DNA from: an uncultured Chloroflexia bacterium
GTDB lineage: Bacteria; Chloroflexota; UBA6077; JACCZL01
NCBI GenBank assembly: GCA_963765765.1
Contig: CAVXYC010000002.1
Span: 64,001-128,000 of the forward strand
Length of the DNA: 64,000 bases
Direction of reading: 5' to 3'
The notes under the pieces were generated by a model that ran no database searches, was not told where the DNA came from, and saw only the letters and a program-made list of their open reading frames with translations. Every line of letters begins with the position of its first letter. The first letter of the stretch is position 1. The translations under genes were made by a program, and so were the position numbers. Below are positions 1 through 64,000 of the stretch, piece after piece.

Positions 1-356
1 GACTGGATTTCCGCTTCGATGCCCGGGAATGCTTTCATGAAAGCGTCGACACCCTCGCGGAAACCAGCACCCACGGGCGTCTGAATGACGACCTTGCCTT
101 CTTTCTTGGCGGCATCAACGAGTGCATCCCACTGAGCCTGGAAGGTAGAGGCGGCGGGGGCCTTGGCAACGGCAGGGACCGACTCTGGTGCGGTGGTGGG
201 CGGGGCGGCAGGAGGCGGTGCGGGGGCCGGCGGCGCAACGGCCGGGGCCGAGGTTGGCTGTGGCGGCGCGGCCTGGCTGCAGGCGGCTACTAGTAAGCCG
301 GTGGAAGCTGCGCCCATCACCCGGATGAAGCTGCGGCGAGTCACTAGGTCAGGCAT
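1..356 (-). CDS. ABC transporter substrate-binding lipoprotein (Fe3+/thiamine-type), 5' part only; runs off the window
   Basis: My translation from ATG at 356: MPDLVTRRSFIRVMGAASTGLLVAACS...WDALVDAAKKEGKVVIQTPVGAGFREGVDAFMKAFPGIEAEIQS. Twin-Arg plus lipobox, GGAG RBS upstream, paralog of 1953..3131. Confidence 0.85.
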   Translation of the reverse strand, partial: MPDLVTRRSFIRVMGAASTGLLVAACSQAAPPQPTSAPAVAPPAPAPPPAAPPTTAPESVPAVAKAPAASTFQAQWDALVDAAKKEGKVVIQTPVGAGFREGVDAFMKAFPGIEAEIQ

Positions 357-502
357 GGCGTTCTCCTTGGACCCATTGGGCGGGAGATGCACGAATATTC
401 AGACGGCTACGTGATCGGCACTGCTCTCGAAAACTCCTTCGTGTCCACTCTTGAATGATTTGCGGAGCCGGCTCGACTCGCCGGCTCCGCTGATCACCGT
501 TA

Positions 503-571
503 CTAGCTGGCCAGGGACTTCAAGAAGTCCTGCGTGGTGACAGTTTTCGCGATCCAGTCTTCCTGAGTAGG
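503..571 (-). pseudogene. Orphan C-terminal fragment of another substrate-binding protein paralog
   Basis: Translates as PTQEDWIAKTVTTQDFLKSLAS*, matching the C-termini PTQEELIPKISETQDFLKTLAS* (gene ending 1953) and PTNEDWLPRTGDTQEYLKKLQS (gene ending 593). Confidence 0.75.
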
Positions 572-592
572 ACCCTGGTCGCAGTCTAGGGC

Positions 593-1812
593 TTAATTCG
601 CGGGGCGCTCGCTCTGGAGCTTCTTGAGGTATTCCTGGGTGTCGCCTGTCCTGGGGAGCCAATCTTCGTTGGTCGGATCGATGGTCCTGCCGGAGCCAGG
701 GGCCGTGGCGGGATCGACCGCGGGCACGTCAAGGCGGGCGCTATTTTGATTGGCGTTCTTACTCCAGATCGACTGGCCCTCCTGCGTAAGAAGCCAGTTG
801 ATGAAAAGCTTACCGGCCGTGGGGTGAGGAGCCTTGTTGTAGATGCCAGTCACCTCGCCGCCGCCGTATCCGAAGAAGTCAAGGTTCTTGATGTGGCCCG
901 CCAGCCCCTCCTTGACGAAGTCTTGCATGATGATCGGGTGGAGCCCAAACCCAATGGGTACGGCGCCCCGAATCAGCGCTTCAATGGATTGCCGCCGATC
1001 GCGAACGATCTGTGGCTCCTGCTCCACGAAGAGCTTGTGGAGAAACTCCTCACCCTTCTCGTCGCGGAGAATCGTGCTTGGCGTATAGATGTATCCCTGA
1101 ACGAGGTCACTCGTGACGATCTTCCCTTTCCACTTTGGGTTCAGGAGATCGTCAACGGTCGTGATCTCACCCTCGCCAATCAGGTTGGTATTGATGTAGA
1201 TGGGCCGTGTGACCGACACGCCGTAGCGGAAGACGTGTGACTTCGTCAGGTCGGCCCAGCGCCCGTCATATCCCTGGAACCATGCTTTGTCATCCAGAAC
1301 ATCGGGCCGGATTATCAGCGGCCTGACCGGGTCAATGAAGCCCTGCGGCTTCAGGACCTGGAGGAGCGGCGTGACGGTGGTCGCCAGGACATCCACGGAG
1401 TAGATGCCGGCCTGTCGCTCGCTGGTGATCTTAGGTATATACGTGGCGGAGTCTGGGAACGGTGAGTGCTCGGCTTCTATTCCGGGGAACGCCTTGGAGA
1501 ACTGCTCCACCGACTCGCGGTACCCGGCCCCGGCGGGTGTCTGGACAACGACCTTGCCTTCCTTCTTGGCGGCGTCTGACCAGGGCGTCCCACTCAGCCT
1601 GGAAGTCCTTCGCGGCCGCGGGCGCCGCGCCTTCGGTTTTTGGCACGGCCGGGGCGGTTGTCGGTGGCGCGGCTGCTGGAGCGCTGGTCGGTTTCGCCGG
1701 CGCTGCGGTTGGCTGAGGGAGAAGCGGCTGAGCTACAGGCCGCCACCAGCAGACCCGTGGATGCGGCTCCTGCAAGTCGTAAGAAGTTTCGTCTGGTCAC
1801 GTTCTCTGCCAC
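593..1812 (-). CDS. ABC transporter substrate-binding lipoprotein (Fe3+/thiamine-type), frameshifted near 1715 and 1578
   Basis: Tat/lipobox N-terminus MAENVTRRNFLRLAGAASTGLLVAAC (ORF 1594..1812), linker in ORF 1431..1775, core in ORF 593..1510 with DDLLNPKWKGKI and KAPHPTAGKLFINWLLTQEGQ. Confidence 0.85.
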
Positions 1813-1952
1813 GATGGACTCCCTTCGTGTACCAACCGGGATGTCGCGCCTGATCTCCGTCCTTCAATTCGAGATTGCGCACCCCGAGAACGAGGCGACA
1901 CTGGAGTGTTGAGCTCCAGCATCGCCTCATGATTTGCGGGCGATGATAGGAA

Positions 1953-3131
1953 TTAACTCGCGAGCGTCTTCAAGAAATCCTGCGTTTCGCTGATTTTTGG
2001 GATCAGCTCCTCTTGAGTCGGATCACCGTAATCAACCTTGCCCGGCGCGACGGACGGGTCGACGACAGGTACGTCGAGGCGGGCGCTATTGATATTGAGC
2101 GCCTTGGACCAGACCGTCTGGCCTTCCTTCGTGAGTAGCCAGTTTGCGAACACCTTGCCCGCGTTGGGATGTGGCGCCTTGTTGAAGAGCACCACGATCT
2201 CGCCTCCGGTGGTGCCGGCGCCGGGTAGATCCAGAGCCTTGACGTTATTGGCCAGCCCATCGCGCACGAACTCGTTGAGTACCAGCGGATGCAGTCCAAA
2301 GCCAACGTGAGCCCCGCCGCGGATCAGCGTTTCAATCGTCTGCCGACGGTCGCGGATGATCTGCGGCTCCTGGCCCACAAACAGTCTGCGTAGCCAGTCC
2401 TCACCCTTGGTCTCTCGAAGGAGCGTCGACGGTGTGTAGACGTAGCCCTGTGAGAGGTCACTGGTGACGATCTTGCCGCCCTTCCATTTCGGGTCCAGCA
2501 GGTCGTCAAGCTGCTTGATCTCGTCCTCTTTCACGAGGTCCGTGTTGATGAAGACAGCGCGTGTAGCGGAGAACTGGTGCTTGAACACCATGTTGTGCTC
2601 GGTGTCGGACCACCGCCCATCCAGACCCTTGTGCCAGGCTTTGTCATCCAGCGCTTCGGGATGGATGATCGCTGGCTTGAGCGGGTCGTAGGTGCCTTCC
2701 CCTTTGAGGATCTGCAGCACGGGTACGACCGTTGTAGAGGCGACGTCGAATGTGTAGACCCCGGCCTTGCGCTCGTTCTGGATTTTTGGAACGAACGTCG
2801 CGCCGTCCGGAAAGGACTGGATCTCGGCTTCAATCCCGGGGAACGCTTTCATGAAAGCGTCCACGCCTTCGCGGTAGCCAGCTCCCACGGGCGTTTGAAT
2901 GACGACTTTGCCTTCCTTCTTCGCCGCGTCCACCAGCGCGTCCCATTCGCTTGTCTTGGCCGCGGCCGGCGCGGTCTGCGGGGCTGTGCCAGCCGCGGGC
3001 GCCGCGGTGGCTGCCCCCGAGGCCGGCTGTGCTGGGGCCGCTGCCGAGCTACATGCTGCCGCGAGCAGGCCTGAAGAGGCCGCGCCCAACATCAGCATGA
3101 AATCGCGTCGAGTGAAGTTTCGTGTCATCAA
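1953..3131 (-). CDS. ABC transporter substrate-binding lipoprotein (Fe3+/thiamine-type)
   Basis: TRRDF twin-Arg, LAAAC lipobox, DDLLDPKWKG and APHPNAGKVFANWLLTKEGQ motifs. Confidence 0.9.
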   Translation of the reverse strand: MMTRNFTRRDFMLMLGAASSGLLAAACSSAAAPAQPASGAATAAPAAGTAPQTAPAAAKTSEWDALVDAAKKEGKVVIQTPVGAGYREGVDAFMKAFPGIEAEIQSFPDGATFVPKIQNERKAGVYTFDVASTTVVPVLQILKGEGTYDPLKPAIIHPEALDDKAWHKGLDGRWSDTEHNMVFKHQFSATRAVFINTDLVKEDEIKQLDDLLDPKWKGGKIVTSDLSQGYVYTPSTLLRETKGEDWLRRLFVGQEPQIIRDRRQTIETLIRGGAHVGFGLHPLVLNEFVRDGLANNVKALDLPGAGTTGGEIVVLFNKAPHPNAGKVFANWLLTKEGQTVWSKALNINSARLDVPVVDPSVAPGKVDYGDPTQEELIPKISETQDFLKTLAS

Positions 3132-3155
3132 TGTCTCCCTAGATGCCTGCGGTCG

Positions 3156-4895
3156 CTAGGACACGCCTTTGTAGCCGAATCTCCGTGCCAGGAGTGCCAG
3201 CCCCAGGCTTACCAGCAAGAGGATCGTGGCGATGACCGCCGCAACTTCATACTTGCCTTCCGAGATGTAATCGAGCTGCATGATGGACAGCGGACGAATG
3301 GCGGAATTTGACAGCAGCGCCACCTGCGAAATGTTTCGTCCAGCGGAAATGAAGCTAATGATTCCAATAACGACCAGTGTTGGACTGATCAACGGCAAGA
3401 CGATCCGCCGATAGGTATGCCACCACGAACCGCCAGTGATGAATGAGGCTTCTTCCAGCTCAGTACTGAGCTGACCAAAGGCGCCTTTCATGTTCTGCAC
3501 CGCGAACGGCATGCTGGAGATCATCAGTGACAACACAAGCGTGAACATCGTTCCGTACAGCGGTCGGGCAACCGGCTGGAGGAACATGGTCAAGAGCGCC
3601 AAGCTCAAGATCAGGCCCGGCACGGTGAACGGAAGCCAGGAGAAGTAATCCAGGAACGTGCGGCCCCAGAACCTCGATCGAGTAATGACGTACGCGATCA
3701 AGGAGAAGATGACCAGCGAGGCGACGGCCGTGCTCAGTGCCAGGACGACCGTGTTCTGCAGTGCACGGATAAGCAATCGGTCATTGAATGCCGTCATCCA
3801 GTTGTTAACCGTCCAGGGCTCGGCGGTGAAGAAGCCAAACTTCTTCATGAACGTGGCCAGGAGCGAAGAGAAGATGGGCACGGCAACGATCAGGAACACA
3901 AGGAGGCACAGGAATGCGAAGGCCACCCAGCGCATGCGGCCCAGTTTGATCACGTTGCCCTGAAACTGACCGGTAAGCGTGGTGTATCGACGAGTACCGA
4001 TGATGGCTCGCTGGAGGGCCACGAAAGAGAGACCGACAAGGATCATGACCACGGAGAGCGCCGCCACCGAGTCAAACCGCGGGCGGACCTGCGCAAGCGT
4101 GTCGTAGATCCAGGTGCTCGCCACAAAGAAGCGTATGGGCGTTCCTAGGATCTGTTCGATCTCGAACGCCTCGAGCGAGCGCAGCAGCGCGAGAAACTCA
4201 ACGGCCACGATGGCGGGCAGCATGAGCGGAACGAAGATGCGAATCGCTGTGCTAAATGAGCTTGCCCCGGACACTCGGGACGCTTCCTCGAAGCTGGAGT
4301 TCATGTTGCGGAAGACGGGCGTCAGCAGCATCACTTTGATGGCGATGCTGGTGCCCACCAGGTGTACCCAGACGATTCCCCAGAAGGAGAAGATATTGAA
4401 CGGCCCGATGCCCATGGCCGTGAGGCCGGACGATTGAAGGAATTGGTTGATCACGCCAAAACGTGGGTCGAGCAAGAACACCCATCCCAGGGTTACCGTC
4501 AGGCTCGGGAAGAAGAACGCGATCCAGAAGAGGAACTCGAAGACCCGCCCAAACGGAACGTCGGTGCGCGCGAGCAGCCAGGCGATGAAGACGGCTACGA
4601 CGAGCGCAATGGATTGGCGCGCCAGCGCTACGGTAATGGTGTTCCAGGCTGCGGTTTGCAGAGCGCGATCGCTGAAGACTGACTGCCAGCCATCGAGGGC
4701 CCAGCGCACCTCTTCACCCGGGCGAGACGTTTGAAAGCTCTGAAGGACAATCTGAATGATCGGGTATACCGCGACAACGGCCACGACGATAAGTAGCAGC
4801 GTGCACAGCACTTGCCCGGCGCTCAGTTGTTGGATCCGCGAGGAGAGTGAGAGACGTCGCGGTTGTTCTCGGGAGAGCTCAGCGTTGCCTAACAT
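3156..4895 (-). CDS. Iron(III)/thiamine-type ABC transporter permease (FbpB-like, two fused permease modules)
   Basis: 579 aa, many TM segments, two EAA loops (SFEEASRVSGAS, ELEEASFITGGS). Confidence 0.9.
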   Translation of the reverse strand: MLGNAELSREQPRRLSLSSRIQQLSAGQVLCTLLLIVVAVVAVYPIIQIVLQSFQTSRPGEEVRWALDGWQSVFSDRALQTAAWNTITVALARQSIALVVAVFIAWLLARTDVPFGRVFEFLFWIAFFFPSLTVTLGWVFLLDPRFGVINQFLQSSGLTAMGIGPFNIFSFWGIVWVHLVGTSIAIKVMLLTPVFRNMNSSFEEASRVSGASSFSTAIRIFVPLMLPAIVAVEFLALLRSLEAFEIEQILGTPIRFFVASTWIYDTLAQVRPRFDSVAALSVVMILVGLSFVALQRAIIGTRRYTTLTGQFQGNVIKLGRMRWVAFAFLCLLVFLIVAVPIFSSLLATFMKKFGFFTAEPWTVNNWMTAFNDRLLIRALQNTVVLALSTAVASLVIFSLIAYVITRSRFWGRTFLDYFSWLPFTVPGLILSLALLTMFLQPVARPLYGTMFTLVLSLMISSMPFAVQNMKGAFGQLSTELEEASFITGGSWWHTYRRIVLPLISPTLVVIGIISFISAGRNISQVALLSNSAIRPLSIMQLDYISEGKYEVAAVIATILLLVSLGLALLARRFGYKGVS

Positions 4896-5178
4896 ACTTG
4901 CCCCTTCGGGTCGCTGCTGCCTCGTTCATTGAGGATTGCACGCAACTCCGCGTTTTCCACCGCACCGTCGCGTTTCGTCTGCTGGCGTCCGCCGGAAAGC
5001 GCCTGGGCCCCGGCCGATCTGGTACGCATGCCATTCCTCCATGGCTGGCCCCGCCTCGTTGCAGAGCATTCACTGGCAGGCAAGTGGCTTCGCGCTGCGC
5101 TCCATACCTAGCGCCTCGCGTCACCTTCTCGTGAGTGACCTTCGAGCATAATAGGGCGCGAATTCACTCAGCAACAAA

Positions 5179-5222
5179 AAGTCCGGCCCAACTATTAAGA
5201 AGTCTGCTCCAACTATTAAGAA
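5179..5222. promoter_or_regulatory. 21-bp tandem direct repeat in a divergent promoter region (possible regulator site)
   Basis: AAGTCCGGCCCAACTATTAAG / AAGTCTGCTCCAACTATTAAG, 18/21 identical, AT-rich core. Confidence 0.45.
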
Positions 5223-5318
5223 TGAAGACGAATAGTGTCTGTGAGGATTGCGTCTGTGCCGAATGTGCGCGCTTCTCAAATGTGAGCAGAACGGTAGAAT
5301 CGCACTGGAGGAACAGCC

Positions 5319-6071
5319 ATGTACGGCGCTCGCGGCCGCATCGGCCACATTTGCCCCTCGATTCCACTCGACATGATCATCAATGAATTCCAGGCGGTGC
5401 TCCCAGACGACGTACTTGCCGTTTATACGTCGCTCTACATCGAGCGGTTGCAAAAATCGGACTTCGATCGTGCAATCGCCACCATTGATACGGCAGCCGG
5501 TCACATGGTGGAGGGCGAGGTTCAGTGCATCATCGTGGGCGGTGGGCCGGTCGTTGCGATGCTAGGCTCGGACGAGGCCGTCGTGGAGCGCACGCGAGCC
5601 ATTGCCAAGGTCCCTACTCAGAGCACGACGGGCGCGATGCTGACAGGGATTCAACAGCTTGGCGCGAAGCGGATCGTTCTAGCAACGCCGTACACCGATG
5701 AGCGAAACGCACTTCTCCGGACGTATCTCGAGAGCCAGGAATTCACCATCGCCGGCATGCGCGGATTGGGGTACGCGCGCGCCATGGACATCTCCAGGCT
5801 GCCCTTCGATGCTACGTACCAGCTAGCCTGCGAAGCGGCTGAAGCCAGCACCGATGCCGAGGCGATCTACATGCCCTGTGCGCGGATGCCCGTGGTGCGC
5901 AATATCGACGCCATCGAGCGAACAACGGGGCTACCAGTGGTCACCAGCACTCAATCCATGGTCTGGTGGGGCCTGCGAGCGATGGGTCTTGATGACAAGC
6001 TCGAAGGATTCGGCCGATTGCTGACCGAGCCACTGCCCAAGGACGCGGCGAGAGCGACCGTTCCGGCCTGA
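5319..6071 (+). CDS. Asp/Glu racemase superfamily protein (maleate isomerase / arylmalonate decarboxylase-like)
   Basis: MYGARGRIGHICPS start, LGAKRIVLATPY, AIYMPCARM, IERTTGLPVVTSTQ. GGAGG RBS. Confidence 0.85.
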   Translation: MYGARGRIGHICPSIPLDMIINEFQAVLPDDVLAVYTSLYIERLQKSDFDRAIATIDTAAGHMVEGEVQCIIVGGGPVVAMLGSDEAVVERTRAIAKVPTQSTTGAMLTGIQQLGAKRIVLATPYTDERNALLRTYLESQEFTIAGMRGLGYARAMDISRLPFDATYQLACEAAEASTDAEAIYMPCARMPVVRNIDAIERTTGLPVVTSTQSMVWWGLRAMGLDDKLEGFGRLLTEPLPKDAARATVPA

Positions 6072-6133
6072 GGTTTATGGTATTTGGAGGAGGCGTACGC
6101 CCAGAAGAGCAATATCCGCTCCCGCCGGCCGGG

Positions 6134-7342
6134 TTAAGCCACCGGTGCCTTCTTCAACGTCTCCTTCGCAAAGACCAGAAGGAGGATCATTGAAACCACG
6201 TGCAGCGGGGTAAACGCCAGCATCGCTATCGATGGCGATGCGAACGTGGCCACCGCGCCGCCAAGAGCGGGGCCACACAGTGATCCGGCATCGCCCGCCG
6301 CGCGTCGGAACGATTGGAACTGACCCCGTACTTCGGTCGGAACGATGTCATAGGTATAGGTTGTCATTGCCCCGAGCCCAAACCCGGTTGCGATTCCGGC
6401 GATGATCGATAGTACCGAGAGCAGCGGGATCCCGGTGACGAAGCCGTAGCCGAGCGAGATGATGAGCGAGCAGAGTGCCGCGAGAACTGCCGGGGCCTTC
6501 CGACCGATGTGGTCCGAAACGAATCCCGCGGGCGCGATCATGCCCAGCGTCACTGCGCCTATGATGCCGAACTGAAAGGCAAGATCCGCCTCCGTAAAGC
6601 CCAGCTCATTCACCATGAGCAGTGGCAGAATGCTCTGCTGCGTCTGCATCCGTACAAACGCTGCGAACGTGCCGAGAATCAAGATCACGTATGTCACGCG
6701 GTACTGGGCGGGAAGCAGGTGTAGCTGCGTCAGGGCAAAGGTGAACCCGCCGCTGGACGATCGCCGTGCGGTCCCGCTTTCATGAACGGCCAGGCCGAAC
6801 GCGGCGGATGTCAGGGCGATGATCGCGGCAAGCAAGAACACGGCGTGAAAGTCCAGGAATGTGAGCAGGAATCCACCGATCACCGGCCCCATCGCGGAGC
6901 CAGTATTGGTGAGCCCAAAGATGCCGCTCATCGCACGTCCCCGCTGCCCGGGCGCTACGAGGTCTATCGTGGCCAGCTCGCGGGCCAGGAGCCAGAGGCT
7001 ACCACCGACACCGGCGATGAATTGCGCGGCAAGCAGTAGCCAGAACGTTGGGGAAAGCAACGCGCCGATGCTACTGATTCCGAGGAGCCCTGCTCCGATG
7101 ATCAGCGATTTCTTCGGTCCAAATCGGTCCACGAAGACGCCCGAGGGGAGCCCGGATAGCACGCGTCCAAGAATTTGCGCTGTCACCACCTGCGCGGCCA
7201 TGCCGGGCGCCACGTCAAAGCGGACCGAGAGAGATGGAATGAGTGGCACGATCATCGTCTGTGCCATGGCCACGAACAGTGACGGGATGTAGACGATGGC
7301 GAGCGAGCGGAGCAGCTCATTGCGCTGCGTGACGCTACCCAT
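6134..7342 (-). CDS. MFS transporter
   Basis: About 12 TM segments, motif A GVFVDRFGPK and GFVSDHIGRK. Confidence 0.9.
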   Translation of the reverse strand: MGSVTQRNELLRSLAIVYIPSLFVAMAQTMIVPLIPSLSVRFDVAPGMAAQVVTAQILGRVLSGLPSGVFVDRFGPKKSLIIGAGLLGISSIGALLSPTFWLLLAAQFIAGVGGSLWLLARELATIDLVAPGQRGRAMSGIFGLTNTGSAMGPVIGGFLLTFLDFHAVFLLAAIIALTSAAFGLAVHESGTARRSSSGGFTFALTQLHLLPAQYRVTYVILILGTFAAFVRMQTQQSILPLLMVNELGFTEADLAFQFGIIGAVTLGMIAPAGFVSDHIGRKAPAVLAALCSLIISLGYGFVTGIPLLSVLSIIAGIATGFGLGAMTTYTYDIVPTEVRGQFQSFRRAAGDAGSLCGPALGGAVATFASPSIAMLAFTPLHVVSMILLLVFAKETLKKAPVA

Positions 7343-7498
7343 CTATCGAAGTGCTCATGGATTGCTCATGCATGCCCGAGAAGGGCACGACAGTAAATGA
7401 TGCAATGGCCGATAGGGATCCGTGAATGATGGTGTGAGCGCTGCTGACTCGGATGACTTTAGCAGAGACTAAGGCATGGCAGATGCTCATGTCTGCAG

Positions 7499-7542
7499 GA
7501 CATGCAAAAGGCCGTCACGATCGTGACGGCCTTTTGCATGTC
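7499..7542. terminator. Perfect 44-bp palindrome, probable intrinsic terminator of the 7568..7963 gene
   Basis: GACATGCAAAAGGCCGTCACGATCGTGACGGCCTTTTGCATGTC, with A and T tracts flanking the GC stem. Confidence 0.7.
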
Positions 7543-7567
7543 GAGCGTTCGCTAGATGCCTGGAGAG

Positions 7568-7963
7568 CTAACTCACTAGGGGTGTAGCGGTGACTGATTC
7601 GATCTGACCGCCGAGAACCTGAATTTCGGGCGTGAGACCCGGCCGGTCGTACGTTTCCTGTGACGTAAAACTCACCAACGGAGCTTGAGTTTGGGTGCCG
7701 TTCCAGGAAATCTGCTGGGAATTTGTGATTCCACCAATTTCCACAGTGGGAGCGTGCAGCCGGACCAAACCAGAGATCTGATACGTCCCCGCAGCTGCTA
7801 TCGCGAGGCGTCGCGTGGACATCACGGGCGGAAGTACTGCCGCGCTTACGGATGGAACAGCACCGAACGAGGCCACAGGCGAGCCGGCTAGAGACGCGGC
7901 ACCCAGGGCTTGTCCGGTCATGGCGGTACCGGTGAGTTTGAGAAAGGTGCGTCGCTTCATCAT
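7568..7963 (-). CDS. Small Tat-exported hypothetical protein
   Basis: MMKRRTFLK twin-Arg signal, beta-rich mature part, followed by a terminator. Confidence 0.7.
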   Translation of the reverse strand: MMKRRTFLKLTGTAMTGQALGAASLAGSPVASFGAVPSVSAAVLPPVMSTRRLAIAAAGTYQISGLVRLHAPTVEIGGITNSQQISWNGTQTQAPLVSFTSQETYDRPGLTPEIQVLGGQIESVTATPLVS

Positions 7964-8206
7964 GGTGAGTCCAGTCTAGCACGGGGCCCTTGGCCGTGCT
8001 AGCGAAAGTAATCGACGTATCTCCTACGCATGATGACTACGAACGGTTCTACCGGTAACCATCAATGGTGCTCACCAGTGGAGGCAATGGAGGTCCCGTT
8101 CGGGGTTCTTTGTCCAGGCCTTCTTTTCGATATTATGGACAGGAAACCGTGGACCCGAGACAATCGTAGTAGGTCTTAGTGAGCGGCGGCCGGGCCGGTC
8201 GTCAGA

Positions 8207-8998
8207 TTGCCCGTTTGGAGTGACAGCATGTGGAATACGTTCTCGACTGACGCCGTCCCCGGCATTAATTCCCGGTTGGTGACCATGTCGAGCATGATGG
8301 GCGACGAGATCAATGCCTACCTGGCGCGGCAGGATGGTCCCGGGCCGTATCCCGGAGTAGTACTTATCCCTCACGACGGCGGCTTTGATGAAATTCTCTT
8401 CGAGTATGCCGGCCGCTTTGCGATGCACGGCTTCACAACGATCGTGCCAAACATCTTCGCACGCTACGGTCACGGCGCGCCGGATGATGTGACGGCGCGC
8501 GCTCGAACGGATGATGGACTTGGTGACGATACTGTCGTCGCTGACGCGCATGGGGCGCTTCGCTACCTGAATGCCTTGCCCAACAGCAATGGAAAGGTTG
8601 GTGTGATTGGCTTCTGTTCGGGCGGCAGGCACGCGGTGCTATCCGCTTCGCTCGTGCCCGAATTCAACGCGGTTGCTGACTGCTGGGGTGGCCGCGTCAT
8701 CCAGACTCCTGAACAGACCACCGCGAAGATGCCGGTCGCACCAATCGATCTCACGCCGCAGCTTAATGCGCCGATCATCGGCATTTTCGGGAACGAAGAT
8801 ATGGGGCCCAGTCCAGCCCAGGTAAACCAGCACGAGGAGGCTCTCCAGGCGGCGGGGAAGACGTACCAATTCCACCGCTATGACGGTGTAGGTCATGGCA
8901 TCTGGTACTTCGATCGCCCGAATTATCGGCAGCCGGCCGCGGCGATTGATAGCTGGAACAAGGTCGAGGACTGGTTCAACCAGTATCTCGGAGGTTAG
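8207..8998 (+). CDS. Dienelactone hydrolase family protein
   Basis: GVIGFCSGG nucleophile motif, GIFGNED, YDGVGHG. Start may be the ATG at 8228. Confidence 0.9.
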   Translation: MPVWSDSMWNTFSTDAVPGINSRLVTMSSMMGDEINAYLARQDGPGPYPGVVLIPHDGGFDEILFEYAGRFAMHGFTTIVPNIFARYGHGAPDDVTARARTDDGLGDDTVVADAHGALRYLNALPNSNGKVGVIGFCSGGRHAVLSASLVPEFNAVADCWGGRVIQTPEQTTAKMPVAPIDLTPQLNAPIIGIFGNEDMGPSPAQVNQHEEALQAAGKTYQFHRYDGVGHGIWYFDRPNYRQPAAAIDSWNKVEDWFNQYLGG

Positions 8999-9102
8999 AC
9001 GTAGTAATGCTCTGGTAGTGGCGCACACTGCGCCTCACGAGCGCGACTCGTTGATACACTGAAGCATGCCAGGCGGCGACTCGCCGCGGGCATGCTTCTT
9101 TC

Positions 9103-10741
9103 ATGTCTGACACACCAACATCTCGGCCCATTGAGTTCGAGACCTCGCCTGACCGCTACCGTCATTGGACGCTCAGCGTTGACGGCGATGTGGCCCGGCT
9201 GACGCTTGACGTCGATCGATTTGGCGGGCTTGATCCGAGCATTGAGCTCAAAGGCAACTCGTACGATCTGAGCGTCGATATTGAGCTTGCCGACGCCGTC
9301 CAGCGACTGCGTTTCGAGCATCCGGAAGTCTGCGCGGTGGTGATTGGATCCGCGGACGAGCGCATTTTCTGTTCGGGAGCCAACATTCATGCGTTGGCAC
9401 GAGCCTCCCATGCACACAAGGTGAACTTCTGCAAGTTCACCAACGAAACGCGCTTGTTTATTGAGGAGGCCAGCGCGGAAGCTGGCCAACACTACATCGC
9501 CGCTTGCAATGGTGCTACGGCTGGCGGCGGCTACGAGCTGGCGCTGGCGTGCGACGAGATCGTCTTGAAGGATGATGGCTTCTCTGCCGTGAGTCTGCCC
9601 GAGGTTCCGCTTCTGGGCGTGCTGCCCGGTACCGGCGGGTTAACTCGCCTCGTGGACAAGAGACGCGTGCGCCCTGACTTGATCGATCGATTCGCAACCC
9701 TGGCTGAAGGCATTCGCGGCAAGCGGGCGCTGGAGTGGCGCCTGGTGGATCATCTCGCGTCACGCAGCCAATTTGACCAGGTTATCGACGAACGGATCGA
9801 GGCGGCGCGGGCGCGGGAGCGCGATACGCTTCCTCGGCGGGGCATCGTGCTCGATCCTCTAGATCCCGATGTTACCGAGCAAACCGTGACCTACCGGTAT
9901 GTGGATCTCCTGCTCGATCCCGGCGGTCGAAGCGCAAGTCTTACCGTTTCAGGTCCCGGCCCGTCAGAGTCTGAATTATTCGGTACTGTTGATTGGTGGC
10001 CTTTGCGCATGGCCCGCGAGCTCGACGACGCCCTGCTCCGTCTGCGCTTCAACGCACCTGAGATCGGGCTGATCGTCCTACGGACCCGTGGAAATCAAGA
10101 GTCCGCGGCGGCGATCGGCAATCAGCTCGCCGCGGGCGACGCCGATTGGTTCACGCGGGAAACGCGACTCCACCTGGGTCGAGTCCTCCGTCGCCTCGAC
10201 TTAACTGCCCGCAGCACATTTGCCGCGGTTGATGAAGGCTCGTGTTTTGCAGGGCCCTTGTTTGAGCTGTTATTGGCGTCCGACCGCGCGTATGTACTCG
10301 ACGTACCGAGCATTGAGGCCTGGCCGCCGGCTTTCCGCAGGCAGCCTCCCGAAATGGAATGGGCTGGGGCGACTTGAAGCTCGGTATTTGGGCGAGCCTG
10401 GAGTCGCGGACGATATCCTCGAGTTGAGTCGCAAAGGACCCATCGATGCAATGCAGCTCGAGGAGCTGGGGCTGGCCACGGAGTGCTGGGATGAGCTGGA
10501 TTTCGATGATGGGCTCCGACTTGCGATCGAGGAGCGCGCCAGCCTTTCTCCAGACGCGCTGACGGGCATGGAGGCGTCCACCCGGTTCGCGGGGCCCGAG
10601 ACGATGGCTACTCGAATTTTCGGCCGACTGTCCGCCTGGCAAAACTGGGTATTTCGGGGCGCCAACGCTACCGGCGAGATGGGCGCGCTTTCCGTGTACG
10701 GCAAACCAGAGCGCCCGCGATTCGATTTCACGAGAACCTGA
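9103..10741 (+). CDS. boxC: 2,3-epoxybenzoyl-CoA dihydrolase BoxC (frameshift near 10330)
   Basis: FETSPDRYRHW, NSYDLSVDIELADAVQRLRFEHPEV, KVNFCKFTNETR. Second frame gives SLSPDALTGMEASTRFAGPETMATRIFGRLSAWQNWVF. Confidence 0.92.
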
Positions 10742-10787
10742 CAGAGGTACGACGAGCGACGGGGAGTATCCTTCACTCATCACTCCC

Positions 10788-12190
10788 ATGACTGATCTCT
10801 CAACGATTCCCAACAACGTAGATCTCGACTCGGACGCGCGACTACAACGCGCCCTGAAGCAGTGGCAGCCCAACTTCCTGCAGTGGTGGATGGACGTTGG
10901 ACCGCGCGGGTGGCAGGGGCACGATATCTACCTGCGCACCGCGGTGAGTGTGGAGCCAGGCGGTTGGGCGCACTGGGACTACGTGAAGATGCCGGAATAC
11001 CGGTGGGGCATTTTCCTCACGCCCTCATCCGGCGATCGGTGCATCAACTTCGGCGACGATGCCGGGCAGCCAGCCTGGGATGACGTGCCGGGCGAGCATC
11101 GCAACACACTCAGGCGCATCATCATTACCCAGGGAGATACTGAGCCGGCGTCCGTTGAGCAGCAAGCGCTGCTCGGCCGCACCGCGCCCTCGCTCTACGA
11201 TCTGCGAAACCTCTTCCAGGTAAACGTTGAGGAGGGGCGGCATCTCTGGGCCATGGTCTATTTGCTCCATCGCTACTTTGGCCGCGATGGACGCGAAGAA
11301 GCCGAGATGCTGCTGGAGCGTCGCTCGGGCGACGTCGACAAGCCGCGCATTCTGACCACGTTCAACGAGCCGATCGACGATTGGCTCTCCTTCTTCATGT
11401 TCACGATGTTCACCGATCGAGACGGTAAGTATCAGCTTGCTTCGCTGGCGGAGAGCGGCTTTTCGCCCCTGGCGCGCACCACCTCGTTCATGCTGACTGA
11501 AGAAGCGCACCACATGTTCGTCGGGGAGTCGGGCGTCGATCGAATTGTCCAGCGTACCGCCGAGCTTATGGAGGCGGGAACCGACCCGCGCTCCGCTGGG
11601 GCTCTGGACCTTGCGACGATTCAGCGATATCTCAATCGCTGGTACAGCCTCTCATTGGATCTCTTCGGTGGGGAGATCAGCTCGAACGCCGCCGACTATT
11701 TCGCCGCGGGTTTGAAGGGGCGGTATCGGGAAGCCGACGAGTATCCGAGCATCGAGCGCTTGATGAGGTCTATTCGATCGATGTGTTGGCCGATGGCCTG
11801 CTTACATCTCGAGACGTGCCCGCGCGCAATGCGATGAACGCGACGCTCCAGGATGCCTACATTCGCGATTCCGAGCGCGCCGTATCACGATGGAACGCCA
11901 CGCTCTCGCGGCATCATGTCAGCGAGCGGATCGAGCTACCCAGCCGGCGCTTCAATCGCCGAGTTGGACTCTATGCCGATGCGCGCTTCGATCGTCACGG
12001 AAACACTGTGAACGAGGCGGATTGGGTTCAAGGGCAGCATGAATGGCTGCCCAGTCCGGACGATGAGGCCTATGTCCGATCGCTCATGCAGCCGGTCTAT
12101 GAACCAGGCCAGGTCGCTGGCTGGATAGCGCCGCCGGCCAAAGGCATCGACGGACGGCCGTTGGACTTCAAGTACGTCGTAATCGCGTAG
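10788..12190 (+). CDS. boxB: Benzoyl-CoA 2,3-epoxidase diiron subunit BoxB (frameshift near 11760)
   Basis: IPNNVDL, QGDTEPASVEQQ, VNVEEGRHLWAMVYLL, MLTEEAHH diiron motifs. C-terminus WIAPPAKGIDGRPLDFKYV is in the next frame. Confidence 0.93.
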
Positions 12191-12212
12191 TCCTGGGACG
12201 GCGGTCCCAGGA
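12187..12212 (+). repeat. GTAG-preceded hairpin overlapping the boxB stop (REP-like or terminator)
   Basis: GTAG-TCCTGGGAC-GGCG-GTCCCAGGA, no U tract. Confidence 0.4.
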
Positions 12213-12309
12213 AGAGCGGTACAATCCTCGCAAGAGTCGTCGCGAAGCTTGTAGAACCACACCGGTAGCGCCGGTGACGCCGCTTCCATCCAGAAGGGAA
12301 ACACGTTCC

Positions 12310-13641
12310 ATGCTCTCCAAAGCTGATACCGAGACACTTTCCCGCATCGGACCGGGGACGCTCATGGGCGACCTCATGCGCCAGTACTGGCACCCCGTGC
12401 TTTATGGCTGGGAGATTCAGCCCGACGGCGAGCCCGTGCGAGTACGCGTACTGGGCGAGGATCTCATCGCATTTCGCGATAGCGAGGGCCGTCCGTCATT
12501 CGTGGCCGAGAATTGCCCGCATCGCGGCGCTTCGCTCTTCTTCGGACGCAATGAGGAGCAGGGACTGCGCTGCGTCTATCACGGCTGGAAGTTCGATACC
12601 TCCGGCGCATGCGTGGACATGCCCAATGAGCCACCGGAGTCCAACTTCAAGCACAAGGTGCGCGTCACGGCGTATCGCGCTGAGGACCACGGTGACGTCG
12701 TCTGGATCTATATGGGGCCGCGCCAGGCCAATCCGCCAGGGGTGCCCCAGCTCGAATGGGCGACAGTACCGTCGGAGCAGCGAAAGCACCTCTTCAAGGG
12801 TATCTATCACGCCAATTGGGCACAGGTATTCGAAGGTGAGGTTGATACCTCACACGTGTACTTCTTACACAGCCGCGTGCGCCCCGAAGATTCGCCGCAA
12901 TTTGGTCTCTACCATCCTGATCGGTCACCAAAGCTGGACATTCTTGAGACGGACCTGGGGCTGATGTACGGAGCGCGCCGCCAGGAAGGCGACGGCACCA
13001 TCTACTGGCGGACTACCCAGATCCTGTTCCCGGGTATGGCGCTCTTCCCAGGCCAGGCGGACGGTACAGGCAATATTCACATGTACACACCGATTGATGA
13101 CACGCACACGCTCCACTGGGGTGTGCACTGGCATCCAACCCGCGTGATCCCCGGCGAGCGTACACTGTCGCAGGAGATGTCCAAGATTCCGGACCATCAG
13201 GGCCTTGGTCCAATGCGCAAGGACATGATCGGCAAGCCATTTGCCAATTGGTGGCCGGTGGCTGGGCCGGACAACGACTTCATGCTGGACCGTGAGACGC
13301 AGAAGACCGGTAGCTTTACGGGCGTTCCGACGATCCGAATCCAGGATGGCGCCATGTTCTGGAGCATGGGGCCGATCATGGATCGCACCAAGGAGCATCT
13401 TGGTACCGCTGACGCGGCGGTCATCCGAGCGCGTCGACGATTTATCAAGATGGCCAGGGATCTCCGCGAGCATGGAACCGTCCCGGCTGGCGTGGATGCG
13501 CCAGAGCTGTGGAAGCAGCGCTCCTGCCAAACGTGGCTGGATGCTGAGACGAACTGGAAAGAGACGCTCGCCGACTGGCACGCGGCTCGATCAGACGTGC
13601 TTCCCAGCGTGCGCGGAGCTGCGCCTCCGTCCGTGTATTAG
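12310..13641 (+). CDS. Rieske non-heme iron oxygenase, phthalate 4,5-dioxygenase/LigX-like
   Basis: CPHRGASL...CVYHGWKFD Rieske motif, EGEVDTSHVYFLH mononuclear Fe motif, IQDGAM...DRTKEHLGTADAAVI. Confidence 0.92.
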   Translation: MLSKADTETLSRIGPGTLMGDLMRQYWHPVLYGWEIQPDGEPVRVRVLGEDLIAFRDSEGRPSFVAENCPHRGASLFFGRNEEQGLRCVYHGWKFDTSGACVDMPNEPPESNFKHKVRVTAYRAEDHGDVVWIYMGPRQANPPGVPQLEWATVPSEQRKHLFKGIYHANWAQVFEGEVDTSHVYFLHSRVRPEDSPQFGLYHPDRSPKLDILETDLGLMYGARRQEGDGTIYWRTTQILFPGMALFPGQADGTGNIHMYTPIDDTHTLHWGVHWHPTRVIPGERTLSQEMSKIPDHQGLGPMRKDMIGKPFANWWPVAGPDNDFMLDRETQKTGSFTGVPTIRIQDGAMFWSMGPIMDRTKEHLGTADAAVIRARRRFIKMARDLREHGTVPAGVDAPELWKQRSCQTWLDAETNWKETLADWHAARSDVLPSVRGAAPPSVY

Positions 13642-13669
13642 GCTCTCTTGGGTGAGGGATTTCTAGATA

Positions 13670-13768
13670 CCCTCACCCTAGCCCTCTCCCAACGGGAGAC
13701 GGAGTTTCTGCCGCCAACGATGCTCTCAAGCCCACTTCCCTCTCCCGCTGGGGAGGGTTAGGTGAGGG
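13670..13768. repeat. CCCTCACCC/CCCTCTCCC-type palindromic intergenic element
   Basis: CCCTCACCCTAGCCCTCTCCCAACGGGAGA...CCCTCTCCCGCTGGGAGGGTTAGGTGAGGG, related to the elements at 42593, 45984 and 48210. Confidence 0.7.
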
Positions 13769-14006
13769 CAGGTCGAATGCTGATGCGACGGGCCGAACGC
13801 TGTTTTTCGCAGGCGAGGCGGTGGGCGGCAAAGTCAATGGTGATCTGCGTGGGGGCACCGTGCTGGCGGCGCTACTAAGCGGCCAGGCCGCCGCTGACAG
13901 GGTCGAGGAAGCCTCAAAATCGTAATAGGCACGTAGTGAGCGCAAATATTCTCCGTGAGAGCCACGCCGCCGGTCTCCTGTTACACTGCCTGCCAAACAC
14001 GATGAG

Positions 14007-14432
14007 GTGAGCAGGGTGTACCAGAGACCCCTTCTTGATGTTGCCGACGCGATGGCGGCGGTGGAGGCGATGATCGCCGCCGCGCCGGGCCAGGCGGAGA
14101 ATCCAATGGCCGTTGCGGTCACGGACCAGTATGGCGATTTACTGGGCTTTGCCCGCATGGATGGCGCCACGCCGTTTGCGTGCCAGAACGCGGTCAGCAA
14201 GGCGTATACGGCGTCTCGAATGCAGATTGACGTGCGCGAGCTGTCTGATCGGCTGCGCGCCCAGGGGCGCAGCATCACCGAGCTGGCCGACCCCAAGCTC
14301 GTGGGAGCACTGGGCGGCGGTGTAGTGATCATTTCGCGTGAGCAAGTGGTGGGCGGCATCGGGGTTAGCGGCGGTGCTCCGGATCAAGATGAGGCAGTGG
14401 CGCAGGCCGGCCGCAACGCGCTGAGGTTGTGA
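14007..14432 (+). CDS. GlcG/HbpS family (heme-binding domain) protein
   Basis: VAVTDQYGDLLGFARMDGA, AVSKAYTA, VGGIGVSGG..QDEAVA. Confidence 0.9.
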   Translation: MSRVYQRPLLDVADAMAAVEAMIAAAPGQAENPMAVAVTDQYGDLLGFARMDGATPFACQNAVSKAYTASRMQIDVRELSDRLRAQGRSITELADPKLVGALGGGVVIISREQVVGGIGVSGGAPDQDEAVAQAGRNALRL

Positions 14433-14439
14433 GGTAGAC

Positions 14440-14874
14440 ATGCAACAGCGAACCTATCTCGGACTCAGCGAATCCATGGCCGCTCTCAAGGCGATGCAGC
14501 AGGCGGCGCGCGAACAGCCAGGCCGTCCCGTTGCCCTCGTCGTTGTGGATCATCACGGCGATACCATTGCTTTCTCTTGTGAGGCCGGGGCAAATCCGGC
14601 CCTGGCGCGGCAAAACGCGTTCAAGAAGGCCTATACCTCAGCCTGCATGCGAGTGCATGGGATGGACTTTGCCAAGCGCCTGGAGTCTTCCGGCATGGAA
14701 GTGATGGATTTCGGAAATCCAAACTTCACCTCAGGCGGCGGTGGCATGGTAGTGGCGCAGGCCAATGGGCTGATCCTGGGTGGCGTGGGTGTTAGCGGTC
14801 GCGCAGACCACGAAGATCAGGCCATTGCCGAAATCGGTCTTGCAGCGCTCAAAGCGGCCGCGGGAATCGAGTAG
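14440..14874 (+). CDS. GlcG/HbpS family protein
   Basis: AFKKAYTS, GGGG, LGGVGVSG..EDQAIA. Confidence 0.88.
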   Translation: MQQRTYLGLSESMAALKAMQQAAREQPGRPVALVVVDHHGDTIAFSCEAGANPALARQNAFKKAYTSACMRVHGMDFAKRLESSGMEVMDFGNPNFTSGGGGMVVAQANGLILGGVGVSGRADHEDQAIAEIGLAALKAAAGIE

Positions 14875-14884
14875 ACGGCGAGGG

Positions 14885-14957
14885 AAGTGAAGAGTGAAAA
14901 GTTAGGAGTGAGACGGGCTGAGTTGTCGATTCTTACTCTAAACTCTTCACTCTTAAC
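14885..14957. repeat. Inverted heptamer tandem repeat element
   Basis: AAGTGAA GAGTGAA AAGTTAG GAGTGAG ... TCTTACT CTAAACT CTTCACT CTTAAC. Confidence 0.7.
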
Positions 14958-15067
14958 CAGCTAAACCAGTTCGTTGACACCCTCCCGGGTCGGCCCTATG
15001 ATCCTGGAACGATTCGGCCATCGTTCGGCGGATCCAGCAGTGTCCTCTGAGGCGCAAGGAGCCCGAC

Positions 15068-16234
15068 ATGTTCCATTTCTCGAGCTATCCGGTGAATCGT
15101 TGGCGGCGAACGCTGCCAATGATTTGCGTCGCGGTCCTCGCATTGGCTTCCGCCTGCGCACCGGGTCCAAGTGCTTCTCCAGCGCCCACAAGCGCCCCCG
15201 CTAAAGACGCTCCCGCCGCAAAGGACGCGTCAGCGGCCAAACCGACCTCAGCATCAGCCGCGGCGGCGCCAACCACCGCACCGGCACCTAAGCCTGCTGC
15301 AAAGAAGACGCTCACCTATCCGGCCGTGGGTGGCGGTATTTTATGGTCGTTCGCTCCGAACCTGGTCGCCCAGGCCAAAGGGATGTTTGAGGCCGAGAAT
15401 CTGGAGGTCAACTTCGTAGCGCTCCAATCCTCTGCCGAAGGTTGCCAAAATCTCATCGCTCGCGCCGCGGAGATGGGACAGTGCTCGCTCAACGACATGA
15501 TCCAGGTGGTGGAGACGAGCGGCGCTCCACTCATCGAGTTCATGGCGTTCTTCGAACACATCGATTCAGTACGCCATCATGGCCAAAAGGGCATTAGCAC
15601 GTGGCTGACACTCAAGGGTAAGTCAGTCATGGTAGGCGGTCCGAAAGACAACACGGTCTTCTTTTTCCGCACCATGGCCCGGGCCAATGGACTCCAGGAC
15701 AACGACTACGATTTCCAGTTCGCTGGGGCAAGTGCCGCGCGATTTGCCGCGCTCAAGTCAGGCGCGATCGACGCGACGATTCTGACCGATCCGTTTGACT
15801 TTCAGGCAGAGCAGGAAGGGTTCCCCAAGCTGGACGTACTCCTCCCGAAGTACCTGAACGAGAACACCTACTCCGGTGGTGGACCGGCGGTCAGGCGTGA
15901 CTGGGCCAACGATCATCCCGAGGAGATCATTAGCTTCATTCGCGCGGTCAACAAGGCCACCGCATGGATCTACGATCCGGCCAACAAGCAGGAGCTCTTC
16001 GCGATCATGGGGCCTAAGCTCAACGCGACCCCGGAGAATCTGGAGCGCTCGTATCAGCGCGACGTCGTTGATTTCAAGGCCTGGTCCGTGGACGGTCGCA
16101 TCAAGGAATCCGCGGTCCAGGGAGTTCTGAATTCGATTCTGGAGCTAGGGAATCTCAGTGCGCCGCTTCCCCCACCAACCAAGTTCTACGACATGACCTG
16201 GGTGGAGCGAGCTCACCAGACCGCCGGCCGCTGA
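15068..16234 (+). CDS. ABC transporter substrate-binding lipoprotein (SsuA/TauA/NMT1-like)
   Basis: LASAC lipobox, Pro/Ala linker, AKGMFEAENLEV, ARFAALKSGAIDA. Apparent compensating frameshift near 15550-15610. Confidence 0.88.
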   Translation: MFHFSSYPVNRWRRTLPMICVAVLALASACAPGPSASPAPTSAPAKDAPAAKDASAAKPTSASAAAAPTTAPAPKPAAKKTLTYPAVGGGILWSFAPNLVAQAKGMFEAENLEVNFVALQSSAEGCQNLIARAAEMGQCSLNDMIQVVETSGAPLIEFMAFFEHIDSVRHHGQKGISTWLTLKGKSVMVGGPKDNTVFFFRTMARANGLQDNDYDFQFAGASAARFAALKSGAIDATILTDPFDFQAEQEGFPKLDVLLPKYLNENTYSGGGPAVRRDWANDHPEEIISFIRAVNKATAWIYDPANKQELFAIMGPKLNATPENLERSYQRDVVDFKAWSVDGRIKESAVQGVLNSILELGNLSAPLPPPTKFYDMTWVERAHQTAGR

Positions 16235-16345
16235 TCCGCGGTTGTGGCGACTCTCAGCCGACTGCAGCCATCGATTCCGACTGAAACAAAAGGAAGGTGC
16301 AACTGGCATGACCTTTTACGAATCGCGTAAGCGGGAGCGCTATCA

Positions 16346-17182
16346 ATGAGCTCCACCGGTGCACCTGCCGACTTCGGTCGCCGCAGCGGTTCGACACCCG
16401 GCACGACGAGCCGCTGGGAGGAGTTCGGGATCCGCTATGGCGGCGCGCTGTCGGGCATCATTTCTCTGACAATCGGCTTCGCGATCTGGGAGTTTGTGGC
16501 CCAGTTCATCGTGCGCGACAAGCTATTCCTGGTAGCGCCGAGCGCTATCGTCGTCCGCTTTGGGGAGCTCTGGAGGACGGGCGACATTCAGAACCACATG
16601 CTCGTGAGCGGCCTGGAGTTCGTTCTCGGCTTTCTGGCCGCGGCTGTCGTTGGCATAGCGTTTGGTCTGCTCATGGGCACCAGCGCACGCTCGCGCGCCG
16701 CGCTCTCGCCCTGGGTATCGGCGATCTACGCCACACCGCTTGTGGCGCTCTCGCCACTGCTCATACTCTGGTTCGGCCTGGGGCTCATGTCGAAGGTCGT
16801 CGTGGTGTTCGCCGTGGCGGTATTCCCAATCCTGGTCAACACCCAGACCGGTATCGAGAGTGTGGATGAGAAGCTGCTCGAGACGGCCCGGGCCTTTGGC
16901 GCCAAGCAACGGCAGCTCTTCACCAAAGTGCTGCTGCCGGGCGCGGTGCCGTTTATCGTGGCTGGACTGCGTCTTGGCATTGGCCGCGGTCTGGTGGGCG
17001 TGGTCGTGGGGGAGCTGTTTGGCGCACGCGCGGGCGTGGGTTATTTGATCACTGTGTCAAGTCAGATCTTTGATATGGGCGCGCTCTTCGCGGCCGCGCT
17101 CATTCTTGCCATCGCCGGTGTGATAAGTACTGAGGCCATCCGATACATTGAGCGCAAAGTTGCGCCGTGGCGCTGGGCGTAG
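16346..17182 (+). CDS. ABC transporter permease (SsuC/TauC-like)
   Basis: TPLVALSPLLILWFGLG, LLETARAFGA EAA loop, VVVGELFGARAGVG. Confidence 0.92.
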   Translation: MSSTGAPADFGRRSGSTPGTTSRWEEFGIRYGGALSGIISLTIGFAIWEFVAQFIVRDKLFLVAPSAIVVRFGELWRTGDIQNHMLVSGLEFVLGFLAAAVVGIAFGLLMGTSARSRAALSPWVSAIYATPLVALSPLLILWFGLGLMSKVVVVFAVAVFPILVNTQTGIESVDEKLLETARAFGAKQRQLFTKVLLPGAVPFIVAGLRLGIGRGLVGVVVGELFGARAGVGYLITVSSQIFDMGALFAAALILAIAGVISTEAIRYIERKVAPWRWA

Positions 17183-18046
17183 GTGAGGCAAGACATGTCA
17201 CCAGCGACATCTAAGGTTGAAGCGCGCGGACTTCAGAAGAGCTTCCGAAATCGACAGACGCGCGAAGCCATCGAGGTGCTGCGCGATATCGATGTCTCGG
17301 TGTTGCCCGGCGAGTTCCTAACGATCGTCGGCCCAAGCGGCTGCGGCAAGACCACCCTGCTGCGTATTTTCGCCGGGCTCATTCCGGCGAGCGGCGGTGA
17401 CGTCCTGTATGACGGACAGGCGATCAATGGTCCGACCATGCAGATGGGCTTCGTGTTTCAATCCGACAATCTCATGCCATGGCGCACGGTCGCGGCAAAC
17501 GTTGGCCTGGGACCGGAGCTGCGGGGTGAGGACAAGCGCAGCTTCGGCCCTCGCGTTGAGTCGTTGCTGGAGCTCGTTGGGCTGGCCGGCTTCGGCGAGT
17601 ACTACCCGCACCAGCTTTCCGGCGGGATGCGCCAGCGTGTGAATCTGGCGCGCGCCCTGGCCATCGAGCCGGACGTGCTGTTGATGGACGAGCCGTTCGC
17701 AGCGCTGGACGCGCAGACGCGCGAGATCATGCAAGATGAGCTTCTGCGCATCTGGCGCGCCACGCACAACACCGTCATCTTCATCACCCATCAAATTGAT
17801 GAGGCCGTATTTCTGGCCGATCGCCTGATGATCATGAGTGCCCGGCCAGGTCGGGTTCAGGAGCTGATTCCGATCGAGATCGAACGGCCGCGTAGCCTGG
17901 AAGTCAAGCGTGATCCGCGCTTTGTCCAGGTGGCGGATCACGTTTGGCATAGCATCGAGCGCCAGGTGCGAGCCGCGATCAAAGAAGAGCAGGAAACGCT
18001 GGTTGGCGCACGAGGGCGGCCCATGGAAGAAGTGGGACGCGAATAG
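17183..18046 (+). CDS. ABC transporter ATP-binding protein (SsuB/TauB-like)
   Basis: GPSGCGKT, LSGGMRQR, LLMDEPFAALD, ITHQIDEA. Confidence 0.95.
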   Translation: MRQDMSPATSKVEARGLQKSFRNRQTREAIEVLRDIDVSVLPGEFLTIVGPSGCGKTTLLRIFAGLIPASGGDVLYDGQAINGPTMQMGFVFQSDNLMPWRTVAANVGLGPELRGEDKRSFGPRVESLLELVGLAGFGEYYPHQLSGGMRQRVNLARALAIEPDVLLMDEPFAALDAQTREIMQDELLRIWRATHNTVIFITHQIDEAVFLADRLMIMSARPGRVQELIPIEIERPRSLEVKRDPRFVQVADHVWHSIERQVRAAIKEEQETLVGARGRPMEEVGRE

Positions 18047-18078
18047 AGTTTGCGGCGATAGGCCAAGGAGGTCGGAAC

Positions 18079-19127
18079 ATGACAACGACTCGTCGATCTC
18101 GAGCGCTCTTTGGAGCGCTGGCTGTGTGTCTCATTGCCGTAATGGCCTGTGCGCCCGCCACTTCCCGGCCATCAGCGCCGGCCGACCAATCGATCGAGCC
18201 CAAGACGATTCGCATGGCGACTGTAGGCATCGGCTGGTCCACAGCCCCCGAGATGGTGGCCCAGGAGAAAGGCTTCTATGCGGACGAGAAGCTGACTGTG
18301 GAAGCTAATGTGGCAGGCGCGTCGGCGGCCACGTGCCAGCAGATCCTTGCCAAGGCGGCCGATATCGGCCAGTGCTCGCTGAATGACATGGTCCAGGCAG
18401 TAGAGGCGGCGGAGCGCCCCTTATCCAGTTCTTCGGCTTTTACAATTCGCCACTTAACTACAGCATCATGGCCAAGCCTAACATCAGCACCTGGGCTGAT
18501 CTGAAGGGTAAGTCCATCATGGTGGGTGGGCCAAAGGACAACACCGTCTACTTCTTCCGCGCCATGGCGCGTCCCAACGGGCTCCAGGATAATGACTATG
18601 ACTTCCAGTTCGCCGGCGCCAGTAGCGCTCGGTTCGCCGCGCTCAAATCCGGGGCGGTTGACGCCTCGATCCTGACCGACCCGTTCGACCTTCAGGCCGA
18701 GCTCGAGGGTTACAAGAAGGTTGACGGGCTGGTGCCTAAATACGTCAACGCCGGAAACTATGGGTACATCATCCACGTGGCCCAGCCAGACTGGGCGAAG
18801 ACCCACCAGGATGAGCTCACTCGCTACATGCGAGGCCTGCTCAAGGCTGTGGATTGGATCTACGACCCGGCCAACAAGCAGGAGATGTTTAACATCGTTG
18901 GGCCCAAAGTAAATATGAACCAGGAAACATTCGACCGGCTCTACAAGCGCGATGCTCAGGATGATCGTTACTGGTCCACGAATGGAAAGATGACCGACGC
19001 GGGCGTGCAGGGAGTGCTGAACTCGCTCATCGAGCTAGACAGCCTCAAGTCGCCCGCGCCACCGCCCAGCAAGTACTACGACTCGACGTACATCAACGCT
19101 GCGCTCGCCAGCATGGGGCGGCAGTAG
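18079..19127 (+). CDS. Second SsuA/TauA-like substrate-binding lipoprotein (frameshift near 18410)
   Basis: VMAC lipobox. Shares GQCSLNDM and MVGGPKDNTV.FFR.MAR.NGLQDNDYDFQFAGAS.ARFAALKSGA with the 15068 gene. Confidence 0.88.
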
Positions 19128-19525
19128 CCAGAACTCTGAGATAAGGTCGGAATCTCGGCTATCAGATCCCTTGTTATTGGAGGAACGAAGAATTTCAGAC
19201 GGACATCGACCAGTGCCGGGTGGAAATCATGGTCAGTCGTTCCCGACTAGATTACTGATGTCCCTCAGATTCTTCGTTGTTCTGAATGACCAGGAAAACT
19301 GATCAACGCTAGTTGCGGCTTGCTAGCATTCCGCCTGGTGGCATGTTCTGCTCCGAGGAAGCTGATTATTGCCTCGTTCGCCGCGGGTGCTGCATTCATG
19401 ACCGCCGTAGTCTGCTCCAGCCAATTCGGCGGCCCTCTGCCCGCGATCGGAAGTTGCAACGCTGGAGTCGCTACCGCCTCAAGTGACGCCAGCCTCGCCG
19501 TCGCCGATACCCGCCGCCAGCCAGG

Positions 19526-20386
19526 TTAGCTCGTCGGCTGAGCCCGGTACGCCTCGATGATCTCGCTGCCGGTCGCCCACCAGACGTGCTCGTGGCGATT
19601 GATGTAGGCCAGGGCTTCGTCGAGGTATTTGATTCGGTAGGGCACACCGGTGAGATATGGGTGGAGCGCGATGCACATGACCCTGCCGCTGTCCGCGCCT
19701 TCGGCATAGAGCGTGTCGAACTGGTCGGTGATCATCTGCGTGAAGTCGCGTCCCGGCATACCCAGCCGCTCAAACATGCGCTTGTCGTTGAGCTCCATGG
19801 TGTACGGAATTGAATACAGATCGCCGTGCGCGGTTGACATGATGTACGGCTGATCGTCGTTCGTCCAATCCGCAACGTATTCGATGCCGGCTTTCTTGAG
19901 GAGCTCAGGAGTGCGCGCCGTCTCCTGCAGTCCAGGGCCGAGCCAGCCCTTTGGACGCGTGCCGGATGACTCCTCGATGATGCTGAGCGTCTCCATGATG
20001 GTCTGCTCTTCGGTCTCCGCGTCCATGCCAGCCAGCGGACGGCTGTTGGTGAGTCCGTGCCCGAGCCACTCCCAGCCCAGGTTGGTGCCTTCGCGAATGA
20101 TCTCCGGCTCGTATTTGCACACCTCGGCATTGAGCATCACCGACGCTCGGATGCCGTAGCGATCCAGCGTCTTCATCATCCGCCACACCGCCACGCGGTT
20201 GCCGTAGTCTCGCACCGCGTAGCTCGGGACGTCAGGAGGTGCGCTGCGTCCGCCCGGAAACGGCTCGTCGAAATGGAAATGCTCGACGTTGGGCGATACC
20301 CACACCGCGACATGCGCGCCGTTGGGCCAACGGATCGGCGGGCGAGTCGTGATCGGGCTATAGGCGAAACGTCCGTGATCCATCAT
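19526..20386 (-). CDS. Polysaccharide deacetylase family protein (PuuE/allantoinase-like)
   Basis: WPNGAHVAVWVSPNVEHF, DYGNRVAVWR, GWLGPGL, DDQPY, IALHPYLTG. Confidence 0.9.
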   Translation of the reverse strand: MMDHGRFAYSPITTRPPIRWPNGAHVAVWVSPNVEHFHFDEPFPGGRSAPPDVPSYAVRDYGNRVAVWRMMKTLDRYGIRASVMLNAEVCKYEPEIIREGTNLGWEWLGHGLTNSRPLAGMDAETEEQTIMETLSIIEESSGTRPKGWLGPGLQETARTPELLKKAGIEYVADWTNDDQPYIMSTAHGDLYSIPYTMELNDKRMFERLGMPGRDFTQMITDQFDTLYAEGADSGRVMCIALHPYLTGVPYRIKYLDEALAYINRHEHVWWATGSEIIEAYRAQPTS

Positions 20387-20535
20387 GGTGAGTGCTCCTT
20401 GAATTGACAGGGAAAATTTGACGGGTCGATCCTACCAGCGCTCGATCTAGCGGAACTTTTTGCGCAAAGCGTAGATCTCAACTCGGTCTGTCAGGAATTT
20501 CTTCTGATTGGACGGTGAAACACTTCCCATGGGCA

Positions 20536-20626
20536 TTGTCATCCTGAGCGTTTAGCGAAGGAACTTCCCCACCGGAATCCAGGTGATCGACGGGAAAGAT
20601 CCTTCGCTAAACGCTCAGGATGACAA
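20536..20626. repeat. GTCATCCTGAGC-type palindromic element (perfect 27-bp inverted repeat)
   Basis: TTGTCATCCTGAGCGTTTAGCGAAGGA ... TCCTTCGCTAAACGCTCAGGATGACAA. Confidence 0.85.
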
Positions 20627-20671
20627 GTCGCCGGTTACGGTTGCGGTGATCGCAATCAGAGCTCAACGAGA

Positions 20672-21774
20672 TCAGGCACGGCTTGCGGACGCCCCAGCCA
20701 CCGCGGGAATGTTGTTCAGTCCGTAGAACCGATCGGCGTTGCCCGCGAGAATGAGCTCTTTCTCGGCCTGGGTGAGAGACTCTGTTTCCAGAAGCTCCTC
20801 GATCTCGTGCTTGCAGATGTCGTTGTTGACCTCGTGCGGGAAATCGGACGAGAAGACAAAGGCTTCCGCGCCGACCATTTTGGCTAGCTCGGGCAGCGCT
20901 TCTTCATCGCCCTCGCAGCCAATGTACAGACGACCTTCCCTGATGTGCTTGCGGATGTAGTCGCTCACCTTCTCGTCCGGCGCAGGCGTCAGCTCTCCGC
21001 GAGGGTTGTACTGAATGTGCGAGGCATGGGCGCGGTCGAATCGCTCCAGATGCCAGGTGGAGCCAGCCGACCCCGCCTTCCATAAAGCCCCAGCGCGTGT
21101 TGGGGAACTTGTCCAGCACGCCGTTGAAGACAACGCCGGCAAAGTTGACCAACAGGCCGAATGGGTGCCCAAGTGCGCCGACCGGCGTGTACAGGTTCAT
21201 GTGGTCGAATCCGAATCCACTATGTGCTCCACCGTGGATGCCCAGCGCGCACCCGAGCTTGTCGGCGGCTTCGTAGACCGGCCAGAACTCTTTGGCGCCC
21301 AGGTGATCCTTGAGCCCGGTTGAAGGCAGCATAGCGCCGCAGAATCCAAGCTCTTCAACCGCTCGGTGCAGCTCATCCACCGCCGCGGATGGATCCTGCA
21401 TTGGCAGCAGTGCCATGGCCTGGAAACGGGGGCTCCGCGTCAGGTAGGTCTCGTGGACCCAGTTGTTGTACGCGGTGGTCAGCGCGATGGCCCAATCGGC
21501 GTGGAAGATCTTTCCCACGGCCAGACCCTGCGTGGTGTACAGGACGGCGCGGTCGATGCCGACGTCCTCCATGAACTCCACCCAACCGTCCACGCCTACC
21601 GGACGAAATGATCCGGGCGGCGTTTCACCGATGAATGCGTGGAAGTGATCCAGCGGCGGAAACCACCGCGGATTGCTTCGCTGGTTGTACGGAGCCGGGC
21701 AGGAACTTCGTGATGCCGGCCGAGTCCTCCATGATGTGGCCGTCGCCGTCGACGATGCGCGGGGTTGCGGTCAT
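20672..21774 (-). CDS. Amidohydrolase family protein (two frameshifts)
   Basis: MTATPRIVDGDGHIMED start, AYNNW, LGIHGG, FMEGGVGW, FSSDFPHE, spread over three ORFs. Confidence 0.85.
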
Positions 21775-21793
21775 GGGTCTCTCCTCGGTGAAA

Positions 21794-21874
21794 GTGATGA
21801 GTGATGGGTGATGAGTCATGAGCGGAACTCCGTGGCTACTTGTCACTCATCACTCATGACCCATCACTCATTAC
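21794..21874. repeat. Inverted heptamer tandem repeat element
   Basis: GTGATGA GTGATGG GTGATGA GTCATGA ... CACTCAT CACTCAT GACCCAT CACTCAT. Confidence 0.8.
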
Positions 21875-21882
21875 CGGATGGT

Positions 21883-22205
21883 TCAGATTTCGTCCAGTAC
21901 TTCCTTGAGCAGGCGGGCAGCGGTCATGGACGTTGGCCAGCCCGAGTAGAACGCCATGTGTGTGATCACCTCGGCCAGCTCATCCTTGGTCACACCATTG
22001 AACAGCGCACGCTGCAGGTGGCCCTTGAGCTGGTCGCCGCGGTACATGGCGATGAGCGCCGATACGGTAACGAGGCTACGATCACGCTTGGAGAGTCCGG
22101 GCCGCTCCCAGACCTCGCCGTAGACGACCTTCTCGGTGTACTCGATAAGCTGCGGCACGGTGTCGCGACCGCGTCGCGCGCGGCTGTTGACGGTTGCTTT
22201 GCCAT
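21883..22205 (-). CDS. Carboxymuconolactone decarboxylase (CMD) family protein (frameshift near 22165)
   Basis: YGEVWERPGLSKRDRSLVTVSAL, ITHMAFYSGWP. ATG at 22205 has an AGGAGG RBS. Confidence 0.88.
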
Positions 22206-22229
22206 TAGTTGTTACTCCTCCTTTGGCTT

Positions 22230-22303
22230 GGTGGGACGGGCGTCTCTCCTGTCCAGTATCCAGCTGAAACAGCTGCACAGGACAGGCGAGACGCCTGTCC
22301 ACC
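22230..22303. repeat. REPIN-like doublet (GGCGTCTCGCCTGTC type)
   Basis: GGTGGGACGGGCGTCTCTCCTGTCC ... GGACAGGCGAGACGCCTGTCCACC. Confidence 0.75.
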
Positions 22304-22314
22304 GTACGTTGACT

Positions 22315-23212
22315 CTATTTCACGCGCGCGAACTTCTGAACGCGCGCGCCTTCCAGCACCTCGGAGACGTAGATGCAGCCCTCCGAGTCGGTCCAGATGC
22401 CGTGCGGGCCCCAGAACTTGCCCGGGTCGTGGCTGCGCTCGCTGCCCCAGCGACCGATCACGTTGCCCTCCAGGTCCACGATGCTGACGCGGTCGCCCAG
22501 CTCGGCCACGTACATGACTTCGTCCTTGTCCACGTACAGCTTGCACGGCTGGCTGAAGCCGGTCCACATGTCGAGGTACTCGCCGTCGGGCGTGAAGATC
22601 TGGATGCGGTTGTTCTGCGCGATCGGCCACATAGACCTTGCCCTTGTGCTCCCAGACGCTGTGAACGAGATTGAACTGCCCCTCGCCCTGCCCGGCTCTC
22701 CCCAGGACATGAGCAGATTTCCGTCCGGCGTCGTATTTGTGGACCCGGCAGTTTCGGTAGCCATCGGAGACATAGATGTCGCCCGCCGGAGTGATGCTTA
22801 CGTCGGTGGGGTGATGGAACGGCGGGCCGGCGTACAGCACCTTCTTTGTCTCGTCCGTGTAGCCTGTGTCAGACGGCTTCCCCCGCTCGCCGAGCGTCAG
22901 CTTGTGCCGACCGGCGCTGGTGAACTTGAGCACGATCTGCGGGACACGGTCCACGAAGAAAACCGTGTCGTCGGGTGTGATGCACATGCCGTGAGCGTCT
23001 TCGAAGATGCCCCGTCCCCACGATTCGATCAGGTTCCCCGCCTTGTCGAAGACCATGTACGGGTTCTCGGTGCGGGTGAACACGTGCACCTGGTCCTTCG
23101 AGTCGACGGCGACCGCGCCGCACTGGCCCCAGCGCCACCCGGCGGGCAGCTTCCCCCAGCCCTCGACCAGCTCGTACTGTCGTTCCCCAGCATCGATCTT
23201 CATCGCACCCAC
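22315..23212 (-). CDS. NHL-repeat beta-propeller protein (peptidyl-alpha-hydroxyglycine lyase family), frameshifted
   Basis: YELVEGWGKLP, FEDAHG, FHHPTDV, YVSDGYRNCRVHKY, NNRIQIF, FWGPHGIWTDSEG. Confidence 0.88.
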
Positions 23213-23384
23213 CTCTCCGGTGATGGACGACAGCTTACCGCAGGATTGGGATATTGGAAACGTTCAGCCAGAATCCAAGCCGCGACCGTGAACGAGCGGT
23301 TCCTTCTTGCGACGATCCTAGTCTGGGAGCTCGCGAGAATGGAACCGCTCGTTCACGGTCGCGGCTTGGAGGGCGTGGCGCCTG

Positions 23385-24326
23385 CTACTTAAAGATGCTG
23401 AGCGGCAGAAAGGCCGAGACAATCCAGTTGGGCGTGTCCACGACCTCGCTGATCTTGAGATCCACGGCCACGCTGCACAAGATGTACGCGTCCTCACGAC
23501 TCAACCCATACTCGCGGCCAAGGAAGGCGATCATCCGGCGAATGGCGGCCTTGGTCGCCGCCATCAAATCAGGTTCGACGCCGGTTGTGGCATGCCAGCC
23601 GCCGCTGTTGGTGATCGGAGTGAGCGGCCCGCTCGTGCGGAGCTCAGGCGACTCCAGACGCAAATCGGTTCGCAAAGTGAACCGAAGTGTGGAGGTGAGT
23701 CCACACTCGATCGCCGTGACGCAGACCTCGCCGTCTCCTTGCGCGGCATGGCCATCACCGGTGGAGAACAGCGCCCCATCAACCTCTATGGGTAACCACA
23801 GCGTGGATCCGGCGGTGAGCTGCTTGATGTCCATATTGCCGCCCATCCGTCGAGGAGGCATGGTGGAATGCACCCCGGGCTCGGCTGGCGCGAGGCCCAT
23901 GACGCCGAGAAATGGCTCAATGGGCACGGCGATGTCCTTGCCAAACCAGGCTAGATGACCGTCGGAGAGGTCCCAGGCCTTGAGGTGCGGAGCATCGAAT
24001 TCATCACCAAGCAGACCACGGCCGACATTGAAGTACGTGTAGCCCCACGGGACCGTCGAGATATCTAAAACGTCGATCTGAAGGGTGTCGCCGGCGCGCG
24101 CATCGCGTATTGCAACCGGTCCGGTCAATGGATGTCCCATGAACGTGCGGCCGATCAGTGCATCGGCTTTGGAGTCGGGAGCCAGCCAGCCGTCGCCGAC
24201 ACCATACGTGGTGAACCGAACGGCATCCCCTGAGTCAACGGTAAGTAACGGTGCGCGCGAGTTGTCCCAGTTGCGGTGAATCGGCTCAGGTCCGAGCTCA
24301 TGGTCAATGCGGATCTCGGCGGTCAT
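23385..24326 (-). CDS. Acetamidase/formamidase family protein
   Basis: GHPLTGPVAI, PFLGVMG, GGNMDIK, GDGHAAQGDGEVCVTAIE. Confidence 0.92.
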   Translation of the reverse strand: MTAEIRIDHELGPEPIHRNWDNSRAPLLTVDSGDAVRFTTYGVGDGWLAPDSKADALIGRTFMGHPLTGPVAIRDARAGDTLQIDVLDISTVPWGYTYFNVGRGLLGDEFDAPHLKAWDLSDGHLAWFGKDIAVPIEPFLGVMGLAPAEPGVHSTMPPRRMGGNMDIKQLTAGSTLWLPIEVDGALFSTGDGHAAQGDGEVCVTAIECGLTSTLRFTLRTDLRLESPELRTSGPLTPITNSGGWHATTGVEPDLMAATKAAIRRMIAFLGREYGLSREDAYILCSVAVDLKISEVVDTPNWIVSAFLPLSIFK

Positions 24327-24347
24327 ATCATCAGATTCCCTTGTTGC

Positions 24348-24449
24348 GAGCAGAGCCGCATGCCGTAAGGGTGCGGTTCCTACCAGATATCCCCGTGCTG
24401 AACGGGATGCGACGAGGGAACCGCACCCTTACGGCATGCGGCTCTGCTC
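24348..24449. repeat. REPIN-like element, perfect 33-bp inverted repeat
   Basis: GAGCAGAGCCGCATGCCGTAAGGGTGCGGTTCC ... GGAACCGCACCCTTACGGCATGCGGCTCTGCTC. Each arm is itself an imperfect hairpin. Confidence 0.85.
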
Positions 24450-24451
24450 TG

Positions 24452-25561
24452 TCAGTCGCGGATGTCTTGCAGGAACCACTCAGTGGGAAGCTCGCGCCCC
24501 AGGCCTAGCTCCTTGCAGCGTTTGTACACGGCCGCGCCCACCGCTGCGAATTGCAAACCCTGATTCCCGCTATTCAAATAGAGCGTGATGTCCTGGCGGC
24601 TCTGCCGACCTTGTACGCGGCCACTCACGAGGTCGTTGAACGACGGGAACCCACGGCGCGCTCCGAGTGATCCGGACCGGTGACGCTGAGGCAGACGCTG
24701 CTTCTCCTGGTCGTCTCCGGCGATGTAGTCGCCGTTGTTATAACCGTCGCCCATGTGCTCCACGTCTTCATTCCGCGGGTGGCTGTGCGCAACGCCTTGT
24801 TTGAACGTCACGGTGGCGCGGTTGTAGACCTCATCGTCGATCTCGGCCCGAACGTCGGTTACATGTTGGCCGGACTCTAGCCAGGCGCCTTTGAGAGCCG
24901 GCTGCATGGCATTGGTGCAGGCCGCCACGATGTCCGCACCCTGCACGGCTTGCTCGGGTCGCTCCACAGGCTCGATATCCAGCCCCAGCGTTTCGGCCAT
25001 CTCCACGGCGTACGCCTCGCGATTGGCTCGAGTCGGGCTGAATACGCGCACCTTGCGGATATCGCGGACGGCGCAGAAAGCTTGTAGGTATGTCCTGGCC
25101 ATGCCACCGGAGCCGATCATCGCCACCGTGTGCGAGTCTTCTCGCGAGAGATATTTGACGCCCAGTCCAGCCCCGCCGCCTACACGCATGTGCTGGATGA
25201 TCCCATCGTTGATGATCGCCAGCGGCTCGCCGTTGCGCGTACTGAAAAGGAGAACCAGACCACAGTAGAGTCCGGGCTCCACGCAGTATTTGTCCTCCTG
25301 CCAGTTGCCGTGCTCATCCGTGGGCCAGTGGATGATGTCCGACTTCATGCGTATGGCAAAGACTTCGAGGTCCTTGCTGGCGCCTTCCATCGTTCCCCAG
25401 CGGTAGTAGGCGTCAGTGCGCTCAGTAGGGACGTACACATCGATGCGCGGTCGGTGCACGGATGCGCCCGTGGGCAGGCCGCGGAAGGCCACATCTTGCG
25501 CCTCGACGCATTCGGTCATGCTCAACACGCGCTCGACGGTCGGATTGTCGATGAACAGCAT
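24452..25561 (-). CDS. Ornithine cyclodeaminase/mu-crystallin family protein
   Basis: GEPLAIIND..IQHMRVGG, MIGSGGMA NAD-binding motif, GADIVAACTN, GNQGLQFAAVG. Confidence 0.9.
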   Translation of the reverse strand: MLFIDNPTVERVLSMTECVEAQDVAFRGLPTGASVHRPRIDVYVPTERTDAYYRWGTMEGASKDLEVFAIRMKSDIIHWPTDEHGNWQEDKYCVEPGLYCGLVLLFSTRNGEPLAIINDGIIQHMRVGGGAGLGVKYLSREDSHTVAMIGSGGMARTYLQAFCAVRDIRKVRVFSPTRANREAYAVEMAETLGLDIEPVERPEQAVQGADIVAACTNAMQPALKGAWLESGQHVTDVRAEIDDEVYNRATVTFKQGVAHSHPRNEDVEHMGDGYNNGDYIAGDDQEKQRLPQRHRSGSLGARRGFPSFNDLVSGRVQGRQSRQDITLYLNSGNQGLQFAAVGAAVYKRCKELGLGRELPTEWFLQDIRD

Positions 25562-25662
25562 CTCACCACTCCCCCGAGGACTTGGGCCGCATTATAACGA
25601 CCGCCGGACCGCGGTCAGACTTGCGACGTAAGATGGCGATGCGAGCTACGAGGTTCATCGTC

Positions 25663-26133
25663 ATGACTGAGATCACCATGCGCATCAGAGGCCACACATT
25701 GCCAGGGCTCTGGTGCGCTGCCCGAAGCGATGGTGTTCGGGATCCCTACGGCCCTGTTCACGTCGGCATTCAGCGTCAGAAAGAAGTGATCGAGATTATT
25801 CCGGGCGATGCTGCTGAGGCCGTCTACGAGTTCAAGGTGGAAGTGCGGGAAGCTGCCGACGGTTCGCCGCAGTTTCACGGACCGTTCGTGCAGCGTCGAT
25901 TGCCGCAGCAGTTCGTCTACCTGAGCTGGGGAGAGGTGAAGAAGCCCGGCCAATTCGCCATGTTCCGCCGCGCCAAAGTGCATCTCACGTCAATCGACCC
26001 TGCAATCGTCAGGCAAGCTCTGGATAATGGTGGCGTGTTGGAAGGATCGGTAGGTTTGACCGACCGGCGCGGCGATCCACTGTGCGCATCAGTGCGTCCA
26101 CCCGTGATTCGCTGGAGAGCAGTTGGAAAGTAG
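25663..26133 (+). CDS. DUF5990 family protein
   Basis: VHVGIQR, GPFVQ...FVYLSWG...MFRRAK, LTDRRGDPLCASVRPPVIRW. Confidence 0.75.
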   Translation: MTEITMRIRGHTLPGLWCAARSDGVRDPYGPVHVGIQRQKEVIEIIPGDAAEAVYEFKVEVREAADGSPQFHGPFVQRRLPQQFVYLSWGEVKKPGQFAMFRRAKVHLTSIDPAIVRQALDNGGVLEGSVGLTDRRGDPLCASVRPPVIRWRAVGK

Positions 26134-26140
26134 ATGCCGT

Positions 26141-26776
26141 TCAGCGATGGTCGGCGAATGCGAGGCGCAAGCCTAACGCTGCCAGCACGGTGCCCATTAG
26201 CCACTTCTGCGCACGCTCCCACATTGGTCGTTGTGACAGCCAGATCGTGAGCTGACTCGCCACCAGGATGATGAGGCAGTTCACCGTGAGACTGATCGCA
26301 ATCTGCGTGAACCCAAGTTCCAGACTCTGAGCCAGCACGGAGCCCTGCTCGGGCTTTAAGAACTGCGTGAAGATCGACAGGTAAAAGACGGCGATCTTGG
26401 GATTGAGCGCGTTGGTCACGAAGCCCATTGCGAAAAGCCGCTGTCGCGAGTCAGGCGGCAAATCTCGCGCCCGAAAGATCGCCTGACTTCCAGGACGTAC
26501 CGCCTGCCAGGCGAGCCACAGTAGGTACATAGCGCCTGCGATCCGCAATGCGTCATACGCGAACGGGATCGCCAGGAACACCACCGTAAGTCCCGCGGTG
26601 GCAATGAGCATATGGAACAGAAATCCTGCGCCAACGCCTAACAGCGATATGAGCGCGGCGTTCCGTCCCTGACACAGTGATCGAGTCACAAGGTAGATCA
26701 TGTTCGGCCCCGGTGTGAGCACCATGATCAGGGCGGCGAGGGCGAAGAGTGCGAGGTCTGGAGGTGAGACGATCAT
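26141..26776 (-). CDS. LysE/RhtB family translocator
   Basis: LTPGPNM, GAMYLLWLAW, GFVTNALNPK. Confidence 0.92.
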   Translation of the reverse strand: MIVSPPDLALFALAALIMVLTPGPNMIYLVTRSLCQGRNAALISLLGVGAGFLFHMLIATAGLTVVFLAIPFAYDALRIAGAMYLLWLAWQAVRPGSQAIFRARDLPPDSRQRLFAMGFVTNALNPKIAVFYLSIFTQFLKPEQGSVLAQSLELGFTQIAISLTVNCLIILVASQLTIWLSQRPMWERAQKWLMGTVLAALGLRLAFADHR

Positions 26777-26841
26777 GTTTCCCTTGCTTCCAGCGGCTGC
26801 TGAAATGGTAAACCACTCACTACGTGCAGCTCGTGGCCCGA

Positions 26842-27192
26842 TCAGTCTTCGACGATCTGCATCACGGTGATCAGCCCGGCATCATCAAACGTGTAGACGT
26901 GATGGACCGTGTTGTCCAGAAGCAGCTTGCCACTGGGATCGTGAACCACCTGGTGGACCTCAACGTCGATCTGGCCATCGTCTAAGACGTTGACGTGTTC
27001 GGGCGTGACGACTGGGTTAATGATCTTCCATTGCTCGATCCAGTAATCCCGAACCGCGTCGCGTCCATGCAGGCGGCCACCAGCCATGCCGTTTGGCCAA
27101 TCAACGTCGGGGTGTAGCGCATTTAGGACGGTCTCTATCTCGCGAGCGTTGAACGCCCGATACAATGCATCCATAGACTCTCTGGGGGTCAT
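26842..27192 (-). CDS. SnoaL/NTF2-like protein
   Basis: LYRAFNARE, DVDWPNGMAGG..HGRDAVRDYW, VHQVVHD. Confidence 0.85.
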   Translation of the reverse strand: MTPRESMDALYRAFNAREIETVLNALHPDVDWPNGMAGGRLHGRDAVRDYWIEQWKIINPVVTPEHVNVLDDGQIDVEVHQVVHDPSGKLLLDNTVHHVYTFDDAGLITVMQIVED

Positions 27193-27389
27193 TCAGCGCT
27201 TCCATTGAAGAATGATCTCGGAGGAGTGCCTTCGGACCTGGCGAAGCTCATAGTTATGAGAATCCGAGCCGATGGGGTCGGGTACGGCGATGACGAACGT
27301 GGTGTCCGTGATCATGACTGCAGCTCCTCGTCTAGATGGCCGGGAGGTCGCCCTGGCGACCTTGCCTGTTGAACAATGGTTTGCAGTAG

Positions 27390-28343
27390 TCAGATTTGAC
27401 TGGCAACCTCGTTCAGGAAGAGGCGCATCTGCCCAAGGGGATCATGTCCCCGAGCGGTGAGAAACAGTCCGTTGATGCCCGCGGCCTTCCATCTGCGCAC
27501 CTTATCGATGCACTCGGCTCGGCTGCCCACCATGTCATGTCCGTGCGGATCGTCGCTTTCGCGCCCAGGCGGTTGGTCCACTCCAAGCCCGCCGGGACGC
27601 GGCGCATAGCCGGTGCCCGCCACGCGATCGCGCTCCTCGGGGTCCTCGGAGATGTACAGCGCCATTGTTGCCGCGATGGTCGGAAAACTGGATGGGTCTT
27701 TGCCTTCTTCAACGAGGAACCCATCCAGCATCTCTCGGTCTTTCTTGTATTGCTCCGGAGTCTGATGGCCAGGACCCGCGGAGCTGAGCCAGCCATCGGC
27801 GAGCCTGGCCACACGCCTCAATCCGACCTCGCTACCCCAGCTTCCGAGCCAGATCGGCAGGCCCGGTTTCTGGGTCGGAGGTGGCGTAAGGGCGACGCCG
27901 GTCGTGTCGTAGTAGTGGCCCCGGAAGGCCGGCGTGCCCGGCGTGAGATAGGCGCGCATCGCCTGCACTCCCTCCTCGAATCGAGGCCACATCTCACGAG
28001 GGTCCATTCCAACAACTTCGTAATCCCGGAAGAGTGAGCCTGTTCCAACCCCCGCCAGGACGCGGCCGCCAGAGAGAACATCCAGCGTCGCAAGCTGTTT
28101 AGACGTAAGCAGGACGCCGCGCGGTGGAAGGATGAGAACCGATGTGGCCAGTCGCATGCTACCGGCCGCGTGCGCCAGCGCGGCGAACATGCTGAGAGTA
28201 TCCAGTCCCGACTCTAACCGGTCTCCCATGACCAGGTAGTCACATCCCATGTCCGCGGCAGCACGAGCCGAATCTGTGAGACTCTTTAGAGGGTCAGGAT
28301 GCTCCGCGATACCCTCGCGAGGGAGCGTGAATCCGAATTCCAT
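27390..28343 (-). CDS. LLM class flavin (possibly F420)-dependent oxidoreductase
   Basis: RLATSVLILP, LATLDVLSGGRVLAGVGTG, PIWLG, LRRVARLADGW. Confidence 0.9.
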   Translation of the reverse strand: MEFGFTLPREGIAEHPDPLKSLTDSARAAADMGCDYLVMGDRLESGLDTLSMFAALAHAAGSMRLATSVLILPPRGVLLTSKQLATLDVLSGGRVLAGVGTGSLFRDYEVVGMDPREMWPRFEEGVQAMRAYLTPGTPAFRGHYYDTTGVALTPPPTQKPGLPIWLGSWGSEVGLRRVARLADGWLSSAGPGHQTPEQYKKDREMLDGFLVEEGKDPSSFPTIAATMALYISEDPEERDRVAGTGYAPRPGGLGVDQPPGRESDDPHGHDMVGSRAECIDKVRRWKAAGINGLFLTARGHDPLGQMRLFLNEVASQI

Positions 28344-28407
28344 CGGGCCTCCTTCTCATCTGCCATCGACACGGCCCCAATCGGCCATCAGCGCCCTCAG
28401 TCCAGAC

Positions 28408-28854
28408 CTAGTCTGCCTGGTCAGATCGTTCGTGCTTCGCGGACTCGGACGGACGCACGAGGACGTCCAGCGCAATGGCAAGAGTGTGCGACATGGGATA
28501 CAGCAGAAGGGGCAGCCCGAGCATGATCGCGATTGAGCCCCATTGGATCAATGCCCATGGGGGTGTGGGCCAGGTCAGAATAAGCGTGGCGGCGAGGCCC
28601 GCCAGCCAGAGGAGCATTGGGATCACCATATCTAGCGCCATGGACCCAAGCTGATAGCCAGATTCATTGCGCCCCACCACGTGGCCACATCGCGGGCATG
28701 ATTCTTTGATCTTGAACCAGTGTTCAAAGAGCTGGCTGGAGCCGCATATCGGGCAATGGACCAGGATTGCTCGACCAAAAAGGACGAGCGCTGATTGACG
28801 TCGCGGCTTACTCATGGTGTTGGCAATAAAAGTCTGAGCCACTTTATCCGGCAT
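28408..28854 (-). CDS. DUF983 family membrane protein
   Basis: CPICG..LF..WFKIKESCPRCG followed by two TM helices. Confidence 0.75.
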   Translation of the reverse strand: MPDKVAQTFIANTMSKPRRQSALVLFGRAILVHCPICGSSQLFEHWFKIKESCPRCGHVVGRNESGYQLGSMALDMVIPMLLWLAGLAATLILTWPTPPWALIQWGSIAIMLGLPLLLYPMSHTLAIALDVLVRPSESAKHERSDQAD

Positions 28855-28912
28855 GTCGCCAGCCGTGAGCTCGCTGAATCATGACAAAGGCCCTCGCGGA
28901 GAACAATTGAGG

Positions 28913-29521
28913 TTACCGCGGTGTCGACTCGTCTACGTCGAACGGCACCCCATGCCCTGGGACGACGCGATTTGCCACGGATAGGATGCGCACACGATTG
29001 GCATGGAGCGCCGCGGAATCAGTCGCCAATGGATCCTCGATTGCCGCGACACTTGTCCAGAGGTGGGTGAACGCCACGATGCCATCCGAAGTACCGACCA
29101 GTGTGGTGATGTCCTGGGGCGTGTGCCCCGGTGTCTCTATCAGCATGATGGATGGCGCGAGCTCCACACCCTCGGCCGGCCGACTGACCCAGATGTCGCC
29201 GGTATGGTACATGGCCCAGTTGTCGTGAAAGCGCGCATTCGGAAATAACGCCGCGTTCAAGGTGTGGTCTGGATGATGATGACTGAACACGACGTCCGTA
29301 ATCTGGTCCGGCACGACTCCGAGTGCCGCGAGCGGGCTGATGATTAGCTCATGACTGGCCTGGAATCCGGGGTCCACGATCACCAGAGCATCGCCATCGC
29401 GAATGAAGCTCACCGAGGAGCCCACGTGACGCGTACCGTCCGGATCGGCGCGGACGTAGCCGTCGGCCAGAACGAATACTTCTGCCGTTGACTGTGCAGG
29501 TCGCGAGTTTGATGTAGTCAT
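28913..29521 (-). CDS. MBL-fold metallo-hydrolase
   Basis: IVDPG, SHHHPDH, TPGHT, VPGHG. Confidence 0.9.
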   Translation of the reverse strand: MTTSNSRPAQSTAEVFVLADGYVRADPDGTRHVGSSVSFIRDGDALVIVDPGFQASHELIISPLAALGVVPDQITDVVFSHHHPDHTLNAALFPNARFHDNWAMYHTGDIWVSRPAEGVELAPSIMLIETPGHTPQDITTLVGTSDGIVAFTHLWTSVAAIEDPLATDSAALHANRVRILSVANRVVPGHGVPFDVDESTPR

Positions 29522-29569
29522 GGCGCCGAGTATAGCTCAGGAATTCGAGCCCGACTATCTGGTCGTATG

Positions 29570-29899
29570 TCAGTCTCCAGCGGCTCCACAGGATTCGTGA
29601 AGCCAGCCTTTCACTACGGCATCATCGATATCGGACAGTTTCTCGAGCTCCAGATGTGCGTGTAGGTGTCCATGCGCAGATTCGACAGTCTGTTTCCACC
29701 GCGGCGATGGGTCACGCTTACGAAATGAGAGTGTCAGGACAACTGGAGCGGTCCCGCTCTTCAGATATTGCTCCGGGCACCAGACGATGGTGAAATTCCG
29801 CTTGCTCTGGAAGGCGATCTGGCTCTTACTGACGCGAACGGTCGATTCGCCAATAGAGTCGATGGTTCGCTTGATCTCATCGAAAGTTGTCGGCCGCAT
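29570..29899 (-). CDS. DUF5655-like protein
   Basis: VRVSKSQIAF, PEQYL, SPRWKQTVE, HLELEKLSDIDD..KGWL. Confidence 0.6.
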   Translation of the reverse strand: MRPTTFDEIKRTIDSIGESTVRVSKSQIAFQSKRNFTIVWCPEQYLKSGTAPVVLTLSFRKRDPSPRWKQTVESAHGHLHAHLELEKLSDIDDAVVKGWLHESCGAAGD

Positions 29900-29931
29900 T
29901 CGTTGTCAGCAAAGGATTGTTCCGCAGTCAT

Positions 29932-30333
29932 CTAGCGATTCGCGAGCGTCGTGTAGCCGCTCCCTTCGAGGATGCGGGAGTCCGCGGTTACCAGCGTGAG
30001 GTCGTAGACGCTGGCAGTGGCCGCCAGGAAGCGATCTGCCGGGTCTTGATGCTTCATTGAGATGGTTCTACTTCGGATCGCGACTTCCCGTGTTAGAGGA
30101 GCCTCTCGCATTGGCCGCGCTGCGAATGCCATCTCTATCCATACGGTCGGAGCGCGGTTGCCCGGCACCTGGATACGCCCGCGCTCGAGTAGAACATGAA
30201 GCTCCCAAACGCTAATGGGTGAAAGCCAGAGCTCATTCGAACGATTCAAGATCTGCGACCGAACCCGGGTGCTCACTCGCTCAGGATCGAGGAGTGACCA
30301 TATCCAGATGTGAGTATCCAGAAGCAGGTTCAC
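29932..30333 (-). CDS. vapC: Type II TA toxin, PIN domain (VapC)
   Basis: LLLDTHIWIW, SPISVWE, HQDPADRFLAATA, LVTAD. Confidence 0.92.
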   Translation of the reverse strand: MNLLLDTHIWIWSLLDPERVSTRVRSQILNRSNELWLSPISVWELHVLLERGRIQVPGNRAPTVWIEMAFAARPMREAPLTREVAIRSRTISMKHQDPADRFLAATASVYDLTLVTADSRILEGSGYTTLANR

Positions 30334-30587
30334 TCGTTCTCTTCCGGCTCAAGGAGCGCGTCCCACTGCACGAGCTCGCTGGATGGAGCGACGATATCGC
30401 CACGGATCTCGGCCGTTCCGGCAAGTGACCCCAGCCAATCGCCTTCTGGCGCCTCGGGTGATGGCGGCACAATGTCAGCGATGGGCTTGCCGAACCGCGT
30501 GACGCGCAGCGGTTGGCCGGTCTTGTTCACGCGCTCCAGAACGGCCAGGCACGTAGCTTTGAACTTCGAGATAGCCATCGTTTCCAT
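30330..30587 (-). CDS. Type II TA antitoxin, Phd/YefM family
   Basis: ISKFKATCLAVLERV..TGQPLRVTRFGKPIADIVP, 4-nt overlap with the toxin gene. Confidence 0.9.
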   Translation of the reverse strand: METMAISKFKATCLAVLERVNKTGQPLRVTRFGKPIADIVPPSPEAPEGDWLGSLAGTAEIRGDIVAPSSELVQWDALLEPEENE

Positions 30588-30622
30588 GGTCTGTTTGTAC
30601 CGTGGTCAACGACTATGGTCAA
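30588..30622 (-). promoter_or_regulatory. Putative leaderless promoter/operator of the TA operon
   Basis: Minus strand TTGACC-17 nt-TACAAA, then 6 nt to the ATG. GACCA is repeated three times (possible autoregulatory sites). Confidence 0.5.
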
Positions 30623-30635
30623 ACCTTCTGCTGAG

Positions 30636-31417
30636 CTACGGTTGTCGAGCCTGACTGCCTGCTCCTGCCATCAATGCGAAGCGCTGCGGACTGGTGGCGC
30701 CGGCGCCCACCAGGAAACCGTCAATCTCGGGCTGCGCGGCCAGATCGATGGACGTTGGACTCCGTGAGTCGCCCGCCATAGATGATGCGCGCTTGGGCGG
30801 CCAGGTCCGCTGAGGTGATGTCTGCTAGGGTCTCCCGGAGCATTGCGCACACATCGTTCACATATGACGCCTCGGGCGGAATGATCATGCCGATGGTCGT
30901 CCAGATGGGCGCGTAAGCGATGACCAGACGCGAGTCCAGCGACAAACCGTCGAGGACGGCCTCCATTTGCTCGGCCAGGACACCGCCGCTGGCTCCGTGC
31001 TCGAGGGCCTCCGCCGATTCGCCCACGCAGAAAATCGGACGAATATTGTTCTCGATCGCGGCGACGATCTTTTTGCGGATGTCGCCATTGTCTTCCTCGC
31101 ACTGGATGCGCCGCTCATAGTGACCCAGGAGCGCGTAGTCGCAGAGTCCGCGCAATAGTGATGCCGGCACCTCACCGGTCACCCCTCCGCTATCCACGAC
31201 CGCAAGCGTCTGAGTCCCGAGCTGAATTCCTGATCCGGCTCAGACCGGTTGCAACCGTTGCGAGCCAGGGGAAGGGTGGGCACACCACCACATCCACGCC
31301 TGCCTCAGCAATCGGGCCAACGGTGTCAACGAGCCGACCGGTGAGTCCATCTAGCTCGGCACGCGGAGGGTTGGCCTTCCAATTCCCGACGACCAGCGGC
31401 TTTCGAGAGGATGTCAT
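30636..31417 (-). CDS. Triosephosphate isomerase family protein with degenerate active site (two frameshifts)
   Basis: KPLVVGNWKAN, VVCPPF, GGVTGEV, LLGHYERR, PIFCVGES, VIAYAPIW, IIYGG, EIDGFLVG. TAG at 30636 after frame repair. Confidence 0.82.
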
Positions 31418-31429
31418 AGACATCCCCAC

Positions 31430-31754
31430 CGTAGTGGCCGCCCGTAAAGGGACGCCACTACGCGGACTGGCTGCAGTCATCGTCGCGGCCCCAGCCAGCG
31501 GCATCCACATGCGAAACCGAACAAGGCATCCCGGCCGCTGGACGCAACGGCGGAGACCCAGCTCACCACCCGTAGCGCGGTGGTCTCGTGCCCCGCGCCA
31601 CGCGAGATCCCAGATAACGGACGCCGTCCTTGATCCGGGGAGTCTCGGTGGAGCGCGGGGCACAAGACCACCGCGCTACGGCATGCAAAGATGTTCTCAG
31701 ATCGCCATCGCATCGTGGATTTTGACGTGGTGCCCGTAAAGAGACGCCACTACG
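31430..31754. repeat. Mosaic cluster of GTAG-type REP elements (BIME-like)
   Basis: Type A TGG(C/T)..CCCGTAAAG(G/A)GACGCCACTACG at 31430-31462 and 31728-31754 brackets a type B 28-bp inverted pair (31571-31598 / 31653-31680, one mismatch). Confidence 0.8.
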
Positions 31755-31768
31755 CTCAATGTCCGAGC

Positions 31769-33424
31769 TCATCGCCTTGGCCCCGGCCAGATCGCGATGG
31801 CCCGTTCAGCCAGGTTGCGCGACCGCTCGCGAATAGCTTCGGCGGACCACCCTTCGCCATAGGCCACATCACGAGCCAAAGAGGGACATCGTCTGGCTTG
31901 CCGCCGCAGGTGTTGTAGCCGCTCATCCACCCGGAGTGGCACGCGAGAGGACTGGCCTCGTTCGATCCAGGTGAGATTGCCAATAGTTCCCACAACGCTC
32001 CAGTGCGTGTTTTCATCGCCACCCAGCTCACGCAGCCACTCTTCACGGGGGAGCAGCGGCGCGATGAGCTCGATGTCGAAATCGTTCAGACGGAAGCGCA
32101 TGGGCCGCGGATAGCTTTCTTCTAGCGCCATGAGCAGGAGCTGTCGTTGATCCGCGTGGCTGCGGGGATACAGTCGATAGGTAAGCATCGACGTTTGAAG
32201 CTCATCATCTGTGGGCCATCCCTGCGACGGCTGCGAGAGTGCGGTGATGAATGCCTCTGCGTGGTTGGGCTCCGCGGCAGTTCGATTGTAGAGCTCAACG
32301 AGCTGCTGATTTTCGTCTGCGTCGGATGCGGAGGTGAAGACGCGCCGAGCCACGAACGACTGAATCGCCCGCAGCAACGCGGTCGCCGCATCGGCCGGCA
32401 GTGCTTCACGTCGGATATCTGACTGCACCAGGAGAAGAAAGGGTAGGAGCGGCTGTTTAAGTGTGTCGGACCATGCGCTCAGCCATTGCAGTCTTCGCCG
32501 CGCCTCAGTGTCAGGCTCTCGATTGAGGTGCAGGAGGCGATCGTATTCCACGCTCCACTCAGCCAGCTCTCGGAGCACAGCCTTCACACCTTCCACGTCC
32601 AGCGTCGCAAGGTGGCGGCGCCACGACTGGTACACCTCCTCGGCACGCACGTCCTCCCCATCTTTCGCCAGATAGTCGTGCATAAACGCATCCAGCGCAT
32701 CGCCCAGGCGTGATTGCATGGGCTGCCAGACCGTGCGGAACCACTCATCATGCTCAGTAGTGGGAAGTCGCATAAAGAAGTAGTTGCGCAAGAGATCGCC
32801 CTGGGTCAGCGGCATGCCCTTGGCATTCAGGCTCTCGAACACGCGATAGGGGTTATCCGCTTCGTCCAGGGTGATCGCCACGAACCTGAGCTGGGTGAGA
32901 ACGACTTCGGCCAGGCGTTCAAGATCCGCGTCCTCGCGCGTGCCCAGGTCGCTGGCAAAGGTTTCATACGCCTCGAGCACGGGGGAGCCTGGCGTCGTTT
33001 CACCACGCATAACGACGGCGGCGAAAGCCTCGTGATCTTGATAACTGCACATGATTCGTGGCTGAGCGCGCTTCGTCCCCCCGCCATCTAGAAGAAACGT
33101 CTCGTGAACGCGTTCGCTCAAGGCAGGATCCGTACTCTGTGCTCGATCACGCAACGCTGCCAGGAAGAGACTGAGTGTGACCAGTCGTTGCTGACCGTCG
33201 ATGAGAAGCCTTGCCTCTCCGCTTACATCGTCGGAGTCAGTGAGGAGAACCACCGAGCCCATGAAGTGCGGCTGCGGCGTGTCCAGGGCGTAGAGCTCCT
33301 GAATATCCGCCCAAAGCGTTGCCCATTGCGATCGCCGCCAGCTATAGGCACGCTGGAAGTGTGGCACGATGTATTGCCCCGGTCGGGCCAGAAGCTCCGT
33401 CAGGCGCGTTTCCGTGGCCTTCAC
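31769..33424 (-). CDS. GmrSD-like protein (DUF262 plus degenerate DUF1524)
   Basis: VPHFQRAYSW, HFMGSVV, LIDGQQRLVT, VFESLNAKG. C-terminal IELIAP...IGNLT...WSAEAIRERS. Confidence 0.88.
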   Translation of the reverse strand: MKATETRLTELLARPGQYIVPHFQRAYSWRRSQWATLWADIQELYALDTPQPHFMGSVVLLTDSDDVSGEARLLIDGQQRLVTLSLFLAALRDRAQSTDPALSERVHETFLLDGGGTKRAQPRIMCSYQDHEAFAAVVMRGETTPGSPVLEAYETFASDLGTREDADLERLAEVVLTQLRFVAITLDEADNPYRVFESLNAKGMPLTQGDLLRNYFFMRLPTTEHDEWFRTVWQPMQSRLGDALDAFMHDYLAKDGEDVRAEEVYQSWRRHLATLDVEGVKAVLRELAEWSVEYDRLLHLNREPDTEARRRLQWLSAWSDTLKQPLLPFLLLVQSDIRREALPADAATALLRAIQSFVARRVFTSASDADENQQLVELYNRTAAEPNHAEAFITALSQPSQGWPTDDELQTSMLTYRLYPRSHADQRQLLLMALEESYPRPMRFRLNDFDIELIAPLLPREEWLRELGGDENTHWSVVGTIGNLTWIERGQSSRVPLRVDERLQHLRRQARRCPSLARDVAYGEGWSAEAIRERSRNLAERAIAIWPGPRR

Positions 33425-33631
33425 CGGGGCAATCCGCCGGCATATCGCGCTTGTGGCGCAAGAGATTGTGGCTGTTGTCGAAGTGGTCTGCTCGCGATGT
33501 GTCGTCTCAACCTGTGCCTCGGTCGGGCTCTCAGAGCGTCTCTAGTCAGGCAATTCTAGTGTCTATCCTCCATCTCGAGCGCCCCTACTACATCGTTCCA
33601 GGATCCGAGGCGGCCAGGCGAACGGAAGTGG

Positions 33632-33943
33632 GTGATGAAGAAGATGCACCGCCACGATACTCCGCTTCTGTCCAGGTCAAGAGAGGATGTCGGTATCCGA
33701 TCCGAGACGCCGGCGGCACGCGAACCACAACGGTCAATGGCTTGCGATCGTAGCCGGTCTCTATTTCGAGGGTGTCATCGCCGGGTCAAGAAGATCGAGT
33801 GGCGGCCCTCTCGCGACGGAGACGATCTCGAGGAGCGTGTCGCTCGTTGGATTGAGCGGCATGGCTCTGCTCCCGGCGTCTGGTCAGTCATATTAATGGC
33901 AGGCTCATTCCTGGCCATGGTACTCTTCGCACTCATCCACTGA
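33632..33943 (+). CDS. Hypothetical small protein with C-terminal TM helix
   Basis: ORF ending VWSVILMAGSFLAMVLFALIH. Start uncertain. Confidence 0.35.
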   Translation: MMKKMHRHDTPLLSRSREDVGIRSETPAAREPQRSMACDRSRSLFRGCHRRVKKIEWRPSRDGDDLEERVARWIERHGSAPGVWSVILMAGSFLAMVLFALIH

Positions 33944-34412
33944 TCTCAGGAATCCCTGAGCGCGCTCGCCTCTGGCCTGCATGTCACAACCGAATCTCAA
34001 TCGGCCTTCGCTACTAACTTTTCCTGTCTCACGCGCCGCGTTCATCGCGCGAATGTGATAGCTTAACGTTTAGGGGCGCGACTCTCTCTTAACAGTTCCG
34101 AGCTCATTGTAATTCCCGAGCCGAACGAGGTGATGCGCGCAGCCTTCCGTTTACCCATGGGTGATTAGCGATCTGTGCCGCCCACTCTTCTGTGCCCAGC
34201 GTCGTGCGCACGAAGAATCGAGACAACCGCGGTTCAGCCAGTGACCGCATGGCCTCAGTCGAATGATTGATATGGCGCACAGGTGACGAAAAACACCGTT
34301 GCTGCGCTTCGTTCCATTTGATCTGGAGATAGTCACACTCCATGCCCCACGCTGATCGTCTGCGTCCAGTGACAGCCGTGATGGAGGATCCATCAGGCCA
34401 GGTGTCCCAAGG

Positions 34413-35699
34413 ATGAGGAGAATTCAATTGCCAACTCGCCCGCTATTGGCGGCGCTCGCCGCGTGTACGTTCGTCGTCACTGCCTGTCAACCCACGGCGC
34501 GCACCACGCCGACGGCCTCAGCGCCGAAACCAACTGCCGAGCCCACGCGTGTGGTGGCGGCGCCTAGCGTGCAGCTTGTGGAGAGCAATCGCGTCGCTAG
34601 TCCATCAGCCGCCGTTCACGTCTTTCTCTGGGGCAATCCAGACACGACCGATCGCGATCTCCAGTTGGCCAGGGATGCCGGGTTCACCTGGGTGAAGCAG
34701 CGCTTTGAGTGGCGCTACATTGAAAAGACCCGCAAGGACGCGTTTGAGTGGGATGAGCCGGACCGTGTCGTAGACGCGATCAACCGTAACGGTCTCGGCA
34801 TCGTTGCTCGAATCGATAATCAGCCGGAATGGGCGCGCCGAGACGGGATCTTCCCGGCCAGTGGACCTCCAGACCAGATGGAAGATTGGAAGGACTACGT
34901 CGAGGAGCTGGTCGAGCGCTACCGCGGCAAGATCCAGGCATATGAGATCTGGAATGAGCCCAACATTGCTCGCGAGTGGGGCGGAGTCCAACCCGACCCC
35001 GTGGCCTACACTCAGCTTCTGAGCGTCGCCTACACCGCAATCAAGAAGGTGGATCCTAACGCTATCGTCATCTCGGCTGGCCTTTCGCCCACTACCGAAC
35101 AGACTGACCGAGCTATTCCGGATACCGTCTTTCTGAACGGCATGTACCAGGCCGGAGCCGCCTCGTACTTTGATACATTAGGTGTCCATGCACCTGGCTT
35201 CAAAGCCACGCCTGAGGCCGACCCCGCTACTGTGGCGAACGACCCTGCCCTGACCAATGGCGATCCCAGTAATGTCCAGCTTCGCCGCGCCTATTCATTC
35301 CGTCACGCCGAGGATGTGCGGCAGATCATGGTGCAGAACGGCGACCAGGCCAAGCAGATTGCGATCATGGAGATGGGCTGGACGAGTGATCCGCGTCCCG
35401 AGTCCCCATACTCCTGGCACGCCGTGACCGAGGATCAGAAGGCCGAGTATCTCGCCCGGGCGTTTCAGTACGCACAGCAGAACTGGTCGCCGTGGGTGGG
35501 CATCATGAGCGCCATCTATATTCCGGATCCTCGCTGGACCACCGCTGAAGAGCAATACCATTGGGGCATTACCGGCCCGGATGGCAGCGTCTGGCCGGCG
35601 TATAACGCGCTGAAATCCCTGCTGCCCTCGCTCAACCGCGTCACCCCAAGCGCGAACCCTGTGCCAAGCGACAGTCCGGCTCCCGCACCAGCAAGCTAA
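34413..35699 (+). CDS. Glycoside hydrolase (clan A, GH5/GH39-like) lipoprotein
   Basis: VTAC lipobox, WVKQRFEW, YEIWNEPN acid/base motif, IMEMGW nucleophile motif. Confidence 0.88.
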   Translation: MRRIQLPTRPLLAALAACTFVVTACQPTARTTPTASAPKPTAEPTRVVAAPSVQLVESNRVASPSAAVHVFLWGNPDTTDRDLQLARDAGFTWVKQRFEWRYIEKTRKDAFEWDEPDRVVDAINRNGLGIVARIDNQPEWARRDGIFPASGPPDQMEDWKDYVEELVERYRGKIQAYEIWNEPNIAREWGGVQPDPVAYTQLLSVAYTAIKKVDPNAIVISAGLSPTTEQTDRAIPDTVFLNGMYQAGAASYFDTLGVHAPGFKATPEADPATVANDPALTNGDPSNVQLRRAYSFRHAEDVRQIMVQNGDQAKQIAIMEMGWTSDPRPESPYSWHAVTEDQKAEYLARAFQYAQQNWSPWVGIMSAIYIPDPRWTTAEEQYHWGITGPDGSVWPAYNALKSLLPSLNRVTPSANPVPSDSPAPAPAS

Positions 35700-35727
35700 C
35701 CCCGCGCCAAGCGCTTTAGATCGCGCA

Positions 35728-35786
35728 AGGATCGCCGCCTTTTAGGACTCCCGGCCACCCTGGGAATCCTGGAAGGCGGCGATTCT
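35728..35786. repeat. Palindromic element (CTGGAAGGCGGCGAT type), possible terminator
   Basis: AGGATCGCCGCCTTTTAGGACTCCC ... GGGAATCCTGGAAGGCGGCGATTCT. Confidence 0.6.
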
Positions 35787-35890
35787 CGCGTGTATTCAAC
35801 GTGCTTCGCGACTATTCGCGGCTTGTGTTCCTCCCACGCTTACTCAGAAGACGCGTACACTAGGTCGAAAATCTGCCGGAGGCTGGCAAC

Positions 35891-37087
35891 ATGGCCGATG
35901 TGCTGCCGCTGTCCCACCTCACCGTTCTCGACCTGACAATCGCTCGTGCGGGCCCCACCGCCGTGCGGCTGTTGACTGATTGGGGTGCGAATGTCATCAA
36001 GATCGAGCCCCCGCCCGTTCCTGGCGCGCGAAACGATTCGCACACCGGCGCACGCGTCGGTCCGGATGAGCAAAACCTCCACCGCAACAAGCGCGGCCTG
36101 GCTCTGGATCTGAAGAAGCCTGAGGGAAAAGCCGTTTTTCGAGATCTTCTGAAGGACGCCGATATCGTTGTTGAGAATTACCGCTCGGATGTGAAAACTC
36201 GACTGGGCGTGGACTACGAGACGCTCTCGGCGCTCAATCCGCGCATCATCCTGGCCAGCATCTCGGGATTTGGCCAGGACGGTCCCTACGGTAAGCGCCC
36301 GGGCGTGGACCAGATCATCCAGGGCACAAGCGGACTCATGTCCGTGACCGGCGAGCCCGGACAGGGCCCCATCCGCGTGGGCATTGCCATTTCCGATAGC
36401 TGCGCCGGGATGTTGCTGGGCCAGGGCATCCTTCTGGCGCTGTTGGAGCGTGAGCGTACCGGTCGAGGCCAGTGGGTCCACACGTCACTTCTCGAGGCGA
36501 TGTTGGGCACGCTAGATTTCCAGGGTGCGCGTTACACCATGGATGGCGAGATACCCGGCCAGGAGGGCAATCACCACCCGACATCCGTGCCGATGGGGAC
36601 GTTCAAGTCTTCGGATGGCCTGGTCAACATTGCGGCCAACCGCCAGTACATGTGGGTGGCCTTCTGCGAGGCGCTCGGCGCGGAGGAGCTTCTCAATAAA
36701 CCCGAGTACAGCACGTTCAACTCACGGGTGGAGAACAAGGAAGCCATCCGCAAGGATGTGGCCGAAGTTGTGGCGCGCTTCACCACCGAGTATCTGGTTG
36801 AGAAACTGAATGCCGTGGGCCTTCCTTGCGGCCCTGTAAACGATATCGGCCAGGCTTTCGAGGACCCCCAGGTGAAGCACCTGAAGATGACCAAGGTCGC
36901 TCATCACCCCAGGAAAGGCCCTCTGAACCTGATCCGGACGCCCATTCACCTGTCCAACGTGGACCTGCCCGAGGAATACCATCACGCTGGCCCGGATGCC
37001 GGGGAGCATTCGGAGGAGATCCTGCGGGAGCTGGGCTACGAGGAAGATCGAATTCGCTCGCTCCGTGACGCGGGAGTCATCGTATGA
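35891..37087 (+). CDS. CaiB/BaiF family III CoA-transferase
   Basis: VLDLT..RAGP, GANVIKIEP, NLHRNKR, ADIVVENYR, SISGFGQDGPY, GVDQIIQG. Confidence 0.93.
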   Translation: MADVLPLSHLTVLDLTIARAGPTAVRLLTDWGANVIKIEPPPVPGARNDSHTGARVGPDEQNLHRNKRGLALDLKKPEGKAVFRDLLKDADIVVENYRSDVKTRLGVDYETLSALNPRIILASISGFGQDGPYGKRPGVDQIIQGTSGLMSVTGEPGQGPIRVGIAISDSCAGMLLGQGILLALLERERTGRGQWVHTSLLEAMLGTLDFQGARYTMDGEIPGQEGNHHPTSVPMGTFKSSDGLVNIAANRQYMWVAFCEALGAEELLNKPEYSTFNSRVENKEAIRKDVAEVVARFTTEYLVEKLNAVGLPCGPVNDIGQAFEDPQVKHLKMTKVAHHPRKGPLNLIRTPIHLSNVDLPEEYHHAGPDAGEHSEEILRELGYEEDRIRSLRDAGVIV

Positions 37088-37879
37088 AGCTCATGACCGA
37101 GAAGATTCTGGCCGATGTCGAAGGCGGCATTGGCTGGCTCACGTTCAACCAGCCGGAGAAGCGCAATGCCATGTCCATGGAGATGTGGCAGGGCGTTGCG
37201 GATGCGTTCGAGGCATTCCAGGCGGACCCCGAAGTGCGCGTGGTAGTCATGCGCGGCGCCGGTGGTAAGGCGTTTGTCTCAGGTGCGGACATCTCGGAGT
37301 TTGACGCGAACCGCGCCAACGCCGAGCAAAAGGCGCAGTACAACGCCGTCACCGCGCGCGGGAAACAGTGGCTGGCGCAGATCGAAAAGCCGCTCGTGGC
37401 GATGATCGAGGGCTTCTGTATTGGCGGCGGACTTGCCGTCGCCCTCAACGCCGATGTGCGCATCGCCACGGAAAGCTCCAAGTTCGGGATCCCCGCCGCC
37501 AAGCTGGGCCTGGGCTATGACTTCGCGGGTCTCGCTACACTGGCCAGGCTCGTAGGACCATCAGTTGCACGAGACATTCTCTTTAGCGCCCGCTTCCTGC
37601 CTGCCGAGGAGGCGCTGCGCGTTGGCCTGATCAACCGCGTGGTCCCGGATGCTGACCTCGAGTCCGACGTTCGTGACTACTGTGCGCTCATCGCCCAGAA
37701 TGCACCGCTCACGATTCGGGCGGCCAAGGCCGCCATGCGCGAGTGGGAGCGCGATCCATCCGACCGTGACCTTGCTCACGTCGACGCGCTCGTGAACGCG
37801 TGTTTCGATAGCGAGGACTACGCCGAAGGGACGCAAAGCGTTTGCCGAGAAGCGGCCGCCGAGGTTTCAGGGACGGTAG
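37084..37879 (+). CDS. Enoyl-CoA hydratase/crotonase family protein (extra G near 37830)
   Basis: NQPEKRNAM, AFVSGADI, GFCIGGG, FGIPAAKLG. Frame repair gives the canonical end EGRKAFAEKRPPRFQGR* at 37879. Confidence 0.9.
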
Positions 37880-37990
37880 CTTGCCCGCCTATCCGGGGAC
37901 GGCAGGGACGTAAGGGAATTCTGCGCGTCGCCGTTGTCTCTTATCTCCCGGTAGTCCCCTTTTGGCTGGGGAGAGGACGGAAGGTGGCTC

Positions 37991-39194
37991 ATGCTGACAC
38001 GTGAAGCGCAGGATCGGCTCACCCGCGTGGGACGCGGCACGCCGATGGGTGAGCTGCTGCGGCGATACTGGTTCCCTGTGGCGGCGTCGTCTGAGGTTTC
38101 GGAAGGTTCTGTCCTCGAGGTCATGCTGCTCGGTGAGTCGCTTGCGCTGTTTCGCTCGCCGTCCGGTGAAGTGGGACTCCTTGACCGACGTTGTCCGCAC
38201 CGCGGCGCGTCGCTGGGGTACGGAATTCCGGAAGAAGAAGGCCTGCGATGTTCGTATCACGGCTGGCGATTTGGCCGAGACGGTCGATGCAATGAGACGC
38301 CGGCGGAGCCAGTCACCTCGCGGGCTCAAGGATCGGGTGAGGATTTCTGCGTACGTGGTTGAGGAGCTGGGAGGCCTGATCTGGGCCTACCTTGGGCCCG
38401 CGCCCGCACCGCTCCTTCCAAGATTTGATCTCTACGTCTGGGATGACGTGGACCGCGATATTGGCGTCACGCTGCTCCCATGTAACTGGCTTCAGATGGT
38501 TGAGAACTCCATGGACCCTATCCACGTGGAGTACCTTCATGCCCGCTACATGAACTACGTGCTACGGCGACAGGGCAAGGCCAATCTGACGCCCGAGCAG
38601 CATCACGAGCGCATTGCCTTCGATGTGTTCGAGTACGGCGTGTACAAGCGGCGCCTGCTGGAGGGCCAAAGCGAGGATGTGTCTGATTGGCGAACCGGGC
38701 ATCCAATCGTCTTCCCAACCACGCTTCGCAGCAACAATGGGCAAGGGCATCCGAATATGCAGATCCGCGTGCCGCTGGACGACACGCACACGCGCTACTA
38801 CACCTATCAGGTGTACCCCTGCGAAGGCACAATGCCACGTTCTGAGGTGCCAACCTACGATCTCCCGTACTGCACGACAGATGGTCGGCTCATCATGGAC
38901 AAGGTGCTCAATCAGGACATGAGCATTTGGATCACCCAGGGAGCGATTAGCGACCGCACTGCCGAGCGCCTTGGCAGCTCAGATAAGGGCGTGATCCTGT
39001 TTCGCCATATCCTGGAGGAGAATCTGACACGCCTGGCGCGAGGTGAAGACCCCATGGGCGTGATTCGCGACCCGGCCCAGAACCAGATCATTTCGCTGGA
39101 AGCGGAGGGAGGTTCTGGGGCTGGGCATTTTCTGGTCCAGGATCTAAGTCAATATGGGACTGATGTATGGTCCGCGAGACCGTCAGGAGCATAA
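37991..39194 (+). CDS. Rieske non-heme iron oxygenase, LigX (O-demethylase)-like (frameshift near 38320)
   Basis: LTRVGRGTPMGELLRRYW, CPHRGASL...CSYHGW, ENSMDPIHVEYLH, QDMSIWITQG, ERLGSSDKGV. Confidence 0.9.
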
Positions 39195-39683
39195 GCGGCA
39201 TAGAGGACATAAGGAACCCCGGACCGCGTCGACGATCATTGTCCCTGAAGTCCCTAGCTCCCCGCGCTTAGCCCCACGAGCTTCCAGACCCGCCTGAATG
39301 CACTTCTCATCGTCCGCGGCCTGGGCACCGGTGGCGCCTACCGCGCCCACGAACTCGCCGTTGCGGAAGATCGGAAGCGCGCCCGCCACGGGAACGATCT
39401 TGCCGGCTGGCATGTCGGCCAGAGAGCCAAAGAACCACGGCCGCTCCTGGGCGCGCTTCTCGAGCACGGCCGTGCTCAGGCGGAAGGCCGCGGCTGTCCA
39501 GGCTTTGGCGATAGCCAGGTCGGCACGAATCAGCGCCGAGTTGTCCTCTCGCTTCAGCGCAATGATCTGACCGCCCACATCGACCACCGCCACGGTAAGC
39601 GGGACAAGCTGCATCTCGCGTGCTCTGGCGAGACTGGCATCGATTATTGCTACGGCTTCGTTGAGCGAGAGCGTCTCTGCCAT
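39183..39683 (-). CDS. GlcG/HbpS family protein (true stop possibly about 39254)
   Basis: VAVVDVGGQIIALKRED, AIAKAWTA, PVAGALPI, VGAVGATG..DDEKC. Confidence 0.85.
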   Translation of the reverse strand: MAETLSLNEAVAIIDASLARAREMQLVPLTVAVVDVGGQIIALKREDNSALIRADLAIAKAWTAAAFRLSTAVLEKRAQERPWFFGSLADMPAGKIVPVAGALPIFRNGEFVGAVGATGAQAADDEKCIQAGLEARGAKRGELGTSGTMIVDAVRGSLCPLCRLCS

Positions 39684-39922
39684 CAGAAAGTCCAGACCGG
39701 CCCGGGCAAACTGCCCATAGCCGCGAAGAATGGCAGCATTGAAACAGGCTCGCTTGGCACCCGTCAAGACGCCCTTCGCGATCTCGATGGGACTTTTCCT
39801 TCGAGCCTGCCCATATGGCGCTTCCTTTTCCTGATCGGCCGAACTGCGGCAGATCCATTCCCGATCGGCTCGCGCTGCGTATCAAGAAGGAGGCCAACCA
39901 TCAGCCCCCAGCGGGAGCCTCT

Positions 39923-40531
39923 CTAAGGCCTGGCCTGCAATGGTGCTTTGCGCTGGTCCGGCTCCGTCGGGTGGCTGTGTTTGAACAAACCGCCCGGTCG
40001 CCAGGGTGTTCCGAGGGCACGGAGCAGGTACCGGTCGAGCCCGATCCAGCCCGCGGTTTTCCACGCCAGCACGAGCCACGTGGAGATAGCAAACAGCAGC
40101 GCGTTTGTGGATGCCGTTCCAGCCATGACGAAGTTCCAATTCAGGAATCCACCGGTAAACGCGGCGATCCCCGTGAATGCGCCCAGGATCAGGGCAATTC
40201 CCACCAAAAGCTCACCGGCAACGACGATCTTCGCGAACCAGGTGTAGGCCTGTACGTCCAGCATCCACTGGATGAAGGCCCGATACCAGTCCACTGCGAT
40301 GACGGGACGTGGATCCAACCTCACTCCGTTCAGCCAATAATCACGGAGGGCTTCGCCGGTCACCGTCCAGTTCGGGTTCTGAAGCTTGGCCCACCCGGAA
40401 GTCAACCACGCGTAACCGAGGTACAGGCGAAGTGGCAGCCAGACCCATGCCAACCGCGTATCGCCAAACAGCGTGCGTGCAATCGGGGGGTCTTCGAGCA
40501 TGAGCGCTTGGCTCCTTGTTTCCTTGGCCAT
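39923..40531 (-). CDS. DoxX/DoxD family membrane protein
   Basis: LRLYLGYAWLTSGWAK, WYRAF, GELLVGIALILG, NWNFVMAGTASTN, GLDRY. Confidence 0.88.
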   Translation of the reverse strand: MAKETRSQALMLEDPPIARTLFGDTRLAWVWLPLRLYLGYAWLTSGWAKLQNPNWTVTGEALRDYWLNGVRLDPRPVIAVDWYRAFIQWMLDVQAYTWFAKIVVAGELLVGIALILGAFTGIAAFTGGFLNWNFVMAGTASTNALLFAISTWLVLAWKTAGWIGLDRYLLRALGTPWRPGGLFKHSHPTEPDQRKAPLQARP

Positions 40532-40771
40532 GATCCATTCTCCAATCGTTGAGGTGATGTGAGCGCCCATCTCTTCAACGCTACTCCGTTACTCAGATCA
40601 TCCCAAGAACTCGAAGCGGCTGTTAGACCCTTAGGTGTAGGAATTGGGTAGGAAGACGGTCTAGAGCACCGCTTGGCTGTATCTAGAGGTTTCGCTTTTT
40701 CATTCGAGGCAGGCATTCGATGCCCAGGCGCGGCTGGGTACGCTGTTAGTAAATGGCGTTGGAGACGACGA

Positions 40772-41155
40772 ATGACTGAGAACGAGCTGGGCCGGCGTAC
40801 GTGGGTGATTGCGGAGGGCTACATTCCGAGCCAAAGTGCCAGCGAGCAACCGAGCCCAGAAATGCTGAGCCACGAAACGGCCTGCATCTTGAACGCCGGC
40901 GATGAGCCAGCGGATGTGGAGATCACACTCTATTTCAAGGACCGCGAGCCCGTCGGACCGTATCGCGTGCGAGTGGAGCCGCGACGGACCAACCATCTTC
41001 GATTCAATGACCTGGAAGACCCGGCGCCCGTTCCTCGCGATTCGGATTATGCGAGCGTGATCCGATCGTCAGCTCCGATCGTCGTGCAGCACACGCGACT
41101 GGATTCGAGGCAGCCACCGCACGCAGTGCTGAGCACAATCGCCTGGGCTGAATGA
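40772..41155 (+). CDS. Sensory rhodopsin transducer (ASRT) family protein
   Basis: GRRTWVIAEGYIP, SHETACILN, YFKDREPVGPY, RRTNHLRFNDL, PIVVQHTRLDSRQ. Confidence 0.88.
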   Translation: MTENELGRRTWVIAEGYIPSQSASEQPSPEMLSHETACILNAGDEPADVEITLYFKDREPVGPYRVRVEPRRTNHLRFNDLEDPAPVPRDSDYASVIRSSAPIVVQHTRLDSRQPPHAVLSTIAWAE

Positions 41156-41190
41156 GGCGCGGTGCCTATGTCACGCTCACGCGCCTCGCG

Positions 41191-42447
41191 TTATCCCACG
41201 GCGGACGGCTCCGCCACCTCTCGGTGGGCCTGCTCAAACTGACGCATGGCGGCGTCGGCCCTTGCAAAATGTTCGTCTGAGAACGCCCACAGACCTGCTC
41301 CACCGAACAGGATCTTAGCGGCCGTCTCTCGGGACGAATTCTTGAGCAGGTTGTTGGAGACCTCGGGAAAATTGGAGTCGAAGTGCGGATAGTCGGTGGA
41401 GATGCACATGCGATCCGCGCCGATGAGTCCGGCTGTCGCTTCGATCTCCGGCTCGCTGCCCTCAACGGCGGCCCAGCAGTGCTGCTGGAAGTACTCCTTC
41501 GGCGTTGATGCCAGATAGGGGGCGTGGGTGTCGCGGTAGTTGGTGTAATCCCACTCGATCCGAGAGAGCAGCCCGGGCACCCACGAGTTCTGTGCTTCCA
41601 GAAAGCCGACCCGGAGTTTTGGATGGAACTCGAACACCCCGCCGATGATCATGGCGATGAGCGCCTGCTGCATCTCGATCCAGTGACTGGCAACATGCCG
41701 ATAGAAACGGTTCTCACCGTAGAGCGTGTTCATGTTGGAGTACCAGGCGCCGGTGCCCTCGTGGAAGCCCCAGGTCACGCCCAGGTCCTCGTGCATCGAG
41801 TAGAGCGCGTCCCAGTAGTTGGAGTGCCAGTAACGTCCGTTCACCAGGTTAGGCCGAATGAACGAGCCCACCGCGCCCAGGTCGCGCACCGCCCGGTGTA
41901 GCTCCTGGCAAGCCAGGTTGACGTCGTGAATCGGCAGCATGGCCGCGAACTTGAGCTGGTCCGGACTGTAGGAGCAGAAGTCGGCGAGCCAGTTGTTGTA
42001 GGCCTGGCAGAAGGCCAGCGAGACTTGCGGGTCCATGTTGTCGCGACCCAACAGACTCAGTCCGGCGGTTGGGAAGAGGACCGCGATATCCACGCCCTCC
42101 ATCTGCATGCCCATGATCTGCGCCTCAGGGCTGTAGTCACGCTCGATCGCGAAGCCAAGGCGGCCGGAGGCGATGATGCGTGAGTTGGACAGCGGCTGTC
42201 GGGCGGCGGCATCGCCACCCTTCGCGGTCTGCTGAGGTGGCTTCATCGGCTTGCGATACTGTTGCATGTCCAGGTCACCGGTGGAGGAGATCCCATCGAC
42301 GATCCATGGCCCGCGTTTAGGTTGGCCATTGGCGTCCACGGGCGTGATGACCCGATCTCTGAAACGAGGATCAAGCCACCTCGTGAATAGATCCGCCGGC
42401 TCGATGATGTGCATGTCGCAGTCGACGAATCGCATGCCGTCTTTCAT
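41191..42447 (-). CDS. Amidohydrolase family protein
   Basis: VDCDMHIIEP, AYNNWL, GFHEG, FLEAQNSW, STDYPHFDS. Confidence 0.9.
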   Translation of the reverse strand: MKDGMRFVDCDMHIIEPADLFTRWLDPRFRDRVITPVDANGQPKRGPWIVDGISSTGDLDMQQYRKPMKPPQQTAKGGDAAARQPLSNSRIIASGRLGFAIERDYSPEAQIMGMQMEGVDIAVLFPTAGLSLLGRDNMDPQVSLAFCQAYNNWLADFCSYSPDQLKFAAMLPIHDVNLACQELHRAVRDLGAVGSFIRPNLVNGRYWHSNYWDALYSMHEDLGVTWGFHEGTGAWYSNMNTLYGENRFYRHVASHWIEMQQALIAMIIGGVFEFHPKLRVGFLEAQNSWVPGLLSRIEWDYTNYRDTHAPYLASTPKEYFQQHCWAAVEGSEPEIEATAGLIGADRMCISTDYPHFDSNFPEVSNNLLKNSSRETAAKILFGGAGLWAFSDEHFARADAAMRQFEQAHREVAEPSAVG

Positions 42448-42592
42448 AGGTGCATCCTCCACGCGTGTCGCTCCGGAAGCCTAGGTTTCCGTCAGAACCA
42501 TGTCAAGGGTGTACTCGGTTCCGCGGCGAATCCCCCTTGGGACCGCTGTCGTCCCAGCTGCCCCGATCCGGATGCTCTGGATGTTGGAATGT

Positions 42593-42706
42593 GCGAGGAC
42601 CCCACCCCAGCCCTCCCCGCCGCGGCAGGGAGGGAGCATGTTTACGAACTTATTAGATCCGGCTCCCTCCCTGCCGCAGCGGGGAGGGCTGGGGTGGGGT
42701 CCTCGC
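42593..42706. repeat. CCCCACCCCAGCCCTCCCC palindromic element, copy 1 (45-bp inverted repeat, one mismatch)
   Basis: GCGAGGACCCCACCCCAGCCCTCCCCGCCGCGGCAGGGAGGGAGC ... GCTCCCTCCCTGCCGCAGCGGGGAGGGCTGGGGTGGGGTCCTCGC. Confidence 0.88.
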
Positions 42707-42777
42707 GCGGGAGCTACATTTTTGGCGTGAGAGAACCAGCCTCAGCGTCGCCTCGTACAACATGCCAGGGACATTCG

Positions 42778-43764
42778 ATGATTTACCGAGTAGCTCGACT
42801 TATCACCGCGGCTGGCATTGCTCTCACGCTTCTCATGGTGCCCCTGTCGGAACCGGGGCGCGCGCACATGTGCACCCCCGATCCGGTGGTGCCGGTGCCC
42901 GGCTCGCTCCTGGTGCCGCGGGCAAGTGGGCTGGCTCGCTTCAGCCTCTCTGAACGCGTTGTGGAAACGCTGCCAATCCTGCCGTCCAATGGTGTTGTGA
43001 GCCAGGTCTCGCGTTCCCTCGATGGCAATCGTCTGGCGGTGTCTCGCTTCTCCCGACGTGACGATGAATCAATCGGCGGTTCCGACATTCTGATCACGGG
43101 GCCGGATGGAGGGGCGGTGATAGATCGGATCGATCGGACGGCACCGGGCGAGATGGTCTCCGCCCCGACTTGGCATCCACGAGGTGGTCTGGTGTTTGAG
43201 CGGTCCACCGTGGCAGGTGGAATAAGCTCGGCGCGCATCGATTGGCGCCAGCAGGATGGGCGCGTGGTGACGGTTGTTGACCACGGAACCGCGCCTTCGA
43301 TATCGCCCGACGGCAGTCAGCTTGCCTATGTGGACACGCCGCTCGGCGACCGATTGATGATGCGCGATCTCGATTCGGGGGATGTGCGCGTGCTCGTTAC
43401 GAACCCTGCGTTTCTGGCGATTGCTTTTCCCCGCTTCTCGCCCAACGGAGAATGGGTGGCGTTCACTGCCGTGGGTGAGCCGGTGGGGCTAGGATTCTCA
43501 TTGGGCGCCTCACGGCTACGTTTCGGCCCTGAGCCAGTCGCCGCCCATGGCATCCCCTGGGATTCCTGGGCTGTGCGCCTATCTACCGGCGCTCTCACGC
43601 GTATCTCTAGCTTCTACGATGACGATCCCGCGGTGGCATGGTCGCCGGATAGCCGCTGGATCGCAATGTATGCGGGTGAGTCGGTCAACATCATCGCGGT
43701 CGATGGCTCGGCCGCCTACTGCGTACTCCCGACTGGCGGGTACGGCGGGTTCGAGTGGATCTAG
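42778..43764 (+). CDS. Secreted TolB-like (PD40) beta-propeller protein
   Basis: Signal peptide, then repeats SLDGNRLA, PTWHP, PSISPDGSQLAY, PRFSPNGEWVAF, VAWSPDSRWIA. Confidence 0.85.
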   Translation: MIYRVARLITAAGIALTLLMVPLSEPGRAHMCTPDPVVPVPGSLLVPRASGLARFSLSERVVETLPILPSNGVVSQVSRSLDGNRLAVSRFSRRDDESIGGSDILITGPDGGAVIDRIDRTAPGEMVSAPTWHPRGGLVFERSTVAGGISSARIDWRQQDGRVVTVVDHGTAPSISPDGSQLAYVDTPLGDRLMMRDLDSGDVRVLVTNPAFLAIAFPRFSPNGEWVAFTAVGEPVGLGFSLGASRLRFGPEPVAAHGIPWDSWAVRLSTGALTRISSFYDDDPAVAWSPDSRWIAMYAGESVNIIAVDGSAAYCVLPTGGYGGFEWI

Positions 43765-43810
43765 AGTCCAACTGATTGATTCCCGAATCGTGCAGTGCAT
43801 TGTGACAATT

Positions 43811-43846
43811 GAAAAGGCCCGTTCTCGATTGAGAACGGGCCTTTTC
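43811..43846. terminator. Bidirectional intrinsic terminator
   Basis: GAAAAGGCCCGTTCTC-GATT-GAGAACGGGCCTTTTC between convergent genes. Confidence 0.85.
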
Positions 43847-43865
43847 TCCGCTGATCTGCTCCGCG

Positions 43866-44708
43866 TTACTTGGTGAACTCGTACACCTGGCTGCGCACCT
43901 GGTTCGTAATCGGGATATTCACGCCCATCGCTCCCAGGGCGGACTGGACGTCACCAACCGTCGTCCCGCTGGTTGGCTCTGGAACGTTGTGATGCCACAT
44001 CAGCGTATTGAGGTTCGGGTTGTCGGTCGTCATGAGCTTCACAGCCATGGCGATATCGAGGGGCTCGTGGGCGCCGCTCATGTGAAAAATCATGAGGTCC
44101 GGCTTGTACATGGAGCCCCAGAGCGCCATCTCTGAGCGCATTGGCGAGCTGGCCATGAAGTAGATGGTGTAGCCGTTCTCGAAGGTGATCATGAAGCTCG
44201 ATGCCTGGCCGCCGTATGCGGTTCGCTCTGTTCGTTCCGGCAGAAGCGAGTCATGGTCCGCGGCGAGCAGCCGCACGGTGATGCCATCGCGAACGAGACG
44301 ATCGCCAGGCCCGATGAATCGTGGCGTTTGGTTTGCGGGCACGCCCTTATCCAGGAAATACGTTCCCAGGCTTCCCGAGCCTACCAGGTAGGCGCCCGTC
44401 TTTATGGCAAGGTCAATCGCCTGGCCCTGTTCATCCTGGTGACCATCGGGGACCAGGATCAGGTCCGCCTGGTTAATGTCGTCCATGCTCACCGTAACTG
44501 ACTGATTTCCGTTGATCCAGGGGTTCAACAGGACGACCTTGCCGCCTGGCGATGTCAAGCGGAAGAAGGAGTGGCCGAAAAACTCCAGCTTTACTGTCCC
44601 CTGGGCGGAAGCCACGGGCGGAATAACAACTCCTGAAGCTGCGGCTAACATCACCGCCAGAGCGCCAATCGCCGCGCGCGTCAGAAACTGCCTCTTGATC
44701 GATCGCAT
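43866..44708 (-). CDS. Secreted MBL-fold protein (UPF0173-like) with atypical metal ligands
   Basis: Signal ending ASAQ, LEFFGHSFFRL, LLNPWI, LILVPDGHQDE, ADHDS, SFMITFENG. Confidence 0.8.
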   Translation of the reverse strand: MRSIKRQFLTRAAIGALAVMLAAASGVVIPPVASAQGTVKLEFFGHSFFRLTSPGGKVVLLNPWINGNQSVTVSMDDINQADLILVPDGHQDEQGQAIDLAIKTGAYLVGSGSLGTYFLDKGVPANQTPRFIGPGDRLVRDGITVRLLAADHDSLLPERTERTAYGGQASSFMITFENGYTIYFMASSPMRSEMALWGSMYKPDLMIFHMSGAHEPLDIAMAVKLMTTDNPNLNTLMWHHNVPEPTSGTTVGDVQSALGAMGVNIPITNQVRSQVYEFTK

Positions 44709-44862
44709 CCCTCACTCCTTCTGCGTTATTCGGGCTGCCCAACGTTCACAGGAGAGTCTGGAGCTTATACGAGCGGACAAACCGAATCGGATTCTGGCCT
44801 GAGCGGTTAAACTGGCGTCATGATGTGGGCGGCGCCGCGGACGAGATCTGTAGCCCGGTCCA

Positions 44863-45877
44863 CTACTGGCTCATCTTGAGAAGCCTCATCGCATTCCCGC
44901 GATAGATTTTCTCCAGCTCCTCTTCCGAGAGGTGAAGATCGTCCACGGAGCGAATGCCCTCGCGGATGAACATCGGGCCGCCCTCGGGATCGAACGGGCA
45001 ATCGCTGGCGAAGACGATGCGGTCGGCGCCGAAGAAGTCCAGACCGCAGCGGAGTGCTGATGCAGAGCCGCCCAGCACCGTATCGGCATAGAACATCTTG
45101 AAGTACTCGATGGGCGTCTTCTTCATGGACTTCAGCAGCTCAGCATCGCTTCCGTCGGCGGATCGACTCCCGAGCTGCGCCCACAGCGTCTCGGCCCGGC
45201 CGGCGAAGAATGGAATCATCGCGCCACAGTGATGCGTGATTAAGTCGCATGGTCGGTAGCTTCTCGAAGAAGCCCGAAAACACCATGCGCGACATGGCCA
45301 CGCTGGTCTCGAACGGCCAGCCAAGCACCTGCCAGATCTCGTACTTCGAGATCGGCTCGTTGACGTAATCGGCGCGAGTGGCCGGCCGGGCCGGGTGCAT
45401 GAAAATCGGCAGGTCGTGCGTGTTGGTAACGCGCTCGAATACAGGGAATAGCTCTGGCTCATCCAGTGGACGACCATTCACATTGGTGCAAACTTGCACT
45501 CCGCGGGCGCCGAGCGTGGTGATCGCTCGGTCCATCTCCGCCAGCGCCGCGTCAACGTTGTTCATCGGCAGCGAGGCGATAAACGCTGGAAACTTGTGCG
45601 GCCATTTGGAAACCATCTCGGCCATGCCGTCGTTGGCGAGGCGAGCCAGCTCAGGCGCGAGCTCTGGTCCGCCCACCAGCTCGGGGGAGGGCAGCGAGAG
45701 CGTCAGCACCTGCTGCACATCCGGAAACTGCTCGTCGAGCATCTGCACGCGCGCCTCGATATCCCAGAGCATGCGCAAGCTGCTCATCCGTTTGATGATG
45801 CCCTCGTCCTTCGAGTGCTGCTTCATCATCTCGAGATAGGCTTGCGGCATGACGTGATTGAAGATGTCGATCTTCAT
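44863..45877 (-). CDS. Amidohydrolase family protein (ACMSD/decarboxylase-like), frameshift near 45245
   Basis: MKIDIFNHVMP, ANDGMAE, FMHP, ITHHCGAMIPF, FASDCPFDPEGG. Confidence 0.88.
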
Positions 45878-45983
45878 GAGCCCTCCTTCCCTTCGAGCCC
45901 CGATCATAGTGGCCTGGAAGCGCGCGCGTCCCGCCCGATCCAATCAGGATGCGTTCGCGGCCGAGCGCTGGATAACTGCAAGA

Positions 45984-46086
45984 ACCCCACCCCAGCCCTC
46001 CCCGCTGCGGCAGGGAGGGAGCCGGATTCTCGTATTACTGAGACACGGCTCCCTCCCTGCCGCAGCGGGGAGGGCTGGGGTGGGGT
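45984..46086. repeat. CCCCACCCCAGCCCTCCCC palindromic element, copy 2 (perfect 41-bp inverted repeat)
   Basis: ACCCCACCCCAGCCCTCCCCGCTGCGGCAGGGAGGGAGCCG ... CGGCTCCCTCCCTGCCGCAGCGGGGAGGGCTGGGGTGGGGT. Confidence 0.88.
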
Positions 46087-46167
46087 CCCTCCGCGCGCTT
46101 CCCGACGGCGTCGCTCTTCGCAGGTTGAGGCCGCAACTGCTACTCTACGACCTCACGAGACTACAAT

Positions 46168-48157
46168 ATGACCGACATCCAACAGGGCGACATCCTCTGG
46201 GAGCCCACTGAGGAGGCTACTCGAGCGGTCCACACTCGCCCGCTACATCCGCTGGCTCGCAGAGACTCGCGGCTTGCACTTCAACGACTACCAGGATCTG
46301 TGGCATTGGTCCGCCACGGAGATCGAAACGTTCTGGGAGTCCATCTGGCAGTTTTTCGACGTGCAAGCCTCTCGGCAGCCCGAATGCGTCCTCGTTGAAC
46401 GAACGATGCCTGGTGCCAGGTGGTTTCCCGGCGCCGAGCTGAATTACGCCGAGCATATCTTTCGACGTCGTACCGATGACCGCCCCGCGCTCGTTTTCGA
46501 ATCGGAGCTACGACCGCTGGGAGAGATGTCCTGGCAGGATCTCGAAGGACAGGTAGCGTCCGTCGCGAAGAGACTGAAAGCGATGGGCGTCCAGCGTGGC
46601 GACCGGGTAGTGGCGTACATGCCCAACATTCCGGAGACGGTCGTCGCGTTTCTTGCCTGTGCCAGCCTCGGGGCTACGTGGTCATCATGCTCGCCTGACT
46701 TCGGTGATCATTCAGTGATCGATCGCTTTCGTCAGATTGAGCCCCTGGTGCTCTTCGCCACGGATGGGTATCGCTACGGTGGTAAGGACTTCGATCGACG
46801 TGACACCGCCGCGGCGCTGCTGGATGCGCTGCCTACGGTGAAGCACGTCGTCACCGTGCCGTATCTCAATGCCGATTGGACTGGCGCCGATCTACCCAGT
46901 GCCACTCCCTGGGCGGACATGCTGACGAGTCAGAACGCGACCCTCGAGTTCGAGCAGGTGCCGTTCGACCATCCGCTCTGGGTGCTGTACTCATCCGGCA
47001 CCACAGGGCACCCCAAAGCATTCGTCCACGGCCACGGCGGCATTCTGTTGGAGAGCCTCAAAATGCACGCGTTCCACATAGGTCTCCAGCCGGATGATCG
47101 ATTCTTCTGGTTCACATCCACCGGTTGGGTCATGTGGAACATCTTGCTCAGTGGACTCCTGCACGGGTCCACCATTGCACTCTTCGATGGCAACCCCGGT
47201 TACCCCGACCTCAATCGCATCTGGCGCTTCGCCCAGGATGCTGGCATCACCGTGTTCGGTACGAGCGCAGCGTTCCTCACGGCCTGCAACAAGGCCGAGC
47301 TTACCCCTTCGGCCAATTTCGATCTGAGCCGCATCCGCCATCTCGGCTCCACCGGATCGCCACTTCCGGTTGAGGGATTCGCCTGGGTGTACCAGCACGT
47401 GAATCCCAACCTCTGGCTCGGCTCGATCAGCGGCGGCACAGACGTGGTCTGCGGATTCGTCGGTGGCAGTCCGCTGCTACCGGTCCGCGCCGGCGAGCTC
47501 CAGGCTCGCTGCCTGGGCGTCAACGTCCAGTCCTGGGATGACGCCGGTAAGCCACTGATTGGTCAGATGGGCGAGCTGGTGGTGACCGAGCCAATGCCGT
47601 CCATGCCGCTGCGCTTCTGGGGTGATGAGGGCGATCAACGCTACCACGAGAGCTACTTCGACGTCTTCCCTGGAGTCTGGCGCCACGGCGACTGGATCGA
47701 GATCACCGATCGCGGCACGGCCATCGTGTACGGCCGCTCGGACGCCACCCTCAATCGTCTCGGCGTACGCATGGGCTCAAGCGAGATCTACAGCGCCGTC
47801 GAATCAGTCCCCGAAGTGCTCGATAGCCTGATCATCGGCCTCGAGCTTCCCCACGGCGGCTACTTCATGCCGCTTTTCGTCACCCTCCGAGAAGGCGTAC
47901 TTCTGGATGACGATCTCAAGACCGCGATCAAATCGCAGATCCGCACATCGCTCTCCCCGCGCTATGTCCCGGACGAGATCTACGCCGTTTCAGAGATCCC
48001 CAGAACGCTGAGCAACAAGAAGATGGAAGTCCCTATCAAGAAGCTCTTCATGGGTTTGCCACTAGACAAGGTGGCCGACTTGGACGCCGTGCAGAACCCT
48101 GCGGCGCTAGAGCACCTGGCAAGGCTGGCGGCGGACCTTGACCTGTACGGAAGGTGA
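46168..48157 (+). CDS. Acetoacetyl-CoA synthetase (acetoacetate-CoA ligase), frameshift near 46230
   Basis: ILWEP start, WFPGAELNYAE, WSSCSPDFG, YSSGTTGHPK, SISGGTDV, WRHGDW, GRSDATLNRLGVRMG. Confidence 0.92.
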
Positions 48158-48209
48158 TGCTGGTCTCTATCCGCGACTTTGAACTTTGGCCTTTTTGAGG
48201 CAGCGAGGA

Positions 48210-48342
48210 GACCCCACCCCTCCCCGCTTCAGCAGGGAGGAGCAGGAATTGGGGAGATTGTGCGCGAAGGGCCGCTCTCGGGGACGAATTTCTCTCACTC
48301 CCGGTCCCTCCCTGCCGAAGCGGGGAGGGCTGGGGTGGGGTC
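48210..48342. repeat. CCCCACCCCAGCCCTCCCC palindromic element, copy 3 (degenerate)
   Basis: GACCCCACCCCTCCCCGCTTCAGCAGGGAGG ... TCCCTCCCTGCCGAAGCGGGGAGGGCTGGGGTGGGGTC. Confidence 0.8.
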
Positions 48343-48409
48343 CCTCCGCGCTCCAGACAATCAATCTCGCAGAAGCACTCTCAGTAACACCACCCAAAGG
48401 AGGAATTAC

Positions 48410-49132
48410 ATGTCCGACAGACTCTCAACCGTCAAAGCCCTGACCTTCGACGTCTTCGGCACGGTCGTGGATTGGCGCAGCAGCATCACCCGTGAAGGCG
48501 AGGCGCTCGCCAGCCGACTTGGCATCCAGGGAGTCGACTGGGCCGCGTTCGCGTCCGCCTGGCGAGCTAAATATCAGCCCGCGATGACGCGCGTGCGCTC
48601 GGGCGAGCGGCCCTGGACCAAATTAGACGATCTCCACCGCGAGAGCCTGGAAGAGACGCTCGCCGAGTTCAAGATCACCGGACTCAGCGAGGATGAGCGG
48701 GACAATTTCAACAGGGCCTGGCACCGCCTGGACCCGTGGCCGGACTCCGTGCCCGGACTCACCCGGCTCAAGCAGAAGTACGTCCTCGCCACGCTGTCCA
48801 ACGGCAACGTCGCGCTCATGGTGAACATGGCCAAACGCGCCGGCCTACCCTGGGACGCCATCCTCGGTGCCGAAGTCGCCCACCATTACAAGCCGCAGCC
48901 CGAGTGCTACCTTACAACCGCCGCGCTCCTCGGCCTTGAGCCCGAAGAGTGCATGATGGTCGCCGCCCACAACAGCGACCTCAAAGCCGCCACCAGCCTC
49001 GGCTTCCGCGCCGCCTTCGTCCCCCGCCCCACCGAGCACGGCCCCGGCCAGACCACCGACCTAAGCCCAGCGCAGGAGTGGGATGTGGTGGCGGAGAGCT
49101 TCGAGGATCTGGCGGGGAGGCTTGGGTGTTGA
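48410..49132 (+). CDS. Haloacid dehalogenase type II (HAD family)
   Basis: FDVFGTVVDWR, LSNGN, YKP, MVAAHNSDL. AAGGAGG RBS. Confidence 0.92.
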   Translation: MSDRLSTVKALTFDVFGTVVDWRSSITREGEALASRLGIQGVDWAAFASAWRAKYQPAMTRVRSGERPWTKLDDLHRESLEETLAEFKITGLSEDERDNFNRAWHRLDPWPDSVPGLTRLKQKYVLATLSNGNVALMVNMAKRAGLPWDAILGAEVAHHYKPQPECYLTTAALLGLEPEECMMVAAHNSDLKAATSLGFRAAFVPRPTEHGPGQTTDLSPAQEWDVVAESFEDLAGRLGC

Positions 49133-49174
49133 AGCGCGGAAGCAAACAAGGCCATTTCAGGACAGCGTTATCAG

Positions 49175-50462
49175 TCAAGCCAGACTTATAGGGCCGTGCG
49201 CGTAGAACCACCGTGCTTGGTAGCCTTGGCCGCATCCGAACCTTCTGGGCTCGTCGCGTGAAGGTCGCATCGGTCGCATCGATTCGCCCACAGATACGCC
49301 TCTCCGGGAGACCAGAGAAGACATCATGGAAGATGTCAGATCTCCAAGTTGAGCAAGCGACTTTTGAATGTGTTTCAACCAACCCTGTGAGTTGAAGCGA
49401 TGCATCACGACCGCCGACGATAGCTCAATCACAGCTGGCGGGACATTCACCGGATCCTGCGACGCAATAACGACTGAAACACCCTTGTGGCGCATCTCGC
49501 GTATGACTTCAACGACCTGACCGATGAGTGTTCCCCCCATGTATTTGTGGGCTTCATCGAAGACGATTAGCTTGTTGAACGCAGCTTCGCCCAAGCCAGC
49601 GCCGGAGAATACGTTCAACATTGCGACAAAGAGCCCGAGGGCCTGTTCTTTTTCGACAAATTCATCTCGCAGATCGACGATGATCAACCTGCCGGGTTGC
49701 ATCAGGGTTCGAAGTGATCGACTATCGTCGATGAAGCGACTGGCGAACTCAGTTCGGGCTCCTGTGAGAAGCCGCTGCCCTTCGGATAGCGGCGCCTCAG
49801 CCAGCGCCGCCTGGATGCCTTCTAGCGAAAGATTTGCTCGCTGCTTCCGCATCAACTCATTGACTAGCTTGAGGTAGAGCGCATCGCTGCCGGTTGTACC
49901 CACGAGAAAGCGCCAGTCCGCCACAGTGAGCTCAGCGCTAGAAAATGCGATTGGCTCAATAGTTACGCCCGGAAACTCTTCCCGCCGCTGCTCCATGGTG
50001 TCAGCCGTCGTGAGCACGACCATATCCTGAAGTGCCCGCGGCGAGCTTCCCCATTCTGCAAGTGCCGCTATTTCGTCTGGCTCATCGTTCGGCCGAATCA
50101 TGCCTCACAAACTCTGGCGGGTAATCCTGGGTCTGGTGATAGTGAAAAACCACCGCGCCCAACGGCCGAGGCAACTGGTTCAGCCCAGGTATGGGTGTCG
50201 TTGCCATTTCCAGAACGGATCCGACCGTATAACTCTTGCCGCTCCCCTGCACGCCAAAAACGGACAGTGTGTTGCATCCATTGAGATCCATCGCAATCCG
50301 TCGATCGGGGTCAGCGGCGACCGAGCCCAACAGACCGAATTGAGCGGTCGGTCGGGGCTCTCCGATAAGGACGTCGTAGCTGGGCGACTCACCTTCCTGT
50401 TGATCCTCATGCTTAGAGCTGGAACAGTCGGTCGGTAGCCCCGCCTCCGAGTCTCTCGTCAA
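49175..50462 (-). pseudogene. HerA/FtsK-like ATPase resembling the C-terminal domain of MADS MAD8; apparently 5'-truncated, frameshifted
   Basis: QFGLLG..IAMDLN..LSVFGVQGSGKSYT (Walker A), FHYHQTQDYPPEF, VDLRDE, KLIVFDEAHKY (Walker B), IREMRHKG..IASQDP, HRFNS..WLKHI. Confidence 0.7.
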
Positions 50463-50665
50463 CGCTTCGGGGACTCAGTTTCGATCCGACTTCCTGATGC
50501 GGCACTGGGCGTGCGAACCTAGAAGAGCATCCCTCATAAGGCTGCGTGATCTCATGTTGCGCTCTTTTGCTCTGGCGTCGCGGCCACCGACTTTACGGCT
50601 GGCGGATCATTCCATGCAGGCACTGCCGTCCACCGTGACGCTCACGTTCCCGAGTCCCAGATTGC

Positions 50666-50910
50666 CTGTTATTCTGAGCCGAGCGAAGGATCATCCCCGT
50701 CTGAATCCAGGAGACGGAGGAAACGGATCCTTCTCTCGCTCAGGACGACAGCGGCGCGAGTGCTGGAAAGAGTCGTGGCTCCGAGGCTTCCCAGAGACAA
50801 TTGGGGTCAATCGCGGATAGCGATGGCCTCTGCCAGGCAAGGACGTTGAGAACTGCGATAAGTTGGCCCCCGATGTCGGGGAGGGCTCCTCGTCCCTCGG
50901 GATGACAGGG
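50666..50910. repeat. GTCATCCTGAGC-type element (50666-50751) plus a half element (about 50878-50910)
   Basis: CTGTTATTCTGAGCCGAGCGAAGGAT..TCCCC..GAATCCAGG..GATCCTTCTCTCGCTCAGGACGACAG, homologous to the 20536 element including its loop; then CTCGGGATGACAG. Confidence 0.75.
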
Positions 50911-50998
50911 CTAGCGAGGAAGCCATTGACGTAGAGCGTCCAAGGGTTCATCGCCCCGCGCCATTTCATTCTCAGTCTCAATCTGAGAGACTGGCCTC

Positions 50999-53900
50999 AT
51001 GAGCGTTCCTTCCCAGCTGATTGCCTCACCGGCCGCTACGTCGAGCTCCGTTACGTCCGATCCCCTCTGGTACAAGGACGCCGTCATCTACGAGGTCCAC
51101 GTCCGGGCGTTCTTCGACAGCAACGGCGACGGCATCGGCGATTTCCCGGGGCTGATTCAGAAGCTGGATTATCTGCAGGACCTGGGCGTTACGGCGATCT
51201 GGCTGCTGCCGTTTTATCCGTCGCCGCTGAAGGATGACGGATATGACACCGCCGACTACACCGCCGTGCATCCTTCATACGGGACGATTCGGGATGTGCG
51301 GACGCTGGTGCGGGAGGCGCATAAACGCGGGCTGCGGGTCATCACGGAGCTGGTTTGCAATCACACGTCGGATCAGCATCCCTGGTTTCAGCGAGCTCGA
51401 CTTGGCGGAGCCCGGCAGCCCCTGGCGCGATTTCTACGTCTGGAGCGACACGCCGGAGAAGTACCAGGACGCGCGCATCATTTTTACCGATACGGAGACG
51501 TCCAACTGGTCGTGGGACCCGGTCGCGCACGCCTACTACTGGCATCGGTTCTACTCGCATCAGCCCGATCTGAACTTCGAGAGCCCGCGCGTTCGCAAAG
51601 CCATCATCAAGGCGCTCGATTTCTGGCTGAGCATGGGCGTGGATGGGCTCCGACTTGGATGCCGTGCCGTATCTCTTCGAGCAGGAGGGCACCAACTGCG
51701 AGAACTTGCCCAGAACGCACGAGTTCCTGAAGGAGCTTCGCCAGCACGTTGATGCGCATTACCAGGACCGCATGCTCCTGGCCGAAGCAAACCAATGGCC
51801 GGAGGATGCCATTGCCTATTTCGGTGATGGCGATGAATGCCACATGGCCTTCCATTTCCCCGTCATGCCGCGGCTGTTCATGGCCATCTACCAGGAAGAC
51901 AGCTTCCCGATCATCGACATCCTCGCTCAGACACCTTCGCTGCCCGATAGTGCCCAATGGGCCCTCTTTCTTCGGAATCACGATGAGCTGACTCTGGAGA
52001 TGGTCACCGACGAAGAGCGCGACTACATGTATCGCATCTATGCCCACGATCCGCAGATGCGCATCAACATTGGCATTCGCCGCCGGCTAGCGCCGCTGCT
52101 CGGAAATAGTCGACGGCGCATCGAGCTCATGAACGGTTTGCTCTTCTCGCTGCCCGGGCACACCCGTGCTCTATTACGGCGATGAGATCGGCATGGGCGA
52201 CAACGTTTACCTGGGCGATCGCAATGGCGTGCGCACACCGATGCAGTGGAGTGCCGATCGCAACGCCGGATTCTCACGAGCGAATCGACAGCAGCTCTAT
52301 TTTCCGGTCGTCTCAGATGCCGAGTACCACTACGAAGCGATCAATGTGGAGGCGCAGCAGAAGAACTCACATTCGCTTCTCTGGTGGATGAAGCGTCTCA
52401 TCGCCCTCCGCAAGCGCTATCGCGCTTTTGGCCAGGGTTCGCTCGAGTTCCTTCGCCCCGGGAATCGCCGCATTCTGGGGTTTGTCCGTGAGTACGATGG
52501 CGAGCGCATCCTGGTTGTCGCGAACCTGTCGCGTTTCGTCCAGCACACGAACCTGGATCTCAGCCGATACAAGGGCGCCATACCCACCGAGATGTTCGGA
52601 CAGGTTGCCTTTCCGATGATCGAAGACGTGCCGTATGCGCTGACACTGGGGCCTCACGAGTTTTACTGGTTCACGCTAGGCCCGCCAAAAGCTGACGACG
52701 CGGTGCTTCCGTGGGATAGCGCCTTGCCAACGCTCACCGTCTCGGCAGGTCTGGATTCTGTGCGCGAGCTCCTCGCGGTGCGTGCTGTGAGCTCGGCCCT
52801 GTCGCGCTTCCTGCAGCATCAGCGTTGGTATGGGGCGGCCACACGCAAGCTTAGCCAGATCGCCGTGCGGGAGACGCTGGCGCTTCCAGGCCTTGCATCT
52901 GATGCCGCGCTTGTAGTGATCCGCGCAAGCTTCACCGATGGAGCTGAGCAGACGTATCTGCTTCCGATCTCGATTGAGCGTGGCGAGCGGGCCGAGCGCC
53001 TTGTCGCCGAGAACGACCCAAGCATCATTGCGCGGATTGTCGAGCGAGGACGCGATGAGCCGCTGGTTCTGCTGGATGCCGCATCGAATCCCGCGATCCA
53101 CACATCGCTGCTCCGAGCGATTCGTGCGCGTCGCCCCCTGCTAGGCAAGGACGGCCGAGTCATTGCCACGTCCGGCTCCGAGCTCCAGACGGTGATCAGC
53201 CAGGCGACAGAGCCCCTTGATCCAGCCCTCATGTCCGTGGAGCAAAGCAACTCCGCGATCCGCTTCAGCGACCGGCTGTTTCTCAAGCTGATCCGCCGCC
53301 CCGCCACGGATATCAACCCGGAGATTGAGATCGGCAGGTTCCTTACCAGGCACGAGTTCCGTCACAGTCCCGCGGTGCTCGGTGCGCTGGAATATCAACA
53401 AGACTCGCAGCCCGCCATGGCGCTGGCGATTTTGCAGGAGCACCTGGAAAATCAGGGCAATGCGTGGTCATACACACTGGATGAGCTGGGACGATTCTTC
53501 GAGCGGGTCGTCACACGGGGAGCCGATGAGCTTGGTGCAGTACCCACGGTAGGGAGCATCCGCGACCTCGCCGACCAGACGCCACCGGACATCGTGTACG
53601 AAACAATTGAGGCCTACCTGGAGACGGCTCGAATTCTGGGCGAGCGCACCGCGGAGCTTCACCTGGTGCTTGCATCCGATTCACGCGACCCCGCGTTTGC
53701 CCCTGAGCCAATCTCCGCGCACTATCAGCGATCGCTCTATCAATCAATGCGCAGTCTGCAGCTCAATGTCTTCGAGGCGCTCAAACAGGCTCAATCCGGG
53801 CTACCCGATGAGCCGCGGTCACTGAGTGAAAGCGTACTCGAGAAGAGCGGCCAGGCCCTGTCCCTGTTTGGCGAGATCCGTGGCCGCCGATTCGGCGGCC

Positions 53901-54379
53901 AGAGAATACGAGTCCATGGTGACTATCACCTGGGTCAGGCGCTCCGCACCGGTTCAGATTTCGCCATCATCGATTTCGAGGGGGAGCCTGCTCGGCCGGC
54001 GAGCGAGCGTCGCTTGAAGCGATCTCCATTGCGTGACATTGCCGGGATGCTGCGCTCGTTTGACTACGCGACACGAGTGGCCCTGACTACGGGGATCGAG
54101 GGCGGAGTGATTCGCCCGGAAGACGCCGAGCCGCTCAGCCCATGGGCGCAATTCTGGTCCGATTGGGTGTCAGCCACGTTCGTGCGCTCATATCTCGATA
54201 TGGTGGACGGCTCTCCATTACTCCCCGCCGCGGACGAGCAATCATTGCTGCTGAACATCTTCCTACTGGAAAAGGCGATTTACGAGCTGGGATACGAGCT
54301 GAACAACCGCCCGAGCTGGTCGCACATCCCGATGCGAGGAATCCTCAATCTGCTTGCCTCATCTGAGCTCACGCGGTGA
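50999..54379 (+). CDS. treS: Trehalose synthase (maltose alpha-D-glucosyltransferase) fused to maltokinase domain, three frameshifts
   Basis: [62 protein letters not shown]; then [30 protein letters not shown]. Confidence 0.92.
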
Positions 54380-54398
54380 GCTATAGCCTGGTCATCGC

Positions 54399-55553
54399 CT
54401 ACGACGGCTCTAGCGCGAGGCGAATGGCCTCGATCCGGGCAGTGCCTTCCGAGAGCGTTGGAATGACAACGCCGCCCTCATCAAATTCATTCCAGGCGTA
54501 GAGGAGCATGACTCGCTCTTCTTCTCGCGTGGCGTAGGTATTGACCCAATCAATGCCCCTTCGCACATGCTGTGTGATCTCATCGGCGGTGGGTGGCGCG
54601 TACCAGGATTGTTTCCCGCCATAGCTCGATTGCCAGAGAGGGTCATCCATACGAGGGCGGGGATCCCATCCCAGATTGAGCAACGGAACCACGGCGCGGC
54701 CAAGTGTGTGCTCACGCTCCCAGAACGATTGGTTGGCTTGCGCCAGCGATGCGAAGGGAAGCTCGCGCTGACCCTCGAATCCGTGAGCCGTGTAAGCGCT
54801 GAAGGCATCGAAGCCGAGCTCCGGCGCATCCGCCGTGGCGTTCTGCGCGACGAAGAACGGCGCGCCTATCCCGTGCTCCACAGTTCGCGACTCAAGCAGG
54901 CCCAATGCGGAACGGGCTTCTTCCGGAGACGGGAATGTGGTGATGAACGACGCAATATCGTAGATAAAGACCAGCGGGCGATCCTGCCCCACCCGCGTAT
55001 AGCGAGGGTCTTCGAAATGGGAGATAAGCTGATCCGCGAATTCGGACCAGGTTGATGGATCACCCACGTGTGATCCCTGGAGGATCAATGCGAAGCCAGG
55101 TGGAGCGTCTTGCGGTGCGGCCAGGTACCGCTTGAGTCCATAGTTGTACTTGTCGAACTCGGTGCTCCGCTCATCGTAATAGCAGAATGCCCAAAAGCTG
55201 AGGCCGGCGCGGCGCGCATACTCGATCTCTCGGAGCATCACGTCCTGGCGATCACCCAGTATCTCCACGTCGCTGGCATGCGTGTCGACGCTGGCATAGA
55301 ACGGAAGGCGACTCTGCCACTGCGGATCATCGAGGTTTTCCGCCCATTCACTTCCGCTAAACCAACCGCCCCAGCGGATAGCGCCCACCAGCGGAGGGGG
55401 CTTACCGTTCGACACGTCGATGTGCTCGTCATCTGCCAGCGCGTCATGTAGCGGACGTCCGGGGGTTGATACTGTTATGAGCCCGAGGAATAGAGCGGCC
55501 AGCAGTCTCAGGATCTTCCGGTGATGGAGCACCGAACAGCATTGCCCCGTCAT
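54399..55553 (-). CDS. Secreted glycoside hydrolase, GH99-like/WbsX family
   Basis: Signal peptide, EIEYARRAGLSFWAF, RPLVFIY, GWDPRPR, YAWNEFDEGG..PT. Confidence 0.8.
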   Translation of the reverse strand: MTGQCCSVLHHRKILRLLAALFLGLITVSTPGRPLHDALADDEHIDVSNGKPPPLVGAIRWGGWFSGSEWAENLDDPQWQSRLPFYASVDTHASDVEILGDRQDVMLREIEYARRAGLSFWAFCYYDERSTEFDKYNYGLKRYLAAPQDAPPGFALILQGSHVGDPSTWSEFADQLISHFEDPRYTRVGQDRPLVFIYDIASFITTFPSPEEARSALGLLESRTVEHGIGAPFFVAQNATADAPELGFDAFSAYTAHGFEGQRELPFASLAQANQSFWEREHTLGRAVVPLLNLGWDPRPRMDDPLWQSSYGGKQSWYAPPTADEITQHVRRGIDWVNTYATREEERVMLLYAWNEFDEGGVVIPTLSEGTARIEAIRLALEPS

Positions 55554-55853
55554 CGCGAAGTCGGCAGCGGCCGAGCGCCCTGGAAAGAAAGTAGGTGGAG
55601 GCTCAAGGGAAATACGTGGCGCCGCGCGACGCGCCGGTAAAAAACGGGTCGGTCACGCGGGTGAGGAGAGCTGGGCGCACCACCTGAGTTCGAATCGCTT
55701 CACGGGCGATTCCGCATCAGACAACAGTCGCTATCGCGATGGCCGCTTAGCCTAGCATGTGCACGTTTTCTGCAACAAGACGATCGACGTGGGTACCCGG
55801 GGCCTTCGGCCCGACCGGATCCGAAGGCGCCCTGCCGAGGCCTATCGCGGAGA

Positions 55854-55880
55854 CGTAGTGGCGTCCCTTAACGGGTGCCA
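55854..55880 (+). repeat. GTAG-type REP, same family as 31430/31728
   Basis: CGTAGTGGCGTCCCTTAACGGGTGCCA. Confidence 0.7.
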
Positions 55881-56012
55881 TAAAGAAATCCACCTTGCGA
55901 TCGGGAAATTGCGACCCAGGTGACGTCCGAAAAAGGGGCGCCACCTGGGTCACCGTGTACCAAGCCAAACATGCCCCGGCCAGGACGGGGCAGGACGCCC
56001 GCAGTCCCAGTC

Positions 56013-58187
56013 CTACGTTGGCGAACCTTCTGAGTCAGAGTCAACGTTGATCGTGATGGTGACTCGACCCTGCCTGCCGCTCCGTCCTCCAAATGAGAGT
56101 GGCGGCGTCCGTCCGAAGGATGAATGGTTTCCTGTTATTGCCAATGAGCCGGGAGCGGCAAAGGTTTGAGCGGGACGGACGGATGACGACAGACTAAAGC
56201 TCCTTGGAGCGGGAGCTATGGCGCCATTCGGAATGTATTCAGACGGCGCTTCTGGCGGGGCGGGAATCGCTACTGGTGTCAAAAAGACATAACACTGAAT
56301 CCACTCAAACTCCCAGCCGTAGTTGCCCGTACCCAGCTCGGACCAATTTGTGGTGTAGAAATGATCGCCAATATCAGCGTTCCAGTATCGGTACAGCGGC
56401 ACTGCGCCAGCCAGTGGAGCGGGCAGCACGTAGCACTGGATCTTTTCGAAGTCCCACCCCCACGCTCCGTTGCCCAGCTCGTTCCAGTCCGTGGTGTAGA
56501 AGTGATCGCCCCATGGATAGCTCACGTATCGATAGAGCGGCACGGTTCCGGGGCGCGGCGTTGCAGACGCATAGCAGGTGATGCCCTCGTAGATGTAGCC
56601 GTAATTTCCGTTGCCCAGCTCGTTCCAATCGGTCGTATAGAAATGGTCGGTAGCTCCCGGACTCATGTAGCGATGCATCGGCACGGCGACAGTCGGGATA
56701 TTGAGGCTCTGGATCGCCTGCTGGAGGTCTGGTCGATTGCCAATGCGCTGGGTGGCCGGACGGCCGGTCGCATTCTGCTGGGCCGAGCCGGTGGTTCGCA
56801 GGAGATTTCGCGCGGCAGCCGGCGTAAGCGGTGTTTGAGCGTGGGCTCGCAGCACACCCTGGATACAGGCGAGCGACCCCACAATGATCGGCGACGCGCT
56901 GGATGTGCCGCTAAACGTGTCCGTATACCAGAGGTCCTCGTCCGGTCCGCCCTGAAAGTCGCCGTAGCCACACGTTGTGACCTCGCGCCCCCAGCCCTGT
57001 GCATCGATCATCGCGCCGTAATTGGAGAAGTCGAGTCGTGACCTGTCAGGACCGTGATTCCTGCCGTGGGTCCCCGGTGGTGGTGCGCCCGCGCCTACGA
57101 CAATCGCCCCGGAGTCCGCGGTGGATCGACGGAACGGATTGGACCAGCTGGCCGGAAAGCCCAGACCGGGTGTGTCGTATATCGCGTCGTCCAGGTCCTC
57201 GGCACCATTGCCGGCGGCCTCAACGACCACGACGCCGCGAGCGACGGCGTACTGAATGGCCGCGAAGTCATCGGGCCACCACTCTACGGCGATGTAGCCG
57301 CGCTGGTCCGAGCGAAGCTGAAAGTTGAAACGCGGACCTGGACGATGCAGCTCGATCAAGATGACGTCGCCCGGATTGAGCCGGTCGGCAGCCTGTCGAA
57401 TGGCCGCGGCGGAGCCCAGCGCGCCGAAGATGGAGATGGCTCGCACGTGGGCTTCCGGCGCGATTCCCGTGATGCCCAGACCGTTATCGTCTCCTCCGAT
57501 CTCGCCAATCACCGCGGTCCCGTGGTTGCGCCACACGATGTCTGTTGACTGAGTGCCGCCCACTACGCCTCCCTGGTTCTGGAGGAGATCCTCATGGGAA
57601 AAGCGCCAGGCGCCCTCGATATCAATGACGCCCACATTGGCCCCACGACCACCAGGATGGGTCCAGGCGTGGAGCGCATCGACTCCGCCGGGGGCGGCCT
57701 GAAGATAGATCTGCCGCGAAGTAAGATCAGCCGTGGCCGGAGGCGGCGGCTCCGGCGATGGCAACATGTCATTGATTTGGGGCGGCGCAGCCGGCGGCTT
57801 TACGTAGGCTGCTTCAACCGTGTCGAGCGCGCGCAAGCGCTCGGCGAGCGTCTCGAGCTGATCGTCCGCGGCCTGCACACGATAAAACGCCGAAAGGTGC
57901 GGAGTACTTGTTCCGAGCGACTCAAGGGCTGGCGCTCCGGGACGGGGCCGCCCTTCAGTCAAGCCAAAGAGTTTCTGAAGGGTGGCGCCATATTCCTGAA
58001 GTACCGCGTTGAGGGGCGCAGCTTCTTCGGGTGTCTCTGTGGGTCCGACGCCGAGTGATTCCAGCGGTCCGTCTTGCTGAGCGGCGATGACCACCAGCTC
58101 GCGCTCCGAATGCCCGCCTCCCACGCTGGACTGCTCAGTATGAGTGTTGTTCGCTCGTCGACCTCTTGGCGATCGTCGCTCTGCCAT
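56013..58187 (-). CDS. S8 subtilase-family serine protease with N-terminal prodomain and three C-terminal HFYTT repeats (DUF5648-like)
   Basis: VIDIEG (Asp), NHGTAV (His), AAGNG (oxyanion Asn), FSGTSSASP (Ser), and three copies of (L/M).RY...DHFYTT.W.ELG.G..G...E.I.CY. No signal peptide. Confidence 0.92.
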   Translation of the reverse strand: MAERRSPRGRRANNTHTEQSSVGGGHSERELVVIAAQQDGPLESLGVGPTETPEEAAPLNAVLQEYGATLQKLFGLTEGRPRPGAPALESLGTSTPHLSAFYRVQAADDQLETLAERLRALDTVEAAYVKPPAAPPQINDMLPSPEPPPPATADLTSRQIYLQAAPGGVDALHAWTHPGGRGANVGVIDIEGAWRFSHEDLLQNQGGVVGGTQSTDIVWRNHGTAVIGEIGGDDNGLGITGIAPEAHVRAISIFGALGSAAAIRQAADRLNPGDVILIELHRPGPRFNFQLRSDQRGYIAVEWWPDDFAAIQYAVARGVVVVEAAGNGAEDLDDAIYDTPGLGFPASWSNPFRRSTADSGAIVVGAGAPPPGTHGRNHGPDRSRLDFSNYGAMIDAQGWGREVTTCGYGDFQGGPDEDLWYTDTFSGTSSASPIIVGSLACIQGVLRAHAQTPLTPAAARNLLRTTGSAQQNATGRPATQRIGNRPDLQQAIQSLNIPTVAVPMHRYMSPGATDHFYTTDWNELGNGNYGYIYEGITCYASATPRPGTVPLYRYVSYPWGDHFYTTDWNELGNGAWGWDFEKIQCYVLPAPLAGAVPLYRYWNADIGDHFYTTNWSELGTGNYGWEFEWIQCYVFLTPVAIPAPPEAPSEYIPNGAIAPAPRSFSLSSSVRPAQTFAAPGSLAITGNHSSFGRTPPLSFGGRSGRQGRVTITINVDSDSEGSPT

Positions 58188-58223
58188 GGCTCCGCCTACC
58201 TCCTGTTGGTTCTTCGGGGGATC

Positions 58224-58499
58224 TCACGGCAATGCCTCGGGTGGCTTCATGTATGCCGCGTCCACGGCCTCGCATGCGTTCAGTCGTTCGATCACGCGCT
58301 GGGCCGTGCTGTCATCCGGGACGTCCACGGTGAAGTATCTGGATAGCTCAGCATCAGCGACGCCAGGGTGCATGGCCTTCAGCGCCACGCCAAGCTCGTC
58401 CGCGGTGCGCAAGACATCGCGGGCGGCGTCATTGGGTGGCGACTGCTGCTGAAGCGACGGCGCCGTGTCTGCTTGGACAAGAACGGTTATGCGCGCCAC
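58224..58499 (-). CDS. Stand-alone subtilase-prodomain-like protein (91 aa)
   Basis: LSRYFTVDVPDD..ERLNACEAVDAAYMKPPEALP aligns with the protease prodomain LSAFYRVQAADD..ERLRALDTVEAAYVKPPAAPP. GGAG RBS, 36 nt upstream of the protease. Confidence 0.8.
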   Translation of the reverse strand: MARITVLVQADTAPSLQQQSPPNDAARDVLRTADELGVALKAMHPGVADAELSRYFTVDVPDDSTAQRVIERLNACEAVDAAYMKPPEALP

Positions 58500-58617
58500 G
58501 GTGCCGGCTCTCCGTGCGTGATTGGAATTCCCGAATTCGACGACAGGAGGCTATCGAGGAGCACCATGGCTGTCAAGAATCAGTTGGGGCTCCTGAACGC
58601 ATACTGGAGAAGTGTCC

Positions 58618-58715
58618 TGGAGTGCGGCGTGCGGAGCGCCGCTTTGGATGGCCGTGACATCGTTGACACAAGTTGTGGGGAAAAGTGAAGGCGGCGCTCC
58701 GCACGCCGCACTTCA
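58618..58715. repeat. REPIN-like element (GGAGTGCGGC...GCCGCTTT type), 28-bp inverted repeat
   Basis: TGGAGTGCGGCGTGCGGAGCGCCGCTTT ... AAGGCGGCGCTCCGCACGCCGCACTTCA (two mismatches). Confidence 0.8.
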
Positions 58716-58737
58716 ATGCGCTTCGCACGGTGACCTG

Positions 58738-58986
58738 CTATTTCACGTATTCGTCTTGGCTTACCGGTGCGTCAGGTAGCTCTCGATCTAGCGACTCTCG
58801 GTATTTCAAGCAGCCTCGGAGAAATTGAGGCCACGGAGGCACCGCAATGTTGTCGGGCATGGGCTCGGGCAGCAATCCCCAGAGCTGTGGATGGTGCCAG
58901 CAGAGTTGCTGGCCGCTGCTGTCGCGATGCTCTCGAATGCCTGCCCGGAGCCGTCGCGCCTCTGAAATGAGCTGATCGCGCGACAT
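58738..58986 (-). CDS. Small hypothetical protein (LCWHHP motif)
   Basis: Protein-like composition: LRAGIREHRDSSG..LCWHHPQLWGLLPE..WPQFLRGCLKYRESLD. May start a few codons earlier. Confidence 0.7.
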   Translation of the reverse strand: MSRDQLISEARRLRAGIREHRDSSGQQLCWHHPQLWGLLPEPMPDNIAVPPWPQFLRGCLKYRESLDRELPDAPVSQDEYVK

Positions 58987-59246
58987 GCCTTTGAGATCCT
59001 CGTCGAGGCTCCCATCGGCTGTCCGAGCTGGATGTCGTCGGGTGTAGTCGAGATTCCGCGGAGCGATCGTTGTCCGAGCTCATGAACAACTGGAAGCACA
59101 ATGCTTGCCATTTACCGAAGATCGGCAGACGATGGGCGCTGTTCTGCAGGGACGAGCGCCGAATCGCATCGAGTCTCGTAGTGCAGGCAGCTCGCCATCA
59201 CATGCGACTTCTCGATCTGCCCCGTTACGGCACGGTATTGACGACA

Positions 59247-59834
59247 CTACGATCTCTCGACGGATTTGGCGCGGAGATGCGCTCGCTCGCCCTGCCGGCC
59301 AAAGAGACTGAGAACTTCGACTGGTTGCGTGTCAGCGCTGCAGAACCCGTGCGGGACTCGCGTATCGAACTCCGCCGCCTCACCCGGTGCGATCACGAGA
59401 TCGTGATCTCCAAGCACAAGGCGGAGCTGGCCACTCAGGACGAAGAGCCATTCATATCCCTCGTGCGTCTTTCGGTCCGGCGCGCGTGGCGGGCGAGCTC
59501 CCGGAATGATGAGCTTGTAGGCCTGTACTCCCCCGGATCGACGAGTAAGCGGCACCATGGTCATCCCATTACGGACGATGGGCCGCGGATTGACGCGTGG
59601 GTCGCTAGTGGGCGGTGCGCCAACGAGCTCGTCGATTTGAACGCCGTGAGCCTGGGCCAATGGCAGAAGTAGCTCCAGGGTGGGGCGTCGCTGTCCGGAT
59701 TCCAGGCGTGAAAGCGTGCTGACCGAAATGCCCGTGGCCGCGGAGAGATCCATGAGCGTGGTCTCGCGCTCTTGACGTAATGCCCGCAGCCGCGAGCCAA
59801 CGGCGTCCAATACCGTCTCGATATCGTCATTCAT
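59247..59834 (-). CDS. XRE family HTH regulator with C-terminal cupin domain
   Basis: LRALRQE..TLMDLSAATGISVSTLSRLESGQRRPT; THEGYEWLFVLSG, FDTRVPH. Confidence 0.93.
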   Translation of the reverse strand: MNDDIETVLDAVGSRLRALRQERETTLMDLSAATGISVSTLSRLESGQRRPTLELLLPLAQAHGVQIDELVGAPPTSDPRVNPRPIVRNGMTMVPLTRRSGGVQAYKLIIPGARPPRAPDRKTHEGYEWLFVLSGQLRLVLGDHDLVIAPGEAAEFDTRVPHGFCSADTQPVEVLSLFGRQGERAHLRAKSVERS

Positions 59835-59839
59835 GCCAA

Positions 59840-59862
59840 TATTTTGCCATATTGGCAAAATA
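59840..59862. promoter_or_regulatory. Palindromic operator between the divergent XRE regulator and oxidoreductase
   Basis: TATTTTGCCA-TAT-TGGCAAAATA, perfect 10-bp inverted repeat 5 nt from the regulator start. Confidence 0.7.
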
Positions 59863-59909
59863 ACTTGCAGTTGCGGTCACTTCGAAGGATCATGTCAGTG
59901 GAGGTCATC

Positions 59910-60890
59910 ATGACCCAGAAGCTGACAGAGACCTTTTCAAACTCGTATGACGTGGCGGTAGTTGGTGGCGGCGCCGCCGGGTTGAGCGGCGCACTGGTCC
60001 TGGCCCGAGCGCGCCGCTCCGTAATCGTGATCGACGGCGCTTCGCCGCGAAACGCACGCGCCGACGGCGTGCACGGATTCCTTACTCGCGACGGTATGAG
60101 TCCGTCGGATCTCGTCCAAACCGGGCACAAGGAAGTTGCGCGCTACGGCGGTCACCTCATCAATGCCCATGCCGACTCCGCCCGCCGCACAGCAGAGGGG
60201 TTTGAGGTGACCCTCGACGATGGCAGACGCCTCACCGCCAGACGCCTGTTGGTGACCACCGGCCTGGTCGACGAGCTACCGGATGTGCCAGGAGTACGGG
60301 AGCAGTGGGGGCGGGATGTGCTGCACTGCCCGTACTGCCACGGTTGGGAGTTCCGCGATCGCGCGGTGGGGATTCTCGGCACCAGCGCCATGGCTATCCA
60401 CCAGGCGCTACTGTTCCGGCAATGGACATCCGACCTCGTATTCTTCGCCCACACCGCGCCTGAGCTCACTCCTGATCAGGCCGAGGAGCTCGCCGCACTC
60501 GGCATTCAGGTCGTTTCTGGCTTGGTCGAGTCGCTCGAGGTGGTCGATGGACGTCTGAGCGGCGTGCGCTTGCAGGATGGCACAATAGTCGCCCGCCAGG
60601 CACTTGTCGTGTCACCGCGGTTTGTTGCTCAATCGCAGGTTCTGACTTCTCTCGGAATTGAGCCGACTGATCACCCGATGGGCATCGGAGCATTCATTGC
60701 CGCGGATGCCTCGGGCCTGACCGCTGTCCCGGGCGTATGGGTGGCTGGCAACGTCACCGACCTCAAGGCTCAAGTCGTCACTTCCGCGTCTGGCGGAGTC
60801 GTCGCAGCCGCTGCCATCAATGCCGACCTTGTTGCCGAAGATACTCAGCGCGCCGTCACCGCGTATCGGAGCCAGTATGTCGCAGCATGA
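59910..60890 (+). CDS. NAD(P)/FAD-dependent oxidoreductase (thioredoxin reductase-like)
   Basis: VVGGGAAGLSGA, LLVTTG, HCPYCHGWE, GVWVAGN. GGAGG RBS. Confidence 0.92.
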   Translation: MTQKLTETFSNSYDVAVVGGGAAGLSGALVLARARRSVIVIDGASPRNARADGVHGFLTRDGMSPSDLVQTGHKEVARYGGHLINAHADSARRTAEGFEVTLDDGRRLTARRLLVTTGLVDELPDVPGVREQWGRDVLHCPYCHGWEFRDRAVGILGTSAMAIHQALLFRQWTSDLVFFAHTAPELTPDQAEELAALGIQVVSGLVESLEVVDGRLSGVRLQDGTIVARQALVVSPRFVAQSQVLTSLGIEPTDHPMGIGAFIAADASGLTAVPGVWVAGNVTDLKAQVVTSASGGVVAAAAINADLVAEDTQRAVTAYRSQYVAA

Positions 60891-61554
60891 GCATCACAAC
60901 GAACAGCATAGCGACACCGATCCCAGCGCCTTCTTTACGCAGGAATTCTGGGATGAGCGCTATAGCTCCGCGCCCATGATCTGGAGCGGGAATCCGAACA
61001 TTCGCCTCGTTGAGCAAGCGTCGGGCCTTACTCCTGGAGCTGCGCTGGACGTTGGGAGTGGCGAAGGGGCCGACGCCATCTGGCTGGCCTCTCTAGGCTG
61101 GCGCGTCACCGGAGTCGATGTGTCGACCGTGGCGCTGGAGCGATCCGCGATGCGGGCTGCCGAGGCCGGTGCGGAGACTGCAGGGCGTATTACATGGAAG
61201 CAGGCAGACATTCTGACGTGGGAACCGACTCCGAAGCAGTTTGACCTGGTGTCCGCGCAGTTCATGCAGCTGCCGGGCCCAGAGCGTGAGTCGCTGCATC
61301 GCCGACTTGCCGCCGCCGTTCGCCCGGGCGGATCGCTGCTCGTTGTGGGTCACCATCCTTCGGACATGGAGACTTCCGTGCGGCGGCCCAAGGTTCGCGA
61401 TCTGTTTTTCACAGCCGAGCAGATTGCGGAAATCCTGAATCCAGCCGAGTGGGAAATCATCACCGCTGGAGCGCCAGCCCGCGAGACCACGGACCCCGAA
61501 GGACGAACGGTGACGATCCACGATACGGTGTTCCACGCGATGCGTCGGCGATGA
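60877..61554 (+). CDS. Class I SAM-dependent methyltransferase
   Basis: FWDERY..IWSGNPN, ALDVGSGEGADAIWLA, FDLVSAQF. Confidence 0.92.
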   Translation: MSQHEHHNEQHSDTDPSAFFTQEFWDERYSSAPMIWSGNPNIRLVEQASGLTPGAALDVGSGEGADAIWLASLGWRVTGVDVSTVALERSAMRAAEAGAETAGRITWKQADILTWEPTPKQFDLVSAQFMQLPGPERESLHRRLAAAVRPGGSLLVVGHHPSDMETSVRRPKVRDLFFTAEQIAEILNPAEWEIITAGAPARETTDPEGRTVTIHDTVFHAMRRR

Positions 61555-61611
61555 TCGCTCACCTCTCAGGGGACACACCGTCCGCCCGGTTCGTTCGCCC
61601 TTCCGTCCGCC

Positions 61612-61733
61612 TGTCATGCCGAGGCACGAGGGATGACAGGCGGACATCGGTAGCCATTGATGCTGAGTCGCCCACCGCTTCGAGCACGGAGCTCTCCTGA
61701 CCTCCGGGAGATCCCTCGTGCCCCGGCATGACA
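61612..61733. repeat. GTCATGCCGAG-type palindromic element (23-bp inverted repeat, one mismatch)
   Basis: TGTCATGCCGAGGCACGAGGGAT ... ATCCCTCGTGCCCCGGCATGACA. Confidence 0.75.
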
Positions 61734-61794
61734 CTGCGCCTCGATAGCCGCCGCTGTTCATGGCGTGTTGGTGCGCTCGAGCGCATGGCGTATC

Positions 61795-62542
61795 TCAGGA
61801 CGAGGACAGCAGGTGCGCGAGAAACGCTCGACGGACCTCTGACGCGCCTCGCAAGCTGGGCTCGATGATGTTTGTGTACCAGGAAGGGATCGCCGGTCAG
61901 GAAGTGCGCGTGCAAGTCCACCAGGCTGCCGTAACGGCTCGCTAGCTGCGCGATCTTGTCGTTCATGTTCCGATGGTTTGTTCGGGCCAAGGCCGGGTCT
62001 ACGCCGAGGAAGTTGTTGCGATCGTCTCCGAATGTCGGGTCATAGACATTGCCAATCAGGACGGGGCGGATTGGCAGTGCTCGCAACCAGTCATCAAACG
62101 CTCGAGTGAACGCCTCGATGCCAGGTCCATTGTCTGAAATGAGTCCACCGAGGAGGTCGTTGCCGCCGACGGTTACAAGGGCCACGGCCTGATCATCAAT
62201 CCCCAAGCCCTCCACTTGCCAGGCGAGGCCACGAACGGTGGCTCCGTCGCGCGCTCGATGCTCGAGCCGTGCGGGGCCGCGCGAGCTCAGATCCTGGCCC
62301 CTGAACTCGGGGAAACGCTCATCGTCATTCTGGACGATAAGCTGCCCTGGGTTGAGCCCAAAGCTGTTGTATCGCCCACAATCAAGAATGGAATCTCCAA
62401 ACGTGATGAGCAACATGGTTTCCGCCTCCCGGAATCGGCGCTGAGGATTGCACGCAACCGCGCCGAGAGCCAGCGCTCCCATGAGTAGTCGCCGTCGTGT
62501 AAGCGTGCCTCGTGTCACTACGTCGCGAGCGTGAGCCTGCAC
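61795..62542 (-). CDS. SGNH/GDSL hydrolase family protein (frameshift near 61885; start uncertain)
   Basis: TFGDSI, ARDGAT, TVGGNDL, NVYDP. Frame repair gives WYTNIIEPSLRGASEVRRAFL...* at 61795. Confidence 0.82.
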
Positions 62543-62577
62543 GATGCGGGCCGCGTGCTCGCCGCGACCTACGGAGC

Positions 62578-63414
62578 CTATATTGGCAAGAACCAGTCGA
62601 GCGCCTCGCGGGCGATGTCTGGCGGAACCGTGTGCGGGCCGTCGAACTCGTGATAGGTCACATCGTAGCCAGCTTGTTTGAGCATTGGGACAATGCGTCG
62701 ACTGCAGGCATCTATCGGCAGCACGCTATCCTTCGTCCCGTGCGAGACATACAGGCGCGGTGAGCCCCGTTGGGCCGCTGGCGAAGCAAAGCCTGGCGAG
62801 AACGCAAGGACATGATTAAAGAGGTCGCCGTTCGTCAGACCGATGGAGAGCGCATACGATGCACCGTCGGAGAAGCCGCCGACTGCCAGGCGGTTCGGGT
62901 CGATGGCGTACTGTTCGAATGCTCTGGTCAACGCCTGGTCAATGAAGTCGATATCGGGGCCGTAATTTCTGACGATCATGTCCCACGTTCTCCCGCGCGA
63001 CGCGGGCGAGAGCAAGATCAAGCCGGTTTCGTCGGCAAAGGTCTGGAGCGGGTAGAGGCCTCCTTGCTCGTTACCACCGGCCCCGTGCAGGCTCAAGACC
63101 AGCGGGGCCGGACGGTCAGGCTGGTACCCGGCCGGGACATAGATGAGAGCATCGCGCCCATCCGCCAGCCCAAGCGGGTGGAGTCCGATGGGTCCCTCTC
63201 TGATCGGCGGGGTTGGCCTGGCCCGGAGCCGCCCATCCTGCGCCGTCTCTCCGTCCGCTCTGCGCACTTGATTCCGTGCCATCTCGATACTTCCTCTTAC
63301 AAGATCAGCGCACGCTGAGCTTAAAAGCGAGCCGATGCCTGCTAGGCCAATAGTGATCAACTGGCGTCGCGTGACCCGTGCACGAACCGACGGAATGAGT
63401 CGGACCACGGACAT
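62578..63414 (-). CDS. Phospholipase/carboxylesterase (alpha/beta hydrolase), Tat lipoprotein
   Basis: TRRQL..LSSAC, LHGAG, GFSDG, SHGTKDSVLP, FDGPH. Confidence 0.88.
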   Translation of the reverse strand: MSVVRLIPSVRARVTRRQLITIGLAGIGSLLSSACADLVRGSIEMARNQVRRADGETAQDGRLRARPTPPIREGPIGLHPLGLADGRDALIYVPAGYQPDRPAPLVLSLHGAGGNEQGGLYPLQTFADETGLILLSPASRGRTWDMIVRNYGPDIDFIDQALTRAFEQYAIDPNRLAVGGFSDGASYALSIGLTNGDLFNHVLAFSPGFASPAAQRGSPRLYVSHGTKDSVLPIDACSRRIVPMLKQAGYDVTYHEFDGPHTVPPDIAREALDWFLPI

Positions 63415-63721
63415 GGCACCAGCCTCCAGCTAGCCGAGTACGGCGTGGGGCGCGACGGCAAGCAATGCGCATGCCACGGCTGGTTCTTGCGGGTCTCACT
63501 CGGTGTGAGACGATCGCGAATCGTGGAGTGTAAGAAGCAAGGTCTATCCAGGATGAATGGTGGATGCTCGCCTCCCGGTGGGACGGCTGTTCTACCGGGC
63601 CGGTCCCGGCCTACACTGGTACACGGGCTGCGAGGGATGGTGCATGGAGAATACGCCTCGATACGGGTCAGCTCAGGCGACGGTTCCAGGTGTCGACGAG
63701 AGTTCCGGCGCCGCATCTGAG

Positions 63722-64000
63722 GTGACTGATGATGCGGGTCAGGCTGCCGCGGCGCTCGTCGGAGAGCACGCTGAGCGCGTTGCCCGATCTACAAACGCCG
63801 TCAATGCCCTGATTCACCTCTATCGGGGGGAGATGGGTCGCATGACGGCGTATCGGACACGACTCGATACGACGACCAATTGGGCCATCACGTCGTCGGC
63901 GTTGATTGGTACCTTCACGTTCGGCAATCAGCAAGTCCCTCACTCCGCGCTGCTGTTCGTGATGCTATTGAACCTGTTCTTTCTGCTCCTGGAAGCACGG
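63722..64000 (+). CDS. DUF2270 family membrane protein, partial
   Basis: My translation from GTG at 63722: ...ALIHLYRGEMGRMTAYRTRLDTTTNWAI...PH..LL..FLLLEAR, runs off the window. Confidence 0.85.
   Translation, partial: MTDDAGQAAAALVGEHAERVARSTNAVNALIHLYRGEMGRMTAYRTRLDTTTNWAITSSALIGTFTFGNQQVPHSALLFVMLLNLFFLLLEAR

Follow-up and report, generated by a model that had tools for sequence, protein, structure and literature searches.

Stand-alone mimics of subtilisin prodomains are an accepted means of subtilase control, and the cases named in the portion of PMC6993865 consulted here all come from eukaryotes, namely fungi, plants and apicomplexan parasites. They include Pleurotus POIA1, yeast PBI2, Arabidopsis SPI-1 (MEROPS I9), Toxoplasma TgMIC5 and Plasmodium SUB1-ProM, which the same portion describes as having no significant sequence similarity to propeptides and as perhaps convergent (PMC6993865). 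In the bacterium Aeromonas sobria, the subtilase ASP has a partner, ORF2, that places its C-terminal residues at the catalytic site and is described as both a temporary inhibitor and a chaperone (PMC5638518, in part), and among the potempins of Tannerella forsythia, PotC inhibits the S8 protease mirolase (PMC9890683, in part).

Here we describe a gene pair from an uncultured Chloroflexia bacterium, found in a window of 64,000 nucleotides (the whole stretch of DNA that was analysed), in which a 91-residue protein is encoded just ahead of a 724-residue S8 protease. Sequence comparison shows the small protein to be an old, diverged, free-standing paralogue of its neighbour's prodomain. As with the eukaryotic inhibitors, modelling leads us to expect that it binds the catalytic domain and inserts its C-terminal tail into the cleft, and SUB1-ProM is likewise described as encoded next to subtilase genes (PMC6993865). 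Unlike SUB1-ProM and TgMIC5, which are described as secreted (PMC6993865), the window protein is bacterial and has no signal peptide; it is also a demonstrable paralogue of the neighbouring prodomain, ends exactly at a conserved proline and has no Pfam I9 match. The pair resembles ASP and ORF2 in that the operon of a bacterial subtilase includes a small partner gene, but there the partner gene follows the protease gene, and ASP is described as secreted and propeptide-deficient (PMC5638518), whereas the window protease keeps its own prodomain, its partner is a copy of that prodomain, and neither has a signal peptide. The sole link that we found to this system comes from a language model, a weak lead to Pfam ORF_2_N with a score of 0.82, which 16% of one cluster carry. 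The resemblance to potempins concerns their described features of small inhibitor genes immediately upstream of their targets, co-transcription, and specific, tight binding (PMC9890683). Potempins are, however, outer-membrane lipoproteins with OB folds or beta-barrels of eight strands whose loops enter the cleft, and as that source presents them they do not resemble prodomains and occur in a single pathogen (PMC9890683). Finally, in comparison with the cis propeptides of pro-subtilisin E, pro-Tk-subtilisin and fervidolysin, the protease's N-terminal domain aligns in place and the free copy is homologous to that domain, but the free copy is a separate gene product with a C-terminus that is free without cleavage. 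In a search of mainly open-access literature, we found neither a description of a subtilase prodomain copied as a stand-alone bacterial protein nor one of the S8-DUF5648 family.

Organization of the gene pair

The two genes and the sequence elements around them are as follows.

58224..58499, minus strand: small gene, 91-aa open reading frame with a GTG start (ORF list)
56013..58187, minus strand: S8 protease gene, 724-aa open reading frame with an ATG start (ORF list)
58188..58223, minus strand: 36-nt spacer containing the protease ribosome-binding site GGAGG (sequence)
55972..55992, minus strand: terminator-like hairpin right behind the protease stop (pattern scan, consensus match only)
58609..58724, no strand: inverted repeat with 37-nt arms, 84% complementary and 42 nt apart (repeat search)

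An earlier reading of the window from its letters alone (the sequence-only reading) had placed the stop of the small gene 36 nt ahead of the protease start on the same strand and had given the small gene its own ribosome-binding site and stop; the ORF list and the sequence agree, with GGAGAG 8 nt ahead of the GTG, and GGAGG 11 nt ahead of the protease ATG. The terminator-pattern scan found 3 sites where shuffled sequences give 2.4. The inverted repeat sits between an upstream 82-aa gene and the small gene, and one of its arms also scores as a terminator-like hairpin for the 82-aa gene; its 21-nt core has one further copy in the genome. Around the pair, no riboswitch or other known RNA reached its Rfam family threshold, the sub-threshold matches all being to microRNA-precursor models and caused by the inverted repeat, and a promoter scan returned 0 sigma-70-like sites. 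A look through 24 sequencing runs listed no RNA run containing the stretch and no run containing half of it. The neighbours of the pair are a trehalose synthase/maltokinase-like open reading frame, so read from its sequence, and a WbsX-like glycosyltransferase; further neighbours read as regulator and redox or methyltransferase genes, Pfam having been run on two neighbours. Among five genomes of the same family, the downstream WbsX-like gene is found in 0/5 and the upstream regulator in 2/5, so that an insertion point is not definable.

Similarity between the free and built-in copies

The sequence-only reading had aligned the second half of the small protein with the protease prodomain, and BLASTP recovers this same stretch, aligning residues 46–91 with protease residues 92–136 at 19/46 identities (41%, E 2e-7). 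Profile-profile alignment with hhalign extends the match to residues 4–91 against 31–136 (probability 98.9%, E 2.2e-17, 87 columns) and contains the pairing of ELGVALKAM with EYGATLQKL that had also been proposed. The small protein is thus homologous over its whole length to the N-terminal prodomain of the protease. The similarity goes beyond chance, as a profile of the 99 free homologues matches the built-in prodomain in 67/80 related proteases at E <= 1e-3 and in 78/80 after one iteration.

The alignment also defines two differences. The built-in copy carries a 16-residue loop insertion, modelled by AF2 at low confidence, that the free copy lacks, and its absence would fit a more durable inhibitor. 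The last residue of the small protein, P91, aligns with P136 of the protease, beyond which the protease alignment is variable in length. The catalytic domain proper begins about 20 residues past P136, so the claim that the small protein stops where prodomain joins catalytic domain is approximately right. In a tree of 60 free and 60 built-in copies, a single branch separates the two kinds (1 change, SH-aLRT 90), a clean split that fits one old duplication. Together with the BLASTP and hhalign results, this upholds the earlier view that the copies are diverged and not the product of a recent duplication.

The small-protein family

The small protein belongs to a family of about 90 residues with 699 representative clusters at E <= 1e-3 and 140 at E <= 1e-10, most of the 699 being about 90 aa long. 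The family is unannotated: a look-up of 8 of its clusters yielded one source name, "hypothetical protein". Its members share a C-terminal ending, Y-x-K-P-x-(D/E)-(E/A)-x-P; among the 150 best representatives, K-x5-P is the very C-terminus in 102, and exactly 6 residues follow the [Y/F]-x-[K/T] motif in 106. In an alignment of 99 free-standing members, nine residues are nearly invariant (H44, D49, L52, L73, A82, Y83, K85, P86 and P91). Some members, 37 in number, are longer, and judged by eye about 17 of these have a lipoprotein- or Sec-like N-terminus, which suggests that some versions of the pair act outside the cytoplasm.

Profile searches place the small protein in no Pfam family (its sole match, to GYD at E 0.048, is below that family's cut-off) and in no NCBIfam family, and 0/99 members match Inhibitor_I9 (PF05922) or Fervidolysin_NPro-like (PF22148) at E <= 0.1. 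A profile search of PDB sequences with the family gave designed proteins and chance matches only. The AF2 model has a pLDDT of 94, and its topology agrees with the propeptide description in PMC6993865, as far as that description was available. When the model alone is submitted to Foldseek, the matches are generic ferredoxin-like folds (PII, S6 and ACT; best E 3.8e-3), with no subtilisin prodomain among the top ranks listed. The link to a subtilase prodomain is the hhalign homology to the neighbour's own, a domain that superposes on those of pro-subtilisin E and pro-Tk-subtilisin within whole-chain alignments.

These fold matches raise the idea that the protein is instead an ACT-like sensor of small molecules, an allosteric regulator that does not plug the active site. 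ACT_4 is the commonest weak Pfam match (18/99 members, best E 9.7e-4), and Foldseek ranks both ACT and PII domains high among its matches. The ACT_4 matches are below Pfam cut-offs, however, and reflect the shared ferredoxin-like fold; the prodomain homology is far stronger (E 2.2e-17), and the conserved residues fall in the predicted protease interface and the tail. We therefore regard a sensor of this kind as highly improbable.

Recurrence of the pair

Related loci were gathered by aligning the protease and then searched with the small-family profile. A free copy is present in 61/80 such loci from many phyla, directly upstream on the same strand in 58, convergent in 2 and directly downstream in 1, with a median of 57.5 nt from the small-gene stop to the first aligned protease residue in the 58. 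At these 58 loci the pair is conserved as an operon-like unit. The 19/80 loci with no free copy, of which 2 have <260 nt of upstream sequence, indicate that the partner is not obligatory.

Starting from the small protein instead, we find it in 4/401 genomes of the window's phylum, and the protease adjoins in 4/4. Each of five further genomes, picked from the protease loci, has exactly two matches, one being the free and the other the built-in copy. Among 401 genomes of a second phylum, the search returned the seed genome and two weak partial matches only, neither with an S8 gene within about 3 kb; we treat these two as distant relatives of the fold and leave them out of the family.

The same data bear on whether the small open reading frame is a meaningless duplication remnant or a chance open frame. 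It is short, starts with GTG and belongs to no Pfam family, as such a frame might, but the 699 clusters of mostly about 90 aa, the position and strand kept in 58/80 loci, the clean separation from built-in copies in the tree and the model pLDDT of 94 all speak against it. On family size, tree split and conserved pairing we reject this explanation, to which we assign a negligible probability.

Architecture of the protease

The protease is divided into four parts.

57780..58100, minus strand: built-in (cis) prodomain, residues ~30–136 (hhalign, AF2, Foldseek)
56700..57779, minus strand: linker and S8 catalytic domain, residues ~137–496 (Pfam, conservation, predicted interface)
56283..56699, minus strand: DUF5648 repeat domain with three repeats, residues ~497–635 (Pfam, AF2)
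56013..56282, minus strand: disordered C-terminal tail, residues ~636–724, then the stop codon (pLDDT, conservation)

The built-in prodomain is modelled by AF2 with strands at 30–35, 69–72, 101–105 and 124–130 and helices at 54–65 and 108–119. The whole protease model matches the subtilisin fold at E ~1e-12 in Foldseek, where its best matches include fervidolysin (1r6v), EpiP (3qfh), unprocessed pro-subtilisin E (3whi) and pro-Tk-subtilisin (2z2z/2e1p). Proenzymes align over 480–520 columns, compared with about 350 for mature subtilisins, and in the model the N-terminal domain is thus predicted to sit where subtilisin prodomains sit. The catalytic domain matches Pfam Peptidase_S8 (PF00082) at residues 217–467 (E 2.2e-14, 53.9 bits against a cut-off of 21.8). 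As the sequence-only reading had noted, the catalytic triad is intact: D189, H222 and S429 are invariant in 33 relatives, as is the oxyanion N327. By its profile match, Asp-His-Ser order and oxyanion Asn, the 724-aa protein is a member of peptidase family S8; its best NCBIfam match, to mycosin, is far below that family's cut-off, and we rejected this assignment.

DUF5648 (PF18885) is matched at residues 503–635 (E 2.1e-27), a part that AF2 models as strands at a pLDDT of about 90. The tail behind it falls below a pLDDT of 50 at residues 642–696 and 700–724 and contains recurring P..F motifs and a final V-T-I-x-I-like strand; across the 33 relatives P642, P679 and F699 are nearly invariant and the consensus end is VTxxI.

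Predicted structure of the complex

The small protein was modelled together with protease residues 150–500 in three runs alongside 3 controls. The complex scored 0.94 in the three runs and the best control 0.02; the score mark was reached by 58/80 solved complexes and 2/110 mismatched pairs, counts that apply here only roughly because the alignments were our own. At least 96% of contacts are shared between runs, and the partner pLDDT is at least 90. The predicted contacts join residues 85–91 of the small protein with H222, A324–N327 and G427–S429, and E89 with H281, which lies on a strand that, by the subtilisin structure, we take to be the one that pairs with substrate. Eight of the nine nearly invariant residues (H44, D49, L52, A82, Y83, K85, P86 and P91, but not L73) are among the 24 interface residues, for which the hypergeometric probability is 6.5e-5. 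A tail inserted into the cleft had been anticipated for such a model, and the prediction places it there.

Since the partner and the built-in prodomain are paralogues, docking at the prodomain site is expected, and the prediction may draw on memory of solved pro-subtilisin complexes. The modelled docking leaves aside binding in the cell and competition with the built-in prodomain.

A possible trans-acting prodomain mimic

We lean towards a reading in which the small protein imitates the cleaved prodomain in trans, thereby inhibiting the protease or holding it latent. Its gene would share a transcript with that of the protease and come first on it. The enzyme would most likely fold with its built-in prodomain and then cut it off, probably after P136, upon which the small protein would move into the position that the prodomain had held on the catalytic domain. 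There its beta-sheet would pack on surface helices, and its last seven residues would thread the substrate cleft so that the C-terminal proline lies at the catalytic serine, in imitation of an already-cleaved prodomain. A point against this reading is that proline at P1 is unusual for subtilases. The signal-peptide-less enzyme would in this way be kept inhibited in the producer until the small protein disappears, is broken down or stays behind, and the small protein may also help folding. The homology, the conserved pairing, the exact C-terminus and a modelled complex that outscores its controls are results of the analysis, whereas binding in the cell, inhibition, cleavage after P136 and the release trigger are inferred. 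The sequence-only reading had proposed a dedicated in-trans inhibitor or chaperone, a proposal that homology, pairing and predicted docking support in part.

A related account with a different emphasis, which overlaps with the mimic reading, is that the small protein serves chiefly as a folding chaperone in trans, required for folding or refolding of the catalytic domain, and not as a lasting inhibitor. The same homology and the same predicted docking as the built-in prodomain would serve it equally, and ORF2 offers a precedent as a separate partner that acts on ASP as chaperone and temporary inhibitor (PMC5638518, in part). ASP, by contrast, is described as propeptide-deficient (in the title of a reference in PMC5638518), whereas a complete built-in prodomain is kept here (67 to 78 of 80 loci), so that a second chaperone seems redundant, and 19/80 related proteases manage without a free copy. 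We consider a primarily chaperoning role unlikely.

If the small protein is a prodomain mimic, the same control logic would operate in a large prokaryotic family that lacks annotation and comprises about 700 representative clusters. Its tie to one protease family across phyla, its descent from that family's prodomain and its exact C-terminus make the family directly testable. Should it prove a tight and specific inhibitor, a "hypothetical protein" of about 90 aa in many genomes could be annotated, the safe production of a signal-peptide-less subtilase would be explained, and a natural pair would be at hand for engineering switchable proteases.

Location, target and the ATP-grasp add-on

Neither protein has a visible hydrophobic N-terminal stretch, as had been claimed when both were said to lack a signal peptide, and none follows a plausible start codon in the 80 related proteases. 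A cytoplasmic location, as the sequence-only reading had it, would be consistent with the absence of signal peptides and with the ATP-dependent partner genes of some relatives. The protease had also been called ligand-gated, which was a guess. In the part of the literature consulted, DUF5648 is discussed as a three-bladed propeller that binds glycans, found in surface-acting toxins, endolysins and GH70 enzymes; this suspected glycan binder is characteristic of proteins that act at surfaces, and a protease aimed at a cell surface fits at least as well as ligand gating. A toxin-antitoxin-like or defence module, also suggested, finds no direct support: PADLOC matched 0 families for either protein, and no phage or defence genes were seen near the pair across 52–62 kb of the window in the ORF list and in Pfam searches of two neighbours.

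The related loci do show another association, as an ATP-grasp gene lies behind the protease in 22/80 and a gene for a protein of about 240 aa in 21/80. The best NCBIfam matches of the ATP-grasp ligase are to the ribosomal-peptide maturases TIGR04187, MvdC and MvdD, all below cut-offs. The small protein might accordingly be a substrate or precursor whose K-P-x-D-E-x-P tail is modified by the ligase or trimmed by the protease, in a RiPP-like or tagging system. The ligase and the ~240-aa protein do lie directly behind the protease in these 21–22 loci, the small gene is also present in 20/22 of the ATP-grasp loci, and the tail contains Lys and Asp/Glu, the residues that such ligases join. Against this, graspetide systems are recognized by an ATP-grasp maturase adjoining the precursor gene, and no such ligase adjoins the pair in this window; small-protein tails are alike in loci with and without the ligase, and the small protein is a confidently folded domain and a prodomain homologue, not a leader-core peptide. 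A substrate role thus seems to us quite improbable.

Returning to the prodomain-mimic reading, the parts could be joined into a wider picture, which we offer as speculation that is unlikely to hold as a whole: a widespread, horizontally moving "latent protease" module with the pair as its core. In it, a swappable C-terminal binding domain (DUF5648, FG-GAP, BTRD1 or none) would aim a signal-peptide-less subtilase; an immunity-like protein would imitate the enzyme's cleaved prodomain to the last residue and restrain the enzyme in the producer; a RiPP-type ATP-grasp ligase and the ~240-aa module would join in about a quarter of loci; the same add-on would accompany an unrelated M6 metallopeptidase in this genome; and the whole would represent an undescribed class of bacterial and, in some cases, archaeal conflict or signalling systems of the protease/anti-protease kind. 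The recurring ATP-grasp link of S8 and another peptidase class hints at a larger system, and the only ATP-grasp homologue of this genome is found on contig C25, next to an M6 peptidase.

Organization of the gene pair

The S8 protease gene and the small gene that precedes it lie on the minus strand, each with a Shine-Dalgarno-like sequence ahead of it, among the following features.

58738–58986, minus strand: 82-aa ORF, immediately upstream of the pair
58609–58724: inverted repeat upstream of the small gene, in its spacer to the 82-aa gene, with 37-nt arms that are 84% complementary and 42 nt apart
58709–58691: terminator-like hairpin (consensus match) past the end of the 82-aa gene, just upstream of the small gene
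58224–58499, minus strand: small gene, 91-aa ORF, GTG start
56013–58187, minus strand: protease gene, 724-aa ORF, ATG start, beginning 36 nt past the small gene
58101–58187: protease residues 1–29, preceding the prodomain; short, basic, rich in Ser and Pro, and seemingly disordered
56013–56282: protease residues ~636–724, a disordered C-terminal tail in which P..F motifs recur and the last strand (V-T-I-x-I-like) is conserved
55992–55972: terminator-like hairpin (consensus match) directly after the protease stop

Because the hairpins bracket the small gene and the protease gene, the pair looks like one transcription unit; the hairpins are consensus matches only, with 3 found against 2.4 expected. 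The inverted repeat is perfectly complementary in its central 21 nt, its core occurs once more in the window's genome (contig C19), and no Rfam family fits it. The upstream 82-aa ORF belongs to no Pfam family. On the plus strand, a trehalose synthase-like frame (51643–54379) consists of two overlapping ORFs in different frames (51643–52185 and 52166–54379), which may reflect a frameshift or an assembly error.

The small protein is a homologue of the protease prodomain

The sequence-only reading of the small gene as a free-standing prodomain copy upstream of its S8 protease was confirmed. The two proteins share 41% identity over 46 residues (BLASTP, E 2e-7), and a profile–profile comparison of 99 small-protein homologues with a profile of protease residues 28–140 pairs small-protein residues 4–91 with protease residues 31–136 (98.9% probability, E 2.2e-17). 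Judged by these alignments, the small protein is homologous over its whole length to the protease's own N-terminal prodomain (the built-in copy), which carries a 16-residue loop insertion relative to the free copy. Pfam finds no domain in the small protein, and none of the 99 family members matches Inhibitor_I9 or a Fervidolysin_NPro-like family; 18 of the 99 match ACT_4 weakly. A language-model search from the small protein returns unnamed ~90-aa clusters and one cluster with PF22148 in 10% of its members (score 0.90), which we regard as a lead only.

AF2 modeled the whole protease at pLDDT 75.3, with disorder at residues 1–24 and 642–724; the order of elements in residues 30–130 is the same as in the small protein. 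In Foldseek, this model aligns with fervidolysin, EpiP, unprocessed pro-subtilisin E and pro-Tk-subtilisin over 480–520 columns and with mature subtilisins over ~350, and the longer alignments therefore place the modeled N-terminal domain in the position of a subtilisin prodomain. For the small-protein model alone, the Foldseek matches listed are only generic ferredoxin-like folds. Pfam assigns protease residues 217–467 to Peptidase_S8 and 503–635 to DUF5648, and D189, H222, S429 and the oxyanion residue N327 are invariant among 33 relatives, which also have in common the P..F motifs and last strand of the tail. The protease belongs to a large family, with >5,000 of the 8,000 scored proteins matching at E ≤ 1e-5, and the relatives listed are 52–70% identical and named "S8 family serine peptidase". 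The C-terminal domain differs between relatives, being DUF5648 in the window and BTRD1, FG-GAP or nothing recognizable elsewhere.

The pairing is conserved across phyla

A full-library phmmer search places the small protein in a family of 699 representative clusters at E ≤ 1e-3 (140 at E ≤ 1e-10), for which "hypothetical protein" was the only source name in the 8 clusters looked up. Among the best 150 representatives, 107 are at most 100 aa long, 102 have a K-x5-P C-terminal end, and 106 have exactly six residues past a [Y/F]-x-[K/T] motif. Residues H44, D49, L52, L73, A82, Y83, K85, P86 and P91 are nearly invariant in the family.

We surveyed 80 related protease loci from Pseudomonadota, Acidobacteriota, Actinomycetota, Cyanobacteriota, Chloroflexota, Planctomycetota, Bacteroidota, Verrucomicrobiota, Myxococcota, Gemmatimonadota and two archaea. 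A free homologue is present in 57 at E ≤ 1e-3 and in 61 after one profile iteration; it lies directly upstream on the same strand in 58 (median 57.5 nt from its stop to the first aligned protease residue), convergent in 2 and directly downstream in 1. It is absent from 19 loci, 2 of which have <260 nt of upstream sequence. Within the window's phylum, the small protein matches 4 of 401 genomes, namely the window's own and three of one other genus, with the protease adjoining in all four; none of 5 other genomes of the window's family matches. In a second phylum, also sampled with 401 genomes, a good match is confined to the seed genome. As the module is rare within a phylum yet found across many, horizontal movement is suggested. 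Two weak partial matches in the second phylum are ~85-aa ORFs (L096:4233-4577(-) and L097:4034-4297(-)) that align with the central part of the small-protein profile and terminate in ...VEYVEAPPKRALIHPVRR. Neither has an S8 gene nearby (within ~3 kb), and the two may represent a distinct prodomain-like family paired with some other partner.

When 60 free and 60 built-in copies are placed in one tree, one branch separates the two kinds (1 change, SH-aLRT 90), which is consistent with their descent from one old duplication. The tree comprises 59 loci plus the window, two loci being omitted where the motif finder missed the prodomain end, and with few columns many of its inner forks are unresolved.

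Predicted complex with the mature protease

Modeled as a complex with protease residues 150–500, the small protein reached a score of 0.94 in each of three runs, and the best of three controls reached 0.02. Of 80 solved complexes 58 attained the score mark, as did 2 of 110 mismatched pairs; these counts are only approximate here because the alignments were our own. At least 96% of contacts agree between runs, with small-protein pLDDT of at least 90. As anticipated from the sequence, the tail (residues 85–91) is placed in the active site, at H222, A324–N327 and G427–S429, but the score could stem from the model's memory of solved pro-subtilisin complexes. The 24 interface residues include 8 of the 9 nearly invariant residues of the small protein (hypergeometric 6.5e-5). 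E89 contacts protease H281, in a segment that we take to be the subtilisin strand pairing with substrate P1–P3, and P91 would therefore occupy the P1 position, as does the end of a cleaved prodomain. A P1 proline is unusual among subtilases and fits poorly with this placement. Because the small protein and the built-in prodomain are paralogues, the prediction speaks for a likeness of binding mode and not for binding in the cell.

Together, homology, conserved pairing and the predicted complex lend good computational support to a trans-acting prodomain partner. We propose that the free small protein would act in trans, mimicking the cleaved prodomain and keeping the mature protease latent; lacking the loop, it would perhaps outlast the built-in copy.

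Earlier reports describe stand-alone propeptide-like inhibitors in fungi, plants and apicomplexans (POIA1, PBI2, SPI-1, TgMIC5, SUB1-ProM; PMC6993865). The nearest bacterial precedents are the propeptide-deficient Aeromonas subtilase ASP, whose partner ORF2 is encoded downstream and has its C-terminus at the catalytic site (PMC5638518), and the potempins, lipoprotein inhibitors with a beta-barrel whose genes lie upstream of those for their peptidases (PMC9890683). In the literature searched, which covers few subscription journals, neither this family nor a stand-alone bacterial copy of a subtilase's own prodomain is described.

Location and associated genes

The proposal of a cytoplasmic, ligand-gated toxin–antitoxin or defense module was not established. 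PADLOC matched neither the small protein nor the protease. DUF5648 is described as a three-bladed, likely glycan-binding propeller that occurs in the receptor-binding domains of Bacteroidales pore-forming toxins, in GH70 enzymes and in one endolysin, and a protease aimed at a cell surface would fit the domain as well as an intracellular, ligand-gated one.

No hydrophobic N-terminal stretch follows a plausible start in any of the 80 related proteases, all of which have a short, basic, Ser/Pro-rich start, often M-A-K/R-K...; this stretch looks disordered and is not a Sec or Tat signal. The C-terminal tail might be a sorting or secretion signal. Most small proteins are too short to fit a signal peptide. 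By eye, ~17 of the 37 longer representatives have a lipoprotein- or Sec-like N-terminus, and a minority of homologues (P0134, P0150, P0178, P0189, P0220 and others) have a lipoprotein-like one, with a hydrophobic stretch and then Cys. From these N-termini we infer that some versions of the pair are exported and tethered to the membrane.

Right past the S8 gene, 22 of the 80 loci carry an ATP-grasp ligase gene and 21 a gene for a ~240-aa protein (add-on loci L018, L020, L022, L025, L027 and 17 more); the best matches of the ligase, below cut-off, are ribosomal-peptide maturases. On contig C25 of the window's genome (G000; locus L088:7536-11485), a 44%-identical ligase directly follows a 947-aa M6 (InhA-like) metallopeptidase, whose residues ~700–858 are 34% identical to the 240-aa protein (E 2e-17). 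This add-on is thus found with peptidase classes that are unrelated to each other.
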